Assembly (NCBI GenBank): GCA_963787445.1 | Contig: CAWBCT010000005.1 | Location: forward strand, 480,001 to 544,000 | DNA: 64,000 nucleotides | Direction: 5' to 3' | From: an uncultured archaeon | GTDB lineage: Archaea > Micrarchaeota > Micrarchaeia > Micrarchaeales > CABMGC01 | In this document: in pieces, positions 1-64,000 of the stretch | Position numbering within the stretch: the first letter of the stretch is position 1 | Layout of the letters: each line of letters starts with the position of its first letter | Notes under the pieces: model-generated | The model's database searches: none | Seen by the model: the letters and a program-made list of their open reading frames with translations, nothing else | Told to the model about the DNA's origin: nothing | Program-made: the position numbers and the translations under genes

Positions 1-947
1 CATACCCGGATGAACGAGTAGGAGAGTGCCTGTACTATCTGCAGTTCGTAGGGCACGAGATTGAATGCCAGGAGCAGTGCGCCAAAAATAACGAAGAACA
101 CGACCAGGGCGATGTATTTCAGCCTGGGGCTAAGCGGCTCGCCCGGTGCGTGCCTGATCTTCCCTGGCGGCCTCTTGACAAAGCCGCTGAAGACCCGCCC
201 CTCGGCCTTCCAGTAGTGCAGAAGATGCCTTTCGAGGAAGGAGCTGTGTATTGCCTTCCTGGTGCGGATGTGCTTCTTTATGCGGTACTTGTTGGTGTAC
301 TTTTCAAGGGGTCCGAAGAAGAGGAACCTGGTGATCACCACGGCGACGATGAACAGGGCAACGCCGAGCACGTAGCCCAGCGTGTTTCCTGCCTGCGCCA
401 GGGACGTAAGCGCGACCCCGATTCCATAGGTAACCTTGTAGTTTGCGCTCCCGGTGGAGAAGATCTCGCTTGTGACCAGGTAGAACAGGCCTATCGCCCA
501 GGAGAGCTTCGACTGCTCGACCACCGAGGGCAGGCAGGCGGGGATGAAGATCTTCCTCAGCCTTCCCCAAAAGCCCATCTTGCACAGCCTGCCCAGCTCG
601 AGCAGCTCGTTGGGTATGAGCTTTATCGACTCGTACACCCCGAAAATTATGTTCCAGAGCATGCTGGTTATGATGAGCATGACCACTGCCGCATTGATCC
701 CGATGAACCCGGGCAGTATCACGACCACCACGTATATCGCGAAGGGGAAGAAGGCCAGTATGGGCAGCGTCTGGAGCACGTCGACCACGGGCAGAATAAT
801 CCTCTCGGCTCTCCCGGAGACGGCGGCCCACAGCCCTATGATTATGGCCAGGATTACGGAGATGAAAAGGGCAACGAACATCCTGCCCCACGAGGCAATG
901 ATGTTTATGACAAGATAGCCGACAAGACCCAGAACATCTGTTGCCAT
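1..947 (-). CDS. ABC transporter permease, NitT/TauT (nitrate/sulfonate) family; 3' end runs off the window
   Basis: Manual translation from ATG at 947: MATDVLGLVGYLVINIIASWGRMFVALFIS...DVLQTLPILAFFP...WNIIFGVYESIKLIPNELLELGRL...IFIPA (EAA-like loop). Missing from the ORF track because it is truncated. Confidence 0.8.
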   Translation of the reverse strand, partial: MATDVLGLVGYLVINIIASWGRMFVALFISVILAIIIGLWAAVSGRAERIILPVVDVLQTLPILAFFPFAIYVVVVILPGFIGINAAVVMLIITSMLWNIIFGVYESIKLIPNELLELGRLCKMGFWGRLRKIFIPACLPSVVEQSKLSWAIGLFYLVTSEIFSTGSANYKVTYGIGVALTSLAQAGNTLGYVLGVALFIVAVVITRFLFFGPLEKYTNKYRIKKHIRTRKAIHSSFLERHLLHYWKAEGRVFSGFVKRPPGKIRHAPGEPLSPRLKYIALVVFFVIFGALLLAFNLVPYELQIVQALSYSFIRV

Positions 948-1078
948 GATATGAAAGAGCAACCAACCCTTAAAAGCTTTTCAGCAATCACTTTTCAAGC
1001 ACAAAGTAGTTTTAAAGCATAAATATCTGAAAAATGTAGGAATTTGTACGTGTAGAACAACTTACATGTTCTGATGGA

Positions 1079-1813
1079 GTGCCTGAAATAAACTTCAAAA
1101 ATCCAAAACTCAGAGATGCCATAAGCAGCAGCCGAAGCACAATTTTAAGGGGGGCTATTGTTTGTATGCCAGAAGTAAGAACTATATGGGCTGGTGCTTT
1201 TGATAAAGAAGAAAGCATTGAAGCAAGAGTGAAATGTTCAGAAGAAGTAAGGGAAATATTCAGAGGTTTCGTCTCCATCGGGACCCCCAACCTGCTTAAG
1301 ACAATCAGAGATGCCGATTTGGGATGGGTTTTTGAGGTTCCATGCCCTGAGGTACAGAATAAATTGACAAATAAATCTCAAAACGGACTTCAGATCTTCA
1401 GGGGTGGCGAGGTAATACTGGGCGTTGTCCCAGTTGGTGGCATACTTTTTGGTGCCATGGTATATGAAAATTTGGTAGGTCTAGGGACCAAGCCTCCCGA
1501 AGTCGTATTTGTCGGGTGCTGCAGGAGTTGGACTATGAGCCCAACGACATTCGGAGATGGCACACGAATGGAACCCAAGAAACTTTACATATCAGATCAT
1601 GATACCAACATTCTACGCGATGCCGTGAGAACCGACAAGAAGCTTTTGCTTGTAGACGATGCTATTGCCGGCGGCTACACGCTACATATTCTAGAGAATC
1701 AGTTGAGGAAGTTTAAGCTTAAAATTTACAAGACGGCCGGAAACAAAGCAAAAAGCTGGTACGATTTCCCCTGGCTGCATCGGAAATTTACTGAGAACCT
1801 CATATATCTATGA
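1079..1813 (+). CDS. type I phosphoribosyltransferase-like protein with N-terminal extension
   Basis: PRPP-loop motif LLLVDDAIAGGYTL, upstream VPVGG and C-terminal WYDFPW; GTG start after GGAG. Confidence 0.6.
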   Translation: MPEINFKNPKLRDAISSSRSTILRGAIVCMPEVRTIWAGAFDKEESIEARVKCSEEVREIFRGFVSIGTPNLLKTIRDADLGWVFEVPCPEVQNKLTNKSQNGLQIFRGGEVILGVVPVGGILFGAMVYENLVGLGTKPPEVVFVGCCRSWTMSPTTFGDGTRMEPKKLYISDHDTNILRDAVRTDKKLLLVDDAIAGGYTLHILENQLRKFKLKIYKTAGNKAKSWYDFPWLHRKFTENLIYL

Positions 1814-1832
1814 ATACATGAAAAGAAGCTAT

Positions 1833-2954
1833 TTACGAGAGGTATTCCTTATTCTTTATCTTCTCTCTTATGTACTCGCCCACGAAGGTAAGCCTTGGCC
1901 CCTGTAGCGCGTCCTGTTCGAGCTTTATCTTGGACTTTATCATCCTCTCCAGCTCGCCCTTCCAGTCGTCGTGGCGCTTTATCCACTCGTAGTCAAGCAT
2001 CTCCTGTGCCCTCTTCAGGTCGACTTCGGAGGCCTTTATCGTAAGCTTGTTCAGGAACGCGTACTTGTCCAGGTCCGACATGGTCACTCCTATGAACCTT
2101 GCCTCCGGCGTCGCAACCTCTCCGCCAATGTAAGCCAGGTTTATGCTGCCCGTCTTGATTGTCCAGTAAATGTACCATCCCCAGGCATCTGAGTCGGTGA
2201 AAACGTAGATCGGAAGCCCCATGTCCGCAAGCTTGCGTATGAGCCTCCTGGTCCCCCTCGCCGCCTGCCCCTGCGGGGTCATAAGTATGCAGTTCTCCTT
2301 CTGCCAGAACCGGTCCTCATTGAGCCTCTGCCAGAGCGCGTCCTTCTCCACCACGATTACGTACTTCGCCTTCACTTCGAACTCTATGTCGTTGTCTACG
2401 TCGCTCGGGATCGTCCAGCCGCTCCTGCCCTGCTTGCTGCAGTCTATGGTTATCTCATCGTTGTTCGAGCGGTCTATCACCTTCATGTTGCCCGCGAGCA
2501 CTCCCTTCCTGTTCGCGTTCAGGTTCAGTCCTTCGCGCTTCACGTTCAGCGCCACCTCTATGTCTTCTATGAGCGGGTTCGACTCGGCCTGCTCGTTGAA
2601 CACATTCTCGTCCACGTCCTCTCCCATCGAGAACTTCAGCTGGTAGAACAGGCCCCTTATGGTTGTGTGCAGCCCCTGCTTGACGAAGCTGTGGCACTTT
2701 GCCGCTATCGCTATGGTCTGCATGAAACGCCGTGACTGTGCGACATTGATGAAGTTCCTCTCCTCCTTTGCGTCGCCGAGCTTGAGCAGCCCCTTCTTCG
2801 TATCAAAGATTATGTTGGAGCGGGTCCTTGTGGTGGTCACGAAGCGCGGGTTGTTCCCAAGGCCTATGTCGTGTACTATCTCCTTCCCGAGCGCCTCTAT
2901 CTTCTCGTCCGGCTTGGCCTGTTTCGCTGGTTTCATCTCTTTTTCCTTTGCCAT
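1833..2954 (-). CDS. top6A: DNA topoisomerase VI subunit A
   Basis: TIRGLFY catalytic Tyr region, VVEKDA, Toprim DSDAWG and KLEQDAL motifs. Confidence 0.95.
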   Translation of the reverse strand: MAKEKEMKPAKQAKPDEKIEALGKEIVHDIGLGNNPRFVTTTRTRSNIIFDTKKGLLKLGDAKEERNFINVAQSRRFMQTIAIAAKCHSFVKQGLHTTIRGLFYQLKFSMGEDVDENVFNEQAESNPLIEDIEVALNVKREGLNLNANRKGVLAGNMKVIDRSNNDEITIDCSKQGRSGWTIPSDVDNDIEFEVKAKYVIVVEKDALWQRLNEDRFWQKENCILMTPQGQAARGTRRLIRKLADMGLPIYVFTDSDAWGWYIYWTIKTGSINLAYIGGEVATPEARFIGVTMSDLDKYAFLNKLTIKASEVDLKRAQEMLDYEWIKRHDDWKGELERMIKSKIKLEQDALQGPRLTFVGEYIREKIKNKEYLS

Positions 2955-2962
2955 TCCTGCAC

Positions 2963-4939
2963 CTACTCTTTCTCCTTTATGTCCAGCGGAGCACGTTCCC
3001 TAGAATCGCTCGTTATGTACTGCCTGAGCTTCCTTACCATCTTGTCCCTTCTGGCGCTCCTCTTGAGCGCGTACTGAAGGACGTCTGCGATGTTCTTCAC
3101 CGGGATGATCTTTATCTTCTTGAGCACCCTCTTTTCAATGTATATGTCCTTGGCGTTGCTTTCAGGTATAATTACGAACTTCATCCCCGCCTCTATGGCG
3201 GCGATTATCTTGTTGCTGATTCCCCCTACTGGGAGGACCTCTCCTCTCACCGAGAGCGAGCCCGTCATCGCGGTCTCCTCGTTAACCGGGATTCCCTCCA
3301 TCGCGGATATCACCGCCACTGCCACGGAGATGCTCGCGCTGTCCCCCTCAACGCCTTCGTAGGTCTGGAGGAACTGGACGTGTATGTCGTAATTCGTCAT
3401 GTCCGTGCCCATGTGGCGCTTTATTATGGCGCTTATGTTCTTGACCGCCTCCTGGGCTATCTTGCCCAGCTTGCCGGTTGGGATGAACTTGCCCTCGGTT
3501 CTCGAGCTTGCCGGTGTGACCTCGGCGACTATGGGCAGCACTATTCCTGCTGACAGGTAGGAGGATCCCACCACGGCCAGGCCGTTCACCCGCCCTATCT
3601 GGTAGCCCTTTGTCTTGAAGATCTTGTAGTCCTTCCTGTACTCAAGGCTTTGCGCCACGTACTGGGCCTCTATCGGCCTTGCAAGGGTCATGGCCGCAGA
3701 GACGTCCGCCGCTGTGACCACTTTCTTGTTGTTCTCGACTGCGATGTCCCCGGCTGCACGTATAAGTCCCCCAAGGTCCCTCAATATGAGCGTAAGCCTC
3801 TCCTTCCTTCCGCTTCGTCTCCGAGCATCCTCCACTATCGCCATGCAGGCCTCGTAGTCGAAAGGCGGGATCTTCTTGTCCTTCTTGATCTCCTGGGCTA
3901 TGAACTTTATCAGCTTCTCCCTGTTTGCTTCTGTGTCTGGCATCGAGTCCTCCATGTAGACCTCGTAGCCGTAGCCCCTGATCCTCGACCGGAGTGCGGG
4001 GTGCATCTTGTTGATGTCCTGAAGGTTTCCTGCTGCCACAAGAAGGAAGTCGCAGGGGACCGGCTCGGTCCTTATGAGCGCTCCGGAGCTCATCTCGCTC
4101 TGTCCTGTTATGGAATACCTCTTCTCCTGCATCGCCGTGAGCAGCTCCTGCTGGGACTTGGGCTCTATATCGGCTATCTCGTCTATGAAGAGCACTCCCT
4201 TGTTCGCCCTGTGTATCGCGCCACTCTCGACCCTGAGATGGGGCGGCGTGCCGAGCCCTCCCGACTGCAGGGGATCGTGGCGCACATCTCCGAATAGCGC
4301 GCCCGCCCTGGAACCTGTTGCGTCGACAAAAGGGGCATGGGTGAGGCCCGTGTTGTCTATTATCAGCTTGGGCTCATTTGTCTCAAACATGCCTGGCATT
4401 ATCCCGCCCACGCGCTTGAAGCTTCCCACAAAGAGCCACATCGAGCCGAAGATGAAGACCCCGAGTATGACCGCAGCAACCACCAGTATCTCATAGCCCT
4501 GGATGTAGTTGGAGAAGCTCACTATGAGCAACACGGCTACTATAATCAGAATTATTGGGACTATGTTTGTCTTGCCCTTCGAGACGTCCGCCTTCCCGCG
4601 CATCCTCTCCTTCTGGACCATGATGCGCCCCTGTCCGTCCCCGAGTGGTTTCCCTTCCTCCGGCTTCTGAGGATATGTCTTGACGCTCTTTATCACCGGC
4701 CTGTTCTCGTCGTTGGGGTTCTTGAATACAAGCACGTCCTCGAGGTCGGCATTGGGCAGGAGTTCTGCTATGCCCTGGGCAAGCATCGTCTTTCCTGTCC
4801 CTGGCTGCCCTATGAGGAGCACATTGCGGTGCTGTTTTGCCGCCTTTCTCGTTATCTCCACCGCCCTGTCCTGGCCTATCACCTGGTCGATGACCTTGTC
4901 CGAGACTTTTATATCGTCCGTTGTCTTGAAACGTTTCAT
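2963..4939 (-). CDS. lonB: archaeal membrane-bound ATP-dependent protease LonB
   Basis: Walker A GQPGTGKT, two TM helices inside the AAA domain, LFIDEI, GDSAS catalytic Ser and GGISNK Lys. Confidence 0.96.
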
Positions 4940-5007
4940 GCTGGCACTCGTAGAATGGGTAGTATAATCTACTAAGGTATTAAAGTATTTATATTCAAGC
5001 CCGGCGT

Positions 5008-7218
5008 TTAGGTATTTTCTTCAGGCTTCTTCCTGGCCGCTTTTCGCTTTGCCGGTGCGTCTTTTTTCGGCTTAGCTTCAGCTTTTGTCCCCTTAGATTT
5101 CACCTTCCCCTCTGCCGCCTTCTTTAGTTCTATGGCCTTCACTACTGCAGGACCCTCCTCGGTCTTCGCCTTCGAGTTCCAGTCCTTCTTGCTTTCACAG
5201 TTGGGATCGAGGCACATCTCGAAGACCTTTCCCTTGCTGAAGACCTTGATCTTCGGCGACTTGCAGAGCTCGCACACCTTGTTGAGCGGCACGACCTTTG
5301 CATACTGCGGCAGGGGGTAGCCGTTGCTGCACTTCGGCCAATTGCTGCATCCGACAAACTGCTTGCCGATCCTCGACTTCCTTATTGAAAGGTTTCCGCC
5401 GCACTTAGGGCACAAGCCAAGGATATCCGCTTTCTCGCTGTCTTGGAGACCTTTGCCAAGCGCCTGGCCTATCTCCTTGCCGTTTACCGCGAACTCCTTT
5501 ATTATTTTTGTAAGTATCTCTTTGCCCTCCTCAACTACCTTCTCCTTCTTTATCTTGCCTTTAGTAATCTCCTCAAGGTCGTCTTCGAGCTTCTTTGTCA
5601 TCTCCTCTTCGGTTATCTCCGGGCAGTATTTTGATAATGCCTCATAGACGCTCATCCCGAAGCTCGTCACCTCCAGTTTTGAGTTCTGAATATACCCCCT
5701 GTTGAGCAGGGTGTCTATTATTGCTGCACGCGTGGCTTTGGTCCCAAGGTTCTTCTTCTCGAGCAGGCCAATGAGTGCTGCCTTTGTGTAACGCTTCGGA
5801 GGCTCTGTCTTGCCCTCCTTCATGTAGGCATCGTCTATCTTTATCGGAGCACCCTTTGCAAATCTCGGGATCTCAAGCTCCTTCGGCTTGTAATACTGCT
5901 CGTAGAACTTCAGCCAGCCCTTCTCCGTTATCGTCTCCCCAGTGGCATAGTACTCCTCGCCGTTCACCCCTATCGTTGCGCTGCGCCTCTGCCCCTTTGC
6001 ATACTCTGCAAAGCAGGAGAGGAACCGCTTTACTATAAGGTCGTAGATCTTCGCCTCCTCCGTGCTCATCGTCTTCGGCTTCTCTCCGGTAGGGTAGATT
6101 GCCGGATGGGCCTCGTCAACCTTTATTCCTTCATGAGGCCTGAACCTTGACTTTGCAATAAGTTCCTTCGCGAGCTCCGAATAGCTCTCAGACTCACCCA
6201 ACATCGTTATCACCCGCTTCAGGTTCAGTGTAGGTGGCAGCTTCTGGGACGAGGTTCTTGGGTATGAGATGTACGATCTCTCGTAAAGCGCCTGGGCGAT
6301 CGCCAGAGTCCTCGACGGGTCTATCCTGAAAGCCCTGCTCGCCTCAAGTTGAAGAGAGGTCAGATCAAACGGAGGAAACGGCGCATGCATCTCCTCTTTC
6401 TCATCAAAAGCTGTTACTACCCCTTTTCCTGACTTTGTTTTTTCTAAACTCTCTTCCGCTACCTCCTTTTTCTCTATGTTGCCTTTCCTATTCTCAAATT
6501 CTGTGCCTTCGATCTTTGCGAAGAGCTTCCAGAACGGCGCCGAGACGAAGTTCCTTATCTCCACATCGCGCTTCGCAAGAATTCCCAGCGTTGGTCCCTG
6601 AACCCTGCCTATGCTCATGACTTTCTTCATGCCATTCGCATAAAGCGCATTCATCAGGGCTCTGCTCATGTTTATTCCCCACATCCAGTCTAGCTCGTGC
6701 CTCGCCTCTCCAGCATCGAAGTTGCTGAAGTCGAACTCCACCATGTTCTCATAAGCGTATTCGAGGTCGGGCTTGGTCGTTGTTGAGAACCGCATTCTTC
6801 CCAGCTGGCCTGACTTCAGCTCCGTATTCACGTCCTTGTTCACAACGGTCTTTATGATGTTTGTGCCGATGACACTGCCCTCAAGGTCATAGTCACAGGC
6901 ATTGATGAAGAATGTGCAGCGTTTCGCTATCTGTTCTATGGTGTCCAGATACCTCTTTGTGAAGTACGCATCCTTGTTCACCTTGTAGGATGGGATCCAT
7001 TCGATATCGAATATCGGCAAGGTGTTTTTCGTCTTGTCCCGCTGGTGCAGGGTGAAGAGGTGGCCTGCCGCCGCCACGATGAACAAGACATCGTTTCCCT
7101 TTTGCACCTCAAAGTAACCCACCTCGTTGACGTTAAACCTTTTAGGCTGCGAGTCTCCCAATGATAGAGCTAATCGCAGCGCTACGCTAGGTTTCTCTGC
7201 TATGACCAACTTGTTCAC
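5008..7218 (-). CDS. topA: type IA DNA topoisomerase with C-terminal Zn ribbons and Lys-rich tail
   Basis: [28 protein letters not shown] catalytic Tyr, CPKC/CSNWPKC ribbons. Confidence 0.96.
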
Positions 7219-7222
7219 GGTC

Positions 7223-7438
7223 TCACCTCTTCGACTTCTTGCCTTTTGCTGTTCTGTTCGCGAGCTTGGCCTCCCTTGAGATTCTGTAGGATGTGTACAC
7301 TCCGGCTATCAGCGCCAGTACCGCCACGAGATAGAACAAAGGACTGCCACCCGTAAATATGAATGAGATGAATGCAACAATGGTAAGTGCTATCACTGCA
7401 GCGGACGCCATTACCGATATGCGCTCATGTTCCTCCAT
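7223..7438 (-). CDS. small two-TM membrane protein
   Basis: Two hydrophobic segments and a basic tail; 4 nt from the topA start; TATA-like element upstream. Confidence 0.65.
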   Translation of the reverse strand: MEEHERISVMASAAVIALTIVAFISFIFTGGSPLFYLVAVLALIAGVYTSYRISREAKLANRTAKGKKSKR

Positions 7439-7586
7439 TCCTATCCTGCTCTGGTATTCTAGATATTCTCAAAAACTATAAATGTATTGGGGTGGATCCG
7501 GCTGCTTGCACGGGCACCATGCAAACCTGACCGCCACATCAGCCTTTTATTAATTCCCTTCACATATCTCGCAGTAGGTTGATGCA

Positions 7587-7946
7587 TTGCTTAATGAGCT
7601 TGAGATACTCGTGGCGAGTTTCATCTCCGCCGGTTTGGTTGGCGTCTCGCAGTACCTGATGAAGAAACACATAGGCAAGCTAAAGCCAAGCCTGAAGGGC
7701 ATGGTTAGCCTGCTTCACAACAAGGGCGTACTGATCGGCCTGGCCACCCTCTTCTGCGGCGCGCTCTTCTATCTGCTGGCGCTGAGCTCCGGCGACCTCG
7801 ATTTCGTCTATCCGATATCGGAAAGCGCCTTCATCTTCGTGCTCATAATCTCTGCGGTGATGTTCAAGGAGCGCATCAGCAAGAAGCGCATTCTCGGCGT
7901 ACTGCTAATACTTCTTGGAATTACCATCATAGCGCTTACCTTCTAG
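7587..7946 (+). CDS. EamA/SMR-like 4-TM transporter subunit A, copy 1
   Basis: SQYLMKK, LDFVYPI, FKERISKKRILG motifs. Confidence 0.8.
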   Translation: MLNELEILVASFISAGLVGVSQYLMKKHIGKLKPSLKGMVSLLHNKGVLIGLATLFCGALFYLLALSSGDLDFVYPISESAFIFVLIISAVMFKERISKKRILGVLLILLGITIIALTF

Positions 7947-7953
7947 TGAGAAC

Positions 7954-8292
7954 ATGGACTACGAAACAAAAGCATTTCTCGTCTTCGCCCTTATCGTGAG
8001 TTCACTCTTTGCCTCTGTCGGGCAACTCTTCTTCAAACTCGGATTTGAAAACACCATAATAACCTTCTTAATCTACATAGCAATCGGCATAATCTTCTAC
8101 GGTGTCTCTACGTTGATCTACCTATTCGTGCTTGGCCGCGCCCACCTGAGCTGGGTGTACAGCTTCGGCGGACTGAGCTACATCTTCACCAGCTTCTTCG
8201 CCATCTTCTTCCTGAGCGAGCCGATGAGTCTGGGCCGCTGGGTCGGGGTAATCCTCATAATCATAGGTTCTGTGCTGATAAGCCTGAGCTGA
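7954..8292 (+). CDS. EamA/SMR-like (ArnE/ArnF-like) 4-TM transporter subunit B, copy 1
   Basis: GQLFFKLG, LSWVYS, LSEPMSLGRWVG. Confidence 0.8.
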   Translation: MDYETKAFLVFALIVSSLFASVGQLFFKLGFENTIITFLIYIAIGIIFYGVSTLIYLFVLGRAHLSWVYSFGGLSYIFTSFFAIFFLSEPMSLGRWVGVILIIIGSVLISLS

Positions 8293-8341
8293 CCCGCCAG
8301 GCTTTTATTGGTTCTCTGCATATACACCTTGGGCTGTTCTT

Positions 8342-8701
8342 TTGTTTGGCGAAGTTGAGATCATAGCACTTACCTTGGTTGCCGCAGCTCTTGCCGCAAC
8401 TTCACAGTATTTCATGAAGAAGTACGTCCACAAGTTTCAGTTTGACATAAAAGGCGCCCTAACACTGCTAAAGAACAGGGGCATACTGGTCAGCATCGGC
8501 CTCTACTTTTTCAGTGCGGTGTTCTATCTGCTTGCACTCAATTCCGGTGAGCTGGACTTTGTGTACCCGATCTTCGCAAGTACCTTCATCTTCGTGCTCA
8601 TAATCTCCGCGGTGATGTTCAGGGAGCACATCGGCAAGAAGCGCCTTCTCGGCGTCCTGCTTGTGGTATTCGGAATAGTGATAATAGCGATGACTTATTA
8701 G
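8342..8701 (+). CDS. EamA/SMR-like 4-TM transporter subunit A, copy 2
   Basis: Paralog of 7587..7946 with the same length (119 aa). Confidence 0.8.
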   Translation: MFGEVEIIALTLVAAALAATSQYFMKKYVHKFQFDIKGALTLLKNRGILVSIGLYFFSAVFYLLALNSGELDFVYPIFASTFIFVLIISAVMFREHIGKKRLLGVLLVVFGIVIIAMTY

Positions 8702-8708
8702 TGATTGG

Positions 8709-9047
8709 ATGGATAGGGAAACCAAAACATTTTTCGTGTGCATGCTGATGGTAGGTCTGCTCTTCGGGGCAACAGGCCAGCTCCTATTGAAGCTCGGCCT
8801 TCTGAATACAACTCCTCTTCTAGAGCTGTTCATACTTCTCGGCGTTGCGCTATACGGGCTATCAACAGTTATCTACCTCTATATTCTCAGCCGCACTCAC
8901 CTGAGCTGGGTCTACAGCCTAGGCGGCCTTAGCTACGTCTTCGCAACCATACTCGCCGTGTTCGTTCTGGATGAACCGACAAGCCTGGCACGCTGGCTAG
9001 GGGTCGCAGTGATAGCAATAGGCTGCATCCTAATAGGGCTTAGCTGA
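8709..9047 (+). CDS. EamA/SMR-like 4-TM transporter subunit B, copy 2
   Basis: Paralog of 7954..8292 with the same length (112 aa). Confidence 0.8.
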   Translation: MDRETKTFFVCMLMVGLLFGATGQLLLKLGLLNTTPLLELFILLGVALYGLSTVIYLYILSRTHLSWVYSLGGLSYVFATILAVFVLDEPTSLARWLGVAVIAIGCILIGLS

Positions 9048-9068
9048 TCTTATTTGAGATTAACCGGT

Positions 9069-9968
9069 TTACTCCTCCCTGCGCTTGACCTTCCTGCCCT
9101 TCGGCGAATCAATCGTGTTCATGTAGTCTATCACAGACCCGTATATTGCTGACTTGAGGTCCGCTCTCCCCTTGAACTCGGATTCCAGATGCACAGTTAT
9201 GACATAAATCTCGTTATGGAGGTACTCAATGTCAATCTTGAACCAGCGTATCTTCTTCGCCTTGAGCTCCCTAGAGATTATGACCTTTAGCTTATCATAA
9301 GGAACCTTTGTGTTGATATCAAACTGCATTTTTATTATGTTCTCCTTGGCTCTCCTGTAGTTTATCACCAACGCCTGAACAACGACATTGTTCGGAACAT
9401 AAACAGGCATCGCCTCGTCGTTTTCGAGCTCGGTGTAGAGAAGGCCTATGGTCTTTATCACTCCGGTGAAGCCCGGAATAAACTTGTCATGCGGATAGCT
9501 CTGCGGCTGCAGGGTATACTGCCAGGTATGTATCGTAACCCTGTCACCCGGCTCAAAGACCCCGCTTGTGAGCAGATACACCCCGGCTATAAAGTTGGAG
9601 AGCGTAGACTGCGCCGCAAGACCAAACACTATGCCCAAGAATCCCGCGCTCACAAGCAGGCCCGTAATGTCCACGTTGAGCTTGTAGAAGATGAAAACGA
9701 TCAGGATTATGTACGCGAGCACCCTGAACAGAGTCCTAATGGTCTTCGATTCAACCTTGTTCGCACCCATCCCAACAAAGCGCTGCACGGCTATGCCTAC
9801 TATCTCAATAATTATTATTCCCGCGAAAATTTGAAGCACTATCGATTCCGCAGCATTTCCTGACGCCACTCCAAGATAGATGAGGCCAGCGTAGAATGCC
9901 GCTAGGAGCAGAACCACTACGATGCCAATCTCAACATTCCTCAGAGTTTTTGCAGTTTCCTTTCCCAT
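9069..9968 (-). CDS. mscS: small-conductance mechanosensitive channel, MscS family
   Basis: GLLVSAGFLGIVFGLAAQSTLSNFIAG pore helix, FEPGDRV, YVPN. Confidence 0.9.
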   Translation of the reverse strand: MGKETAKTLRNVEIGIVVVLLLAAFYAGLIYLGVASGNAAESIVLQIFAGIIIIEIVGIAVQRFVGMGANKVESKTIRTLFRVLAYIILIVFIFYKLNVDITGLLVSAGFLGIVFGLAAQSTLSNFIAGVYLLTSGVFEPGDRVTIHTWQYTLQPQSYPHDKFIPGFTGVIKTIGLLYTELENDEAMPVYVPNNVVVQALVINYRRAKENIIKMQFDINTKVPYDKLKVIISRELKAKKIRWFKIDIEYLHNEIYVITVHLESEFKGRADLKSAIYGSVIDYMNTIDSPKGRKVKRREE

Positions 9969-10163
9969 AAACCTATTCCTCTATCCGAGCGTATTTATAT
10001 ATTCAGCCCTCGGGGTGTTCTATATACAAGTAAAATGGTATTACCTACATCTTTATAAACTTGTATGTACAAAACTGTTCCATGCGTTTAGAGTAATCTA
10101 CTTATATCCCCACCCTCTAAACGCTATTTTTTAAATTAAGATATTAGCGAAGCGGATTCGCAG

Positions 10164-12647
10164 TCAGGAAAAATCTGAGATGCTCTTCTGCGCCTTGGGC
10201 TCCTTCAGCTTCTTTTTCCCGCCACCAATTTCTATCACTCCGTACTCCCCATCAAAGCCGGGCTTCACCGGAAGCCTCCCCTCCCGGCTCAAAAGGATAA
10301 GGTTTACTAGCCCCGCGTCAATCTCTGCGTCAAGCAGTTGTTGCTTGGAAACGTTGAGTAGGATGTTCAGCTCATTACCAAACTTCTTGACCAACGGTTC
10401 GTAAGCCGCGGCCACCTTCTTGCTCGCCATTGAAGTTCCCATGTTAAACGCGAGCATCTCATGGAGCGGAATCAGTTTGTAATACGGTTTCGCGTTCTTG
10501 GGCTTGTACCCTTCGGGCTGCTTCGCCAGCTCCTCAATGCGGTACTCAACGCCTATGGTAAGTGGCTTTTTGCAGATTGGACAGATTCCATTGAGCTTGC
10601 GAGTTTCTGCTGGAGAGCAAGAGAAGCCGCACACCCTGTGCCCGTCAAAATGATACTTGCCGTACTCTGGCGGCGTCTCGATGGTTGCTTTAAGGCCGAC
10701 TCCTGTTCTAATTGCGTTCATTATGGCTGTGTATGAAAGCTCCTGAACATCAAAGATTGTTGCCTCGCGCCCCAGCCTCCACGGCCAGAAGCTATGAGCG
10801 TCCGAGAAACTAACAACATTTACTCCCTGGTCCATCCTCCAGATCATGCCCGGATCTGCCGACATGCCCGACTCAACCGCATGAATGTGTTTGGTCTGCT
10901 CCTCGAAGCATTCCTTGATGCTGTCAAATCCGCTCCCGCTGCCAAACAGTCCGAACCACGGGGTCATGCAGTTATGGACAGCAGCAGAAGGTGTGACAAA
11001 GGAATGACTTCCCTCAATCTGTAAATCGTATACTTTGCCTTCGTAGTCAGAATATTCTATTGTTTTAATAGGTAAATAAACGTAGTTGTCATCAATCCAT
11101 CCGTGTCTCCGAGAAAGTTTTGTATTAAATCGTTTGAACTCCGGTTGTGTCATTAGATTAAACTCATCTTTAAAGAAGGCCAGGGTACGAAACGTGAAGC
11201 AATCGTGATTTACTATTATTTTTCTACCACCAATACTTCTCTTGTACTTTTTGCTCGTCTCTTTTTTAACAATGTAAATAGAAGGGATTACGCCAATTCT
11301 TAAGCAAATTGCTTTCATCTGTTGGGCTAAAGTCTCAGAAACAGTGACTCCCGCATCTCCTCTCCACCAACCTCTAAATAGTTCAACTTGTTTAACTTTA
11401 GGTAAATAGAGCATCCACTGTGGAATTAGCTTTGTGTTGGCCCTGAAAATATCACCTCTTTCATAAAATAGAATACTAAATAACTCGGCAACGACCTTGG
11501 AGTAGAAATAGAGTTCATAACCATGGTTTTTCCTAATTTTAGAGATCTCTATTCCAAAGACGCTTTTCATTAATTGCACAACCTCACTTATATAATCTGA
11601 TTCATGTTCGGCGAAGGCGAATTGTATACAATTATTTTTCCTAACGATGTATCCCTCTGCAAGGTAGTAACCAACTAGTCTACAAAATTCTGGGGTAATC
11701 TGAATTATGTTACTAATTGGTCTATCCTGTCTACCAGAAATAGGAAGTACCTTATTATCTTTCAATCTGTATTCCCCCATTTCGATAACTTCAGATAACC
11801 TAATCACTTCTAGGTCTTTTTCTTGTTTGATTTTAGGGTATACTAGAACATCATTAACTTCTAGATTCTCAGCAAGCGTCCAACCTGGTTTATAATTCTC
11901 ATAGTGTTTTTTCTTGCATTTGTGTTTACCCTTAGCTATACTGTTTGGTTTACATAAGCCTCCCACATATTGACAATTTTTAGTTGTCTTAATACTAAAG
12001 AGAGGGTGTTCTGGAGTGGTTTGTATACCCTCTGCAAAATAATAAGGTTGTAATCTAAGAATTTTGCCTTTATATTGTCTTGATAGAACATTTGAAACCG
12101 GCTTAAATTCTCCAGTGTGAGTAAGTACCTTATCTCCGTTAGAGATCACACTTATATTTTTGACACCCGGATTGCATATAATCTTCTCGCTTGGTAATAA
12201 ACAATGTGCTGGTATAATCTCTATCAGATCATCGATCTTCTTCAGATCGGCAACTAGCTGCTTGCACGTGATGCCGAATATCGGCCTTCCATCGTAATCA
12301 AGCCGGCCCTTGCTTCCTAGGTAAGATGTTATTGCGTCAGCAATTTTCGTATTGGGCGCAAAAAGCAGAAGGTGCACCGCACGCCGTTTCCCTCCCTGCG
12401 AAAACATGAGGCTCACCTCGGTCTGCCAGATGAACGGGAACTTTGTGTCGCTCCACAGTACCCCATTTTTGTCCTCCTTCAGGTAGTTATCAATCTCTTT
12501 CCTGTGAAGGGGGTGCTGAAAATCGCCGGTGCCGAGCAAGTCTAGGCCTTTTATACGCGCATATTCCTCAAGTTTCTGTAGACTCAATGCTGTTGATGTC
12601 GCTCTTGCGTATTTGCTGTGAATCTGAAGATCCGCGATGATGTCCAT
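10164..12647 (-). CDS. endoQ: endonuclease Q (PHP family) precursor containing an intein
   Basis: DLQIHSKY, GTGD, PAH/TPWFG, SDAHS, GKYH..GHRVC, CPIC zinc ribbon, PGFDGEYG, PIP-like QKSISDF; spliced extein would be 416 aa. Confidence 0.9.
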   Translation of the reverse strand: MDIIADLQIHSKYARATSTALSLQKLEEYARIKGLDLLGTGDFQHPLHRKEIDNYLKEDKNGVLWSDTKFPFIWQTEVSLMFSQGGKRRAVHLLLFAPNTKIADAITSYLGSKGRLDYDGRPIFGITCKQLVADLKKIDDLIEIIPAHCLLPSEKIICNPGVKNISVISNGDKVLTHTGEFKPVSNVLSRQYKGKILRLQPYYFAEGIQTTPEHPLFSIKTTKNCQYVGGLCKPNSIAKGKHKCKKKHYENYKPGWTLAENLEVNDVLVYPKIKQEKDLEVIRLSEVIEMGEYRLKDNKVLPISGRQDRPISNIIQITPEFCRLVGYYLAEGYIVRKNNCIQFAFAEHESDYISEVVQLMKSVFGIEISKIRKNHGYELYFYSKVVAELFSILFYERGDIFRANTKLIPQWMLYLPKVKQVELFRGWWRGDAGVTVSETLAQQMKAICLRIGVIPSIYIVKKETSKKYKRSIGGRKIIVNHDCFTFRTLAFFKDEFNLMTQPEFKRFNTKLSRRHGWIDDNYVYLPIKTIEYSDYEGKVYDLQIEGSHSFVTPSAAVHNCMTPWFGLFGSGSGFDSIKECFEEQTKHIHAVESGMSADPGMIWRMDQGVNVVSFSDAHSFWPWRLGREATIFDVQELSYTAIMNAIRTGVGLKATIETPPEYGKYHFDGHRVCGFSCSPAETRKLNGICPICKKPLTIGVEYRIEELAKQPEGYKPKNAKPYYKLIPLHEMLAFNMGTSMASKKVAAAYEPLVKKFGNELNILLNVSKQQLLDAEIDAGLVNLILLSREGRLPVKPGFDGEYGVIEIGGGKKKLKEPKAQKSISDFS
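10971..12203 (-). mobile_element. intein (411 aa) with LAGLIDADG homing endonuclease, inserted in endoQ
   Basis: Block A CLLPSEKI, block B TTPEHP, blocks C/E LVGYYLAEG and LFRGWWRGDAG, block F VYDLQIEGSHSF, block G VHN followed by Cys; visibly AT-richer than its flanks. Confidence 0.95.
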
Positions 12648-12655
12648 TTATTATC

Positions 12656-13141
12656 TCACTTCTTGTAGCCTATGTCTCTCAAAAACTTCCTCCTTGCCGC
12701 TCTGTCTGCCTGTTTCTCCACGCCTTTTGAGTCTGAACCGTCAACCACACCTACAATCCCACGGCCCTGCCTAGTTTCAACAACTAAAACTTCCACAGGG
12801 TTTGCAGTTGCGCAGAAGATCCGAGCGACTTCAGGCACCTGTTTTATCGCATTGGCAATGTTGATTGGAAAGGCACCTTTGAACATTATTAGGAATGAGT
12901 GACCCGCGGCTATCTTCTGCATGTTTTTTCCTGCTGAACTCTCGAGAGGACCATCGTTGCCCTCGGTTCTTATCAGACCAGGTCCACTGGCCTCGGCAAA
13001 CGCGATACCAAACTTTATGCCAGGTACAGCTCCGACCATACACTCGTATAAGTCCTCAGCTGTCTTTATGAAGCCTGCGTGCCCTAAAATGATCTGCTCA
13101 TCATCGTTTTTCACAATTTTTACTATCTCAATCTCCGCCAT
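12656..13141 (-). CDS. adenosine-specific kinase family (DUF355-like) protein
   Basis: [37 protein letters not shown]; start reset to ATG 13141 after a GGTGAG SD. Confidence 0.85.
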
Positions 13142-13235
13142 ACTCTCACCATGCGGCTCTATTCTATGAAGAGAAAGCCACATTACGTACTTAGAGGAAA
13201 AGGTCTATAATATATATGAAAATGGGAAGAACGCC

Positions 13236-13532
13236 TCACTTCGTAAGCGTTATCTCTATGGAGCTTACCTTGGAGATTGTCCCGTCCTCGTTGGAGAGCT
13301 CCTCCGAGTTTATCTCTATCTGGCCGACATGCGTGTCCGTCACGAACCTGTGCCTTGAGATCTCCGCAACATCGACTGCGCGTGAGATTGCATTGCCCCT
13401 TGCACGCACTTTTACGCTCTTTGCGCCGCCGTTGAATTGCGTAACCACCGCAAGCACATAGTTCATCGCTGGCTTCTTGCCTATAAGCACTACATTTTCT
13501 CCAATCGTCGTTGTTTCCATTTCTTCAGCCAT
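13236..13532 (-). CDS. albA: chromatin/RNA-binding protein Alba
   Basis: [32 protein letters not shown]. Confidence 0.97.
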
Positions 13533-13605
13533 AGTCTCACCATCGTATTGTCAGCATGATATCTGATGCGAAGCCCTTGCTAATGGGTTATTCCGTAAAA
13601 ATATA

Positions 13606-14211
13606 TTAAGCTTTCACTGACTTTTCGGAACCTGTCTGAACCCCGGAGCCTTTCCTGGCAAAAACAAGGTAAGCAGTGTGCAGAAGCCCCTTTGTTGAAG
13701 GCCGAACGCCCTCCTTTCTCACAAGCATCTCCCTGACTATGACCTCTATGGAGTGTATGTCGTAGAAGCCCATCTTCTCAAGCTTCATCACGAAGGCCTT
13801 CATCTGCTCGGTGTGGGGCAGGTAGGCAGCAACTATGCCGTCGTTTTTTAGCGCCTTCTTAACCGTCCTGACTGCCTTCTCCGCGTTTGGCAGGTCCAGC
13901 GTAAATATGTCAACCTCTTTTTCATCAACACCCTTTGAGACGTCCCCGTTCTTGAAAACAATATTGCTGAGACCCAAGATCTCCTTATTCTTCTCTGCTA
14001 TTCTGGTGAACTCCTCGCGCAGATCGTAGCTGTACACCTGCTTGCACACTCTTGCCAGGCTCACCGCAAGCCACCCGCTCCCCGTTCCTGCATCAACGCA
14101 AACGCTCTCCTTGCTTGCGCAGGTGTAGGCGAGGATGATACCGATGTCCTTCGGCAGTATCACCTGCGGCCCGCGCTTCAGCTTCCTGTAAATTTTTGGG
14201 TAGATGAACAA
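13606..14211 (-). CDS. trmI: tRNA (adenine-N1)-methyltransferase, TrmI/GCD14 family
   Basis: KRGPQVILPKD, DAGTGSG, LDLP, RPS..HTAYL; probable TTG start at 14211 after GTGAT. Confidence 0.88.
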   Translation of the reverse strand: MFIYPKIYRKLKRGPQVILPKDIGIILAYTCASKESVCVDAGTGSGWLAVSLARVCKQVYSYDLREEFTRIAEKNKEILGLSNIVFKNGDVSKGVDEKEVDIFTLDLPNAEKAVRTVKKALKNDGIVAAYLPHTEQMKAFVMKLEKMGFYDIHSIEVIVREMLVRKEGVRPSTKGLLHTAYLVFARKGSGVQTGSEKSVKA

Positions 14212-14224
14212 GTTATCACATTCA

Positions 14225-14749
14225 TTAAACGATTGTTGTTGTGGCAAACGTGGTGCTCACTGATGAAACAAAGGAAACCTTCGAAAGCACCCTGCCAGTG
14301 GTTGAATAGGCGAAACCCGTGGTGGTGTCCAGGTAGTTTAGGTACAGATTCCCTGAAAACAGCGTATTTAAGTTTCCCGCGAAGGCGCCCGAGCTGCCAT
14401 AACATCGGATCGTGATATTATACGTGGCGCCCTCTGTGAGGATTACCTGGTTTGCAGTGGTGAATGTACTCATGTGCTCGTTTGTCGCGTTTGAAGAGCA
14501 CCCTACACCGGTCATGTTCACCGCTACGAACTTGGACTGCTGGATGGAGATGGTCAGCAGGCCGTTCTCTGATAGGCGTGCATTGTTGCAAAGGAAGACC
14601 TGGTTGATGAAGCAGGACTGGCCCGTTGCGGCCTGGGGGCTAAGAAAGCCGAAGTACGAAATCGCAGCGATGGCAAGCGCGAGTATCAAGAATGCCCATC
14701 CGTAGGTCGTAAGATACTCAATTGCACTTTGCATGCGTCTTTTTTCCAT
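14225..14749 (-). CDS. class III signal peptide (pilin-like) protein
   Basis: KRRMQSAIEYLTTYGWAFLIL N-terminus followed by a Cys-containing beta-rich domain; ORF is open up to 14785. Confidence 0.75.
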   Translation of the reverse strand: MEKRRMQSAIEYLTTYGWAFLILALAIAAISYFGFLSPQAATGQSCFINQVFLCNNARLSENGLLTISIQQSKFVAVNMTGVGCSSNATNEHMSTFTTANQVILTEGATYNITIRCYGSSGAFAGNLNTLFSGNLYLNYLDTTTGFAYSTTGRVLSKVSFVSSVSTTFATTTIV

Positions 14750-14816
14750 CTTTTTCCCAGAATCTATATGAATATAACTCTTCATAATAAAAGCTTATCA
14801 CAGAACAGGGAAAGTC

Positions 14817-15923
14817 ATGGCTTATAATCTTGGCGCTGTAGGCTTCGGCCACTGGTTTGAGCGGCTCTACGCCGGAATGGTCAAGACGAACCAGATCACG
14901 CTCGCAAAGGTCATCGGAGTAAGCGGGATAGAGGGCAAGGCGGAACGTCTCCGCGCGGCAGGACTGAAACCAGAAAACTACTATAAAATGGATCCGGAGG
15001 CCCCGCTCCCCGAGGCGTTCTTCGAAGGCCTTGACATAGTGCACATCTCGGACCCGAACAAGTACCATGCACAACAGACAATGCAGTCCTTAGGCAAGGG
15101 AAAGATAACGATAACCGAGAAGACCTGGGGTATCAACAAGGCGGAGTTCTACAAAGTCCTTGATTATGCGAAGAAGAACAACCAGGAGGCTATGCTATAC
15201 CTCCACCTGCATTACCTCCACAAACTACTTACCATGGAACTGCCCGGGTTGCTCCGAAACTTCACCCAGGAGCACGGGAAGGTCTCCAAGATTGCCATGA
15301 CCTTTTTTGAGCAGTCCAGGGAGGAGGACCTCCGCAGGAGCGGGTGGCTCTTCGCCATGGAGAATGGCGGCCTTTTCATGGACTGGATACATCCTTTTGA
15401 GATACTCTATGCAGGGGCCAAGGCAAGCAAGGCAGAACTCACAGATGTCATGCTCTACGCCACCAAGCCAGAGTACGACCTAAAGAACCCCACGGGAATA
15501 CACGCCACGGTCTCGTTGTCCGGAGAGTTCTTCGAGGACGGTGCTATAGGCGACATACGCGTGGCGAAGGGGATGGAGTTAAACAAGAAGGCAGTTCGGA
15601 TCACGTTCGAAGACGCCGCCCATCTCGAGCTTGCCTACATGGACTCCGACAAGGAAGCCTCGACCGGGATGCGCGGCTCCTGGGTGCTCAACGACCATGG
15701 GAGCACGATAGAGTCCTGCGCCAGGGGTCCGGAGACCTCCGAGTTTTTCGTTTCCGATATCCTGCGCATTTGCACGGGAGAGCAGGCGGGCCCCAAGATT
15801 GAGCTTTTGGAGAAGATCTTCAGCGCCCAGTGGGCCTACCAGGAGATGCAGAAGGGGAAGCCCCTGCACAGCTCAAAGGATGAGGTAGCCCTGTTTCAGG
15901 AAGAGGGCGTGACGCTTTTCTAG
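14817..15923 (+). CDS. Gfo/Idh/MocA family oxidoreductase
   Basis: GAVGFGHW Rossmann motif, PNKYHA, EKT, GGLFMDWIHPF. Confidence 0.8.
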   Translation: MAYNLGAVGFGHWFERLYAGMVKTNQITLAKVIGVSGIEGKAERLRAAGLKPENYYKMDPEAPLPEAFFEGLDIVHISDPNKYHAQQTMQSLGKGKITITEKTWGINKAEFYKVLDYAKKNNQEAMLYLHLHYLHKLLTMELPGLLRNFTQEHGKVSKIAMTFFEQSREEDLRRSGWLFAMENGGLFMDWIHPFEILYAGAKASKAELTDVMLYATKPEYDLKNPTGIHATVSLSGEFFEDGAIGDIRVAKGMELNKKAVRITFEDAAHLELAYMDSDKEASTGMRGSWVLNDHGSTIESCARGPETSEFFVSDILRICTGEQAGPKIELLEKIFSAQWAYQEMQKGKPLHSSKDEVALFQEEGVTLF

Positions 15924-16594
15924 ATCCTGGAAAGCCCCTTTGGCTTGTCCTTTAGCGTATTTATCAGCTCATTCGCTCCGGCTTCCTCCAAAGCCTGCTT
16001 TCTGTCCTTTTCGCCCTGCACTACTCCTATCGAATAAAGCCCCAGCTCCTTGGCGGCGGTCACGAACTGCGGTATTGAAGTGACCATGAATCCCCTGTTG
16101 GTCTCCAGTCCAAACTCACCGGTCACCTTGTCCAGCGCCTTTCCGACAATCTCCCTTGCCGAGTATCCAGCCTCTGCGTAGGCGCCGAACTCGAAGTACT
16201 CGGAAAGCCCCACCTTGTCGAGCCTCATCTTGGTGACCCGCTCGGGCTCGCCGGTGACTATGCCGATCTTTGCCTCCTTCCTCTTCACGGTGTCGAGAAT
16301 CTGCTTTGCGCCGTCGAGCAGTACCACCTTGTCGCTCCAGGCCACATTATAGTAGGAATAGGGAAGATCCTCGAGATACCTGTCCAGGCGGGCCTTTATC
16401 TCGGCATTGTCCAGGCCGTAATTTCTTAGGACCGCATCGGCCACCTCCTTTGAGGTCATCCCACGGTAGTTGTCAAGCTTGACCTCAACGATTATCCCGT
16501 AGATGTTCCGAATGGACTCGGCAACGTAATCGGAGATATCCTTAACGTCCCTGACCATGGTAGCATTTGTATCAAACAGCGCGAAGCTTTCCAA
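15920..16594 (-). CDS. HAD-fold protein with degenerate catalytic motifs
   Basis: ALFDTNATM (motif I), GIVTG (motif II), EAGANELI; likely TTG start at 16594. Confidence 0.7.
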   Translation of the reverse strand: MESFALFDTNATMVRDVKDISDYVAESIRNIYGIIVEVKLDNYRGMTSKEVADAVLRNYGLDNAEIKARLDRYLEDLPYSYYNVAWSDKVVLLDGAKQILDTVKRKEAKIGIVTGEPERVTKMRLDKVGLSEYFEFGAYAEAGYSAREIVGKALDKVTGEFGLETNRGFMVTSIPQFVTAAKELGLYSIGVVQGEKDRKQALEEAGANELINTLKDKPKGLSRI

Positions 16595-16689
16595 AATAAC
16601 ACCCAGGCTGTAGTGTAACAGGTATAGATTAATGCAACAGATATTTAGGCTTTCACACAGGGTAATCCTATGGCTAAAATGGTGCCCTA

Positions 16690-17025
16690 ATGCATAACGA
16701 CAAGAAGCTCGAAAGGGAGGTGGGACTTGCACGGATAGGCGTGCTGTTCAGGCTGGCCGCCGTCCGGACCGGCAAGGGCACCCCGGAAGACAAGAGGCTA
16801 GCCAAGCGCTACCTCAGGCTGGCAGGCCAGATAAGCAGGCACTACAAGATACCCCTGCCCAAGGTCGCCGACTCCCAGGTGTGCAAGAAGTGCGGCAATC
16901 TGCTGGTCCCGGGGCGGAACTGCACGGTGCGCGTTTCCAGCTCCGGGTTCCTTGCCTACCTATGCGAATGCGGCAGCACCACAAAGCTGTTCATACCGGC
17001 AAAACAGAAAAGCAGAACCCTGTAA
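16690..17025 (+). CDS. rnp4: ribonuclease P protein Rpp21
   Basis: RIGVLF, LAKRY, CKKC...LVPG...CECG zinc ribbon. Confidence 0.88.
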   Translation: MHNDKKLEREVGLARIGVLFRLAAVRTGKGTPEDKRLAKRYLRLAGQISRHYKIPLPKVADSQVCKKCGNLLVPGRNCTVRVSSSGFLAYLCECGSTTKLFIPAKQKSRTL

Positions 17026-17093
17026 CGGAACAGCCCGATGTATTTATAATATACAAAGCCACCATATCAATACCAGCTGTGTAGATTGATGCA

Positions 17094-18653
17094 ATGCCGT
17101 CGAAAATCAACCGTGATATACTGATGCGCCTGCTCACAGTGCTCACCTTCAGCCTGCTCACCTCCTTCGGCATAATTTTCTTCCTTTACCTCTTCTTCAC
17201 CGCCAGCAGCTTTTACACGTACATTTTGGCGTTTGCCTACATGGCACTGATACTGTTCTCGGGCTTCTTTAACATCTTCACCTCCTACTCCTACTACCGC
17301 TCCTACTTCTACGATGAGTACCTTAGGAAGATAAAGGAAAAGCTGCTCCCCGTAACTGAAAAGCCCACCGTGGCCATAGTGATGACCACCTTCAACGAAA
17401 ACACGGCAGTGGTGAAGAGGAACCTGCTCCAGCTGATGAGGCTCAAGTATCCAAGGCAGCAGCTCCGCTTCTACCTGCTCGATGACTCGACGGACAAGGA
17501 GAAGGCGTCCGAGATGGAGCTCTTCAGCAAGCAGAAAAGGATAACCTACATACACCGGGACGACCGGAAGGACTACAAGGCGGGCGCGCTCAACAACATG
17601 CTAAAGTATTCAAGGGAGAAGTTCATCGCGATCTTCGACTACGATGAGCACCTGGTCAACTTCAACTTCCTCAACGATCTTCTTCCCTACTTCAGCGACC
17701 CGAAGCTCTCCTACATACAGACCGAGAAGCAGTACTCCAAGGGCAACTTCTTCTCCGACACGGTGAACCTGTTCGATGCATTCTTCTTCAAGTTCATCCA
17801 GCCTTCCCGCGCGCTCAACAACACCGCGATCTTCGCAGGCTCGTGCGGGATGATACGCAGGGAGCACCTGAACTCGATAGGCGGGTTCCCGAGCTACGTT
17901 ACTGAGGACACCTTCTTCAGCTTCGAGTCCGATGTTAAGGGCTTCAAGAGCCTCTACATCCCGGCCGTATACGCGCTGGGCAAGCCGATAATGACCTTCA
18001 CCGAGCTGGTGAAGCAGCAGTGGCGCTACAACTATGGCGACACACAGTTCATCGGCTACTTCTTCAACCACCTGAGGAAGAAGGACAAGAGGAAGCAGCT
18101 CTCGCCCCTTTCGAGGATCGACTACTTCACCCACGGGATGGGGCTGAACTACATCTCGGTGATAATCATAGTCTTCACCGTGCTCTCCATACTCATAACC
18201 TTCTCACAATTCCCGATAACAAACCTCAAGATAACCGACCTGCTCCAGGCAAGGTACGTCAGCTTCGACCTTGAGGTGATAGGGCTTGCGGCGCTGGTCC
18301 TCTCCATAGCCACCCCCATGTTCCTTGCAAAGATGTACTTCAACTCCTTCAGGAAGGGCTTCATGATGTTCCTGCTCAACTTCGCTCTTGCATTCATCCG
18401 CGCCAAGGCCGCGCTATCCGCAATCTTCAACAGCAGCCAGAAGATAATCTGGGACCACATCCAGCCGACCAAGGGCTACGGCCGATTGATATACGCGGTA
18501 AGGAACTCCGTCATGGAATCCTCCTTCTCGGTACTTTTGATAATACTCGGCCTCTCCGCCGTGGCGCTGGACAACGCCTTTGGCGCGTTCTGGCTGCTCT
18601 GGTACGGCGTGCTGTACATCTCAACCCTGTTCATGTTCTACAAGTATGGGTGA
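17094..18653 (+). CDS. GT2 processive glycosyltransferase (cellulose-synthase-like), multi-TM
   Basis: DDS, KAGALN, DYD, TED and QQWRY (QxxRW-like) motifs. Confidence 0.88.
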   Translation: MPSKINRDILMRLLTVLTFSLLTSFGIIFFLYLFFTASSFYTYILAFAYMALILFSGFFNIFTSYSYYRSYFYDEYLRKIKEKLLPVTEKPTVAIVMTTFNENTAVVKRNLLQLMRLKYPRQQLRFYLLDDSTDKEKASEMELFSKQKRITYIHRDDRKDYKAGALNNMLKYSREKFIAIFDYDEHLVNFNFLNDLLPYFSDPKLSYIQTEKQYSKGNFFSDTVNLFDAFFFKFIQPSRALNNTAIFAGSCGMIRREHLNSIGGFPSYVTEDTFFSFESDVKGFKSLYIPAVYALGKPIMTFTELVKQQWRYNYGDTQFIGYFFNHLRKKDKRKQLSPLSRIDYFTHGMGLNYISVIIIVFTVLSILITFSQFPITNLKITDLLQARYVSFDLEVIGLAALVLSIATPMFLAKMYFNSFRKGFMMFLLNFALAFIRAKAALSAIFNSSQKIIWDHIQPTKGYGRLIYAVRNSVMESSFSVLLIILGLSAVALDNAFGAFWLLWYGVLYISTLFMFYKYG

Positions 18654-18970
18654 CCACGATGCTCTACTTCAAGAAGCACGAAACGGAAAGGGGCGACATG
18701 CTCGCCCTGTGCGACGAGGAGCTGATCGGAAAGGTGCACAAGGACGGCTCCGGCACCATTCTTGACCTGGTGATGTACGCGGATTTCTACAAGGGAGAGC
18801 TGCTTGAGTACGAGAAGGCAAAGCAGGCCTTCATCGAGTCCGAGCTCTACACCGCAAACATCGTGGGAGAAGACAGCGTCAAGATTGCAATCGAGCTAGG
18901 AATCGCCGACGAAAGCAACGTAAAGAATCTCGGCGGTGTGCCGTCTGTGCAGATCTTCAGAATGATCTAA
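18650..18970 (+). CDS. DUF424 family protein
   Basis: ALCDEELIG, FYKGE, ANIVGE, GGVP. Confidence 0.85.
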   Translation: MTTMLYFKKHETERGDMLALCDEELIGKVHKDGSGTILDLVMYADFYKGELLEYEKAKQAFIESELYTANIVGEDSVKIAIELGIADESNVKNLGGVPSVQIFRMI

Positions 18971-18979
18971 CTAATAGGG

Positions 18980-19579
18980 TTATTTACCGTCAGGGTAAAT
19001 GAACATCTCATCCTTCACTTTTCTTGCACCATCCTTATTCACATCTATGATAAGAATTCCAGTATTTCGTGTGTGAAGGCGAATAAGCTCTTCTATGGGA
19101 ATATTTAGATAAATAGAAAGGAAACATCTTGCGACAAAACCATGGGTTGATATCAAAAGTGTATTATTTCCATATCTTTCGTATAATCCTTTTGTGAATT
19201 TTTCAATTCTACCAAGAAATTCCCACCAACTTTCCCCTCTCTCTGGCTTAAACTCCATAAAAGATACATTAGAAGCGGATTCAGCAGCCCATAATTTGTC
19301 TTGAGGTCCGCCTTCAAAGACCCCACCATGTTTCTCACGAAGTTCTTTAGTATAATAAATAGGCACCTTATGAAACTTCGCTATCTCCTTAGTTGTATCA
19401 ACAGCCCTCTTTAGATCACTGGAGAAGATGAAATCTATTTTCTCATTCTTTAGCTTCAGAGCGAGGGTCTCTACCTGATGTCTGCCCTCCTCAGTCAACG
19501 TTCCATGAACGGTATTTCCTTGATATATGCGTTTGGCATTCTCCTCTGTAATTCCATGTCGGACAATTATCAACCGCAT
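18980..19579 (-). CDS. histidine phosphatase (phosphoglycerate mutase family)
   Basis: VRHG, SSDLKRA, LRE, STHG. Confidence 0.9.
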   Translation of the reverse strand: MRLIIVRHGITEENAKRIYQGNTVHGTLTEEGRHQVETLALKLKNEKIDFIFSSDLKRAVDTTKEIAKFHKVPIYYTKELREKHGGVFEGGPQDKLWAAESASNVSFMEFKPERGESWWEFLGRIEKFTKGLYERYGNNTLLISTHGFVARCFLSIYLNIPIEELIRLHTRNTGILIIDVNKDGARKVKDEMFIYPDGK

Positions 19580-19580
19580 C

Positions 19581-19922
19581 TTATTCTCCTGTCAGTGCTA
19601 GTATAGCTTCTGCCATGTTTCCCCGCGCCTCCTCAAGGGCTTTTCTCGCTGCTTCCTCACTGGCACCCGTTTTCTCCATCACCGTTTGAACATCTTCCTT
19701 GTCAACCTCTATCTGTGCGGTGCTGACCTCCCTCTGGCTCCCGCCGGACACGCTGAAGGTCTTGTTTCCCTGAACTTCAACTAGAGTGACCTCGGGGTTG
19801 TCTATGATTATCTCCTTGCCGTCGCACTTGATTATCACCTGGCTTGCCTCCACGGGCGTGTTCTTCATGCCCATGCTCTCCATCATTCGCTTTAGCTGGC
19901 GCGGGTCGATGTTCGGCATCAT
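19581..19922 (-). CDS. nac: nascent polypeptide-associated complex protein
   Basis: DPRQLKRMM, NPEVT and a C-terminal UBA-like domain. Confidence 0.93.
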   Translation of the reverse strand: MMPNIDPRQLKRMMESMGMKNTPVEASQVIIKCDGKEIIIDNPEVTLVEVQGNKTFSVSGGSQREVSTAQIEVDKEDVQTVMEKTGASEEAARKALEEARGNMAEAILALTGE

Positions 19923-19979
19923 AGAATCGGTTAAAACATTGTAATCAAAGTATAAATATATTCTTTCAATATAGAAAGC

Positions 19980-20258
19980 GTGGAAGGCCAGGCGTCTTAT
20001 AAGGTTCCGGGAGGCAAGCTGCTTAACGCAAAGGTCAGCTTTGACAAAAAGATCAAAAAAGTGCAGCTGACCGGAGACTTTTTTGCCTACCCGGAGGAAG
20101 GGATACTCTGGATCGAATCTGCCCTGGTTGGCATCGACTCTGACGGAAAGCAGATCCTGCAGAAGGCCTCGGAAGCGATAGGCGCCGGCAAGATTGAGCT
20201 GATAGGCATAGATGCGGCTGCCATAGCCCGGGTCGTAAAAGAGGCGATGAAAGCATGA
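19980..20258 (+). CDS. lipoate-protein ligase C-terminal domain subunit (LplB-like)
   Basis: YKVPGGKLL, LTGDFFAYPEE; overlaps the lplA start. Confidence 0.85.
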   Translation: MEGQASYKVPGGKLLNAKVSFDKKIKKVQLTGDFFAYPEEGILWIESALVGIDSDGKQILQKASEAIGAGKIELIGIDAAAIARVVKEAMKA

Positions 20259-20998
20259 GATGGAGGGTACTCCCGCTGGAACAGCACGATGCCTTCACCA
20301 ACATGGCCCTGGACGAGGCGATAATGGAGTGCATGGCGAGCGGAGACGCAGAGCCCACGATCCGCTTCTACACCTGGAAGCCCAGTGCCGTGTCCATAGG
20401 CCGATTCCAGAGCCTGAACGACGAGATAAATGTGGACCAGTGCAAGGAGTTGGGTGTTGATTTTGTTCGGCGGCTGACAGGCGGCGGCGCGGTCTATCAC
20501 GATGAGGAAGGAGAGATAACCTACAGCATCATAGCTCCTGAGAAACTCTTTCCCAAGGGCATACACGAAAGCTACGGGGAGATATGCGGCTACGTGATTG
20601 ACGGGCTTGCCGAACTGGGAATAAATGCCTCATTTGCGCCGATAAACGATATACTTCTGAACGGGAAGAAGATCTCTGGAAACGCGCAAACGAGGAAGCA
20701 GGGGGTGCTGCTGCAGCACGGCACCATACTCTACCGGACAAACGTTGCAAAGATGTTCTCCCTACTTCAGGTGAGCAAGGAGAAGCTCTCGGACAAGATG
20801 ATAAAGAGCGCCGAGGAGCGCGTTACCTCTGTCACGGCAAGCAAAGATGTCAGCCTGTGCGAGCTTTATACCGCGCTCCTCCACGGGTTCACGAAGGGCA
20901 AGAAGTTTGAGTTCGGCGTTCTTAGCTACAAAGAGGTTGAGATGATTAAAACTCTGCACGAAAGATACCGCAGCAGCTCCTGGAACTTCATGCGTTGA
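20255..20998 (+). CDS. lplA: lipoate-protein ligase A catalytic domain
   Basis: NMALDE, RRLTGGGAVYHD, ND, KKISGNAQ, QHGT. Confidence 0.93.
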   Translation: MRWRVLPLEQHDAFTNMALDEAIMECMASGDAEPTIRFYTWKPSAVSIGRFQSLNDEINVDQCKELGVDFVRRLTGGGAVYHDEEGEITYSIIAPEKLFPKGIHESYGEICGYVIDGLAELGINASFAPINDILLNGKKISGNAQTRKQGVLLQHGTILYRTNVAKMFSLLQVSKEKLSDKMIKSAEERVTSVTASKDVSLCELYTALLHGFTKGKKFEFGVLSYKEVEMIKTLHERYRSSSWNFMR

Positions 20999-21062
20999 GC
21001 GTGCAAAGCCAGGACACAACGTTTTTATACCAGATGGGGCAACAACATAATTCCGTGATTAG

Positions 21063-21239
21063 ATGAAACTATCTACGCTAAAAGGAAACGAAAAACAGCC
21101 TCCTAGAGAAAATGCAGCCGCAACTGCCTGGACGTTTTCCCGCACCTCCCTTACGGGAAATAGCATTAGAGTTGAGATACACCCAGTCCCTAAACAACCG
21201 CTAGCGGGGTTGATACGCCCTCTAACTCCCTCCCATTAA
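21063..21239 (+). CDS. putative 58-aa orphan protein overlapping the lipA 3' end
   Basis: Manual ORF MKLSTLKGNEKQPPRENAAATAWTFSRTSLTGNSIRVEIHPVPKQPLAGLIRPLTPSH, with TTTTATA and GTGAT upstream. Confidence 0.35.
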   Translation: MKLSTLKGNEKQPPRENAAATAWTFSRTSLTGNSIRVEIHPVPKQPLAGLIRPLTPSH

Positions 21240-22092
21240 GCATCGTCTTTGCGAACGCCTCCCCCGCCAGGTAAGAGCTCCTGACGAAAGGGCCCGCCGC
21301 AACGTATAGGAAGCCTTTCTGAAGTGCAATCTCCTTTAGTCTTCCAAATTTCTCCGGCTTCACATACTCCTTTACCTCTGCATGTGCCTGACTTGGTCTC
21401 AGGTACTGTCCAAGAGCAAGGAAATCGACGCCGGAGGTCCGTAAATCGACAAAAGCCGACTCCAGCTCCTCTTCTGTCTCGCCAAGCCCGAGCATCATTG
21501 CAGACTTTGTATAAATCGACTGGTCAAGCGACTTAATCTTTCTTAGGACCTCCAAAGACTGGCGATAGCCTGCGCGCCTGTCCCTTATCTCTGGATTCAA
21601 CCTTTCCACACTCTCAATATTATGTCCCACAACATCAGGTCTCGCTTCCGCTATCTTTCTTAGGCACTCATCCTCATCCCTGAAGTCCGGGATAAGCACT
21701 TCTATCTTTGTGGCTGGGCTATGTCTCTTTATCGCAGCAACGCAATTCGCAAAATGGCCTGCTCCCTGATCCGGAAGGTCATCCCTGCAAACCGAGGTTA
21801 TCACTATGTAACCAAGCCCCCACTTCTGCACAAGCTTTCCGAGCTTCTCAGGCTCCTGGGTGTCAACTTCGCCACCCTTAGCCCGTTTCTGAACCGCACA
21901 GAACTTGCAGCCCCTTGTGCATAGGTCCCCAAGAACCATGAAGGTGGCGGTTCCTGCGCTCCAGCACTCCGCCAGGTTGGGGCAGTGAGCCTCCACACAG
22001 ACGGTGTGAAGTCCAGATTCGTTTATCTGCTCCTTTATGTTCGAATAGGTCTTAGTGGAAGCAGGACGGATAGAGAGCCAGTCGGGCAGCAT
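21190..22092 (-). CDS. lipA: lipoyl synthase (radical SAM)
   Basis: CVEAHCPNLAEC (CX4CX5C), CTRGCKFC (CX3CX2C), RSSY. Confidence 0.96.
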   Translation of the reverse strand: MLPDWLSIRPASTKTYSNIKEQINESGLHTVCVEAHCPNLAECWSAGTATFMVLGDLCTRGCKFCAVQKRAKGGEVDTQEPEKLGKLVQKWGLGYIVITSVCRDDLPDQGAGHFANCVAAIKRHSPATKIEVLIPDFRDEDECLRKIAEARPDVVGHNIESVERLNPEIRDRRAGYRQSLEVLRKIKSLDQSIYTKSAMMLGLGETEEELESAFVDLRTSGVDFLALGQYLRPSQAHAEVKEYVKPEKFGRLKEIALQKGFLYVAAGPFVRSSYLAGEAFAKTMLNGRELEGVSTPLAVV

Positions 22093-22162
22093 ATGCTCGG
22101 TAGTAAGGTCTACCGTTGAAAATAAATACTATAGCTTCAGATACTCTTCAGGCTATTGCACC

Positions 22163-22912
22163 CTAAATCCATATCATGCTAGCGAACTTTTCCATGACAT
22201 CTCTTTTCACGTCCGAATAGCTGGGTGGAGACCTAACGTATGCTCCTATAGAATCCCACACGGGCTGGATGTTATCAACACTCTCGCCGAACTCCTTTAC
22301 CGAAAAGCGCCTCTTTATAAACTTGAATTTCAGGGCTATGAGCCCAGGATCAACACCGATGCCCTTGCTCAGTAGGAAATGCAGGTCGTAGAGATCCCTG
22401 GCCTTCGTCGCGTTTCTGCTCACAATGGCCCTCACTTTCTCGGCAAGTATCTCCCTCTCGTCCATTACGTGCAGTATGTACGGCTGGGGATCCCCGTAAA
22501 CGGGTTTCACTATGTGCGCCCTTGTTTTGATTACTGTTTGCTCTTCCACAACGTCCACCCTAATGCTTTGAATGGTCGCCGGCCCGCGGACCATCAGCCT
22601 GAATGTTGCCAAACCACGGGCTGTAGTACGATCCTCATCAACATTGTTAACTATCTCGCAAAAGTTTGACGCGTTGTCTATGCCATCATCAACCTCCACC
22701 ATCGCGTCTCCCGCGCCGATGCTGAAATCCAGGTCCTCCGAGAACCTATCCAGCCCGTAAATCTTCTGCAACGCAGTCCCACCTTTGAAAACCACACCGC
22801 TGCCAATCTTCTCCGAAAGCCCCTTGAGCACCAGATGCTGCAGATAGTCCTTTTCTATCTGTTCTGCAGTCTGGAAAGTTTTATGTGAAAATAAGGCGTC
22901 CCTGTTGAGCAT
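22163..22912 (-). CDS. abiEii: AbiEii-family nucleotidyltransferase toxin (type IV TA)
   Basis: FKGGTAL, RFSEDLDF, EKVRA, RDLYD; probable start 22912. Confidence 0.9.
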   Translation of the reverse strand: MLNRDALFSHKTFQTAEQIEKDYLQHLVLKGLSEKIGSGVVFKGGTALQKIYGLDRFSEDLDFSIGAGDAMVEVDDGIDNASNFCEIVNNVDEDRTTARGLATFRLMVRGPATIQSIRVDVVEEQTVIKTRAHIVKPVYGDPQPYILHVMDEREILAEKVRAIVSRNATKARDLYDLHFLLSKGIGVDPGLIALKFKFIKRRFSVKEFGESVDNIQPVWDSIGAYVRSPPSYSDVKRDVMEKFASMIWI

Positions 22913-22917
22913 CACAA

Positions 22918-23619
22918 TCACGTAGGGAAGGCAAGCCACCGTTTCTCATAAAGGACACGCCATTCCGCATCCTTCAGATCCGCCTTTGCGGAGAGCTTTG
23001 TCCAGTTGTAGGGCCTGTATCTTTTAAGCGCCCGCGCGTCAAACTTGAATAGCTTGAGCAAAAATCCAACTCTTGCCGCAAGCGCCATGCTATCCATCTC
23101 TATTGTAAGGTTTATGAGCGCCTCTATATTAATTTTCTTGCGGCCCAAGGCGCTCCCGAATGCCTCCATGCACTCGCCGAATCCCACGCCCAGGTACAAT
23201 GAATCTATTATGGCCTTTTCTACGCTTGCCACCACAACGCCGTTCGCCGTAACATATCCGAACAGCCTTTTTCTCTCCACACTCAAAAACCTTATGGTAT
23301 ACCCGCCGATTCGCATCGCCTTGTGTCTCCTGCTCGATGCGACAGTTATGACATTTGGAATCTGAGTCGTGAGGTTGTGCAGCCTGAAGGCGGTTTCAAG
23401 GTCGAGGTAAGACGGCGAAAGCACGTGCGACGCAATCTCGTATATGCCGGTCCCGTCAATGTAGTACTTGCCCCGTTCAAGCCGCCGCACGCCCTTGGCC
23501 CTTGAAAGGAAGAGCGAAGCGTATTTCGGGCTCTTTCCCATAAGTTTGCCTGCATCCTTGACGGTAAACACGCGCATGCCGTTTTCGGCCAAAAGTGCCA
23601 CAAGGCTTTCGGCTTTCAT
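22918..23619 (-). CDS. abiEi: AbiEi-family antitoxin/transcriptional regulator
   Basis: N-terminal wHTH (RLERGKY), PSYL..TAF..HNLTTQIP, EKAIID. Confidence 0.85.
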   Translation of the reverse strand: MKAESLVALLAENGMRVFTVKDAGKLMGKSPKYASLFLSRAKGVRRLERGKYYIDGTGIYEIASHVLSPSYLDLETAFRLHNLTTQIPNVITVASSRRHKAMRIGGYTIRFLSVERKRLFGYVTANGVVVASVEKAIIDSLYLGVGFGECMEAFGSALGRKKINIEALINLTIEMDSMALAARVGFLLKLFKFDARALKRYRPYNWTKLSAKADLKDAEWRVLYEKRWLAFPT

Positions 23620-23727
23620 GATCCCATTACCACGCCAAGATATATAAATCTTATTCTATGCTCTTTTATCCATCTTAATATAGATATAAAGACATCAAAT
23701 ACTAATAATAGTGTAGTTTTATCATAA

Positions 23728-23841
23728 ATTCGGGTAGCGCGCCCAACGCACATTGTGTGTAGTCCTGAAACTATTATCTGCTCCTTTATGCCGGAGTAGG
23801 CCTGGGTGGAAGCGGGGCGTATAGAGAGCCATTCGGGTAGC
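23728..23841. repeat. 11-bp direct repeat ATTCGGGTAGC at 23728-23738 and 23831-23841
   Basis: Exact match read from the sequence; bounds the lipA fragment. Confidence 0.8.
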
Positions 23842-23843
23842 AT
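23745..23843 (-). pseudogene. lipA: truncated duplicate of the lipA 5' end (33 codons)
   Basis: MLPEWLSIRPASTQAYSGIKEQIIVSGLHTMCV versus lipA MLPDWLSIRPASTKTYSNIKEQINESGLHTVCV, 26/33 aa identical; the frame then runs into AT-rich non-homologous DNA. Confidence 0.9.
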
Positions 23844-23852
23844 GCTCTCACT

Positions 23853-26189
23853 TCAGACGAAGCGTCCCGTGGTCTGCACTGGCATGACGCCGCCGGGCGG
23901 AAGTATCCTCGTACGCACCCACTCGGTGTTTAATGTGGCGCCAAACGTAGTTGAGCCACTCAGGGACCCTTGGTAGAGACCCAGGTACGCGTATTCGCTG
24001 TTACCGTAAGTGCCCGAGACGCTTGCAGTGTTGTAATTCAGATAAGCGTAGATTGTTGTGCTCGACATGGCCGAACCGACAATATAATACTGATTTGACG
24101 TGAAGCTTCCAATATTGTACGCATTCCATAGGTTGTACGCAGTTCCGCCGTTATCGTTTGCCCATTCACCAACATATGATGTTTCGAATAAGGAAAGTAC
24201 TACGTTGTTGTCGCCTCCGTTGCTGCTCATAAGGCCCTGTGCATTCGCCTGCGACAGACCAGAAACGACTATGGAGCTGCTCGACGCGGATTGGTAGGCC
24301 TCTAGCACGTTGCCGACAGAATAAAATAGCGGGGAGTTCGAATATAATGCGCCGGCGCTTATTGCGAGGCCGTTGTTCACGGTGTAGCTCGCCCCGCTGG
24401 AAGCGGCCCAGGTCGATCTCAGGATCCCGCCCTTAAAGTCGTCGTAGAAGTTGAACACTTTTGCGCCGTTGTCGTTCTGCCCATAGATCAAAGAAAGCTG
24501 CGGCGCCTCGCCCATCGGCCCGCCATTCGACATCACGCTGTAGGGCATGAAGTTCATGAAGATCGTGATGCTAGAGCTCGCCGGTATGCCACCCGGCAGG
24601 TTCACCCAAACGACTGTGTTGGTAGAGGTGGTTAATGCGCCGGACTCTATCCACGCCTGGAGCACGTTTCCGCTCCCGCCGCTTCCCGTGCTAAACTCCA
24701 CATTGGACCAGTTTGCAGCTATGTACGGGGCGTAGGACAGGGCGTTCGCAGTGATCATCTGCTGGAAGTTGCTGCCTGTTCCGGTACTTTGCGAGTTTGT
24801 CAGAGTTATCGGAACGTAATAGACCAGGCCACCCACAGTCACGTTCACAGGTATAACATAATTAGACACGCCATACGTTTGGTTTATTGCCACATTCTCA
24901 AGATATGACACAGAGAAACGGAACGGCCCCTGCTGTGCCACCTTGAGGTTCGTCTCGTTTACCGATACCAAACCTGTGTTGCTGAAGTTAGACAACAGCA
25001 ACGAATTATATTTCTGAAAGTTCAGTGAACCCATGGCCTTACTAAAGTAGTCACTGGCTGCGGTTCCGGTCCCGAAAGGCGCAAACGCCATGCCATAGGG
25101 TCGGTTAAACCCGGCCCATGCAATCGAGCCCACTACCGAACTTGAGGAGGTGTTTACTATGACCACGTTGCTGGAGCCATAGTTCGTAATGTACGCATAG
25201 GCTCCGGAAGGCGCGAACGCGATTCCAACGGGCCCGTTAAGCCCGGCCGTGAATGAACCTGTTATTGTTTTTGTCGAAGTGTTGACTATAACCACGTTGC
25301 TGGCACCGTATTCCGCCATGTACGCATAGGCTCCGGAAGGCGCGAACGCAATGCCGTAAACACCACCGACCCCTATCGATCCCACTACGCCATTTGTTGC
25401 CGTGTTGACTATAACTACGTTGCCACTGCCGAGGTTTGAAACATACGCGTAAGTCCCGGAAGGCGCGAACGCAACACCGACAGGTGCGTTAATGCCGTTC
25501 GTGATCGCACCCGCCACTGTGCTCGTCGCAGTGTTTATTATGGCCACATTACTGGAGCCATAGTTCGTAACGTATGCGTAAGACCCGGATGGCGCAAACG
25601 CGTCTAGATATGGATTCGGAGCCGTGTCTGTAATCGAGCCCACCCCGGTGCCTGTTGCCGTGTTGACTACGACCACGTTACTCGCAACGTGGTTTATTAT
25701 GTATGCATATGCCCCAGAAGGCGCAAATGCAACCCCAATGGGCGTCGACCCGCCTACGATCGAGCCCACAACAGTGCCTGTTGCCGTGTTGACTATGATC
25801 ACGTTGCTGCCACCGTAGTTCGCAATGTATGCGTATTGCCCATAACCTGAGATGGTACCGTTCGTAATCAGGGAGGCGATGTAACCGCCCAGGTTTATGT
25901 TGAAGAGCGTGTTTGTCCCGCTGAGCGAGGTGTTGTAGGCATAGTAGCTGATTGCCGTAGCGGCGGTCTGGGCGCTTGCATTCGCAAACGCAAAAGAGCT
26001 CTGCCTAAGGACCCCGGCGAGGGTCACCGAGGCCGACGCAGGGCCGATGCGCGCGGCTATCTGGTTATACTGTATGTTTATCACGGCGAAGATGAACATC
26101 ACCGCAAACACGAGGATGAAGATGAGGAGCACGGTCATCGTCATCAGCTGCGCCTTGAATACTGTCCTGTTAACTCCTTTCATCGCCAT
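23853..26189 (-). CDS. pilin-like surface protein with six YVTN beta-propeller repeats and a DUF2341-like domain
   Basis: KAQ plus hydrophobic N-terminus; repeats YAY..N..S.NV.IVNT.T..VVG.I....P.G.AFAPSG; YYVPITLTN...WIES...VWVNL. Confidence 0.8.
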   Translation of the reverse strand: MAMKGVNRTVFKAQLMTMTVLLIFILVFAVMFIFAVINIQYNQIAARIGPASASVTLAGVLRQSSFAFANASAQTAATAISYYAYNTSLSGTNTLFNINLGGYIASLITNGTISGYGQYAYIANYGGSNVIIVNTATGTVVGSIVGGSTPIGVAFAPSGAYAYIINHVASNVVVVNTATGTGVGSITDTAPNPYLDAFAPSGSYAYVTNYGSSNVAIINTATSTVAGAITNGINAPVGVAFAPSGTYAYVSNLGSGNVVIVNTATNGVVGSIGVGGVYGIAFAPSGAYAYMAEYGASNVVIVNTSTKTITGSFTAGLNGPVGIAFAPSGAYAYITNYGSSNVVIVNTSSSSVVGSIAWAGFNRPYGMAFAPFGTGTAASDYFSKAMGSLNFQKYNSLLLSNFSNTGLVSVNETNLKVAQQGPFRFSVSYLENVAINQTYGVSNYVIPVNVTVGGLVYYVPITLTNSQSTGTGSNFQQMITANALSYAPYIAANWSNVEFSTGSGGSGNVLQAWIESGALTTSTNTVVWVNLPGGIPASSSITIFMNFMPYSVMSNGGPMGEAPQLSLIYGQNDNGAKVFNFYDDFKGGILRSTWAASSGASYTVNNGLAISAGALYSNSPLFYSVGNVLEAYQSASSSSIVVSGLSQANAQGLMSSNGGDNNVVLSLFETSYVGEWANDNGGTAYNLWNAYNIGSFTSNQYYIVGSAMSSTTIYAYLNYNTASVSGTYGNSEYAYLGLYQGSLSGSTTFGATLNTEWVRTRILPPGGVMPVQTTGRFV
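25071..25835 (-). repeat. six intragenic YVTN-type repeats of about 42 aa
   Basis: Recurring GG(C/T)GC(A/G)AA(C/T)GC DNA motif on the + strand (AFAP) and repeated peptide. Confidence 0.9.
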
Positions 26190-27955
26190 GTGTAAACACC
26201 GACCGAGTAGAGCCTAGGGGTGTAGGAGTACACCGCATTTGAGCTGTAAAGCGAAGCGTACTTGCTGAAAGGCAGCAGGGTTCCTGCGCGGGAGACGCTG
26301 TAGGAGTTAGTAAAGCCCGCCGGAATGTAATTTCCGTTAAAGTATACGACGTTTGAAGGTATGCCTGTATTGCCAAATCCGCTGTAGTCTTTCGAATCAC
26401 CCTCAAGCAGCCACCAGCCTACGTTGCCTGCACCAGAAATTGGAGGTGCCGCTAAGCCCTCTTGGTATAACGCAGAGATTTGGGTTGATGTGAGCGAGGT
26501 GTTGTAGATCTGGACATCTGCAATTGAACCTGGGAAGAAGTAGCCGTAGTTTGATTCACCCCCAATTATTAAATCCTGAGTGGTAGCCCACGAACCAGTT
26601 CCCGAAGTAGTTGAATTTCTCATCACCCCATCAACCCATATGCTCCAAGTCGAGCCGCTTCTCATACCCACCACATAATGCCAATTACCATCATTAATCA
26701 TGTTTGTGGTTCCGCTTGTCTGATATGTGGTTCCAGGTGCCGCTCTGCCAGCAAAATTAATCCTGCCGTTATTTAGTACTAATTCCCAACCTAGACCGGC
26801 ACCATACTTTGCTGATGCAACAACAAGACTGTTCGTATTGAATCTTAACCATTCTGAGACAACGATATTTCCAGGAACATTCAACAACGCCCCATTTCCC
26901 GCATCAATATAGCTGTTCTGCCCATTCAAATAGGCAGTATTCAAGGCAGGCCCATATGCGCCGCTTGCGCCGTATCCATTCGGCAAGCTTGGGGAGATGT
27001 AGTTGTTTTGTGCAAACATTATGCTATTTGTGGATCCTTGGTTGTTGTTTCCACTGTAATCCGCTGTATCACCTTCAAGTGGCCACCAACCCGCGTTGCC
27101 TGCGTTGCTTAATGGTGCACCTGTAAGGCCTTCCTGATACAGCGAGGCGACCTGTCCGCTAGGAAGCGCGGTGTCATAAAACTGGACATTTGCTATCGAA
27201 CCGGTGTAGTACCCTCCGCAGGTGCTTGGGGGACCATCGCACTGCACGCCGATCTGATTGGTTAGCGTGCTGCCTGTGTTGAACGTTGCACTACCACTCG
27301 TTGCCAGCACCCCATCAACGTAAATATAAATAGTTGATCCAGGCCCCCATACTGCTACGACATTATGCCACGCCCCGTCATTTATTACCTTTGATGATGC
27401 CAGCGAACCCGTGCCGCTTGACCATACCGCAGCAACCGAATTCTCGTAAACCTGAAGCCCGTGGCCATTACCGTCCCATGTGGAGAAAAGTATACCATAG
27501 GTGGTGGTTGACTTCATCCACAAGCTTACGGTGACTGTGCTGGGTGGATTGTCGATGGGAGCCGAATTAGGTATGACTACCCAGCTCTGCCCATTGAACT
27601 GTGCAACCGGAGGCGCACTTATTCCATTTATGAATACGCCGTAGTTACTACTTGGATTAACTGTGTCCAGCAGGTAGGTTGCGCAGCTGCCGCTTCCGTT
27701 AAGATAATATTGAACGGCTGCCTGCAGCACTGTCGCCCCAGACATCGGGTTGCACTGCGCGAGCGCGCCGAAGGAAGCGGCCGAGAGGCTGCCTACTTTT
27801 ATCGTGCTCAGCAGGTTGAGTATCGACTGTGCCTGGCCCGATGCAAGCGTGTAGGGGCTTCCGGTGGCGTAGTTGAAGTAGACGACTATGGAGATTGCGG
27901 CGCCGACTATCACCAACGCGAAGATCGCGTCGGTGGTAAAGATCATTCCTTTCAT
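26180..27955 (-). CDS. pilin-like surface protein with two LamG/concanavalin domains
   Basis: MKGMIFTTDAIFAL class III-like signal; two GSIA.VQ.Y...LYQEGL...GWW.LEGD..DYSG units; start reset to ATG 27955. Confidence 0.82.
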   Translation of the reverse strand: MKGMIFTTDAIFALVIVGAAISIVVYFNYATGSPYTLASGQAQSILNLLSTIKVGSLSAASFGALAQCNPMSGATVLQAAVQYYLNGSGSCATYLLDTVNPSSNYGVFINGISAPPVAQFNGQSWVVIPNSAPIDNPPSTVTVSLWMKSTTTYGILFSTWDGNGHGLQVYENSVAAVWSSGTGSLASSKVINDGAWHNVVAVWGPGSTIYIYVDGVLATSGSATFNTGSTLTNQIGVQCDGPPSTCGGYYTGSIANVQFYDTALPSGQVASLYQEGLTGAPLSNAGNAGWWPLEGDTADYSGNNNQGSTNSIMFAQNNYISPSLPNGYGASGAYGPALNTAYLNGQNSYIDAGNGALLNVPGNIVVSEWLRFNTNSLVVASAKYGAGLGWELVLNNGRINFAGRAAPGTTYQTSGTTNMINDGNWHYVVGMRSGSTWSIWVDGVMRNSTTSGTGSWATTQDLIIGGESNYGYFFPGSIADVQIYNTSLTSTQISALYQEGLAAPPISGAGNVGWWLLEGDSKDYSGFGNTGIPSNVVYFNGNYIPAGFTNSYSVSRAGTLLPFSKYASLYSSNAVYSYTPRLYSVGVYTWR

Positions 27956-28119
27956 GCGCTGCGCCCGGAGATAAGAACAATCTTTATATTTATAAACTTG
28001 CGCTACTTCCCTCACCCCCGCATCCGCAGCACGCCTTTGCCTCGGCACACGCGGCTTCTTTTATGCGACTCGCACAAAATCTCGAAATGCTTTAAATAAC
28101 TTATTGTAAAATAAACACC

Positions 28120-29709
28120 ATGCCGACAAGGTACATTGTTATATTGGGCTCAGTGATGAGTGGGCTTGGCAAGGGCGTCGTCACCTCCTCCCTCCTCAAG
28201 ACCCTTGATTTCTACGACACCACGTCGTTGCCGATAAAGTTCGACGGTTATCTCAATTATGACTGCGGCACGATGAACCCCTACCGCCACGGAGAGGTGT
28301 TCGTCCTGGATGACAGGAGCGAGGTCGACATGGACTTCGGGATCTACGAACGCTTCCTGAACAAGAGCATGTCCGGCGATCAATCCATAACCGGAGGCAA
28401 GCTGTTCGGCTCGGTGCTCGAGAAGGAGCGCAGGGGCGAGTACCTCGGAGAGGATGTCCAGATAATCCCACATCTCACGAACCGCGCCATCGAGATGATA
28501 GAGAAGGTCTCGAAAAGCGAAAAGCCCGATGTGGTTGTCATAGAGGTGGGCGGCACTGTTGGAGACATAGAAAACAGCTATTTCATCGAGGCCGTAAGGC
28601 AGCTAGCTCTCAAGGAGTCGGCCACGTTCGTCAACCTCACCTATGCACCCAGGATGGAGGTGGTGGGCGAGCAGAAGACAAAACCCGCCCAGCTGGGTTT
28701 CAGAAACCTTCTTGCAGCCGGTGTGCCTCCCCGCTTCGTAATATGCAGGAGCAACACCCGCCTGTCCGAGAAGACCAAGGAGAAGCTTGCGCTGTTCGCA
28801 AACGTGGCGAAGGAGAAGGTGATCGACGACTCCGACCTTCCAAGCATCTACGCGCTGCCGCTTCACTTCATCGAGCAGGGATTTGACAAGAAGCTGATGG
28901 AGGAGTTAGGATTTGACCGGAAGCTCAATAAAGCAAAACTCGAGAGATGGAAGCGCAGTGTAGATGAGATCTGCAATCCAAAGGGCACCGTAGAGATTGC
29001 GATAGTGGGCAAGTATACCGAACTGGTTGACGCTTATGCAAGCCTGAAGGAGGCGATCTCGCACGCAGGCGGCTCAGTCTCTGCTAAGCCAAAGATTCGC
29101 TGGGTCGAGTCCACGACCCTCGAAGGCGGCGACATGGACAAGCTCAAGGGGATAGACGCGATGATAGTTCCCGGCGGCTTCGGCAGCCGTGGGATAGAAG
29201 GGATGATAAACGCGATCCGCTACGCAAGAGAAAACAAGATTCCATACCTTGGCATCTGCCTTGGGATGCAGCTCATGGCGGTGGAGTACGCCCGCAATGT
29301 CTGCGGCCTGGAGGGCGCGAACTCCTCTGAGTTCGACCCGAAGACCAAGAATCCAATCATCCATTTGATGGAGAGCCAGAAGTTCCTCAAGCAAAAGGGC
29401 GGGACGATGAGGTTGGGGCTGTGGGAGTGCAAGCTCGCGAAGGGCAGCCAGGTGCACAGGGCCTACGGCGCCGAGAGGATAGGCGAGCGCCACAGGCACC
29501 GCTACGAGTTCAACAACGAGTACCGCAGGCAGCTGGAGAAGAAGGGCCTTGTGGTGAGCGGGACCTCGCTTGACAACAGCCTGGTCGAGTTCATAGAGTG
29601 GGCGGACGGCTTTGGGGTCGCCACCCAGGCACATCCGGAGCTGAAGTCCAGGCTCGAGGCGCCGGCGCCGCTCTTTGTGGCGCTGCTGAAAGCTGCGACG
29701 GCGCGATAG
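28120..29709 (+). CDS. pyrG: CTP synthase
   Basis: SGLGKG, HGEVFV, GGTVGDIE, GICLGMQ, RHRYE, QAHPE. Confidence 0.97.
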   Translation: MPTRYIVILGSVMSGLGKGVVTSSLLKTLDFYDTTSLPIKFDGYLNYDCGTMNPYRHGEVFVLDDRSEVDMDFGIYERFLNKSMSGDQSITGGKLFGSVLEKERRGEYLGEDVQIIPHLTNRAIEMIEKVSKSEKPDVVVIEVGGTVGDIENSYFIEAVRQLALKESATFVNLTYAPRMEVVGEQKTKPAQLGFRNLLAAGVPPRFVICRSNTRLSEKTKEKLALFANVAKEKVIDDSDLPSIYALPLHFIEQGFDKKLMEELGFDRKLNKAKLERWKRSVDEICNPKGTVEIAIVGKYTELVDAYASLKEAISHAGGSVSAKPKIRWVESTTLEGGDMDKLKGIDAMIVPGGFGSRGIEGMINAIRYARENKIPYLGICLGMQLMAVEYARNVCGLEGANSSEFDPKTKNPIIHLMESQKFLKQKGGTMRLGLWECKLAKGSQVHRAYGAERIGERHRHRYEFNNEYRRQLEKKGLVVSGTSLDNSLVEFIEWADGFGVATQAHPELKSRLEAPAPLFVALLKAATAR

Positions 29710-29740
29710 TCACTCCCAAAAGCACTTAGCTCACCTGCCC

Positions 29741-31339
29741 CTACTCAGGCGGCAAAAATCTGGTGGTGTAGCCGAGCAGATATCCAAACACGGGCCCAAG
29801 CACCGGCATGGTGCTGCTTGCGCCCTTCAGGAGCTCCAGGTCGCTCCTCTCCACGCCGTGCAGCAGTGCCGCCACTACCGGGTAGATGATTAGGTACAGC
29901 ACGATGCCCACTGCGATCGTCAGGGCGTAGGACACCACACCCAGGAACGGGGAAGCCAGGCTCAGCACCAGGGCGACAATTCCCGCCACAACCAGGTTCG
30001 CGAGCAGCAGCTGCAGGATCTTGCGGAACCGTATCTTTGCCTCCGCCGATCCGGTCTTCCACAGGTAGTTGACGTACAGCGCGGCCAGGATGAAGTTGCC
30101 CAGGTAAAACACGGCGGCTATCATGCCCACGACGCCGAAGTAGTAGGTGAGGGAGATCATGGCAATCAGCTCCAGAACCCCAGATATTATCGCGTACTTG
30201 AGCACCTTCCTGGTGTTGCCCTCCCCGATCAGGAGGTTAGGTCCGAAGTTTGCCACAACAATGATCAGCAGGCTCACAGCTATGAGCTGCAGGTACGGGG
30301 TGGCCCCAAGATAGGCGGCGCCGAAGAAGAGCAGGATAAGCGGCTGCGCGAAGATCACGACCAGCATTATCGCCGGGGTCGCAAAGACGAGGCTGAAGTA
30401 GACCGAGTAGTAGAACAGCCTCTCCACATTTATCCCTGACCGCCTGCGCCCGAAGGCCTCGGAGAACATCGGTATCAGGGCAAGCGCAATCGAGGCCCCG
30501 AACAGGTCCAAGGAGGCGCCGATCTTCTGGGCTATCCCGTAAAAGCCTATGATTGAGGGGATCTCGAAGAAACCCAGGTAGATGACCGAGAAGTACAGGA
30601 GCACGGTGCTTATCATGCCGGAAAGCGTGAGGTGCTTGGCAAAGTTTATCGTCTCCTTCATGCGCTTGAACATCCCATTGAACTTGAACTTCAGCGGGTA
30701 CTTCCTGTGCACCAGGTAGAGCTGGAGCAGGAAGCTCACGGCGAGGCCCGCGGAGAACCCGAGCAGCGCGCCGATCACTCCGTAGCCCAGCAGGATGAGG
30801 CCGATGCTGACCAGCGCCTGGACTACCGAGTGGACGACCGCCGCGCCGGCAGCCTTCTCGCTGTGGTTTATGCTTATAAGCGCATCGCTGAACGTGTTGA
30901 AGGAGAGGTTGAACACTATTGCTATGAGCCCTATGTCGAGCGCGTAGATGTAGAGGGTCGTGTTCAGGAAGTAGGTTGAGATCTGGTTTCCGAGCGCGAT
31001 ACAAAGAACAACCAGTCCGCCACCCAGAAGGACTGACAGCAGCAGCGCATCGCCCATGGCCACGCCGATCTCATCCGTCTTATTCTTCGCCTTGAGGCGG
31101 GGAATGTGCTCCTTGAGGAACGGCCCTATGTTCGGGTTTCCCAGGGTCGTTATGAATGCTACCACGCTCGTGATAAGCACGTATATGCCGTAATTGTGCG
31201 GAGCCAGCAGCCGCGCTACCACCACGAACATCGCCGCGCTGATTATCAGTGCCAGCACTCGTCCCGAGATAAGAAATGAGGCGGCCTTTGCGGTCCTGAG
31301 GCCCAGCTCCTCGGTCGCGCTCTGCTTGTCAAGAACCAT
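29741..31339 (-). CDS. oligosaccharide flippase (MOP/Wzx family)
   Basis: About 14 TM segments, ARLLAPHNYGIY, GFYGIA, LIPMFS. Confidence 0.85.
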   Translation of the reverse strand: MVLDKQSATEELGLRTAKAASFLISGRVLALIISAAMFVVVARLLAPHNYGIYVLITSVVAFITTLGNPNIGPFLKEHIPRLKAKNKTDEIGVAMGDALLLSVLLGGGLVVLCIALGNQISTYFLNTTLYIYALDIGLIAIVFNLSFNTFSDALISINHSEKAAGAAVVHSVVQALVSIGLILLGYGVIGALLGFSAGLAVSFLLQLYLVHRKYPLKFKFNGMFKRMKETINFAKHLTLSGMISTVLLYFSVIYLGFFEIPSIIGFYGIAQKIGASLDLFGASIALALIPMFSEAFGRRRSGINVERLFYYSVYFSLVFATPAIMLVVIFAQPLILLFFGAAYLGATPYLQLIAVSLLIIVVANFGPNLLIGEGNTRKVLKYAIISGVLELIAMISLTYYFGVVGMIAAVFYLGNFILAALYVNYLWKTGSAEAKIRFRKILQLLLANLVVAGIVALVLSLASPFLGVVSYALTIAVGIVLYLIIYPVVAALLHGVERSDLELLKGASSTMPVLGPVFGYLLGYTTRFLPPE

Positions 31340-32924
31340 GGGAGACACCCTCGTGCGGAAGGAAGCGCTGCGTATATGCGCAGAACCAGGCCATTATCCC
31401 TCCGAATATCCTTATCCTGGCCGAGTACTCGACAAGCATCCTGAGGTCCTTGCTCTCCACCAGCTTCAGGAGGCCGAGCATCGCGGGATACACCGCGGCC
31501 AGTATGATGATTCCCGCGATGAGCTCCAGCACCGATGAGCCCAGGAGCAAAGCCGCTGCCAATGGGATCGCGAGCACCAGGTTCACGACTGTTATCTTGG
31601 CCATCTTCCAGTACTCAAGGTGCGCCTTCAGTTCGTCCTTTGCGAGTTTTATGAGGAAGAGGTCAGTCGCGACATTTCCTATGAGGAAGATTGCGACTAT
31701 GCTACCAACCACCGTAAAGGTGGGCGTCAGGGCCACCAGCGCCACAAGCTCAATTATCGTCGCCGCAAAGTTGTAGAGAAGGAATTTTCTGGTCAGTCCG
31801 CGCGCCGCTATAAGGCTGCCCAGGAAGTAGCCTATCATGCTGATTGCGGTTCCGAATGCGATGAGCGTAAGATAGAGCGGTGCAGCGGCGTAGCTCGCGG
31901 AGAAGAAGAGCGTGATCTCCGGCCGCGCCAGCACCCCCACGTAGATTATGAGCGGCAGCGTGAGTGTCAGCGAGTATAGCATGATCTTGTTGTAGGTCTG
32001 CTGAAGGTGCTTCTTCTTCCCTGCCGCTTCCGCGGCCGCGAAGGTGGGCACAAGGACGTTGCTCATGGTTGAGTAAAGCACAGCCATCAGGCTTATCCCC
32101 TTCAATGCCACCCCATAGTTTCCCAATATCGTAGTGCTTACAAAAAAACCAAGAAACAAGATGGAAAAGTTCTGCGTTGCGACATTAAGCACGCTGTTGG
32201 CACCCAACGGGGCGGCAAAGTTGAACGCCTCGCAAAACTCCTGCCAGGACGGAAGCCTGGCCCTGAAGCCCGAGAACGCCCGCGCAGCCTTGAACATGTA
32301 TGCCACTGCGACGATGGTCCCTACCACATACCCGATAAGCATTGCCACTATCGCGCCGTTGAGCCCGTATCCTGCCAGCAGCAGCGTGACTATCAGGACC
32401 AGCTGCACAATGTCTATCAGTATCGTTGTCAATGCGGCTTCAAATGGCTTGGAGAAGCCGATGAGGCCTCCAACCGTGCTGTTCTGCACCATCAGGAAGA
32501 AGATGGTCAGGGAGGCGAGAACCAAGCTGGTAGTCGTAATTCCCACGCTTGTGAACAAGACCGTCGCTGCGTAGCCGCTCAAGACCACTGCGACCAGCGT
32601 AAGTATGACAGCCATCACGAGCAGAACGCCATAGCCTGATGCTATCGTCCGCGTTATGCCTTTTGCATCCTTGTTATAGGCGTACTTTGAGAGGTTCTTC
32701 CCGAACCAGGAGGCTATCCCGAAGTTGCCCGAAGCGCTCAGCAGCCCGGAGAAGCCGAATGCGAACACAAAAAGGCCGTAGGTGCCGGGCCCGAGCATGC
32801 GCGTGAGCACAACGAAGCTGCCAACGGTTATCAGGATGTTGAACAGCTGGCCCACGTAAAGCAGCGAGAGCGAGCGTGCGGTTGTGCTCCCAAGCCTTTG
32901 CCCACCAGCTCTTTTACGGTCCAT
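31329..32924 (-). CDS. oligosaccharide flippase (MOP/Wzx family), paralog
   Basis: TRMLGPGTYGLF, GNYGVA, LVPTFA; start uncertain (32924/32936). Confidence 0.85.
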   Translation of the reverse strand: MDRKRAGGQRLGSTTARSLSLLYVGQLFNILITVGSFVVLTRMLGPGTYGLFVFAFGFSGLLSASGNFGIASWFGKNLSKYAYNKDAKGITRTIASGYGVLLVMAVILTLVAVVLSGYAATVLFTSVGITTTSLVLASLTIFFLMVQNSTVGGLIGFSKPFEAALTTILIDIVQLVLIVTLLLAGYGLNGAIVAMLIGYVVGTIVAVAYMFKAARAFSGFRARLPSWQEFCEAFNFAAPLGANSVLNVATQNFSILFLGFFVSTTILGNYGVALKGISLMAVLYSTMSNVLVPTFAAAEAAGKKKHLQQTYNKIMLYSLTLTLPLIIYVGVLARPEITLFFSASYAAAPLYLTLIAFGTAISMIGYFLGSLIAARGLTRKFLLYNFAATIIELVALVALTPTFTVVGSIVAIFLIGNVATDLFLIKLAKDELKAHLEYWKMAKITVVNLVLAIPLAAALLLGSSVLELIAGIIILAAVYPAMLGLLKLVESKDLRMLVEYSARIRIFGGIMAWFCAYTQRFLPHEGVSHGS

Positions 32925-33019
32925 CGATCCACGCATTAACGCCGAACATCTCGCTATCTTTTTATTCTTTATCATGCACAACTATTTATAAAGTTGCACT
33001 GTCACTTTTGGCTGTTCAA

Positions 33020-35287
33020 ATGAAGCTTGACCTAAACTCCGCCCGCGCCTTTGTGCATAAGCACAGGGAGTACTTCATCGCCTCGGCGATCTACCTGGTC
33101 ATAGCACTGATAATGTTCTGGAACATCACCGCGAACATCGCCGGCAGCGTGGTCAACGGCGGCGGAGACGTGTACCAGAGCCTCTGGGGGCTGTGGTGGG
33201 TGCCCTTCTCCACGTTCGTCCTCCACCAGTCCGCCTACTTTACCAGTTATATACTGTATCCTGTGGGCGCAAACCTCGTCAGCCAGACCATGGTGCCCCT
33301 GGCCGGCATCCTCACGGCACCGCTGCAGGTCGCGGGACTGGCCTTCACCTACAACTTCCTTCTCTTCACCAGCTTCATGCTCTCCGGACTGTTCATGTAC
33401 ATGTTGGCAAAGTACCTTACCAAGAACATGTACGCCGCCTTCATAGCAGGACTGATCTTCGCCTTCAGCCCCATGCACATAGCCCAGTCCTACTCCCACC
33501 TGCAGTGGACGATAATAGAGTTCATCCCACTCTTCACCCTCTTCTTCCTGATGGCGCTCCGGGAGCACAGGAAGAGATACGCGATACTCGCAGGAATCAG
33601 CTTCGTGCTGCTGACCTTTGCAGGCGACATAGAACAGGGGATCATGATGGTCTTCTTTGTACTGGTCAGCCTCGTCCTACTCCTGATACTTGACCGGAAG
33701 GAGGTGCTCAACAGAAAGTCAATCAAAAACCTTGTAATAATGGCGGGCGTTGCCATCGTGCTGAGCCTCCCGTTCCTGCTCCCGATACTGAGCAGCTTCA
33801 CCTCCTCAACCCTGAACAACGCCAACCAGCTCACCGACACGGCCCACAACCTACTCTACAGCGCAAACATCTACTCCTTCCTCCTCCCAAGCTACTACAA
33901 CGGCCTCTTCCACGGGCTCTCCCTGGGCTACTACAACCAGACCTACGGCCTGGTCTACCTGGGCAGCCAGTACTCGCCCGACGCCACCGAGAAGATAGCG
34001 TATCTGGGCTACAGCGTCCTTATCCTTGGCATCATCGGTCTTTTTGCCTGCCTAAAGAAGAACAGGAAGCAGGCAATCTTCTGGTCTGCGATATTCGTGA
34101 TATTCGTCCTCATGGCACTCGGCCCGCTGATCCAGCTCTCGGGCACCGCCGTATCAGGAATACCCTCCCTGTACGCGCTTTACAAGAACATACCCCTCTT
34201 CAACCTTATCCGCGAGCCCGGGCGGTTTGATGTGATAGTGACCCTGGCCCTCGCGATCTTCGCGGCCCTGGGGGTAGAGAAGCTCTACGAGTCAAACCAC
34301 GCGAACAAGAACTGGATGCTCTACGTCGCGGCCATCGCCATAATAATCCTTATAGAGTACAACGGGATGCCGCTCTCCGCCAGCTTCGCAAACTCGCTGA
34401 CCGCCCCGGCAACCATCCCGCTCGCCTACTCGCAAATAGGCAAGGTCAATACAAACTTCACGATCCTGAACCTGCCGGCCCTGCCCAACGCGACCGGAAG
34501 CTATCTCTATCCGGGAGTGTCGATGTTCTACGGGACCGCGGCGCGGAAACCAGTTGTAGGAGGCTATGCGACGCGCATGAACGCAACGCAGGAGGCGAGC
34601 CTGGAGAACATACCCCTGATAGTCTCGTCAAGCTACCTGCAGGACGGGCAGGGCCTGGTCTTCCCGTACCCTATACACGAGAACTACACGGCCCTCACCA
34701 CCCTCTGGCTCACGGAGTACAACGTGGGCTTCGTCTCTGTCCTAAAGAGCGCCTACACCCCTACCGAGTTTGGCCTCCTTGAGAGCTACCTGGACAGCTT
34801 CCTGGGCAGCCCGATCTACCAGGACAACAACGTCACCATCTTCTCCACGACAGCCGCCTCCGCCGGCGCGGGCAAGACACTAACCTCCTATGCGGTCGGC
34901 ACCTGGCTGCCAGGATACACGTTCTGCTCAGGCTCGTCCTACTGCAACCCACAGCTGGGCACCGCCTGGTGGGGAGACAACCTGCGCGCCGTCACCATCT
35001 TCTCACCGCAGGCACAGAACGTGACCATGCAGCTGGTAGGGCTTTCCTACTACCCTCTTGCACCGGTCTCCGTGTACGACAACGGCAAGCTTCTGACCAC
35101 GCTGAACTTCACCAACGAGACCGCCACGAACGCGACCTACAGCCTCAACGTGGGCCTTGCCTACGGCTTCAACCAGGTCGAGTTCTACGAGTCAAACCAG
35201 ACCCTTTACCAGCAGAACCCCTACTATGCCGAGAACCCCTACATCAACTACGGCATAAGGAACATAACCTTCCTCAAAACCGGCTAA
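33020..35287 (+). CDS. multi-TM GT-C/YfhO-like membrane glycosyltransferase candidate with extracellular C-terminal domain
   Basis: GGD..Q..W, ILYPVG, FAFSP, YLG, REPGRF motifs; many NxS/T sequons; start reset to ATG 33020. Confidence 0.65.
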   Translation: MKLDLNSARAFVHKHREYFIASAIYLVIALIMFWNITANIAGSVVNGGGDVYQSLWGLWWVPFSTFVLHQSAYFTSYILYPVGANLVSQTMVPLAGILTAPLQVAGLAFTYNFLLFTSFMLSGLFMYMLAKYLTKNMYAAFIAGLIFAFSPMHIAQSYSHLQWTIIEFIPLFTLFFLMALREHRKRYAILAGISFVLLTFAGDIEQGIMMVFFVLVSLVLLLILDRKEVLNRKSIKNLVIMAGVAIVLSLPFLLPILSSFTSSTLNNANQLTDTAHNLLYSANIYSFLLPSYYNGLFHGLSLGYYNQTYGLVYLGSQYSPDATEKIAYLGYSVLILGIIGLFACLKKNRKQAIFWSAIFVIFVLMALGPLIQLSGTAVSGIPSLYALYKNIPLFNLIREPGRFDVIVTLALAIFAALGVEKLYESNHANKNWMLYVAAIAIIILIEYNGMPLSASFANSLTAPATIPLAYSQIGKVNTNFTILNLPALPNATGSYLYPGVSMFYGTAARKPVVGGYATRMNATQEASLENIPLIVSSSYLQDGQGLVFPYPIHENYTALTTLWLTEYNVGFVSVLKSAYTPTEFGLLESYLDSFLGSPIYQDNNVTIFSTTAASAGAGKTLTSYAVGTWLPGYTFCSGSSYCNPQLGTAWWGDNLRAVTIFSPQAQNVTMQLVGLSYYPLAPVSVYDNGKLLTTLNFTNETATNATYSLNVGLAYGFNQVEFYESNQTLYQQNPYYAENPYINYGIRNITFLKTG

Positions 35288-35429
35288 AGGTCAAGGAGCC
35301 AGGCCGATGGCCCAATACCCAATTTGATACCGCTTTTTGTACCTTACCTGGTTTTACTCTCGGAAAAAGATACCAGAAGCGTCCGAATTAACAGAGAACC
35401 TTTAAATAGTTTTCTAACCTGTGTTCTAA

Positions 35430-35687
35430 TTGGGGAAGACCATGGGGATAGAAGAACTAGTGGAAGGGAAGATGTATGACCTGCACCTTGACGCAAGGAA
35501 CCCGAAAGGGGAAGGGATCGGCCACATAAATGATGTGGTCGTACTGGTGCGGAACGCAAATGCGCGCATAGGCAAGACGCACAAGGTGCGCATTACCAAG
35601 TTGCACCGCACATTCGCCTACGCCGAGCTGGACGACTCGGCGCCGGGCAGCAAGTATTTTATAGGTAATGGTAGCTTATTAGTATAA
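35430..35687 (+). CDS. TRAM domain RNA-binding protein
   Basis: GEGIGHINDVVVLV..A.IG....VRITK...FAYAE. Confidence 0.8.
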   Translation: MGKTMGIEELVEGKMYDLHLDARNPKGEGIGHINDVVVLVRNANARIGKTHKVRITKLHRTFAYAELDDSAPGSKYFIGNGSLLV

Positions 35688-35829
35688 GGCAATTTGTTTT
35701 TTCGCTTTTTGCCATTTTTTGATTTAGCCGAGGGAGCCTGAAGGGATTCCAAAGGCTGGTTTACAAAAAGTTGCTCAAAAGATTTTATAAAAACACAATT
35801 TTCGCGTTTAAAAATGACCAGTTGATTTT

Positions 35830-36477
35830 ATGAGTTCTACAAACTACAGCAAAGAGATCTCAGATGCTATAAAGCACGGAACCACGACCATCGCCCTGGT
35901 CTGCAACGACGGCGTTGTGCTGGGCTCGGACTTCCGCGCATCAGGCGGCACCTATATTTTCAGCTCAGAAGCGGTAAAGATACACAAGATAGACGAGCAC
36001 CTGGGCATGACCATAGCAGGCGGCGTGGGAGACGCGGAGTACCTGGTCAAGGTGCTCAAGATGCAGAGCGAGATCTACAAGATGGACGAGAACAAGCCGA
36101 TGTCGCCAAGGTCTGCAACATCAGTTCTTGCCCTAATCATGCAGGAGAACAAGATGTTCCCCTATTACGTTGAACTGATAGTCGGAGGCCTGAACAAGGG
36201 CGTGCCGGAGATATTCAGCATAGACCCTGTGGGAGGCTATCTAAAGGAGTCAAAGTTCACGGCGACCGGCAGCGGGTCCATTGCGGCTATAGGTTACATA
36301 GAAGGCGCGTACCAGGAAGGGATGAGCACGGCAGAGGGTGCAAAGCACGTTGCAAAGGGACTGAAGATAGCGATGAAGCGCGACTCAGCAACCGGGGACG
36401 GCGTAAGATTAGTTGCGATAACGAAGAAGGGATACAAGGAGTACGCAAAGGATGACATAGAGAAGCTCCTGAAGTAA
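35830..36477 (+). CDS. psmB: proteasome subunit beta
   Basis: Propeptide cleavage site HG/TTT, GSGS, RDSATG. Confidence 0.96.
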   Translation: MSSTNYSKEISDAIKHGTTTIALVCNDGVVLGSDFRASGGTYIFSSEAVKIHKIDEHLGMTIAGGVGDAEYLVKVLKMQSEIYKMDENKPMSPRSATSVLALIMQENKMFPYYVELIVGGLNKGVPEIFSIDPVGGYLKESKFTATGSGSIAAIGYIEGAYQEGMSTAEGAKHVAKGLKIAMKRDSATGDGVRLVAITKKGYKEYAKDDIEKLLK

Positions 36478-36529
36478 CTCCAAAGCGACCATAATCGGAT
36501 AGCATAATTACATGCAGAATTAATTCTAA

Positions 36530-38479
36530 GTGATACAATTGGATAGCGAGATTCCGGAAAGAAAAGACACCAAGGAGAAGATAAAGGAGCTCATGCCGCA
36601 CGAGGCAGAGCTTTCTGAGATAGAGTTCGAAGGGCCCGACGTGGCGGTCTACGTGAGGAACATAGCCCATGTCTACGCGGACGAGAGCATAATAAAGAAC
36701 ATCTCGGCGGCGATAAAGAAGAGACTCATAGTGCGCAGCGACCCGCGCGACCTGACCGACGAGGAGACAGCGCTGAAGAAGATAATCGCGATAATACCCC
36801 CTGATGCCGGCGTGACAGAGGAGGGGATACACTTCGATAAGGAGTTCTCGCAGGTTGTAATAGAGGCGATGAAGCCCGGCCTCGTAATCGGCAAGGGCGG
36901 CTCGACGCTGATAAAGATAATATCGGAGACCAACTGGGTCCCGAAAGTGCTCCGCATCCCGACCATGTCCAGCGACGTGATAAAGGGAGTAAGACAGCTC
37001 ATGCTCCGTGAGAGCGAGTTCCGAAAGAAGTTTTTGGTGGGGGTGGGCAAGAAGATCAACCAGCCCATGGTGAAGAGCGAGTGGCTGAAGGCCACGGCGC
37101 TTGGAGGCTTCAGAGAAGTAGGAAGAAGCTGCCTATTGCTTGAAACCAACCATTCAAAGATACTGGTTGACTGCGGCATTAGCCCAGAGCCGGGGGTAAA
37201 AGGCATGGATCAGGCTGCCGGAGAAAACAAGGCCTTCCCGTACCTTGACAGCGCAAACCTTACAATTAACGACCTTGATGCGGTGGTTCTGACCCACGCA
37301 CACATGGACCACATCGGTTTCGTCCCATACCTGTTCAAGTTCGGATACAAGGGGCCGGTCTACTGCACACCGCCATCACGTGATCTCGCAGCACTGCTTC
37401 TTTACGATTACACAAAGCTGGTGATGCGAACAGGAGGTACGCCGCTTTACGGAGAGAAGGACATCAAGACAATGCTCATGCACATGGTTACCCGCGACTA
37501 CGGTGAGGTAACCAACATAACCGATGAGATCAAGCTTACTTACCACAATGCGGGCCACGTCCTGGGCAGCGGCATAGTACACCTGCACGTTGGAGAGGGA
37601 ATGTACAACATCGTTCACACAGGCGATATGAAGTACGGCTTCACAAGATTGTTTGACCAGGCCGACACAAGATATCCCCGCATTGACGCCCTATTCATGG
37701 AGAGCACCTATGGGGGACCCCGCGACATAGGCCACGAAAGACAGAGCACAGAAACCGAGCTGATGGAGCTTGTGAAGCGCACAACAGACAATGGAGGAAA
37801 GGTCCTCATACCCCTATTTGCGGTAGGCCGTGCCCAGGAGATGCAGCTGGTGATGGAGCAGTACATGTCCAACAACAAGAGCTACAAGGTGGAGGCACCG
37901 GTCTTCCTGGACGGAATGATACTCGAGGCGAGCGCCATACACACCGCCTATCCCGAGTACCTGAAGATGAGCCTCAGGCACCGCATACTTAACAACAACT
38001 CCCCGTTCGAGAGCGAGATCTTCGAGATAGCCAAGGGAGAGCGCAGCGAGATAATGGAGAAGGGACCGGCCGTAATACTCGCCAGCGGCGGCATGATGAA
38101 CGGCGGAGTCAGCCTGGAATACTTCAAGGCCCTTGCAGAGGACCCGAAGAACCTCCTTGTCTTCGTAGGTTTCAACAGCGCCGGCTCTTTCGGAAGGCGC
38201 CTGCAGAACGGCCTTGCCGAGACTGCACTTCCAGGACCGGATGGAAAACTTGAGCAGATCAAGATTAACATGCAGATAAAGACGATAGACGGCTTCTCGG
38301 GCCACAGCGACCGGGTCCAGTTGCTCAAGTTCGTGGAGAACCTGCGGCCTTCTGTGCGAAAGATATACACCATGCACGGGGAGGAGAGCAAGTGCGATGA
38401 CCTGGCGCGCACGCTGAGCAACCGATTCAGATTAGAGGCCCGTTCTCCAATGGACCTTGACAGCATACGGTTTAAGTAA
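36530..38479 (+). CDS. fttA: aCPSF1/FttA beta-CASP ribonuclease with KH domains
   Basis: EFEGP, PGLVIGKGG, THAHMDH, AGHVLGS, FSGHSD, HGE; conserved synteny with psmB. Confidence 0.95.
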   Translation: MIQLDSEIPERKDTKEKIKELMPHEAELSEIEFEGPDVAVYVRNIAHVYADESIIKNISAAIKKRLIVRSDPRDLTDEETALKKIIAIIPPDAGVTEEGIHFDKEFSQVVIEAMKPGLVIGKGGSTLIKIISETNWVPKVLRIPTMSSDVIKGVRQLMLRESEFRKKFLVGVGKKINQPMVKSEWLKATALGGFREVGRSCLLLETNHSKILVDCGISPEPGVKGMDQAAGENKAFPYLDSANLTINDLDAVVLTHAHMDHIGFVPYLFKFGYKGPVYCTPPSRDLAALLLYDYTKLVMRTGGTPLYGEKDIKTMLMHMVTRDYGEVTNITDEIKLTYHNAGHVLGSGIVHLHVGEGMYNIVHTGDMKYGFTRLFDQADTRYPRIDALFMESTYGGPRDIGHERQSTETELMELVKRTTDNGGKVLIPLFAVGRAQEMQLVMEQYMSNNKSYKVEAPVFLDGMILEASAIHTAYPEYLKMSLRHRILNNNSPFESEIFEIAKGERSEIMEKGPAVILASGGMMNGGVSLEYFKALAEDPKNLLVFVGFNSAGSFGRRLQNGLAETALPGPDGKLEQIKINMQIKTIDGFSGHSDRVQLLKFVENLRPSVRKIYTMHGEESKCDDLARTLSNRFRLEARSPMDLDSIRFK

Positions 38480-38482
38480 TGG

Positions 38483-38680
38483 CTAATCGCGGAAGTGCAG
38501 TTCTGTGTGGTTTCTTAGGCCGGCAAGCTCCTGTTCTGTAAGATGAGCCTCCCAGCGCGCCAGGCCTGCAAGGTCAGAACTGGATGGTTGTTTCCGCATG
38601 CTCCCAAGGAAGGGATCCAGGGATGGCCTAACGACTTCTTTCGGTTTTGATACTTTCTCTTTAGGAGCAACATTGCCCAT
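38483..38680 (-). CDS. small hypothetical protein (65 aa)
   Basis: GGTGA SD and TTTTAAAA upstream; fills the gap between fttA and pyk. Confidence 0.5.
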   Translation of the reverse strand: MGNVAPKEKVSKPKEVVRPSLDPFLGSMRKQPSSSDLAGLARWEAHLTEQELAGLRNHTELHFRD

Positions 38681-38750
38681 AATTTCACCGAGAATCCTTA
38701 TCTCCCTTCGGATTTTTAAAAGTTATGTACGGAAGGCGTTACCTCTGCAC

Positions 38751-40118
38751 TCACTTTCCCCAGAAGCAGCGGATCGTGTCGCTTGTGCCGTTGCGGCCGG
38801 CGTGCCCGAAGACGATCATGTAGGACTTGACCTCCAACTTCTTCGCCTTCTCGGCTACGAAAGTGTCTATCTGCTTCTCCTTCCTGAATGCGGGCATGTC
38901 CACGCCCTTTATCCCGTAATGCAACGCCATCGAGCGGCGGAGCTCCGGAACATTCGAGAGAACAATTATCGCAGACCTTGGCCTGAGGCCTGAAAGGGTC
39001 TTTGCCGTGTTGCCCGTCCAGGTGGGTATGAAGATGCAGTCCATGGCGCAGCTGAACGAGATGCTCGCGGCAGCCACCGCCATCCCGTCGTGGCCTATTA
39101 TCTCCTCCCTGGGCTCGAGCTCCGGGTTCGAGATCTTCCCCTGGGTGTAAGCGGCGATGCTCGAAAGGGCCTGCACCGCGTCCAGCGGATATGCTCCGAC
39201 AGAGGTCTCATCGCTGAGCATCAAACAGTCAACCCGTGTCCTAACCGCGTTTGAGATGTCCGTCATCTCGGCACGGGTGGGCGTTTGATTCCTTGTCATG
39301 CTATCCAGCATCTGCGTCGCCACTATGACTGGCGTGTGCGTCTTCCTGCAGACGTTTATTATGTCATCCTGCACAATGGGGACCTGCTGGAAGTCGATGC
39401 TTAGCGCCATATCCCCGCGCGCTATCATCACGCCGTCCGAGGCCCTGGCTATGTTCTCTATGTCATCTATGGCCTCTTTGCGCTCTATCTTTGAGATAAT
39501 CCCCAGTTTGCCCGACGCCTTCCTTGTCTTCCTGACGTCCTGGGCAGAGCTTACGAAAGAGAGCGCCACGAAATCCAGCCTGTTCTTCCTTGCAAACCTT
39601 ATGAACCTTAGGTCCTCTTTCGTAGGTGGTTCTGCATGAACGGTCGCGCCCTTTACGTTTATCCCCTTCCTGCTCCCAATCCTGCCGTCCTGCAAGGCCT
39701 CGCATACGATCTTGCCGTTTCTCAACCTCTTGACAATCAAGGTAGGGTTGCCGTCCCCTATGGAGATCTCAGCGCCGACCTTCATCCCCTTGTAAATGTC
39801 AATCTCTATGGGAATGTCGCTGCCCGCCGCCCTATTCTCTTTGGCGAAGATAACCGTGTCGCCCTTGTTTATGTTGATATCCGCATCCAGCTTCGCAACC
39901 CGGACCTTCGGCCCCGGCAGGTCGCCGATTATGGCGATGTCCTTATCCAGCCTCTTTGCGACCTTGCGGATCTTCTTTATCGCCGCCAGCTTTTCGGCAA
40001 GGACGCCGTGGGAGAAGTTGAGCCTGACTATGTCCACGTACTTCAGGACCTCCACCAGCTTCTTTTCATCGTCTATGCTCGGCCCGTAGGTTGCGATAAT
40101 CTTAGTTCTAAGCACCAA
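38751..40118 (-). CDS. pyk: pyruvate kinase
   Basis: TKIIAT.GP, RLNFSHG, DLPGPKVR, SKIE, MIARGDM, ATQMLDSM, PTRAE. Confidence 0.96.
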   Translation of the reverse strand: MVLRTKIIATYGPSIDDEKKLVEVLKYVDIVRLNFSHGVLAEKLAAIKKIRKVAKRLDKDIAIIGDLPGPKVRVAKLDADININKGDTVIFAKENRAAGSDIPIEIDIYKGMKVGAEISIGDGNPTLIVKRLRNGKIVCEALQDGRIGSRKGINVKGATVHAEPPTKEDLRFIRFARKNRLDFVALSFVSSAQDVRKTRKASGKLGIISKIERKEAIDDIENIARASDGVMIARGDMALSIDFQQVPIVQDDIINVCRKTHTPVIVATQMLDSMTRNQTPTRAEMTDISNAVRTRVDCLMLSDETSVGAYPLDAVQALSSIAAYTQGKISNPELEPREEIIGHDGMAVAAASISFSCAMDCIFIPTWTGNTAKTLSGLRPRSAIIVLSNVPELRRSMALHYGIKGVDMPAFRKEKQIDTFVAEKAKKLEVKSYMIVFGHAGRNGTSDTIRCFWGK

Positions 40119-40207
40119 ATCGTATAACTGCTTGTTTGGATGCTTATAGCCTTTTCTACAGACTCGTCATTAGACTTACATCTGAGTTCTGCAGTTGAAA
40201 GCTGTGA

Positions 40208-40250
40208 AAGGAAAAGTTAAAAAAGAAAATAAAAGAAAAAATAATCGAAA
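40208..40250 (-). terminator. oligo-T archaeal terminator after the TRAM gene
   Basis: Long T-rich tract on the minus strand just downstream of the stop. Confidence 0.5.
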
Positions 40251-40271
40251 ATCAGCGTTTACGCCCTAGCT

Positions 40272-40580
40272 TTACAGCTTCTCTCCTATCGCGAAGCGTG
40301 CGCGTACTTCGGTAATCTTGACCTTGACGGTGTCGCCCTGCTTCGCATCCTTCACGAAGATGACGTATCCGTCTTTCTTTGCGATGCCGTCTCCCTTCGA
40401 AGCTGTTGCCTCTATGGTGAGATCCATCTCATCGCCTACCTTTACCGGCTTAGGCAGGAAGTAATTCGGCTTCATGCTTGAGCCACGGTCTCCTCGATCG
40501 CGTCCGCCGCCTGAGCCTCTGTCTCCTCCATACCTGTCTTCTCTTCCGCTACTTCTTCCAAATCCTTCTTCTTCTGACAT
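40272..40580 (-). CDS. TRAM domain protein with Gly/Arg-rich N-terminus (cold-shock-like RNA chaperone)
   Basis: PKPVKVGD, KGDGIAK.DGYVIFV, RFAIGE. Confidence 0.88.
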   Translation of the reverse strand: MSEEEGFGRSSGREDRYGGDRGSGGGRDRGDRGSSMKPNYFLPKPVKVGDEMDLTIEATASKGDGIAKKDGYVIFVKDAKQGDTVKVKITEVRARFAIGEKL

Positions 40581-40727
40581 GTTGTTCACTTTTGTAGAAT
40601 AAGCTGTTCGCTTTACTCTGATATCATTTATGTGTTTATCCTTTATAATCCTATCGGTTTGTCGTCTTTAACGGGAAGATGCAAAGCTACGCTCATGCGT
40701 AGCCTGCACCGTCAGTTCGAGCTTCAA

Positions 40728-41027
40728 TTATCCGAATAAGCTCGCCAGTCCGCCTGCCGCTTGCTCTTCGCTGACCTTCTCCTCAACGACTACCTCCTTC
40801 TTTGCCTCAGCCTTGCCGGCTGCTGCTGGAGCTGCGACTGCTACCTGAGCTGTCTGGGCGTGCTTTATCACATCCTTGATGTTCACACCCTTCAGGGAGC
40901 TGACTACTGCCTTGGCCATCGCTTTGTCAACCTCGATGCCAGCAGCCTTGACGATGCCTTCGAGGCTCGCCTCACTTATCTCTTTTCCTGCCGAATCGAG
41001 CAGGAGAGCGGCGTATATGTATTCCAT
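40728..41027 (-). CDS. rpl12: 50S ribosomal stalk protein P1/L12
   Basis: MEYIYAALLL...GLASLFG. Confidence 0.97.
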   Translation of the reverse strand: MEYIYAALLLDSAGKEISEASLEGIVKAAGIEVDKAMAKAVVSSLKGVNIKDVIKHAQTAQVAVAAPAAAGKAEAKKEVVVEEKVSEEQAAGGLASLFG

Positions 41028-41047
41028 TTTATCACTTCAGTATGAAT

Positions 41048-41902
41048 TTATGATGCCGGTGCGGCTGGCTCCTCCTTCTTTACCATTCCATCCAGGCTCT
41101 TCGCTCCCAGCGCTGCCATCTCTATCAGCTTCTGGGTTACCTCCCCTTCCGGTATCTTGGCCTCTACGCCAACCGCCAGCGCGCCCCTGAAGGCGCGGCC
41201 TATGAAGGTCTCTATGTTGTACTTTGTAACATAATTCATTGCAAGGCTCAGCTCCAAAGCGCTCCTGAAGCTCTTTGCGAGCTCCTCCTGCACGAACGGC
41301 CCGTTGATCTTGAATACCTGCTCCGTGAAGACCAGTCCCGTCTCATCCACCAGGGAGACCAGCTTGCCCTTCGCCTCGAAAGGCGCGATGTCGAGCATCT
41401 TGAGCGCCTTCGAGACCTGGGTGCTTATCTTCGCGCCCTTGGCCACGAGTGTCTTGCCCTTTGAGATTATTACCTTCCCTTTCTGTATCTGAACGTCAAT
41501 TCCTGCAGCCTTCATGTCCGTGACAGCCTGCCCCGGGGCAATGCTCGTCTCTCCCGACTCTATCTTGATGTCCTCAGGCGAGATCTGGTTCGGCTTCGCC
41601 AGCAGCCTTAGCTTGTTTGAACTTATGTGGTTGTAAAGGTCCATCGGGTCCTTGTTCGAGAGCACTATCGCGACGCTTCCCGTTATGTACGGCTGCAGCT
41701 TCTTGAGGGGCTCTGTGTCGGTTATCCTCATGAGCAGGGTCTTCCTTCCGGTTATGACCATCGTGTCCGGCTTCAACCCGTTCCTGATCTTCTGGACGAG
41801 CCGGTCTGGAAGGGCGTCAATGGGCATGACACCGGCGATCTTGTACTTCTTCGCCTCCTTGTGCATCTTTTTGACGTATTCAATCTTTTCAGCCTTGATC
41901 AT
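41048..41902 (-). CDS. rpl10: 50S ribosomal protein uL10/P0
   Basis: QKIR, RKTLL, GET..APG, IQKGKV; position between uL1 and P1. Confidence 0.93.
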   Translation of the reverse strand: MIKAEKIEYVKKMHKEAKKYKIAGVMPIDALPDRLVQKIRNGLKPDTMVITGRKTLLMRITDTEPLKKLQPYITGSVAIVLSNKDPMDLYNHISSNKLRLLAKPNQISPEDIKIESGETSIAPGQAVTDMKAAGIDVQIQKGKVIISKGKTLVAKGAKISTQVSKALKMLDIAPFEAKGKLVSLVDETGLVFTEQVFKINGPFVQEELAKSFRSALELSLAMNYVTKYNIETFIGRAFRGALAVGVEAKIPEGEVTQKLIEMAALGAKSLDGMVKKEEPAAPAS

Positions 41903-41910
41903 AATGACAC

Positions 41911-42543
41911 CTACATCAGCCTTACCGGCTTCGACATGGTCAGCTTAACATACACCGACTTGATGTTGTTCGCCCCTACCTTCTTCTTTATGCTCTCCAT
42001 GATCTCGTTGACGTTGTTAAGTATCTTGTCGGCATCCATGTCCTCAGTTCCCACCACCGCGTGGACCGTGGGGAGGTACTTGCCCTTGCTCCTTATCATG
42101 ACCCTCTTGCTCACGTCGCTGGCTATGGCTGTGAGCGAGTTGCCCGGCAGAAGCGGCCTTGGCATCTTGTTGCGGGGTCCTAGGAACTGACCCATGGACT
42201 TCGCTATCGTGGGCATCAGGTTAGGCTGCGCGAATATCTCGTACTGAAGAAGGCCGTTCAGGCGCTTTGCGTCTCCCGCGACGGCGTCTATCTGGTTGCC
42301 CTCTACAATCTCGACGCCGTTCTTCCTGGCGTCCTCCATTATGACCTTGTCGTTTGCGAATACGAGCAGCTTCTTTACCTTGCCCTTGCCGTTGGGGAGC
42401 ATGACCTCGAGGTTCAGCCTGTTGTCCTGCTTGTTGAAGTCTATCCCCTTGAAATTAACCGCAAGCTCTACCGTCTGCTTGAACTTTCGCTTGCCCTTAT
42501 TCTCAGCGAGATACTTGCTAAACTCCTCTAATGTTACAGCCAT
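41911..42543 (-). CDS. rpl1: 50S ribosomal protein uL1
   Basis: KRKFKQTVEL, LGPRNKMP, VG.EDM, VKLTM. Confidence 0.96.
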   Translation of the reverse strand: MAVTLEEFSKYLAENKGKRKFKQTVELAVNFKGIDFNKQDNRLNLEVMLPNGKGKVKKLLVFANDKVIMEDARKNGVEIVEGNQIDAVAGDAKRLNGLLQYEIFAQPNLMPTIAKSMGQFLGPRNKMPRPLLPGNSLTAIASDVSKRVMIRSKGKYLPTVHAVVGTEDMDADKILNNVNEIMESIKKKVGANNIKSVYVKLTMSKPVRLM

Positions 42544-42774
42544 TGAAACCCCTCCTGCAGATTGCAGTGCGTACGGGAAAACACGTAATGTGTGCTATTA
42601 GTACGCCGATAATATTTATATAGCTTGCTGATGGGTCCCACAGGCGTATTGAGATTGTTTATATTATTGTCCATCCATTCCTTAAGAAGCATTTAAATAT
42701 CTTTATATTCAATTTATACTAGTTTAAGATTAAACCATGGTGCTATTATCGCAACTCACGCCCTTGACATCGAT

Positions 42775-43746
42775 GTGAAAGGCCTATCCAAGAGCTTCAA
42801 GGACTTCAAGGCCGTTGACAACATAAGCTTCAACGTCATCTCCGGCGAGGTGTTCGGGCTGCTGGGCCCCAACGGCGCAGGAAAGACAACCACGATAAAG
42901 ATGCTGACAACGCTCCTGAAGCCCACCTCTGGCGGCGCCAAGGTTGCCGGTTTTGACATCGCAAATCAGAAAAATGAGGTCCGCAAGAACATCGGGATAG
43001 TATTCCAGGACCCCTCGCTGGACGACCAGCTGACCGGCCGCGAGAATCTGATGTTTCATGCGATGCTGTATCACATAGACAACGCCTCTGCCAAGGAGCA
43101 GATAGCCCAGGTGATAAAACTGGTCGAGCTGGAGGACAAGGCAGACATCCTGGTGATGAACTACTCCGGCGGGATGAAAAGGCGCCTTGAGATAGCGCGC
43201 GGGCTCATACACGAGCCAAAGGTACTCTTCCTTGACGAGCCCACCGTCGGCCTGGACCCGCAGACGCGCAGAAAGATCTGGGACTACATAGTGGACCTGA
43301 ACAAGAAGCACAAGACCACGGTCATACTTACGACCCACTACATAGAGGAAGCCGACTTCCTGTGCCAAAGGGTCGCTTTCGTTGACCACGGAAAGATCGT
43401 GGCGCTTGACACCCCCAAGAAACTGAAGAGCGACCTGGGAGGCGACATAATAACACTCCGAGTGGACAAGGACGCCGACAAGAGCGTCTTCAGCAAGAAG
43501 GAGAGCTGGATAAAGGGCGTGGAAAAGCCGGAGCCAAACACCTTCAAGCTCACGGTCGAGGATGGGGAGAAGCGGATCCCTGCCCTTGTTGACATTTGTG
43601 AGGAACACAAGCTAGTGGTTGAGTCCGTGAACCTCCACAAGCCCAGCCTGGAAGACGTTTTCATACACTTCACCGGCAAGAGCATCCGCGAAGAGTCGGG
43701 CGAAGGCGGAAAGGGCATGATGCGCCAGTTCGCAAAGACGAGGTAA
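42775..43746 (+). CDS. ABC transporter ATPase (DrrA-like); true start probably slightly upstream
   Basis: GPNGAGKTT, YSGGMKRR, LDEPT, TTHY, PSLEDVF. Confidence 0.93.
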   Translation: MKGLSKSFKDFKAVDNISFNVISGEVFGLLGPNGAGKTTTIKMLTTLLKPTSGGAKVAGFDIANQKNEVRKNIGIVFQDPSLDDQLTGRENLMFHAMLYHIDNASAKEQIAQVIKLVELEDKADILVMNYSGGMKRRLEIARGLIHEPKVLFLDEPTVGLDPQTRRKIWDYIVDLNKKHKTTVILTTHYIEEADFLCQRVAFVDHGKIVALDTPKKLKSDLGGDIITLRVDKDADKSVFSKKESWIKGVEKPEPNTFKLTVEDGEKRIPALVDICEEHKLVVESVNLHKPSLEDVFIHFTGKSIREESGEGGKGMMRQFAKTR

Positions 43747-43751
43747 TTTTC

Positions 43752-44510
43752 ATGATAGACACAAAAGCGATATATACGATCTGGCTCAGGGAGATAAAGA
43801 GATTCCTGAGGGCAAAGTCGAGGATAATCGGACTCATAGTGATGCCGCTGCTCTTCCTGGTCGGCCTTGGCTACGGCCTGAACAGCTTCGTGCAACTTTC
43901 CAACGGGGTCAGCTACTTCACCTTCCTCGTGCCGGGCATAATCGGGATGACACTCCTGTTCACGAGCATACAGGGCGGGGTTTCAGTGCTCTGGGACAGG
44001 CAGTTTGGCTTCCTGAAGGAGATAATGGTGACGCCCAACTCGCGCGTCTCGATAGTTTTAGGACGAGTAGCAGGAGGCACCACAACCACATTCATACAGG
44101 GCATAATAGTGCTGATAATCGCCCTGCTGTTGGGCTTCCACTTTAACATAACTGCGGTTGCGCTCCTCTCGCTGGTATTCATGCTGCTTATAGGGATAAC
44201 CTTCCTGAGCCTGGGCCTCGCTCTGGGATCATTCATGCGCGACTTCCAGGGCTTTGGAATAGTCATGATGTTCGTATCGTACCCTCTCTTCTTCCTCTCC
44301 GGCGCGCTGGTGCCCCTCACAGGACTGCCAGCTGCAGTCCAGGACATTGCCTACGCAAACCCGCTTACCTACGGGGTCGACGGGCTGCGCGGCGCGCTGC
44401 TCGGCATCTCTAGCTTCCCGATGGCCGTGGACCTCGGGGTGATGGTTGTCGCGGCCCTAGTCGCGCTTGCCGTCTGCACCTGGGCCTTCAGGTTCAATGA
44501 GGCAGGCTAA
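43752..44510 (+). CDS. ABC-2 type permease (DrrB-like)
   Basis: FLVPG, DRQFGFLKE, FFLSGA, NPLTYGVD. Confidence 0.92.
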   Translation: MIDTKAIYTIWLREIKRFLRAKSRIIGLIVMPLLFLVGLGYGLNSFVQLSNGVSYFTFLVPGIIGMTLLFTSIQGGVSVLWDRQFGFLKEIMVTPNSRVSIVLGRVAGGTTTTFIQGIIVLIIALLLGFHFNITAVALLSLVFMLLIGITFLSLGLALGSFMRDFQGFGIVMMFVSYPLFFLSGALVPLTGLPAAVQDIAYANPLTYGVDGLRGALLGISSFPMAVDLGVMVVAALVALAVCTWAFRFNEAG

Positions 44511-44522
44511 TAATCGGCAATC

Positions 44523-45140
44523 TCAGAAACCAAGCTTCTCCTTCACTAGGATTACGGTGACCTTTCGCTGCATGAACGCCGGCTCCTTAAACAGTATTAG
44601 CAGCTTCGCGTACATGGTGCCTCCCATCCCAGCAGCCTTCATGCGCTTATCCTCAAGCGGGACACTGTACTCCTTTATGCGCTGCATGGCGTCATCCATG
44701 CTTTTAACTATCTTCTGAGTGCCAACGACCAACACTAGGTTGTGTGAACTGAATGCGTAGCCTGGCAGCTGGCTGCCCGATGCGCTCGCAGTAAGAAGCT
44801 CGCCATTTTCGGTTATCGCGTGCACGCTACCCAGCATGAAAGGGGCGGAAACGCTCCTTAATCGCAGCTCGTGCTGCTTTTGCGGATCCTTCTCCTTCAC
44901 AATCTCCTCCTTCAGGTTCATCCACTTGTGGTTTCCGGATTTCAGCAGATCTGTGAATCCAATCTCGCTCAGCGTAGTCGAACCGGCTGTCATTACCTCG
45001 GCTCCCTCCGGGACCAGCTTTGTGGCCTCCTCCAGCGCAGCCCTTCTGTCGTTAACTATGACCACATTGAAGCCATTCGCCTTCAGCGCCGCCGCTGCTT
45101 TTCCAACACTCTCCTCATTCGCAGGTTTTGACCAGTCCAT
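44523..45140 (-). CDS. LUD domain (DUF162-like) protein
   Basis: GSTTL..IG, SVHAITENG, SGSQ, VGTQKIV. Confidence 0.8.
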   Translation of the reverse strand: MDWSKPANEESVGKAAAALKANGFNVVIVNDRRAALEEATKLVPEGAEVMTAGSTTLSEIGFTDLLKSGNHKWMNLKEEIVKEKDPQKQHELRLRSVSAPFMLGSVHAITENGELLTASASGSQLPGYAFSSHNLVLVVGTQKIVKSMDDAMQRIKEYSVPLEDKRMKAAGMGGTMYAKLLILFKEPAFMQRKVTVILVKEKLGF

Positions 45141-45184
45141 ATCATCACATTATTAAGTATAAAAAGAAAAAACAAAAATAAAAG

Positions 45185-45337
45185 CTAGTTGTTTTTCTTC
45201 AGCTGCTCTATCCGCTCCTGTACGGCCTTTGTCTCCTGCTCGAGCTCCTTCTTGTAGTCCGTCAGGGCGTCTATCTTCTCTTCCCTTGTCAGGAAGTTTC
45301 TCATTCCGCTTCCGCAACCTTCGTTTCCACAATACAT
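45185..45337 (-). CDS. small coiled-coil protein, DUF5320-like (50 aa)
   Basis: Manual ORF MYCGNEGCGSGMRNFLTREEKIDALTDYKKELEQETKAVQERIEQLKKNN with AGGTGT SD and a T-rich tract downstream. Confidence 0.75.
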   Translation of the reverse strand: MYCGNEGCGSGMRNFLTREEKIDALTDYKKELEQETKAVQERIEQLKKNN

Positions 45338-45350
45338 TTCCACACCTGTC

Positions 45351-45412
45351 CAATATAGGACATCTTATATTGTGATATGCAAAGTATTTAAATATATAGG
45401 CTATCCTATATA
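45351..45412. promoter_or_regulatory. two palindromic operators flanking a shared TATA box (probable PadR sites)
   Basis: CAATATAGGACATCTTATATTG (45351-45372) and TATATAGGCTATCCTATATA (45393-45412) around TATTTAAATA. Confidence 0.65.
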
Positions 45413-45417
45413 TACTC

Positions 45418-45723
45418 ATGGAAAGGAGCGGCTGCGACATGAGAGGTATGCTCTCATTCCAGATCTTGTGGCTGTTATCGAAGAAGCCGATGCACGGGGA
45501 GGCGTTAGCCGAGGAGATAGAGAAGAGGAGGGGCGACAAGCCGAAGGCTGGCACAATCTATCCCGCATTAAAGGAACTAAGCACCACAAAACTGATAAAA
45601 GGAAAGAAGTCCGGCAAGATAATTGTCTATACGATAACTCCTGACGGAAAAACTGTGCTTAAACGGTCGGTGCGCTACTTCTGCAACTCATTTAGGGACG
45701 TGTTCGAGGATGAAGAGAGATGA
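45418..45723 (+). CDS. PadR family transcriptional regulator
   Basis: PMHG..LA, GTIYPALKEL, YTITPDG. Confidence 0.9.
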   Translation: MERSGCDMRGMLSFQILWLLSKKPMHGEALAEEIEKRRGDKPKAGTIYPALKELSTTKLIKGKKSGKIIVYTITPDGKTVLKRSVRYFCNSFRDVFEDEER

Positions 45724-46397
45724 AGTCATCCGATTTCCATTCCATTGCCAATAGCCAGTCCTGGAAGAAAGGGTTAGCCCATCTCAGGAAAAGCGACCCT
45801 GTCCTGAGCAGACTAATAACTCGGCATAAAATTCCTCCGATAGAACTGAGAAAGGACCTCTACGGTGCACTTATAAGGTCAATAATATTTCAGCAGATCT
45901 CCGGCAAGGCTGGCGCCTCAATACTCAAGAAGTTCAAGGGGCTTTACGGCAATTCGATCCCGACCCCTAAAGAGTTCCTGAGCACTCCAGAAAAGAAGGT
46001 CAAATCAGCAGGGATCTCCCCACAAAAATACTCCTATCTTGTTGATTTATCCGAACGCATACTTGATGGACGACTCGAGCTTAAGAAGTTTCACAGGATG
46101 GACAACGACTCTGTTGTGACCGAACTAGACGAAGTTCGTGGAATAGGCAGGTGGACTGCGGAGATGTTTCTGATGTTCGTGCTGGGAAGAACTGATGTGC
46201 TTCCCGTGGATGATCTTGGCCTGCAGAAAGGGCTCAGGAAGGTGTACGGCCTCAGGACTCTTCCATCAGAAGAGCGCTTCCGCAAGATAGCCAGCAGGTG
46301 GCACCCGTACTGCACCATAGCCTGCCTTTACCTGTGGAGAAGCATGGATGCGCCGGAACCCGAGAAGCCCAAAACCAAAGAGGATAGCTGGGCCTAG
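45720..46397 (+). CDS. alkA: DNA-3-methyladenine glycosylase II (AlkA, HhH-GPD)
   Basis: IIFQQIS, GIGRWTAEM, PVDDLG, W.PY. Confidence 0.9.
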   Translation: MKSSDFHSIANSQSWKKGLAHLRKSDPVLSRLITRHKIPPIELRKDLYGALIRSIIFQQISGKAGASILKKFKGLYGNSIPTPKEFLSTPEKKVKSAGISPQKYSYLVDLSERILDGRLELKKFHRMDNDSVVTELDEVRGIGRWTAEMFLMFVLGRTDVLPVDDLGLQKGLRKVYGLRTLPSEERFRKIASRWHPYCTIACLYLWRSMDAPEPEKPKTKEDSWA

Positions 46398-47498
46398 TCA
46401 TCTGAACAGCTGGACCACTCCTATTACCAGCTCTATCACTATCAGCAGTATCACGACATACTCCAAAAGCACGTCGTAGTCGAAGTTTATCAGGTCTGCG
46501 ACGAACGCGCGCTCGTCGTTTATCACGTCCAGGTCCTTCTCGAGCGAGCCCTTTATCTCTTCGAGCTTCAGGACCCTCTCAAACAGGGAGTAAACCCTTG
46601 AGAGGTACCACTCGCCAGTTCCGAAGACGGTGTCACTCACCTTGTTTATCACCGCCATGGTGTTATCGTAAAGAGTGCCCAGTTCGGAGTTAAGCGCCTT
46701 GGGTTCGTTGCTTCCAAGCCTACTGATGATTCTCTGCTTGCTCACCCTCTCGAGCACCTTCCCAGAGTTGTCTATGCGCTCCGACAGCAGTTCATGATAG
46801 ATACGCATCTCAAGGAGCTGCAGGTTGGCTATCTCCGCCATGAGCAGCTCGTACTCGTGGGCATACTCCTTGTCGAACATTATCGCGCTCTCCCAGCCCA
46901 CGTAGAAGAGATTTGTCTTGTCATAGGCGATTGTATTGCTCAGCACCGAGGCCACATAGCCGTCATCCAGCTGGTCGGGCTCCTCCTCGTCTATGAGGAG
47001 GCCGGCTATCTGCTTTTTCTGGCTCGCCGAGATCTTCTCCTTCTCGTACTCAATGTAGTAGAAGCGATAGGTCTCTCTTGTGGCGCTGGGCTGGATCTTT
47101 GCCACCTTCGAAAGGTCTGACTCAACCTTCTTTCTTGCCTTCAGAACAACATCATTAACAAACTCGGTGATCTTCTTGTCGAATGTCACCCGGTAGAGGT
47201 GGCTGTAGGATGCGTCGTTCAACTGGTATCTTACTCTGATGGACATCCCACCAAACGTGTAAAGCGCGACCTGCACCTTGAACAGGTGTTTCATCGCCTC
47301 CGTAGCAAGCGTTACGTTGTTTAGATTGAAGATTGCCGGGACGTTGAATGTGGAGATCTCTTCTGGTGAGGGCTTGTCGAACTCGTGCTTGGAGAAGTCC
47401 TCAGGGTTCTTCAGCAGCCCGTTAAGCTCCTCCTCAGTGAAGTGGACGCCCAGGTCGTACAGGAAGAGGTACACTATCTCGCTGTTCATAATCATCAA
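46398..47498 (-). CDS. conserved hypothetical protein with C-terminal TM helix (DUF155/RMD1-like)
   Basis: QLLEMR.Y helical region and C-terminal LLEYVVILLIVIEL. Confidence 0.6.
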   Translation of the reverse strand: MMIMNSEIVYLFLYDLGVHFTEEELNGLLKNPEDFSKHEFDKPSPEEISTFNVPAIFNLNNVTLATEAMKHLFKVQVALYTFGGMSIRVRYQLNDASYSHLYRVTFDKKITEFVNDVVLKARKKVESDLSKVAKIQPSATRETYRFYYIEYEKEKISASQKKQIAGLLIDEEEPDQLDDGYVASVLSNTIAYDKTNLFYVGWESAIMFDKEYAHEYELLMAEIANLQLLEMRIYHELLSERIDNSGKVLERVSKQRIISRLGSNEPKALNSELGTLYDNTMAVINKVSDTVFGTGEWYLSRVYSLFERVLKLEEIKGSLEKDLDVINDERAFVADLINFDYDVLLEYVVILLIVIELVIGVVQLFR

Positions 47499-47566
47499 TG
47501 CGCTAGGTTATCTTGGCTAGGCAAAATATCTATATCTTTTCATCCCCTATTAGGAGTGGTGCATAC

Positions 47567-48097
47567 TTGGAACTGCTCAGGGAGATCTCCGACCAAAGCT
47601 TTGGCCTGAAGCCGAGGAACACGAGATACGTAATCAGGAGAGCGGCGCGGGCGATAGTCCTCAACGGCGAGGGCAGCATGGCGCTGATGCACGCAACAAA
47701 GCTGAACTACTACAAGCTGCCTGGCGGGGGAATAGAAGGCCGGGAGACGATACAGGCCGCTCTCCACAGGGAGGTGAAGGAGGAGACCGGCTGCCAGATA
47801 AAGGAGATCTGCCCCATCGGAGTCATAATAGAGTACCGGAGCCGGCTGAAGTTCATGCCCTTCTCCTATTGTTTCATTGCAAAAGTGATAGGAGCTCCTG
47901 AAAAGCCAAAGCTTACTGAAAGAGAGGAGGGCAACGGATTCGTCGTTGAGTGGTTCACCGTTGCCCAGGCCGTTCAGCTTCTGATCAAGCAGCGCCAGAG
48001 AATCACGAACTATGCCGGCAGGTTCATGAGCGAACGGGACCTCCTCTTCACCGAGAAAGCCGCGTCCTGGCTCCGAAGCCATCCGTCTAATCTGTAG
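47567..48097 (+). CDS. NUDIX hydrolase
   Basis: LPGGGIEGRETIQAALHREVKEETG; TTG start at 47567 after GGAGTGGTG. Confidence 0.9.
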   Translation: MELLREISDQSFGLKPRNTRYVIRRAARAIVLNGEGSMALMHATKLNYYKLPGGGIEGRETIQAALHREVKEETGCQIKEICPIGVIIEYRSRLKFMPFSYCFIAKVIGAPEKPKLTEREEGNGFVVEWFTVAQAVQLLIKQRQRITNYAGRFMSERDLLFTEKAASWLRSHPSNL

Positions 48098-48748
48098 TTA
48101 ACTCTTCAGGATCTTAAAGGCGTGGTTCCAGCTGTTGTTCTTGAAACCGTAGGTTACCCACAGGACGCACAAAGGCTCCATAATCCTTGACTGCTCGATT
48201 CCCCCAAGGTCGGTTATGTTCTTCCACCCAAAATCGCGTAGGATCTTCTCAACCGCCTTTTTCGCCGCTTCGTTGTTTCCGCAGAGTAGCATGTCCGGCT
48301 CTCCCTCCTTGAACTTTGGATTGATCATGCCGGCGTTGCCTATTATGTTCAGGGTCTTCACCACATTCGCCTTTGGCAAAGCCCTCTGGGTTATCTCGCC
48401 TGCCGAATTGTTGAACCCTACAGAGAGCTTTGGCGGCATCCCGCCAGAAAAGTCAAGCGGGTTGGTCACATCGATGACAGTCTTTCCAGCAAAATTGGCA
48501 GGCCCCGCTAGCTTTACTGCTTCTTCTATGATCTCGCCCTTTACCGCTATGACTATCACTTCGCCAAACTTCGCAGTCTCCTGGAAAGTGCCGACAGAGG
48601 TCTTCTTGCCCGCCGTCTTCTTCAGCCAGGCCCTAATTTTCTCATTATTCGTGTCCCGCGTGCCTATCTTAACCTCATGCCCGAGGTTCGCAAAACCCGC
48701 TCCTATGACCTGACCCACGTCTCCTGAACCTATAATTCCAACCTTCAT
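48098..48748 (-). CDS. NADP oxidoreductase, F420-dependent/dinucleotide-binding family
   Basis: GIIGSGDVG, VIDVTNP, VVKTLN, DLGGI. Confidence 0.88.
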   Translation of the reverse strand: MKVGIIGSGDVGQVIGAGFANLGHEVKIGTRDTNNEKIRAWLKKTAGKKTSVGTFQETAKFGEVIVIAVKGEIIEEAVKLAGPANFAGKTVIDVTNPLDFSGGMPPKLSVGFNNSAGEITQRALPKANVVKTLNIIGNAGMINPKFKEGEPDMLLCGNNEAAKKAVEKILRDFGWKNITDLGGIEQSRIMEPLCVLWVTYGFKNNSWNHAFKILKS

Positions 48749-48834
48749 AAACTCACCAATTTAAACAAGCGTTTCTGAACAGTTTTATATTGAAAATGTA
48801 AAGCTTTATAGCCATTCTATCCTTAATCTGATTT

Positions 48835-49500
48835 ATGAAAAACACGGCAACAACGCCCAAAAGTAACTCTGCCAGACACGCTGGCTATCTCTTCCTGATA
48901 AGCTCCGTGCTTTTCATACTCGCAATGGTTGTTGTGCAGCTCGCCTTCCCCTGCAATGCGCACGGATGCTACAATCTTGGGACAAATCCGATTAGCGACC
49001 TGGGAAACACCGTGCTTTCAGTGCTGTGGCCCGTCTTCAACTACTCAATAATACTGTTCGGAGCCCTGCTCTTCGGAGGACTGGTGCTACTGCTTGAATC
49101 ATTTCCCAAGGACTGGATTGGAAAGCTTGGAATATTATTCCTGATGCTGAGCGCCTTCGGCGCAGCCGGCGTGGGAACCGTGCCGGAGAATACTACACTG
49201 GCGATACATTCCACTTTTGCTGCTATCTCATTTGTTGCTGGAGGTGCTGGGGTTCTGCTGATCGGCATTGCATTATTAAGAAGAAGAGGGATTGGCTGGT
49301 ATTCCGGATATTCGATCCTTTCCGGTGCCATAACTCTAATCGTCTTCTTCGCCTTCACACTTCCCCTTGGGATCTTCCCATCTCTTGCCTACTACGGGCC
49401 TGGCCTTGGATTCGGATTCGTTGAGAGGATAATCGCCTTCCCAGTGATCCTGTGGGTATTTGTGACTGGAATTCTGCTGTCAAAGAAAAATAGCGTGTAA
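48835..49500 (+). CDS. DUF998 family membrane protein
   Basis: N.ISDLG, G.VPE....H, G..ERII. Confidence 0.8.
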   Translation: MKNTATTPKSNSARHAGYLFLISSVLFILAMVVVQLAFPCNAHGCYNLGTNPISDLGNTVLSVLWPVFNYSIILFGALLFGGLVLLLESFPKDWIGKLGILFLMLSAFGAAGVGTVPENTTLAIHSTFAAISFVAGGAGVLLIGIALLRRRGIGWYSGYSILSGAITLIVFFAFTLPLGIFPSLAYYGPGLGFGFVERIIAFPVILWVFVTGILLSKKNSV

Positions 49501-49502
49501 AC

Positions 49503-49841
49503 CTAACTGTCTAGCCTGTACACCGCACTTCCTTCGGCGACGGGATGGTTTACCTTTATTCCTATAGACTCATCCTCCTGCGCCTCCCCAACATCCTCGC
49601 GGTCTATCTGCATGCTTGAGATCCTCTGCCGTATTGCCTCGTCTTCGCTCCCTATCTCTATCAGATCACCGACCTTCAGCGCCCCCGTAAGCTTTATCGC
49701 AGCCACGCTGATCTTCTCAAAGTACTGTTCCACGCTGCCCACCTGTGTCCTTCCCCTGCTGCTCTCCTGCGGCTTGCTGTTCCTCCTATTCCTCTCCTCA
49801 AAGGCGTTAACCACGTCCATTGCGCTGTCTAGGTCGTCCAA
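49503..49841 (-). CDS. EF-Tu domain II-like / peptidase U32 C-terminal-like beta-barrel protein
   Basis: VG.V.QYF.KISVAAIKL...LKVGD, SMQID, IGIKV. Confidence 0.7.
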   Translation of the reverse strand: MDDLDSAMDVVNAFEERNRRNSKPQESSRGRTQVGSVEQYFEKISVAAIKLTGALKVGDLIEIGSEDEAIRQRISSMQIDREDVGEAQEDESIGIKVNHPVAEGSAVYRLDS

Positions 49842-49886
49842 GCTATCATTAACAATCTGATTTGCACAATTATATAAGCATTTCAG

Positions 49887-50144
49887 TTAATCGTAAACCT
49901 CCTTTCTATGCTCAAATCGCAAAAGAATCAGACTGTCACCCTCTTTTTTGTAAATCAATCTATAAGGATTAATGCGAATCGTTCTTTCACCCTTCAAGGT
50001 GTATCCCAAAGGTTTTCCCACTTCGGGGTTTTCGCACAACCTTTTTACCTCAGAATCTATCCTCTTGTTAATGGCCCTATTTCTTAACTTCTTTACGTCC
50101 TTCTCGAACTTATCTGTTACAATTATCTTATCGATAATTACCAT
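49887..50144 (-). CDS. relE: RelE/ParE family toxin
   Basis: FEKDVKKL, NPEVGKPL..LKG.R.IRI.PYRLIY, HRKEVY. Confidence 0.9.
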   Translation of the reverse strand: MVIIDKIIVTDKFEKDVKKLRNRAINKRIDSEVKRLCENPEVGKPLGYTLKGERTIRINPYRLIYKKEGDSLILLRFEHRKEVYD

Positions 50145-50416
50145 TTCGCCAACTCCTCAGAAAAAGATTTCTTGGAGTATATCTTGTATCTACCCTGCTC
50201 TATGTCTTTCCAAGCTTCCTCGACGCCCACCAATGTCTTTAGGTCTCGTTCGTCTATGCCTGAACCTACCTTTTTCATTACTATCATCCCATTTTTAGAC
50301 GTAACAAAGAATAGGTTACCTGTTTTGACCTTTAGTCTTTTCCTAATGTCTGTTGGAATAACAATCTGCCCTTTTGAGCTTGCTCTTGTTATCTCAATCA
50401 TCTCACTTTTTCCCAT
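50138..50416 (-). CDS. AbrB/MazE family antitoxin
   Basis: SSKGQIVIP.DIRK.L; overlaps the toxin start. Confidence 0.88.
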   Translation of the reverse strand: MGKSEMIEITRASSKGQIVIPTDIRKRLKVKTGNLFFVTSKNGMIVMKKVGSGIDERDLKTLVGVEEAWKDIEQGRYKIYSKKSFSEELAKW

Positions 50417-50419
50417 AAT

Positions 50420-50436
50420 AGTAAGATAATCTTACT
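50420..50436. promoter_or_regulatory. perfect inverted repeat AGTAAGAT-A-ATCTTACT, probable TA autoregulatory operator
   Basis: Lies between the TATA-like TTATATAT and the antitoxin ATG. Confidence 0.6.
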
Positions 50437-50466
50437 CATATATAAGTCTTATGTTTAAAAAGCACG

Positions 50467-50538
50467 CGCCCGAAGAAGGGATCGAACCTTCGACCTTGCG
50501 GTTAACAGCCGCACGCTCTACCACTGAGCTATTCGGGC
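50467..50538 (-). tRNA. tRNA-Asn(GTT)
   Basis: Cloverleaf GCCCGAA...TGCGG-CTGTTAA-CCGCA...GGTTCGATCC...TTCGGGCG; no intron, CCA not encoded. Confidence 0.96.
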
Positions 50539-50579
50539 ATAAGGAGTGCATATATCATTGCTCTTAAGGTATTAAAATG

Positions 50580-51269
50580 TTATTGCGATGACGTCTTGAA
50601 GAAGACGGGCTTCTCGGCCAGGTTTATTATCTTCAGGTAAAGGTAGGCGTGGTCGCCGACGCTGTCCGTGAAGCCCACCGCGCCGCTCTTGTAATCATAC
50701 CTGGCGAAGCTCATCGGCTGCTGGGCTGCGGTCTTCGCGTAGTACAGTGTAGTGTCCTCGCCGTGCATGCCCTCCACCAGGTCCAGGCCGTAGAGAACCG
50801 TCTCCTTCCCGTCCCTGAACGAGCAGAGATGCCTTATTCCCTCACCTTTTCCGCTGTTTATCGCCAATTTTATCAGGTCCTCCGCGCTCCCCAGCCTCAC
50901 GCTGCGCAGCTTCGGACTCTTGAGCTTGCCGGGCTTCTGAAATTCCACCAGCTCCATCCTCAATATGCTTGTCGCCTTGTTCTCCTGTCCCGCGCCCAGA
51001 ACCACAAACTTCACCTCCTCGCCCTCAGAGTTCTCCGGGGGCTTGTACAGAAGCCCCTTTGGCTTCTCCTCCGTCCTGGTGAAGTACACGACGCCCTTGT
51101 CCCCTATCCTCTCCCCGAAAATGTACAGGTAGTGGGGTTTCACCGCCTCTTCTAGAAAGATGTTGTCGTATGTGAAGTCGAAGTTGTAGGCATACCTGGC
51201 TACGTCCGTGAGCGAGAGCACACGCAGAGGTATGAGTGACATGGTTTTGGGTTTTTCTTTCTTTGGCAT
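50580..51269 (-). CDS. conserved hypothetical protein
   Basis: Long ORF with host-like codon usage, co-oriented with its neighbour. Confidence 0.65.
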   Translation of the reverse strand: MPKKEKPKTMSLIPLRVLSLTDVARYAYNFDFTYDNIFLEEAVKPHYLYIFGERIGDKGVVYFTRTEEKPKGLLYKPPENSEGEEVKFVVLGAGQENKATSILRMELVEFQKPGKLKSPKLRSVRLGSAEDLIKLAINSGKGEGIRHLCSFRDGKETVLYGLDLVEGMHGEDTTLYYAKTAAQQPMSFARYDYKSGAVGFTDSVGDHAYLYLKIINLAEKPVFFKTSSQ

Positions 51270-51278
51270 TACGGCACC

Positions 51279-52121
51279 TTAGGCCCTGACAGCAAGTCCG
51301 TACAGGTAGGAGACCAGCGACATCAGGGCGTAGGCCGGCTCCAGGATTATCGGCGAGAGCACTGCGCCCTGGTCTATCGCCTTATAGTCGTTGTAGAGGC
51401 TCTCGTTCACGTCAAAGGTTATCGGGTAGGACTGCCTTATCAGCGGGCTCGTCGAAGAGCTCACGGTGAGGTTGAAGTTGTAGGCGCCGGGCTCGCTCAG
51501 GAAGATCGGGTAGGTGAAGGTGTTGGTCCTTGAATGGAGCGAGATCACCTGGTCGGTTATGTTCCAGGCAGGAAGGCTGTGGGCGCTTATGACGAACGGG
51601 TCGTCCGAGATCCCGGTGTTGTTTATGGTCACGTAGAGCTCTGTGGGCTGCCCTATGCCCGCGTAGATCCTGAGCGGGTTCACGTTAAGGTTGAAAACGT
51701 TCGTGGTCACGTTCATGTAAACCGTTGCGGTAAGGTTTCCTATCCTAGAGTAGTTCTGCACGTTCAGGGCCTTTATCTGGAACGAGTAGGCCCCGTTGGG
51801 CGTGTAGGAGGCCACCGTCACCTTCATCTTCATCGGGTTCTCGTAGAGAGGCGAGGCCTGCGCAGACCATCCCGCCGGAAGGTTGTTGGCCGTGAGCGTG
51901 TCCCACCCTATCGGGCCGACGTAGCTGCCCGAGGCGTTAACGGTTGCGGAGCCTGCGGAGATGTAGAAGCTCTCGCCCGGTCCCACCTTTCCAAGATAAA
52001 CGCTGCCCCCATTGTAAAGCGTTGCGTTTAGGGGCGCCTGAACAGCCAGGTAGGTCGAGCTGGCGTAGGCAACAGCCATGGAAAGGATGGCAAGCAGTAG
52101 GGCTGTCCTCAAAAACTTCAT
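51279..52121 (-). CDS. secreted, membrane-anchored Ig-like surface protein
   Basis: Signal peptide, NxT sequons, INNTG..DD.F motif, C-terminal hydrophobic helix. Confidence 0.7.
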   Translation of the reverse strand: MKFLRTALLLAILSMAVAYASSTYLAVQAPLNATLYNGGSVYLGKVGPGESFYISAGSATVNASGSYVGPIGWDTLTANNLPAGWSAQASPLYENPMKMKVTVASYTPNGAYSFQIKALNVQNYSRIGNLTATVYMNVTTNVFNLNVNPLRIYAGIGQPTELYVTINNTGISDDPFVISAHSLPAWNITDQVISLHSRTNTFTYPIFLSEPGAYNFNLTVSSSTSPLIRQSYPITFDVNESLYNDYKAIDQGAVLSPIILEPAYALMSLVSYLYGLAVRA

Positions 52122-52177
52122 GATATAGATAACGGCATAACATCTTTATAAGATTATCTGATTTTATTCTATATGAT

Positions 52178-53092
52178 GTGTCTATGGCAACTCCTCAGTA
52201 TCTCTGGTTTGATGGCAAGTTTATCCCATTCGCAGAAGCGAAGGTTCACGTGCTAACCCACTCATTGCAGTACGGCAGCGGGATCTTTGAAGGCATGCGG
52301 GCCTACGAGACCGACCGCGGCCCATCGATCTTCCGCCTCAAGGACCACATGCAGCGCTTCATCAACACCGCAAAGGTGTACCAGATGGACCTGGGAGCCA
52401 CAAAGTCGCAGCTGGAGGCAGCCGCACTAGAGCTGGTCAGAAAGAACAAGCTGGGAAGCTGCTACCTACGCCCCTACGCTTTCTACAACGACCAAAGAAT
52501 AGGGATCAGTGTTACGGGCAAGAAGGTCAGCACCATGATAGCCGCTGAAGAGCTCGGTTCCTACTACAAGTCAAAGGACAAGGGGATAAGCTGCAAGGTC
52601 TCCTCCTGGAGGCGCATAAACTCAAACATACTCCCTCCCCAGGCCAAGGCCAGCGGCAACTACCTCAACTCAATCCTTGCATCCCAGGAAGCACACTCCT
52701 GCGGTGCAGACGAGGCGATCCTTCTTTCCACCTCAGGCTACGTGGCCGAGGGTCCGGCAGACAACATCTTCCTAGTTAGAGACGGCAAGCTCCTCACCCC
52801 TTCAGTCGAATCCGACATATTAATGGGAATAACGCGCGACACCGTGATCAAGATCGCGCGCTCCAAGGGAATCGAGGTTGAAGAGCGCCAGATTCATAGG
52901 GAAGAGCTCTACGCTGCAGATGAGATCTTCTTCACCGGCACGGCTGCCGAGATAGCCCACATTGTGCGTGTTGATTCAAAGACCGTGGGCGATGGAAAAG
53001 CGGGCCCGATCGGCAAGCTAATCACCGATGCCTACAAGAAAGTGGTGACCGGAAAGACCAAGATGGGCAAGGACTGGCTTAACTACGCCTGA
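52178..53092 (+). CDS. ilvE: branched-chain amino acid aminotransferase
   Basis: LQYGSGIFEG, AKASGNY, EG..DNIF, GITR, TGTAAEI. Confidence 0.94.
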   Translation: MSMATPQYLWFDGKFIPFAEAKVHVLTHSLQYGSGIFEGMRAYETDRGPSIFRLKDHMQRFINTAKVYQMDLGATKSQLEAAALELVRKNKLGSCYLRPYAFYNDQRIGISVTGKKVSTMIAAEELGSYYKSKDKGISCKVSSWRRINSNILPPQAKASGNYLNSILASQEAHSCGADEAILLSTSGYVAEGPADNIFLVRDGKLLTPSVESDILMGITRDTVIKIARSKGIEVEERQIHREELYAADEIFFTGTAAEIAHIVRVDSKTVGDGKAGPIGKLITDAYKKVVTGKTKMGKDWLNYA

Positions 53093-53986
53093 TCACTTGG
53101 TCAGCAGCGTGTAGCCGTCCTTCTCCACTATCAGCTCCTTCTCAGCCTGCGCCACAAGGCCTCCCTTCTCCTCTACGAGCACCGGGAAGGTCTCGAGCAC
53201 CTCCATGTTCACGAGCTCCTGGATTCCCTTGCGTATCCCGAAGCCGCTCAGGTTAGGAAGGGCCTTCTCTAGCCATCTTATGGCAAAGGGATAGGTCAGG
53301 TATCGCTCATCGACTATGGAGAGTATCTGCCTTGCCTCCTGGGATCTCGGAATCGCGTACTGGACCTTCTGGAAGATCTGTATCTCATCGCTGTCCTGGA
53401 CGTAGCCTGCGCCATCGGTAACGAACGGCTCTATGGAGATGACCTGGCCTTCTAGGAGCCTAGTCGTATCTCCGTTGTCAAAGTTTGCTATGAAGACGTC
53501 AGCGTGCAGCTCCTCTGAAGTTATCCCATGCCCGCCGAGATTCCTTACTGGGAAGACACCCTTCTCAGTAACCACCCTTTCTATGGCCTTTCCTATCTCT
53601 CTTAATTGAACCCCGGCCTTCACTACGCCTAAAGCAGCCTCTAGCGATTCCTCTGCAGCTTCAACGAGCGAGGTGTTATTCCCTGAAATGTCAACAGTTA
53701 CCGCGCAGTCTCCCAAGCAGGTTCCCTTCCTTGCTCCAACATCCACCTTCACCAGGTCTCCGGATTTGAAAACGGTGTCATCCTCCTTTGAGGGGGTATA
53801 GTGGGCGGCCTTGCTGTTTACGGAGATGTTTACCGGGAACGAGAGCCCGAAACCCTTCTTCTCTATGAATGACTCTATGCTCTCAGCAACGTCAAAGAGC
53901 TTCGCACCCTCCTTGACCAGGCCTCTGGCATGCTGAAGTGCCTCGTACGAGGCCTTTCCTACCTCAAGATGTTCCTTATGGTCCAT
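53093..53986 (-). CDS. map: methionine aminopeptidase type II
   Basis: FPVN, AAHYTP, VDVG, DCA, NLGGH, IEPF, AQAE. Confidence 0.94.
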   Translation of the reverse strand: MDHKEHLEVGKASYEALQHARGLVKEGAKLFDVAESIESFIEKKGFGLSFPVNISVNSKAAHYTPSKEDDTVFKSGDLVKVDVGARKGTCLGDCAVTVDISGNNTSLVEAAEESLEAALGVVKAGVQLREIGKAIERVVTEKGVFPVRNLGGHGITSEELHADVFIANFDNGDTTRLLEGQVISIEPFVTDGAGYVQDSDEIQIFQKVQYAIPRSQEARQILSIVDERYLTYPFAIRWLEKALPNLSGFGIRKGIQELVNMEVLETFPVLVEEKGGLVAQAEKELIVEKDGYTLLTK

Positions 53987-54005
53987 GTTATTACATCGCA
54001 GGACG

Positions 54006-54635
54006 TTATTTTATTATCTTGTGCTTGATCAGGGCAACCTTCACGATCCTGAAGATAAGCTCATGGCCTTCCTCATTCGGATGCAGGCCATCCGCAAGGA
54101 GTTTGTGGTAGTTTGCCTTCTCGAACTCTGTCCGTATCTTGATTATTGGGACATTTTCCTGCCAGCAGATGCTGGCCAGTATGTCGTTCAGCGCGTTTAT
54201 GTCTTTGTTTCTGTAGAATATTTCCGAATTCCAGGGCACAGGGGTGACCTTTGGCTCCGAAACCGGCAATAAATCCAAGAAAAATATATTTTTTGTGTAC
54301 TCCTTTGCGAGTTCTATCAACTTGTTGATATTCGATGAAAATTCCCTGTTAGTTACAGTGCGTTTCTTCCTCGTAGAAGCATCGTTACCTCCAACCGAAA
54401 ATATTATGGCGAAGTTTTCCTTATACTCGGCAGCTTCCCTAAACCGAGCTCCGCATTCAATCTTGAACCTTTTCATGATCTCTTTGCTTGTGTCACCAGA
54501 GATTCCAAGGTTGTAGACCATGTCTCCATCATCTTTTGAGTCAATGTACTTTCTGAGCCTGTTTACCCACCCTCCCTGCTCTCTATCCAATGCGCCATAT
54601 GTGTCGCTGTCTCCGAATACACAGATTACTGTCAT
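54006..54635 (-). CDS. SGNH/GDSL hydrolase
   Basis: FGDS, NLGISGD, GGND, DGLHPN; start reset to ATG 54635. Confidence 0.9.
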   Translation of the reverse strand: MTVICVFGDSDTYGALDREQGGWVNRLRKYIDSKDDGDMVYNLGISGDTSKEIMKRFKIECGARFREAAEYKENFAIIFSVGGNDASTRKKRTVTNREFSSNINKLIELAKEYTKNIFFLDLLPVSEPKVTPVPWNSEIFYRNKDINALNDILASICWQENVPIIKIRTEFEKANYHKLLADGLHPNEEGHELIFRIVKVALIKHKIIK

Positions 54636-54639
54636 AATT

Positions 54640-57072
54640 TCACACCAATCTCTTTTGAGATCCCAATCCCTGCAATTCCTCTTCAGTAACACCAAGTTCC
54701 TTGAGAATCTTAAGCGTTGCGGGTATTATCTGGTGATTTATGTAATAGTCCGCATCGTAATCCTTTGCGAACTCCTCCAACTCTGCCTTATCGGAGATGC
54801 TGCTGCCCGTCTTGGTCACCACATAGCTGATTGTGCTGCCCTCCATCTCCTTCTTGACCTTCTGCCCGCGCGCTATCGCCTTCTTCACAGCAGCGAGCTC
54901 CGGCGATTTGTTGTCATAGCTGTCGATTTTTTTCCTCAACTGGGTCTGTATCACCAGCTCCTTGATGTCCGCCTTGCCTTCCCTAAGCCTCTTTACCACA
55001 TCCTTGACTATGGCTATCGCGCTCTCCTTGGTCCCTGCGTGAAGTATATTCTCCAATACGGCCCTCTGCGTATTTCTGGAGACGGCCGACCAATCCCTTC
55101 TAACAAGTTCAAATCCGCGTATCTTTATCCTTCCTGACTCTGAAAGCAGCGCATACTTCTTCTTTGCACCGGCGTCTACCGCTCCCCTCTTGCCTACAAA
55201 GACCCCGCTGGTGTAAAAATCTTCGAGTTCAAGTTCCATAGAATCCGGAAGTGATTTGTTTACATCGTCAAGGAACTTCTTCGCATCTTCCTTTGTCTTC
55301 TCTCCCCTAAGAAGCATAATCGAATCCGTGTCCCCATAGATCACCCTGAATCCGTGCTTCTCCGCACTCTCCATCGTCCTGTTTATGTACTCTCTGCCGA
55401 AAGCCGTGACGCTCTCAGCGCATTCGCGGGAGTACCAGCGAGACCTCGCATACCCGAGGTAGCCGTAGAACGAGTTCGCTATGATCTTGAGTCCTGTCGA
55501 ACGGGCTGCAAGAGACTTGTTGTCCGGATCCTTCTTGAACGCCTTCTTTATCTCTGATCTCTCCTTAAGCATCAATCTCAGGACGTTGGGGACTATGCCG
55601 AGCGGCTTCTTCCTGAACTTTGCCTTGGTTGGTGATTCAAATACCTCTTCCTTATCGCTGCCCTTGTAAAGAGTTGAAGGGTCAATATTGTATGCGATTA
55701 TTATGGATGGGTACAGGCTCCTGAAGTCAAAGACCACTATGTCCTTGTATATTCCCGCATCCGGCGTCTTTACGTAGGCACCCTCGATAGGGTTGTCGTT
55801 CCTCCAGTTGATGTCCCTGTCGTTTGGCTTGTTCGGTATGAACTCGTTGTTATTATGCGCATAGCGCATCAAAAGATGCTCCACAAGCTGCCCCGTGGTT
55901 GAGATGCACGCCTCGCCCAGCGTTGTCCCTACTATCTTCGAGATTTCCTGCTCCAGCGGCACGAAGAACTTGTAAAGCTCCTCCAGCGCGAACGAGTCTG
56001 CCAGAGAGTAGTCTGCAAGCTCCTCCCTGTCCTTGTCTCCGCCGTCCCAGATCTGCCAGATGTTAAGCCTGTCAACCATCTTCTTCTTGTCTCCTGTTAT
56101 TGCTGCGTAGACCTCGCTAAGCTTGAGGTTGCTCGCCTTTATCAGGTTCTCCGAAGCCCCAACTATGGAGACGAACTTCGCCACGTTGTAAACGTCCACG
56201 TTGACCCTGCCAGGTATCTTCACCATCTGCACAAGCCCGTGGTTCTGCTGCTCCGGCGCGTCCCCATATCTTCCGATGTCGAAGCCGGCCCTGCTCACAT
56301 TTCCGCGCTTCACCATGTAGGGAATATCGAAATTAGAGGAGTTGTAGCCCGCAATCGCGTCAAACTGGCCGTTGTTCACGTACTCCACGAAGTTGCTGAT
56401 CATCGCCTTCTCGCTCTCGAACACCTTGACGAACGGTCTCTTGATCTTCTTCGTTGTAAGCACCGCAGACTCCTTCCCGTCGGTGTAGCTTACCATGATT
56501 ACCGGATCGACCTCTGGCCTGGGCGTCCCTTGGGGGTTGTAGGTCTCAATATCAAAGCAGAGGTGGGTGATCTCCTCCTTCACTGCAGCCGCCGCTGGCC
56601 TGATCTCATCTATGCGGAGCTTCCCGTTCTCTTCATGCGCCGTAACTTCGATGCCGAACAGCGGCGAGAGCTTGTGATCAATCAGATATCTCTTCCAGAA
56701 AAGGATGTCGTACTCGTACCGCTCTCCGAACTCGGCCATCAGCTCGCTGAGCCTGGGAACCTGCCTCGTGCTCTGCACATAAATCCTGAACGCCCTTGTT
56801 GGCGTGCCTTTTAGCGAGAGTTTTTTCTCTTCAACAAGGAAGGGTTTGATTCCGCCCTCCTGGTCGGTCAGCTCCACCTTCTCCAGCGCCTCCTTTGTTA
56901 TGCTCTCGCTGGAGGGTATTATGTAAAAATAAGGCCTAAAATTAAAATCAAAAAGCTGGTAGGCCTTCCCGCCAGCTTTCAGAGTAAGTCTTATGATGCT
57001 TCGTTCACCAACGGGCACGTAGTCTGCGTCAAGCAGGATACCGCTCAGTTTTACGCTGGCATCATGCTCCAT
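54640..57072 (-). CDS. polB: family B DNA polymerase, no intein
   Basis: FDIETY, GYNS..FD, DFRSLYPSII, KIIANSFYGY, YGDTDS, KKKY, VRRDW. Confidence 0.97.
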   Translation of the reverse strand: MEHDASVKLSGILLDADYVPVGERSIIRLTLKAGGKAYQLFDFNFRPYFYIIPSSESITKEALEKVELTDQEGGIKPFLVEEKKLSLKGTPTRAFRIYVQSTRQVPRLSELMAEFGERYEYDILFWKRYLIDHKLSPLFGIEVTAHEENGKLRIDEIRPAAAAVKEEITHLCFDIETYNPQGTPRPEVDPVIMVSYTDGKESAVLTTKKIKRPFVKVFESEKAMISNFVEYVNNGQFDAIAGYNSSNFDIPYMVKRGNVSRAGFDIGRYGDAPEQQNHGLVQMVKIPGRVNVDVYNVAKFVSIVGASENLIKASNLKLSEVYAAITGDKKKMVDRLNIWQIWDGGDKDREELADYSLADSFALEELYKFFVPLEQEISKIVGTTLGEACISTTGQLVEHLLMRYAHNNNEFIPNKPNDRDINWRNDNPIEGAYVKTPDAGIYKDIVVFDFRSLYPSIIIAYNIDPSTLYKGSDKEEVFESPTKAKFRKKPLGIVPNVLRLMLKERSEIKKAFKKDPDNKSLAARSTGLKIIANSFYGYLGYARSRWYSRECAESVTAFGREYINRTMESAEKHGFRVIYGDTDSIMLLRGEKTKEDAKKFLDDVNKSLPDSMELELEDFYTSGVFVGKRGAVDAGAKKKYALLSESGRIKIRGFELVRRDWSAVSRNTQRAVLENILHAGTKESAIAIVKDVVKRLREGKADIKELVIQTQLRKKIDSYDNKSPELAAVKKAIARGQKVKKEMEGSTISYVVTKTGSSISDKAELEEFAKDYDADYYINHQIIPATLKILKELGVTEEELQGLGSQKRLV

Positions 57073-57088
57073 AAGCTCCCCTAGGGGC

Positions 57089-57508
57089 TCACTGCGCCCT
57101 TGCGTTAGGGGTGTTTTCCTGCAGCTTGGCCCTTGAGATCGGGAGCGGTGCAGGGAAGCCCATCGAGTAGGCTACCAGAGTTCCGCGAGCACCGCACTCA
57201 AAGTTGAGCAGGTTTATCACGTCCTCTGCAAACTTTAGAGGCAAGGTCTTCTTGCTCTTCCAGACAGACTCTATCTCCTCAGCATCCTTCTTTGACTCCT
57301 TTGCGAGTATGTCACCCTGAAGTGTAAGCTCGCCAACCTTTGCCGACTTGGTGCCTTCGTACACTGCCACGAACGTGAAACCCACTGTGACGTTCTCCTG
57401 CGAGACCTTCACATTCTCGAAGTTTATGTTAAACTTCATGTTTCCAATCAGTTCGCCGTTCGGCTCACGCTTAGCTTCTACTTTCTGCATATCCACTCCT
57501 GTTATCAT
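57089..57508 (-). CDS. conserved hypothetical protein upstream of polB
   Basis: Co-oriented with polB; C-terminal PAPLP. Confidence 0.7.
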   Translation of the reverse strand: MITGVDMQKVEAKREPNGELIGNMKFNINFENVKVSQENVTVGFTFVAVYEGTKSAKVGELTLQGDILAKESKKDAEEIESVWKSKKTLPLKFAEDVINLLNFECGARGTLVAYSMGFPAPLPISRAKLQENTPNARAQ

Positions 57509-57648
57509 ACACTCACGTCTAATATTTTCAAGATATATATCGTGCGTTTACTATAAAATACTTGTTATTTGGAACGTTTAATCGCCAAAAACTTTTACTT
57601 GATAGTGCAATTGGCTAGCGTAAGGTTTAAGAACTATCTATCTTCAAT

Positions 57649-58089
57649 ATGAAATATGCGCAGCATGGGGTTGGTGGCATTCCAGGCAAGGCTATAGTCA
57701 ACAACTGCGTCCATTTTATTTCAGAAGTCAAACGCATCTCCAGCAAGACAGAACTCTCCCAGCAGGAATCTGAAATAAAGGAAACAGCCTGGGTCGTCGC
57801 CTCACTATCCTCTAACCATTCCTGGAAAACCTACAAGTACCTGCACCATGATGGCGAGTTTGACAATGAGGCGTTTGTTGGTGAGACCGGATATGCCCTG
57901 AAGGAAGGCTGGAAAAATATAAGTGAGTCCGACTACGCCGAAGTTAAAAACAAACTTCCCAAGGATCATCTGCTCAACCGCTGGAAGCAGTATGCTCTTG
58001 ACGAAAAACACCGCAATAGGTTCAGCCAGTTATACAACAAGTTCCAAAAGGAGCAGGCCTACGAGCTCCAGCCGGAGACGCAGCGGTAG
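57649..58089 (+). CDS. hypothetical protein (orphan)
   Basis: 146-aa ORF with an upstream TTTAAG element; no recognisable motif. Confidence 0.55.
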   Translation: MKYAQHGVGGIPGKAIVNNCVHFISEVKRISSKTELSQQESEIKETAWVVASLSSNHSWKTYKYLHHDGEFDNEAFVGETGYALKEGWKNISESDYAEVKNKLPKDHLLNRWKQYALDEKHRNRFSQLYNKFQKEQAYELQPETQR

Positions 58090-58137
58090 TCTTCTACTCT
58101 TATTATTCCTTTGTTTCCCAATAACTACTACGGCCAA

Positions 58138-58212
58138 GGGCATGTGGCGTAACTTGGATAGCGCATCGGGCTTCGGACCCGAGGGTTGCGGGTTCAAATC
58201 CCGCCATGCCCA
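58138..58212 (+). tRNA. tRNA-Arg(TCG)
   Basis: GGGCATG/CATGCCC acceptor stem, anticodon arm TCGGG-CTTCGGA-CCCGA, T-arm GCGGGTTCAAATCCCGC. Confidence 0.93.
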
Positions 58213-58220
58213 GTCATCAT

Positions 58221-59591
58221 TCAGATTGGTTTTATAATTATTCTACAATTTCTACTACCACAACTGCACTTCATAGAATCTCCAGGCACCATTGTTTCTG
58301 AATAGTTTGCAGTTATCTCCTCACCCTTCTTGATATTTCTGTTTGCAACATCACAGAAATCATCTGCATGCGTATTTGCACTGCACGAATGGTTAACGTA
58401 TCTCTCTGGAGAACCCATCACAATGTTCTTTCCTTGATAACAAATAACATGACGCTTAGCCTCATCAGATAACAAGTTTAATTCTGCATTGGTCAGTTGC
58501 TTAGATGTGTGCCATCTAGTAACAATTTCCCCTTCCTTAAAATCTCTAGCTGCAAATAACCCCTTCCCTTCTATTTTAGATTTTTTAACCGCAAAAGATT
58601 GATCGCCTGACTCTTCGCGTAACTTTAGCCTAATCGGCTTGGACATCCTACTTATTTCATCGTCCATTGATTTCTTGTATTCAGGATCAGTCTTGCTAAG
58701 TCTCCTGAGATGCCCATTCTCAAGGAATTTGGGATCAACATAGCGCGTCTTCCCGTGCACCGTTATCTCACCATCTTCAGAAAATGAGAACTCCAGGGGA
58801 CCTCCAGCCCTGTCTAGCATGACGTTAAGCTTGGCATCTCCAGCCTTCCTGAGAAAGGCTGTGATTTCCTCATCTGTACCATACATACCATCGTGCGTTA
58901 TGATACCCGTACTCGCTGCGTACCTCAGCGCCTCACCAAGAAGATGATATCTCAACATATGCTCTGGCGCTGCCCAGTTCTTGATCTGGAAGTCTAGGTA
59001 CATCCTCCCAAAGGCCTTCGCTGCTGCTTTTGAATCGAAGACAATTTCACCATTGTAAACCTTTAGGGAATTGAGGCACAGCTTTACCTCTTCGCGGTAC
59101 CTCATAAGTCCCTCCCTGAGGGTATAATCCACTCTGTCGCCGCAAAGATCCGGCGAAGGCCTTTCCAGTAATCCATATTTGCCGCTCGACTCAGCAGTGC
59201 TTATCTCATGTACATCGAAACCGTTCCTGCTTATAATCTTTCCAAGCTCTGAATTCTTTATGTATTGCTCAAGGTTCTTGTCCTGGTAGTCACTCTTTCT
59301 CGGGTCGCCGAACGCCCAGTCAACCGTGTGCGAGAAAGCGGTGTGAGAGGCGTCGTGTATAAGTCCTGCAATTTGCTCTGCAAATGGCGCACCGAGCCTC
59401 CTGAGCAGCAGCATCACTCCCACACTGTGCTCGTATCTTGAGAAATTCATTGTGTTTTCAGTTTTCGTATTGGGCAGGAGGCCATGCTGAAACACACCCT
59501 TCAGTCTTTGCATGGGTGCAGAGTTTATCAGCTCCACTAGAACCTTCTCGTTTACCTCAACGGAACCGTAAACTTCATCTTTAATTAACAA
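58221..59591 (-). CDS. HD-domain phosphohydrolase fused to a SET/post-SET methyltransferase domain
   Basis: HD: RLKG..Q, RYEHS.G, IHDASH..FSH, DRVDY. SET: GKGLFA.RDF.EGE, RYVNHSC..N, GEEIT.NY, C.CGS..C. Confidence 0.88.
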   Translation of the reverse strand: MLIKDEVYGSVEVNEKVLVELINSAPMQRLKGVFQHGLLPNTKTENTMNFSRYEHSVGVMLLLRRLGAPFAEQIAGLIHDASHTAFSHTVDWAFGDPRKSDYQDKNLEQYIKNSELGKIISRNGFDVHEISTAESSGKYGLLERPSPDLCGDRVDYTLREGLMRYREEVKLCLNSLKVYNGEIVFDSKAAAKAFGRMYLDFQIKNWAAPEHMLRYHLLGEALRYAASTGIITHDGMYGTDEEITAFLRKAGDAKLNVMLDRAGGPLEFSFSEDGEITVHGKTRYVDPKFLENGHLRRLSKTDPEYKKSMDDEISRMSKPIRLKLREESGDQSFAVKKSKIEGKGLFAARDFKEGEIVTRWHTSKQLTNAELNLLSDEAKRHVICYQGKNIVMGSPERYVNHSCSANTHADDFCDVANRNIKKGEEITANYSETMVPGDSMKCSCGSRNCRIIIKPI

Positions 59592-59626
59592 GAGATCACC
59601 ACTGCCTGCTGCCTTAAGTATAAAAT

Positions 59627-61096
59627 TTATGAAGAGAGCATCCTGTTCAGCGCCGGGTAGCTGTCGAACATGTGCTCCTGCTCAAGCTGCTGGTACACCC
59701 CGTACATTATTCCCGCAGTCAGGAGGATTCCCATCCCGTTTCCGATCGCGCCGCTCAGTGTTGCGAACGCCGCAAGCAGACCCACGAAGATGCTGCCAAG
59801 CACCGTAACTGTTGGCAGGTACTTGTCTAGCACGCTCTGGATCATCCTCGGGTCGCGCCTGAAGCCGGGTATCTGCCACCCTACGTCCTGAAGCTGCTCA
59901 GAGACCGCCTTCGAGTTCTGCCCGGTCATCTCGACCCAGAACTTTCCGAAGACGATACAAAGTATGACCAGTATTATAGCATATATTATAAAGTGCACCC
60001 ACTCCGGTATCAAGAGCGGAGCTCCGCCCCAGGGCGGATACAACGGCGAGGTCTGGCTCTCCAGGACATAGATGTAGTTGCTGTAGCCGCCCACCCCATT
60101 GTATTTGGTGGAGTAAGGGAGATAGCCCAGCGGCTGCATGAGGTAGACAACGCCTCCGGTGAGGATCTGGCTGGTGCCGCCGGTTGAGGAGGTCTGGTTG
60201 GTGTAATAGGCGAAGAAGCTCACGATGTTGCCTGCGGCGCCACCGTGCACCGTGGCAAAGATCCTGAGCCAGACGCTGAGGCTTACCGTAAGCGAGGTGG
60301 CCAGGATGACCGGGAGCACGCTCACATACAGGAACGGGATGGGCAGCCGGCCTCCCACGCCCCTGAACTGGCTGAACACGAGGGGAAGCTCAATCTTCAT
60401 GTCAAGCACATAGATGCTGATCAGGAAGACGATCATGGCGAAGAAGAGCGGGCCGAAGTCAAGGATCATCTGCGGAATTGCTGTTGCCCCGCCCGATGCG
60501 AGCGAGGTCAAGGCCTCCGGGATGAGTATGTTGCCTGTTCCCGCGACTATGGCGTAGGCGACCCCGCCGGCTATGAACAGGTTTATTCCAGAGGTGATGC
60601 CGTACTTGGTCATCATCTCGTCAAGGTAGATGATTATTATCGCACTTACCGCAAGCTGGGCTGCGACCACTCCGAAGTACGCGGGGCTTGTGAGGACCAC
60701 GGTGGTCGATGTGAAGATCGTCGCCTCAATGATGGCGATGACTATCGCCGCAAGCTTCTGGATGCTCTGCATCCTGGACTTCTGGGCCGGGTCGTTCATG
60801 TCTATCTTCAGGACGCCCGCCCCCTGGAGCATCTGGAGTATGATGCTCGATAGCACAATCGGCCCGATACCGACAGTCACCAACGTGCCTATGCGTGCCG
60901 CGAAGATAGTGTTTATTACTGCGAACAGCGGGCTGTTGAGCGCCGCAATGTTCACTCCGAACGCCGGAGTGCTGAACATAACGAAATAGACCGCTATGAC
61001 GATTGCCGTCCACTTCAGCTTCTCCCTGAACGTAAGCGGCCCAAGGGGGCTCTTAATGTTCGGTATGAAGTTCAGGATCGTGTCAAGTATCGACAT
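59627..61096 (-). CDS. secY: protein translocase subunit SecY
   Basis: KLKWT, GIGPIV, SGINLFIA, QIPGFR.DP, GILLT. Confidence 0.95.
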   Translation of the reverse strand: MSILDTILNFIPNIKSPLGPLTFREKLKWTAIVIAVYFVMFSTPAFGVNIAALNSPLFAVINTIFAARIGTLVTVGIGPIVLSSIILQMLQGAGVLKIDMNDPAQKSRMQSIQKLAAIVIAIIEATIFTSTTVVLTSPAYFGVVAAQLAVSAIIIIYLDEMMTKYGITSGINLFIAGGVAYAIVAGTGNILIPEALTSLASGGATAIPQMILDFGPLFFAMIVFLISIYVLDMKIELPLVFSQFRGVGGRLPIPFLYVSVLPVILATSLTVSLSVWLRIFATVHGGAAGNIVSFFAYYTNQTSSTGGTSQILTGGVVYLMQPLGYLPYSTKYNGVGGYSNYIYVLESQTSPLYPPWGGAPLLIPEWVHFIIYAIILVILCIVFGKFWVEMTGQNSKAVSEQLQDVGWQIPGFRRDPRMIQSVLDKYLPTVTVLGSIFVGLLAAFATLSGAIGNGMGILLTAGIMYGVYQQLEQEHMFDSYPALNRMLSS

Positions 61097-61108
61097 GAAG
61101 GCTCACTA

Positions 61109-62104
61109 CTATCTTGGTTTCAGGCTGAACGAAACGGCGTATGCACCATTGGCTGTCCGCTTTATCTCCACAGCAGACTTCTCATACTCCCTGCACAGGT
61201 ATCCTGTGAAGGCCGGAAGCGTCAACTCGACGTACGGTGACGTGGAGTTATACAGCGTATATGTTATTGTGACAGACTTTTTAGCCTTTGTGTTTTTTGT
61301 GAAGACCGCTTTGATCCCAAGGAACCTGCCCATGTTCTCCAGCATCTCGGCCTCTTCCTTCCTGTCGGACGCCTCTGGCAGGGCCTTTGCCGCGAGGTAA
61401 AGCAGCGCTGAGATGCCGTTGGCAACCCCTCCGTTCAGCAGGGGATCCAGGGCGAGCATGGTGTAGGGATCCGCATGCGCCTTCTCTTCGCCTGCCAGGG
61501 CCATCATCTCCGCCAGGCCCTTCACCACCGCGTTCACGTTTACCCTGGGCTGCGGCTCCTGCTCAACCGCGGCTCCCGAGACGAAGGCGCACGAGGTGGA
61601 GCCGTCAAGCCGGCACTGAAGCTCGGACGTTGTTATGGAGTTCTTAGTGTAAGCGGAGAAGTAGCCGGCTATGATCCCGCACTCGTAGTGGTGCGCCCTG
61701 CTGCCTAGGTTTGGGTGTTTCCTCTTTGTTGTGGAGTGTATGTGCGATACGTCGGCCGAAGGCGTGTAGAGCACCTCCCCCAGCCCGCTCCTTTCCAAAA
61801 GAGTCAACATGTTTTGAACGCCGCCGTAGCGCATCTGGAGCAGCTTCCCGATGCTAAAGCCGTACCGGTAGGCAAGCCTGTGCATCGACGGGGTTGAGTT
61901 GTAAAGCAGCGTGTGCAGGCCTGTCGCCTCCTGCGTTTTGGGCGACTCTATTGCGTGCTTTAGGAGCAGTTCAACCGCATCAAGCGGCGTGCTGGTCCCG
62001 GATTCTGCCCAGCTCCTTCTTACTGAAGGGATCTTCCGAGTCCTGGGTCTGGACCTCTTCGCCTTTACCACACCCTTTGCAGGCATTGATGCACCAAGTA
62101 TCAT
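61109..62104 (-). CDS. V4R domain-containing protein
   Basis: Y.YG..IG, GLG, HYECGIIAG...E.QC...G.TSC.F. Confidence 0.7.
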   Translation of the reverse strand: MILGASMPAKGVVKAKRSRPRTRKIPSVRRSWAESGTSTPLDAVELLLKHAIESPKTQEATGLHTLLYNSTPSMHRLAYRYGFSIGKLLQMRYGGVQNMLTLLERSGLGEVLYTPSADVSHIHSTTKRKHPNLGSRAHHYECGIIAGYFSAYTKNSITTSELQCRLDGSTSCAFVSGAAVEQEPQPRVNVNAVVKGLAEMMALAGEEKAHADPYTMLALDPLLNGGVANGISALLYLAAKALPEASDRKEEAEMLENMGRFLGIKAVFTKNTKAKKSVTITYTLYNSTSPYVELTLPAFTGYLCREYEKSAVEIKRTANGAYAVSFSLKPR

Positions 62105-62144
62105 AGCGTGTTATGTTTTATAACTGTTTGGTGTTTCTTTCTCG

Positions 62145-63170
62145 TCACTTCTTTAGGGCATAAAGGGTGGTCTCCTGTCTGTTGCTTGGCAGGGTCCTTA
62201 CGCCAACTATCTCGTACTCCTTTCCGAGCAGTTCTTCGGACTTCTTGATTATTTTAGAGAGGGCCCGCGTTATGCACTTGATAGTTATTATTAGGGCCGC
62301 CCCTTTCTTCAGGCAGTCGGAGAACTGCAGGACCGCCTGGATCGCCTCGCCCGCCTCGATGTTCATGTCGCTGGCGATGAGATCCACATCCCTGAGCGTC
62401 GCTGCAACATTCTGAAAATTGGACCGTACGTGAAGTATGTCGTATCTGCCGACAAAGCCCCCAACCTCCGAAGTATTGTCTATGGACTTTACGGTCAGGC
62501 CCATCGCGCTCAGCTTCTCGTAGTTCAGGGCCCCGTTGTCCACCGCCACCACCTTGAAATCCTTCCTGGCCAGGTAGGCGCTCCATCCTCCTGGCGCAGC
62601 GCCAAGATCGATCGCGACCCCGCCGCCTGTTTTTATCCTGAACTCGTCGAACGCCTCGATCAACTTGAGCTCCGCCCTGCTGATCCCCGTGGCAAGCGCC
62701 TGATAATGCCTTACGGGATTCAGGAAAAGCGCCGGGTCGTAGGGGACGAAGCCAACATAGCAGTGCATGTCAACTATTACGAGGTAGGCAAGCACGGCCG
62801 GATCCTCAAGGGTTACCGCATAACCCTCCTTTTCCAGCCTTTTTCCCAGCGCCACCTCTATATCTTTCGCAGAATAGCCCCTTTTGGAGTTCATGTCAAA
62901 GCACTCCAGCCTTATCCTGCCTTCGGGTAGCTTTGCAGCCACTAGAACTCGGTGCAGGTCCTCAAGATAGGTGCCCTCGCTGATCTTATCGTGCGCGTAG
63001 AGCTTCAGCAATCTATAAAGCAGCACCGGATTTTCCCTTTTGAATGCCTTTTCTATGTCCACATCTTCTGCGTCAAGAACAAATGCGTTAACGAACTGGT
63101 GCCGGACAGAGAACTTTCCCAGGACCCTGCCCAGCTCATCCATATCGCTGGTGGGGAAGAAGCTGGACAT
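62145..63170 (-). CDS. THUMP plus FtsJ-like RNA 2'-O-methyltransferase (RlmM-like)
   Basis: ISRAELKL.EA, DLGAAPGGWS, AVD, SDMN, TIK, E.T (K-D-K-E tetrad). Confidence 0.85.
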   Translation of the reverse strand: MSSFFPTSDMDELGRVLGKFSVRHQFVNAFVLDAEDVDIEKAFKRENPVLLYRLLKLYAHDKISEGTYLEDLHRVLVAAKLPEGRIRLECFDMNSKRGYSAKDIEVALGKRLEKEGYAVTLEDPAVLAYLVIVDMHCYVGFVPYDPALFLNPVRHYQALATGISRAELKLIEAFDEFRIKTGGGVAIDLGAAPGGWSAYLARKDFKVVAVDNGALNYEKLSAMGLTVKSIDNTSEVGGFVGRYDILHVRSNFQNVAATLRDVDLIASDMNIEAGEAIQAVLQFSDCLKKGAALIITIKCITRALSKIIKKSEELLGKEYEIVGVRTLPSNRQETTLYALKK

Positions 63171-63192
63171 GTAGGCAAAGTACTCCAGAAAA

Positions 63193-63816
63193 TCACTGAA
63201 GCTCCTTTAGGAGCCCGTCCAGGCTCCTGTATATGTAGTCTGGCTCTGCGGACTCAAGTTTTGAGTAGTGCTCAAGGCCGTCGCCGACCAGGCAGGAGTC
63301 GATCCCGGCGAACTTTGCCGCTATGGCATCCGAGGCGGTGTCGCCAAAGTAGATGCACCTCTCCTTCGGCACGCGGTACTTCGAGATTATTGCCAACAGG
63401 CCCGTCGGATCCGGCTTGTACCTGCCTATGGTGCTCGCGCTCAGGATGAAATCGAAATAGTCAAGGGCCTTTAGAAGGCGCAGTTCGCTTGTAAGTCTGT
63501 AGCTCTTGGAATCGCTGAACAGGGCAATCTTTTTCCCAGAGCCTTTGATCTTTTTAAGAATCTCGGGCGCATCTTTCTTCATGTGCGGGGGCCACACCGC
63601 CACATATGCATCGTAGATGCCTGCCAGAAACCGGCTTTTCGTCTCGCGTATCTCAACGTCGGCCACCTCCCTCCTGTATTTTTCTTCATGCCTCTTCACG
63701 TACTGCGGGTCGTAGCGCCTTTGGAACAGCCTGGAGACCGCAACAATCAGAGTTGAGGTGGTGATCGTGCCATCCCAGTCAAAGATAAAGAGGTCATAGT
63801 CCTTCAGAAGTGACAT
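63193..63816 (-). CDS. HAD family phosphatase
   Basis: FDWDGT, KPDP, GD...D; start reset to ATG 63816. Confidence 0.88.
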   Translation of the reverse strand: MSLLKDYDLFIFDWDGTITTSTLIVAVSRLFQRRYDPQYVKRHEEKYRREVADVEIRETKSRFLAGIYDAYVAVWPPHMKKDAPEILKKIKGSGKKIALFSDSKSYRLTSELRLLKALDYFDFILSASTIGRYKPDPTGLLAIISKYRVPKERCIYFGDTASDAIAAKFAGIDSCLVGDGLEHYSKLESAEPDYIYRSLDGLLKELQ

Positions 63817-63851
63817 AGGGTTAATAATGTTGGCAACAAATAAAAGCATGT

Positions 63852-63907
63852 GTGATGACACAGGTGATCGCTGAGCTCTGTGCAATGACGATTGGTAGGC
63901 GGTCTGA
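63852..63907 (+). ncRNA. box C/D guide sRNA
   Basis: C box GTGATGA 63852-58, 12-nt guide, D' CTGA 63871-74, C' ATGACGA 63885-91, 12-nt guide, D CTGA 63904-07. Confidence 0.8.
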
Positions 63908-63932
63908 AAAGTGTCAATAAAACAGTGAATGA

Positions 63933-64000
63933 ATGCCTGGAGAAAGGATCACCGCACTCGCCCGGCTTAACAAGCCGAACTCCAGCATCAGTGTAAAGAA
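63933..64000 (+). CDS. possible start of a CDS running off the window
   Basis: ATG after GTGA; frame open to the window end (MPGERITALARLNKPNSSISVK). Confidence 0.3.
   Translation, partial: MPGERITALARLNKPNSSISVK

Follow-up and report, generated by a model that had tools for sequence, protein, structure and literature searches.

The window analysed here, a 64,000-nucleotide stretch of the genome of an uncultured archaeon, encodes a homologue of endonuclease Q (EndoQ) whose reading frame is interrupted by an intein. The locus raises two questions: whether the insertion is a possibly new allele that was acquired recently, as a preliminary description proposed, and how an intein came to lie in this gene. 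Our answer, which we hold to be very probably correct, is that a class-1 bifunctional intein sits after a zinc-ligand His of EndoQ, that its allele is old, and that the whole gene arrived from elsewhere.

An intein within an EndoQ homologue

The precursor is encoded on the minus strand in a frame of 827 codons that is open throughout, with no stops. Its parts, all on that strand, are as follows.

10164..12647 (-), precursor ORF, 827 aa; codes for an EndoQ homologue that a single intein interrupts
12204..12647 (-), N-extein, 148 aa; beginning of the PHP domain
12615-12632 (-), DLQIHS in the N-extein
12417-12419 (-), Glu77 of the N-extein
12372-12374 (-), His92 of the N-extein
12204-12212 (-), final PAH of the N-extein
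10971..12203 (-), intein, 411 aa, precursor residues 149-559; Hint splicing domain into which a LAGLIDADG homing-endonuclease domain is inserted
12201-12203 (-), Cys1, block A, nucleophile in the first splicing step; a Cys in each of the 168 aligned inteins
12006-12017 (-), block B TPEH (TxxH), intein residues 63-66; Thr63 and His66 shared by all 168 inteins
11649-11687 (-), LAGLIDADG motif 1, FCRLVGYYLAEGY, acidic Glu183; Glu in 165 of 168 inteins
11346-11378 (-), LAGLIDADG motif 2, FRGWWRGDAGV, acidic Asp283; Asp in 167 of 168 inteins
10998-11033 (-), block F, VYDLQIEGSHSF; atypical, the consensus of the intein family being VYNLEVEEDNSY
10968-10985 (-), block G AAVHN plus Cys+1 of the C-extein; penultimate His410 and terminal Asn411 invariant in the 168 inteins
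10164..10970 (-), C-extein, 268 aa; remainder of the PHP domain with its SDAH motif, together with the Zn-binding and C-terminal helical domains

The placement of a 411-aa intein at 10971-12203 in the preliminary description is exact by translation of the open reading frame, and the DNA junctions it gave (...CCA GCA CAT at one end, TGC ATG ACC... at the other) match the letters of the window. The corresponding protein junctions read ...EIIPAH/CLLPSEK... on the N side and ...AAVHN/CMTPWFG... on the C side, where intein-less homologues read through unbroken as PAH-[CAVILS]-[MW]TP. In all four soil-metagenome runs of one study, contigs span the boundary between N-extein and intein with at least 99% identity, so that this boundary cannot be put down to misassembly in the present genome alone. 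The C junction was bridged by no contig of the same four runs. An intein-skipping joint was likewise found in none of their contigs, at a depth of about 2-7; contigs drop rare variants, and the absence of such a joint cannot be inferred from them. The neighbouring topoisomerase I gene was considered as a second split or intein-bearing gene and rejected, as it is whole, with a GTG start.

The insert was described earlier as a complete intein with a LAGLIDADG endonuclease domain, and the splicing residues, both acidic residues and the matching Pfam domains bear this out. It scores 44.5 bits against Pfam Intein_splicing (cut-off 35.8), 27.4 bits against LAGLIDADG_3 (cut-off 22.5) and 19.6 bits against NCBIfam intein_Cterm (cut-off 15.6). 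An AlphaFold2 model of the intein (pLDDT 92.7, pTM 0.92) found as its best Foldseek matches TliVMA (7qsu, E 2.4e-18), PI-PkoII (2cw7), PhoVMA (7qst) and PI-SceI (1vde). The model shows the Hint fold, matching inteins and the hedgehog autoprocessing domain 1at0, while its central domain is matched by I-DmoI, I-SceI and I-Tsp061I and has the LAGLIDADG fold. A position-1 nucleophile, TxxH, a terminal His-Asn followed by Cys, an in-frame insert and the Hint fold place it among class-1 inteins; two helices that each end in an acidic residue, within a LAGLIDADG fold, mark a double-motif enzyme. In a sequence alignment motif 1 falls on LLGYYVSEGY of PI-PkoII and motif 2 on its GYFIGDGD. The same combination of Hint and LAGLIDADG domains is seen in the solved endonuclease-bearing inteins TliVMA and PhoVMA (7qsu, 7qss, 7qst), PI-PkoII (2cw7), PI-SceI (1vde) and PI-PfuI (1dq3), which match with Foldseek E-values of 2.4e-18 to 3.2e-9 and TM of at most 0.66; they differ from the window intein in host and insertion site and are only 10-15% identical to it in structural alignments. 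Splicing is plausible, and so are the earlier suggestions that the intein may still be mobile and that EndoQ activity depends on its removal. For mobility, the putative targets are intein-less sites, which are identical to that of the window at 32-35 of 48 nucleotides in relatives from the genera g42 and g49 and at 26-28 of 48 in relatives from its own genus.

That the host is an EndoQ homologue, as first described, is confirmed by matches of both exteins to the Pyrococcus furiosus enzyme PfuEndoQ (5zb8, 7k30): residues 3-147 of the N-extein align to PfuEndoQ 3-138 (E 8e-11) and residues 2-249 of the C-extein to PfuEndoQ 141-383 (E 2.5e-29), such that PfuEndoQ residues 138 and 141 flank the insertion junction. 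The two exteins together match the PHP, Zn-binding and helical domains of the PfuEndoQ structures (5zb8, 7k30-7k33). The insert does lie directly after a metal-ligand His, since window His148 aligns with Pfu His139, which the available text of PMC5961232 gives as a Zn ligand; by the same text the H139A mutant is nearly inactive and H8A retains about half of the activity. The equivalents of Pfu His10, Glu76 (Glu77 here), His139 (His148) and Asp193 (in SDAH) are all kept. Across 218 homologue rows, His10 is conserved in 206, Glu77 in 216, His92, which falls one column off Pfu His84 in the alignment, in 217, and His148 in all. Unlike PfuEndoQ, the window protein is interrupted by an intein, has Gln at the position of the Zn ligand His8, aligns a His with the first Zn-finger Cys, and scores below the NCBIfam cut-off; its EndoQ activity is a prediction. 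The Gln is common to 25 of the 218 rows, which make up the clade of the putative donor introduced below and include intein-less proteins.

The curated profile for this family, TIGR00375, is covered over positions 2-374, with the C-extein accounting for 135-374. The precursor scores 240.6 bits against a cut-off of 326.6, the exteins alone 35.9 (N-extein) and 152.5 bits (C-extein), and three intein-less relatives, at 185-195 bits, also fall short. By these scores the whole DPANN branch falls below the equivalog threshold, and the window protein is a homologue rather than a certified equivalog.

Distribution of the insertion site

Contrary to the proposal of a possibly new allele, the identical site is occupied in all 120 homologues listed, each with the junction PAH/C...HN/C and Cys+1, and in 63 of the 79 loci found in species genomes. 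Bacteria are among the carriers, as 17 of the 52 loci kept for trees have a bacterial (CPR) label, and bacterial rpoB scored above its curated cut-off in four of five bacterial-labelled genomes tested, one of which is a complete single-contig genome. The copies from DPANN and CPR metagenomes (for example L101, L064, L066, L087 and P0001-P0012) share with the window the insertion point PAH/C...HN/C[MW]TP, the invariant residues and a similar length (345-441 aa, median 409), with identities to it of 39-60% for the intein and as high as 69% for the exteins. The window copy is set apart from them by its unique block F, its high-GC host and a gene that is foreign to the family of that host.

The curated profile itself also speaks against a new allele. 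The C-terminal 141 aa of the intein, taken alone, match TIGR00375 positions 2-134 (E 3e-10), and the C-extein begins at 135, so the intein signal in the profile ends exactly at the window junction; the intein-bearing window protein moreover outscores its intein-less relatives. The window intein may well correspond to the 'Mja Hyp-1' (hyp1) allele of MJ0043 in Methanocaldococcus jannaschii, listed in InBase and Swiss-Prot. The indications, which are indirect, are the host family TIGR00375, which was found in the M. jannaschii genome, and the end of the profile's intein signal at 134/135. Their hosts differ, one being a hyperthermophilic methanogen and the other a small-genome soil DPANN archaeon, and a scan of genome contigs with patterns specific to the window's intein family returned no Methanococcales locus. 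With its counterparts at the same position in many other very small archaea and bacteria, the window intein is an ordinary example of a widespread allele.

Close to the window the allele is rare. In a sample of 401 genomes from the phylum, 366 carry EndoQ and eight have the allele, namely the window's own genome and seven others; it was not found in the EndoQ of the sampled genomes of the genus (5), the family (82) or the sister family (94). A search of viral contigs for a vector gave one weak relative, at 26% identity. Inteins were never mentioned in the EndoQ literature searched, and in the accessible portion of PMC7776575 both terms occur unconnected. None of the 38 host columns in the Euryarchaeota sheet of supplement file 2 to the survey PMC4760082, the part of that survey covered here, is EndoQ, PHP or COG1379. 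The DPANN intein literature, judged by title, held nothing on EndoQ, and searches for TIGR00375, MJ0043, Mja Hyp-1 and CPR inteins returned nothing relevant.

Foreign origin of the EndoQ gene

The preliminary description took the intein to be recently acquired from its AT-richness. It is indeed AT-richer than its flanks, with a GC content of 35.7% against 49.1% in the N-extein, 52.5% in the C-extein and 51.8% in the window, and a GC3 of 0.314, compared with 0.623 for the exteins and, on average, 0.68 for the window ORFs. As proof of recency this fails, because in 61 of 62 EndoQ genes with an intein, the intein is AT-richer than the exteins around it, which makes AT-richness a trait of the family and no sign of recent arrival. 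Across the 62 genes, intein GC3 follows extein GC3 (0.08 + 0.49 x extein GC3, r 0.86). Recency is countered as well by divergence: in pairs between the window and relatives with 60-69% extein identity, the inteins are 55-60% identical, as the extein divergence predicts (family mean 55.4, sd 9.3, in the bin of 65-70% extein identity), and relatives in the donor clade show the same ratio of intein to extein divergence. These comparisons support co-inheritance of intein and extein.

The exteins, in turn, do not belong to the family of their host. For three other proteins, the own genus (g1) is closer to the window genome than are g42 and g49, with identities of 75-77% versus 56-63% for SecY, 67-73% versus 47% for CTP synthase and 80-83% versus 67-68% for FttA. 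For the EndoQ exteins this order is reversed over the full length, with 42% identity to the own genus and family and 64% to the donor clade. Twenty rows from the own family form an exclusive clade in the extein tree, and the window falls in a clade of 23 rows (support 100) together with g42, g49 and intein-bearing metagenome proteins; the trees were built by quick methods (FastTree, and IQ-TREE with a short search). The possibility that the extein is a mosaic, native at its 5' or 3' end, was rejected, as each 40-residue segment lies closer to the donor clade. Among the native alleles of the family, Cys is missing at +1 in 20 of 20 cases.

The position of the gene is nevertheless the ancestral one, as its neighbours indicate.

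12656..13183 (-), Adenosine_kin family (Pfam), native upstream neighbour; 61% identical to genus relative G101 versus 52% to G125
13236..13532 (-), Alba gene (Pfam Alba), in conserved synteny
9069..9968 (-), mechanosensitive-channel family (Pfam), native downstream neighbour

Upstream, the genus order pilin-like, Alba, adenosine-kinase-like, EndoQ is kept. The gene order beside the Adenosine_kin neighbour is the same in G101, and the Alba gene is 80-91% identical in four genus relatives, where it adjoins their EndoQ genes. Downstream, the mechanosensitive-channel gene is 51-54% identical to genus relatives versus 33% to G063; in the genomes of the genus relatives it lies elsewhere, not adjoining EndoQ. 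Taking trees, identities and neighbours together, the whole intein-bearing EndoQ gene was acquired horizontally in this lineage.

These results also bear on a different history, in which an EndoQ gene, native or already resident, was invaded separately and recently by an intein copied from a low-GC donor, the intein being still unadapted to the host's composition and actively mobile. The intact endonuclease motifs and the absence of the allele from the sampled genus, family and sister-family genomes would fit it, as would a GC3 contrast that is the third largest of the 62, with intein GC3 lying 1.5 sd below the family trend. We nonetheless consider it quite improbable: the contrast is common to the family, the closest inteins have diverged just as far as their exteins predict, the exteins themselves are of a foreign clade over their whole length, and the native alleles offer no Cys at +1. 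The oddities of block F could instead suggest a copy in decay, with splicing crippled and the EndoQ gene degenerating into a pseudogene. The window intein deviates at 10 of the 83 positions whose residue is shared by 90% or more of the copies, the most among 168 (median 2), and six of these ten cluster in block F, which participates in splicing; the Gln at the position of His8 would point the same way. Such decay seems highly improbable, however, as the frame is open, all catalytic splicing residues and both endonuclease acids are kept, His10, Glu77, His92 and His148 are present, and the Gln is a trait of its clade. The block F replacements, moreover, are Asp, His and Phe, which are the canonical residues of inteins in general and recur in PI-PkoII and in the inteins L047 and L057, from other genomes and other hosts, whose block F resembles VYDL..EG.HS. 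There are hints that a short conversion patch or convergence lies behind this block; a donor within the genome was not found, the only other clear intein there, a helicase intein (C10), having a block F of the family type.

A further reading takes the intein as domesticated, its splicing serving as a redox, metal or stress switch that releases EndoQ activity, with mobility secondary. The one site shared across two domains with invariant splicing residues, and the insertion exactly at a metal ligand, where Cys1 and Cys+1 adjoin the zinc site, would suit such a role, and the clustering of inteins in functional sites may reflect function, as the abstract of PMC4760082 argues. A switch of this kind is very unlikely, given that the allele is so sparse among the EndoQ-carrying genomes of the phylum sample, that close intein-less relatives exist, and that conservation is as strong in the endonuclease motifs as in those for splicing, in keeping with selection for mobility.

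Proposed history and significance

The preferred reading, a co-inherited intein in a foreign gene, implies the following sequence of events, in which the splicing steps follow the chemistry established for class-1 inteins. The 827-aa precursor would be translated whole and presumably be inactive, because the 411-aa insert separates metal ligands that lie on both sides of it. Cys1 would attack the His148-Cys1 peptide bond, Cys+1 would take over the N-extein, and Asn411 would cyclise, aided by His410 and block F. The joined exteins would form an EndoQ-like enzyme of about 416 aa that reads ...PAH-CMTPWF..., and the freed intein would be able to cut alleles without an intein at a specific site. 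On a longer time scale, the allele, which is widespread at one EndoQ site in DPANN archaea and CPR bacteria, is probably old. It reached the present lineage with the whole EndoQ gene, not alone, from a source related to the sister-family genera g42 and g49 and to uncultured Woese- and Pacearchaeota, and the foreign gene would have replaced the native Cys-less EndoQ at its ancestral position.

The intein may even have been the vehicle of this xenologous replacement, the endonuclease or recombination at the locus having led to the overwriting of the resident gene, which on this reading could not host the intein itself for want of Cys+1, though we regard this as rather unlikely. If true, homing inteins may cross family boundaries dragging their entire host gene with them, a process of which the occurrence of one allele in DPANN archaea as well as CPR bacteria would be the trace on a large scale.

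Taken alone, the window intein adds a further copy to those of a common allele, and the foreignness of its host gene is its particular feature. More generally, EndoQ emerges as a gene in which inteins occur regularly, at no fewer than two sites, and the presence of inteins matters for expressing EndoQ genes of the DPANN, CPR or Methanococcales type. The same allele in ultra-small archaea and ultra-small bacteria offers a clean marker of inter-domain gene flow. The locus itself provides a natural pair, in which a gene of foreign origin carries the intein in a native syntenic setting while native relatives have no Cys+1, and this pair is suited to asking how much target divergence the endonuclease tolerates and whether inteins travel with their whole host gene.

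Intein anatomy and host gene

The EndoQ precursor carries a complete intein, whose parts lie as follows.

Features of the EndoQ precursor and its intein (window coordinates)
10164..12647, minus strand: EndoQ precursor ORF, 827 aa, single open frame
10971-12203, minus strand: intein, 411 aa (precursor residues 149-559), between ...EIIPAH and CMTPWFG...
12201-12203, minus strand: Cys1 of the intein
12006-12017, minus strand: TPEH
11649-11687, minus strand: FCRLVGYYLAEGY motif
11346-11378, minus strand: FRGWWRGDAGV motif
10998-11033, minus strand: block F
10968-10985, minus strand: AAVHN and Cys+1

Coordinates and junction sequence match exactly the 411-aa intein of the preliminary description, and the splicing and LAGLIDADG motifs noted there agree with profile matches: Intein_splicing and LAGLIDADG_3 both exceed their Pfam gathering scores in the precursor, and NCBIfam detects the intein C-terminal motif. 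The bordering DNA reads ...GCA CAT upstream and TGC ATG ACC downstream.

The host was confirmed as a homologue of endonuclease Q, as first claimed, by alignment of both exteins to the characterised enzyme of P. furiosus (PfuEndoQ): the part before the intein (N-extein) to residues 3-138 (E 8e-11), and the part after it (C-extein), from its second residue onward, to residues 141-383 (E 2.5e-29). Since these alignments end and start at residues 138 and 141, the His preceding the intein corresponds to Pfu His139. This supports the earlier placement of the insertion at the PAH His, a PHP metal ligand; according to PMC5961232, the two catalytic Zn ions of PfuEndoQ are coordinated by His8, His10, Glu76, His84, His139 and Asp193, and the H139A change leaves hardly any activity. 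Across 218 aligned EndoQ-type exteins, 206 rows have His10, 216 Glu77, 217 His92 and all 218 His148. The position of Pfu His8 is Gln in the window protein and in 25 of the 218 rows, a trait of the clade holding this gene. The first PHP motif (window 12615-12632) accordingly reads DLQIHS in place of DLHIHS, with Gln for a Zn-ligand His, and the 25 DLQIHS proteins form that clade. Because the 326.6-bit curated cut-off of TIGR00375, the NCBIfam profile of EndoQ-type proteins, is reached neither by the precursor (240.6 bits) nor by three relatives lacking the intein (185-195 bits), the whole branch is best described as an EndoQ homologue with predicted EndoQ activity, not as a certified equivalog.

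The intein itself looks functional, judging from conserved residues and a predicted structure. Cys1, Thr63, His66, His410 and Asn411 are invariant among 168 aligned copies (drawn from the 120 best database matches and the genome loci, with identical and cut rows removed), and the acidic positions of the two LAGLIDADG motifs hold Glu in 165 and Asp in 167 of them. An AlphaFold2 model (33-sequence alignment; pLDDT 92.7, pTM 0.92) has as its best Foldseek matches TliVMA, PI-PkoII, PhoVMA, PI-SceI and PI-PfuI (E 2.4e-18 to 3.2e-9), all endonuclease-bearing inteins whose fold the predicted one resembles. By class-1 intein chemistry, splicing would proceed through an N-S shift at Cys1, transfer to Cys+1, cyclisation of Asn411 and an S-N shift. 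Because metal ligands flank the insert on both sides, the unspliced precursor should be inactive.

Occurrence of the allele in Archaea and Bacteria

The suggestion that this might be a new intein allele was not supported: EndoQ with an insertion after PAH is found many times, in database proteins and in species genomes. A protein search gave 465 matches at E <=1e-5; in the best 120 of these (624-872 aa, at most 63% identical), the junction PAH/C...HN/C was aligned in every case, and those with a source name, from Pace-, Woese- and Nanoarchaeota, are called 'hypothetical protein' or 'TIGR00375 family'. Scanning one genome per species with an intein alignment yielded 79 loci; in 63 of them an EndoQ gene has this junction, and three more are truncated at contig ends. 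For the window's own EndoQ gene, the N-extein/intein junction is spanned by a contig in all four soil-metagenome runs of one study, where contigs cover the gene at >=99% identity; no contig in these runs spans the C junction.

Fifty-two loci entered the trees, 11 having been dropped (seven duplicates of rows present, two two-intein loci, two cut at contig ends). By label, 36 of the 52 are archaeal (DPANN groups) and 17 bacterial (15 from the NCBI rank, two Nealsonbacteria from the title), the bacterial ones being mostly CPR groups. Binning errors are possible for two bacterial-labelled loci on contigs of about 3 kb; bacterial rpoB scored above its curated cut-off in four of five bacterial-labelled genomes tested, one being a complete one-contig genome. 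The archaeal/bacterial split takes one change in the extein tree (support 99) and two in the intein tree. CPR-labelled loci with the allele at this site are L070, L072, L078, L079, L083, L086, L087, L090, L092, L100, L104, L109, L111, L115 and L120; their bacterial exteins form one clade, and the carriers include a complete 0.64-Mb genome. Our literature search found no paper describing inteins common to CPR and DPANN.

The TIGR00375 profile carries a trace of the same allele. Taken by themselves, the C-terminal 141 intein residues match profile positions 2-134 (E 3e-10), exceeding the 35.9 bits of the true N-extein, and the C-extein match starts at position 135, so the curated seed would have to contain an intein-bearing member with the identical junction. 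The likely member is M. jannaschii MJ0043, host of the InBase 'Mja Hyp-1' intein; the family is present in the M. jannaschii control genome. No paper in the literature search connected EndoQ with inteins, and EndoQ is missing from the 38 euryarchaeal hosts in the host table of a 2016 survey, as far as its searchable files extend (PMC4760082). The EndoQ intein is thus a widespread allele, poorly documented in print, of which the window copy is a clean, probably active example.

The EndoQ C-extein holds a second insertion site some 36 residues in, after an ETG[LMI]S motif (E[ST]G[LM]S/C...). It alone is occupied in L171 and L172; both sites are filled in two genomes (L076 and L108, ORFs of 1162 and 1210 aa).

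Composition and block F

The intein is much AT-richer than its flanks, as originally observed (GC 35.7% versus 49-53% in the exteins; GC3 0.314 versus 0.623). The recent acquisition read from this contrast fails as an argument. Both values are lower in the intein in all eight intein-bearing EndoQ genes of the phylum sample; over 62 genes (the window and the 63 matching loci, without two whose boundaries were mis-set), the intein falls below its exteins in 61 for GC and 56 for GC3. Intein GC3 follows 0.08 + 0.49 x extein GC3 (r 0.86). Relative to this line the window copy is 1.5 sd low, and its intein-extein difference ranks third. AT-richness is therefore a family trait; the contrast rises with host GC and does not date an arrival. 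GC spread within the window's genus is unusually wide: the window's genome has about 52-54% GC (GC3 0.68), and the EndoQ surroundings in three same-genus genomes (L143-L145) have 32-45% (GC3 0.21-0.50).

The window's intein deviates at 10 of 83 positions conserved in >=90% of copies, the most of all 168 (median 2), and six of the ten fall in block F, which reads VYDLQIEGSHSF versus VYNLEVEEDNSY in the nearest relatives and across both domains. This segment (10998-11033) holds 6-7 substitutions within 10 residues relative to close and distant relatives, between family-like flanks. The new residues, Asp, His and Phe, are those that block F of inteins typically has, and they occur there in the other-host inteins L047 and L057 and in PI-PkoII. 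Possible explanations are conversion of a short patch from another intein family, convergence or adaptation.

The same genome encodes a second full-length LAGLIDADG intein outside the window (contig C10, 15599-16783; L003), 30-34% identical to the EndoQ intein and inserted in a Ski2/Hel308-like helicase (...STTTL/CLPPG...VHN/SLGVN). It was rejected as the source of the odd block F, its own being of the family-consensus type. Contig C4 has two more weak intein-like matches (about 7400-9000). At window 7587-9047, two small EamA-like membrane-protein genes (119 and 112 aa) occur as a tandemly duplicated pair.

Origin of the EndoQ gene

Nearly every genome of this DPANN phylum carries an EndoQ-type gene: in the sample of 401 (tallies include two flagged unpublished, G029 and G198), 366 have a C-extein match, mostly in intein-less frames of 405-490 aa. 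The 2015 EndoQ paper, with few genomes then available, reportedly recorded none in Nanoarchaeota. The full-length allele occurs in only seven other sampled genomes, all of other orders (43-47% identity, 816-864-aa frames), and in none of the five sampled from the window's own genus. Own genus, own family and sister family give intein matches at <=39% identity only; the weak matches fetched (L043-L048, L052, L054, L056-L058, L062, L063) lie outside any EndoQ gene.

The exteins group with a donor clade, comprising the sister-family genera g42 and g49 and intein-bearing metagenome proteins.

Protein identity to the window's genome
SecY: own genus 75-77%; g42/g49 56-63%
CTP synthase: own genus 67-73%; g42/g49 47%
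FttA: own genus 80-83%; g42/g49 67-68%
Mechanosensitive channel (flank): own genus 51-54%; g42/g49 33%
Adenosine-kinase-like (flank): own genus 61%; g42/g49 52%
EndoQ exteins: own genus and family 42%; donor clade 64%

EndoQ is closer to the donor clade than to its own family in every 40-residue window of the gene. FastTree analysis of the 218 exteins gathers the 20 own-family rows into a clade of their own. The window's EndoQ falls outside it, in a 23-row clade (support 100) whose other members are intein-bearing metagenome proteins and g42/g49 genes lacking the intein. Genus relatives have the window's arrangement of neighbours: pilin-like, Alba, adenosine-kinase-like, EndoQ. The +1 residue of native family alleles is Ala, Val, Ile or Leu (Cys in 0 of 20), and six of seven intein-less donor-clade members have Cys, a pattern compatible with earlier occupancy followed by precise loss, or with an invasion-ready site.

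Comparison of intein with extein divergence places this copy in line with the family: it is 55-60% identical to inteins whose exteins are 60-69% identical, and for extein identities of 65-70% the family averages 55.4 (sd 9.3). The EndoQ gene is foreign to the window's lineage, and we conclude from these comparisons that intein and exteins probably arrived jointly as one gene, replacing the native EndoQ. The locus records horizontal replacement of a whole EndoQ gene.

Follow-up and report, generated by a model that had tools for sequence, protein, structure and literature searches.

An HD phosphohydrolase-SET methyltransferase fusion in an ultra-small archaeon, probably formed by capture of foreign SET DNA

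The nearest described counterparts of the N-terminal half of the protein reported here are E. faecalis EF1143 and SAMHD1. Both are HD-domain dNTP triphosphohydrolases with solved structures (PDB 2O6I/3IRH/4LRL for EF1143, many entries for SAMHD1). The best sequence match with a solved structure is Aquifex aeolicus O67745 (2HEK), an HD protein of 371 aa with no assigned function. For the C-terminal half, the counterparts are the SET and post-SET domains of the KMT2/MLL enzymes and, within the archaea, Go1-SET from Methanosarcina mazei, a small enzyme and the one archaeal SET protein known to have been characterised. A review reports that the substrates of Go1-SET are MC1-alpha, a chromatin protein probably modified at Lys37, and histone H4 K5 in vitro (PMC3980110). 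At the locus described below, an HD domain and a SET domain are encoded in one open reading frame. Judged by sequence comparison, this HD-SET protein is a new domain combination of two known and common parts, found in one lineage.

The window, meaning the whole 64,000-nt stretch that was analyzed (CAWBCT010000005.1:480001-544000), comes from the genome of a tiny, symbiotic-type archaeon that comprises 1.05 Mb in 19 contigs at 52.9% GC and is 82% complete with 5.4% contamination. Genomes of its relatives measure 0.6-1.8 Mb, and the named sources of homologues are DPANN archaea and CPR bacteria. The fused ORF occupies 58221..59591 on the minus strand and encodes 456 aa from a TTG start, uninterrupted by stops. 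A tRNA-Arg(TCG) on the plus strand (58138-58212) runs toward the ORF, its 3′ end 8 nt from the TGA stop (58221-58223); the ORF and tRNA calls thus confirm what an initial, sequence-only reading had said of the frame's length and of its distance from the tRNA. Directly upstream on the same strand is secY (59627..61096, minus strand; Pfam SecY, 2.9e-51), from which the ORF start is 35 nt downstream. The tRNA and secY form the two edges of what we call a variable slot, and the neighbors of the fused ORF are housekeeping genes. A promoter-like element, ATTTTATA (59610..59626, minus strand), precedes the TTG start by ∼27 nt; it belongs to repeat family D5, a similar element lies at 57543-57559, upstream of a 139-aa gene, and its role as a promoter is putative. 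No RNA run is among the sequencing runs listed for the stretch. The N-terminus of the predicted protein aligns to the first residues of stand-alone HD homologues, and the chain divides into an HD part (residues 1-324), a linker (325-334), and a SET plus post-SET part (335-456).

We identified the HD half (58620..59591, minus strand) as an EF1143/SAMHD1-type phosphohydrolase from Pfam, PDB sequence matches, a structural model, and Foldseek. The Pfam HD match (residues 52-97, E 1.3e-4) is borderline, its 22.6 bits barely exceeding the cut-off of 22. In the translation, the family motifs read RYEH(55)S, LIH(79)D(80)ASH(83)TAFSH(88), and D(152)RVD(155)Y. The metal ligands H55, H79, D80, and D152, invariant among 66 HD relatives, are all present, and the H...HD...D signature is intact as first claimed. 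In the 67-sequence alignment, the HD half keeps 17 of 17 invariant columns, including H55, H79, D80, H88, D152, Y156, and R159. Of the 67 columns at least 85% conserved in alignment A2, it keeps 58; six of the nine misses are misaligned columns, and the remaining three are real and conservative substitutions. A full-length model was of low confidence at residues 250-338, where alignment A2 had set HD C-termini on SET columns, and an HD-only alignment was used instead. The resulting HD-only AlphaFold model (pLDDT 95.2, pTM 0.93) is a compact unit whose final strand spans residues 320-324. Foldseek placed EF1143 nearest to this model (E ~1e-11, TM 0.72-0.76, probability 1.00), followed by 2HEK, BT4208, and SAMHD1, and the PDB sequence matches were 2HEK (4e-10), EF1143 (6e-7), and SAMHD1 (0.005). 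The model and its Foldseek match to EF1143 bear out the earlier assignment to the SAMHD1/dNTPase type.

With EF1143 and SAMHD1, the HD half shares the fold (TM 0.72-0.76 to EF1143 and 0.5-0.64 to SAMHD1), the H...HD...D metal site, and the DxxDYxxR motif. It differs from them in being ∼110-150 residues shorter (324 aa compared to 430-480 aa) and just 13-21% identical in sequence (17% to EF1143). O67745 is closer in size, has a TM of 0.62, and matches residues 4-188 (E 4e-10) with all motifs aligned. Stand-alone HD homologues of ∼324 aa are abundant, with 312 matches at E ≤ 1e-3; the best listed relative of the fused protein (P0003) is 58% identical. These stand-alone proteins end 1-3 residues past the position of "KPIRLKL" in the fused ORF. 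Among 119 listed homologues, 116 are without a second domain (114 are HD alone and 2 have no precomputed Pfam entry), and the other three carry extra domains, namely NUDIX in two and NUDIX plus NT5C in one. Since HD domains are fused elsewhere to NUDIX and to the NT5C deoxynucleotidase, a role for the family in (deoxy)nucleotide turnover is fitting. Based on the modeled fold and on these fusion partners, the HD half most likely hydrolyzes (deoxy)nucleoside phosphates for nucleotide-pool housekeeping. The sequence-only reading had also raised antiviral defense. We found no NCBIfam family for the HD half, no PADLOC defense model at E ≤ 0.01, those of anti-phage dNTP-depletion systems (dGTPase-type defense genes) included, and no match among the PHROGs phage families. 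As none of the three collections gave a match, nothing ties the HD half to phage defense, and that suggestion was not borne out.

The remainder of the chain is a lysine methyltransferase half of SET plus post-SET type (58224..58589, minus strand; residues 335-456, 122 aa, GC 37%). Pfam SET (PF00856) matches residues 342-430 (E 4e-13) over profile positions 1-104 of 105, scoring 50.1 bits where the cut-off is 22.4. The translation contains G342xG344, N400-H401-S-C403 (the NHSC motif, 58383-58394, minus strand), EEITANY(430), and C442xC444xxxxC449 (the CxCx4C cysteine cluster, 58245-58268, minus strand). In SET enzymes, GxG is the SAM-binding turn, the Tyr of EEITxxY is catalytic, and CxCx4C is a zinc cluster. 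Compared with 34-35 stand-alone relatives, the columns of G342, G344, N400, H401, C403, and Y430 are invariant or at least 94% conserved. The family alignment shows no variation at C442, C444, or C449, and these cysteines match up with those of the KMT2D post-SET. Across the SET family, 43 of the 47 columns conserved at ≥85% are kept, and the four differences fall outside the named motifs. The Pfam match and the conserved columns agree with the original description of a complete SET domain with NHSC, EEIT.NY, and post-SET cysteines.

Residues 324-452 match KMT2D (1.3e-9), KMT2C (∼5e-8), and KMT2A (∼1e-7), with the NHSC, ELxxDY-type, and CxCx4C motifs aligned. Unlike the KMT2/MLL enzymes, the SET half is a whole methyltransferase in 122 aa, without WDR5/RbBP5-type partners or flanking domains. 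Its likeness to Go1-SET is one of description, both being small prokaryotic SET domains, although here the domain is fused to an HD enzyme. The candidate substrate genes identified in this genome are three of histone-fold type and one Alba. The SET half probably methylates lysines with SAM, and by analogy with Go1-SET its targets would be small basic DNA-binding proteins such as histones and Alba. Its stand-alone relatives (70-226 aa) number 355 at E ≤ 1e-3; the best 120 all carry Pfam SET and measure 124-199 aa, the top two being 74% and 71% identical, and the sources named are Woese-, Pace-, Nano-, and Micrarchaeota and Diapherotrites. In genomes sampled one per species, 537 of 601 candidate SET stretches were confirmed, many of them in CPR bacteria. 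Typical members are SET plus post-SET proteins of 125-135 aa, widespread in DPANN archaea and CPR bacteria. Given this large stand-alone family, SET proteins cannot be called sparse among these archaea, and the premise of the sequence-only reading that archaeal SET enzymes are rare has to be corrected. Our literature search found nothing on this 125-135-aa family.

Between the two halves is the linker REESGDQSFA (58590..58619, minus strand; residues 325-334), which contains AGGCGATC and was delimited from alignments and from a change point in GC3. It is predicted to be disordered, with a pLDDT of 42 at residues 331-334 and values under 50 at 330-334 in the HD-only model. According to the alignments, it exceeds the natural HD end and the natural SET start by merely a few codons. 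The base composition changes sharply within it: codons 1-324 have a GC of 47.8% and a GC3 of 54%, compared to 37.2% and 31% for codons 335-456, so the SET part is AT-richer as had been noticed. GC as low as that of the SET half occurs in 3.2% of same-length windows of the genome. The maximum-likelihood GC3 change point falls after codon 329, inside the linker, with the eight best positions at 319-330, and no permutation out of 2000 gave a likelihood ratio as high as the one observed. The junction had further been said to hold a decayed Shine-Dalgarno sequence. While AGGCGATC is present, its reading as a Shine-Dalgarno relic failed. Of the 179 copies of GGTGATC in the genome, 15 stand ahead of an ORF start (≥80 codons), and the motif is no commoner before starts than the controls GGCGATC (32/258) and GGTGACC (31/178). 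Moreover, the start Met of stand-alone SET proteins aligns onto G329/D330, which is within the motif rather than after it. Codons 316-373 contain no in-frame ATG, GTG, or TTG, and consequently a complete SET domain would be made solely as part of the fusion.

A search of databases, genomes, and loci for a second HD-SET fusion was negative, in line with the earlier remark that the architecture was unfamiliar. When the whole protein was searched, none of the 119 other listed matches (proteins of 250-798 aa) carried SET. The SET region gave five matches to proteins of this size, including the fused protein itself; the other four were two fusions with a class I methyltransferase, one in either order, one kinase-SET, and one tandem SET. 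In a phmmer search of 1.84 billion cluster representatives, the best 150 of 3162 matches cover the HD part alone in a single stretch. A fused relative would be expected high in this ranking because both halves would add to its score; since the library holds one representative per 50%-identity cluster, a fused member inside an HD-only cluster could be missed. Across 41 relatives and 401 phylum genomes, tallies that include two unpublished genomes (G038, G214) on which no specific point depends, the host genome alone matched residues 1-456 among the matches listed; as the rows were sorted by E-value, a two-domain match would top the listing. Phylum genomes possessing both families have the HD and SET genes on separate contigs. 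Reciprocal neighborhoods were likewise empty, with an HD homologue within ±4 kb of 0 of 80 SET loci and a SET homologue within ±3 kb of 0 of 80 metagenome HD loci, 67 of which extended 500 nt or more past the HD gene. A metagenome scan with the whole fused protein found nothing, the ESM Atlas returned no usable match to it, and the literature search on the HD-SET architecture yielded nothing relevant.

Two apparent exceptions did not hold. In G078, an HD match seemed to run beyond residue 324; the gene is a 331-aa stand-alone HD followed by an unrelated gene, and the extension crosses stops. Similar matches past residue 324 occur in G343, G196, and G136, and ORF inspection covered G078. Locus L124, a candidate long HD fusion, resolves into two genes in its ORF listing. 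Elsewhere, the HD family is fused as NUDIX-HD (P0029, P0279, L127), NUDIX-NT5C-HD (P0068), and DP1-HD (L126), and the SET family as methyltransferase-SET (P0122), SET-methyltransferase (P0123), kinase-SET (P0124), and tandem SET (P0125). All of these HD partners are nucleotide or replication enzymes, whereas a SET domain is neither, and none of these proteins joins HD to SET. The link between nucleotide hydrolysis and lysine methylation proposed in the sequence-only reading is therefore unsupported by the singleton status and by the empty neighborhoods (0/80 SET loci with HD, 0/80 HD loci with SET); the comparisons lend no support to a coupling of the two activities.

Short contigs from four runs of one study, built with a different assembler, cover the region of the fused ORF. 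Two of them bridge the junction at 58590-58619, X1 (58496-59201) with 0 differences and X4 (58480-58949) with 1 difference, both without an indel. These short contigs thus show no break at the junction. The exact 456-aa product appears in records from NCBI, Logan, and ENA and is encoded on 4 contigs. All four runs belong to one study, and the source sample may be among them; they therefore lack independence from the assembly and test the assembler rather than the biology. Coverage of the region is low (∼3-8×). The single difference in X4, G>T at 58909, gives T228K. In one contig of run X3, with a depth of 4.1, C>T at 59317 turns W92 (TGG) into a TAG stop; this may be a low-depth error or may come from a part of the population with a broken HD half.

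We examined the two halves in separate trees. In the SET tree (36 sequences), the window SET and the stand-alone proteins P0126 (135 aa) and P0127 (130 aa) make up a clade of 100/100 support. Outside this clade falls the stand-alone SET of a same-genus genome (128 aa, 52-54% identical), whose gene adjoins a DDE transposase fragment. Many close SET relatives have host genomes of 30-45% GC. The HD tree puts the window HD in a starred clade (SH-aLRT 98) that takes in all 10 HD genes sampled from its own phylum, and pairs it with P0003 (99). Within the genus, the HD family was found in none of the 10 other genomes (completeness 58-94%) and the SET family in 2 of the 10. A same-genus HD remnant in G004 was dropped from these counts, as it sits on a GC-rich contig with long overlapping frames and looks foreign to the genus.

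Four same-genus genomes retain the 139-aa gene, a 146-aa gene, tRNA-Arg, and secY, and other genes fill their slot between the tRNA and secY. The secY orthologues in these four are 75-77% identical, and the tRNA-Arg at the syntenic place is 92-96% identical in same-genus genomes. In G003, G005, and G006, the 139-aa gene, 146-aa gene, and tRNA-Arg are on the secY contig, with a tRNA-secY interval of 1.8-3.5 kb that holds membrane proteins, a NUDIX hydrolase, and an amino-acid permease. In G001, the three are on contigs other than that of secY, and a different gene follows secY. We considered an integrated element at the tRNA and rejected it; a search of 57000-60500 for direct repeats of the tRNA 3′ end was negative, the neighbors include no integrase or transposase, and just the description as a variable slot was retained.

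Taken together, we put the probability at about 0.7 that this is a genuine, recent, lineage-specific fusion in which captured foreign low-GC SET DNA was joined to an HD gene, giving two independently acting enzymes. A fusion with a captured SET gene had been proposed at the outset, and the composition break and the nesting of the SET half among stand-alone SET proteins support it. The word "recent" leans on composition and is to be qualified, as the nearest stand-alone SET relatives are only 72-74% identical to the SET half. By the proposed route, ∼0.4 kb of low-GC, foreign SET plus post-SET DNA would have come to lie between the HD gene and the tRNA-Arg 3′ end, and loss of the HD stop would have allowed in-frame read-through into it. 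The predicted product is one chain of two folded domains with intact catalytic residues and a flexible linker of 10 residues. Its domains would work separately, the HD half hydrolyzing nucleotides in a metal-dependent manner and the SET half methylating lysines using SAM. On this account, the HD-SET join would be a clean example of the birth of a multidomain protein in ultra-small archaea, with the composition scar still visible.

An assembly or binning artefact, in which a chimeric contig or a missed base joined two genes, would account for the abrupt change in composition right at the junction, and the coverage of ∼3-8× and a genome of 82% completeness and 5.4% contamination leave room for such errors. 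Nevertheless, it is highly improbable given that two short contigs made by another assembler from two samples cross the join free of indels, one with 0 differences and the other with 1, that the exact protein comes from three sources on 4 contigs, and that the flanking tRNA-Arg and secY are syntenic with the genus. The gene could alternatively be real and of no consequence, a decaying and effectively non-functional accident whose read-through product is tolerated, unused, and heading for loss. The W92-to-stop change in one sample's contig fits such decay, as does the position in a variable slot; likewise, the failure to find HD in the 10 other genus genomes and the finding of SET in 2/10 imply that both are dispensable there. 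We nonetheless consider decay unlikely. The reference ORF is intact across 456 codons and keeps 58/67 HD and 43/47 SET columns of at least 85% conservation, as well as 17/17 invariant HD columns in the cleaner alignment, and the nonsense call comes from one contig at a depth of 4.1.

The contrary view is that of an adaptive bifunctional enzyme whose tether was selected for coupling hydrolysis to methylation. The SET domain might, for example, methylate the HD half or a shared partner, or it might be recruited by the HD half to DNA, the replisome, or chromatin. Every conserved catalytic residue is kept in both halves, the SET family tolerates N-terminal partners elsewhere (e.g. methyltransferase-SET P0122), and candidate substrates (histones and Alba) are present in the genome. 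In addition, a sister clade of the HD half is embedded in a PolD operon, which makes a link of HD to DNA transactions conceivable. Against this, HD-SET is a singleton in every search, the reciprocal neighborhoods gave 0/80 and 0/80, phylum genomes with both families have them on different contigs, and the window HD lies outside the PolD-linked clade. Furthermore, the SET DNA has yet to adopt the composition of the host genome, and there is a possible nonsense allele (W92-to-stop). Selection for such a tether is accordingly doubtful, slightly more so than decay. Its most specific form, in which the fusion was selected and nucleotide-pool sensing or replisome proximity steers methylation toward histones or Alba, or in which the SET half regulates the HD half by methylation, is very unlikely. 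If it were true, the protein would connect dNTP control to chromatin marking in a prokaryote. Coupling in general would connect nucleotide metabolism with protein methylation in a new way, and nothing that we found points there.

Apart from the fusion, the metagenome HD loci revealed an association of other HD genes with DNA polymerase D. In 21 of the 80 loci, the PolD large subunit gene DP2 directly follows the HD gene, and in 19 of these 21 the small subunit gene DP1 also precedes it. Our literature search found no paper joining DP1, DP2, and an HD domain in archaea. The host genome has DP1 and DP2 adjacent with no HD gene between them. In the HD tree, the PolD-linked loci fall within a single subgroup (31 rows, support 89), apart from the clade of the window HD; by this phylogeny, the subgroup is a sister clade within the same HD family. 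Two loci carry the association further, one (L126) with an HD domain fused to the C-terminus of DP1 and the other (L127) with a NUDIX-HD fusion between DP1 and DP2.

When we compared the stretch between tRNA-Arg and secY (positions 58213-59626) with the corresponding loci of the same genus (L033, L034 and L035), we found it to be a variable slot. In the window genome the slot (58213-59626) holds the gene for the 456-aa HD-SET fusion, and in three same-genus genomes it is occupied by membrane proteins together with a NUDIX hydrolase (G003), by membrane proteins (G005) or by an amino-acid permease (G006). Two genes of 146 aa (57649-58089) and 139 aa (57089-57508), neither of which matched a Pfam family, are kept beside tRNA-Arg in same-genus genomes with a DNA identity of 65-71%. 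We also observed a shared element containing ATTTTATA at two positions. At 59610-59626 it precedes the HD-SET start by about 19-35 nt, and at 57543-57559 it precedes the 139-aa gene by a comparable distance. This element may be an archaeal TATA box, and hence the leaders may be short or absent.

Within the HD-SET gene, contigs from two sequencing runs carried single-nucleotide variants. A C>T change at position 59317 converts W92 in the HD half to a stop codon (run X3, contig depth 4.1), and a G>T change at position 58909 gives T228K (run X4).

Upon analysis of the SET family elsewhere, we found a stand-alone SET gene of 128 aa in the same-genus genome G010 (L008:3-951), where its neighbors are a DDE transposase fragment (Pfam DDE_Tnp_1_5) and a peptidyl-tRNA-hydrolase-like gene. 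This placement is consistent with mobility of SET genes in this group. The small SET module also occurs in fusions with class I methyltransferases, with either domain first (P0122 and P0123), and with an APH-type kinase (P0124), and one protein is a tandem SET-SET (P0125). In some bacterial loci (among L085, L107-L109, L113 and L115), the same open frame extends 190-380 codons upstream of SET.

For the HD family, we found metagenome loci in which the DP1 and DP2 genes, encoding the small and large subunits of DNA polymerase D, are split by an HD gene from a sister clade within this family, as exemplified by L124:1385-6905. DP2 directly follows the HD gene in 21 of the 80 metagenome HD loci (L116-L195; the 21 lie within L117-L184), and DP1 precedes it in 19 of the 80. 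At one locus (L126:1393-6911) DP1 (852 aa) carries an HD domain fused at its C-terminus, and at another (L127) a NUDIX-HD fusion lies between DP1 and DP2. Our literature search found no paper on an HD gene between DP1 and DP2. A frameshifted HD-like remnant was found in the same-genus genome G004, on a GC-rich contig whose two strands both carry long frames that overlap (L027, G004:C5:136500-142500); this contig looks like foreign, bacterial DNA within the G004 bin.

Lastly, candidate substrates of the SET domain are the products of one Alba gene (window 13323-13496) and three histone-fold genes elsewhere in the genome (C11:31988-32155, C5:634067-634234 and C5:336630-336809).
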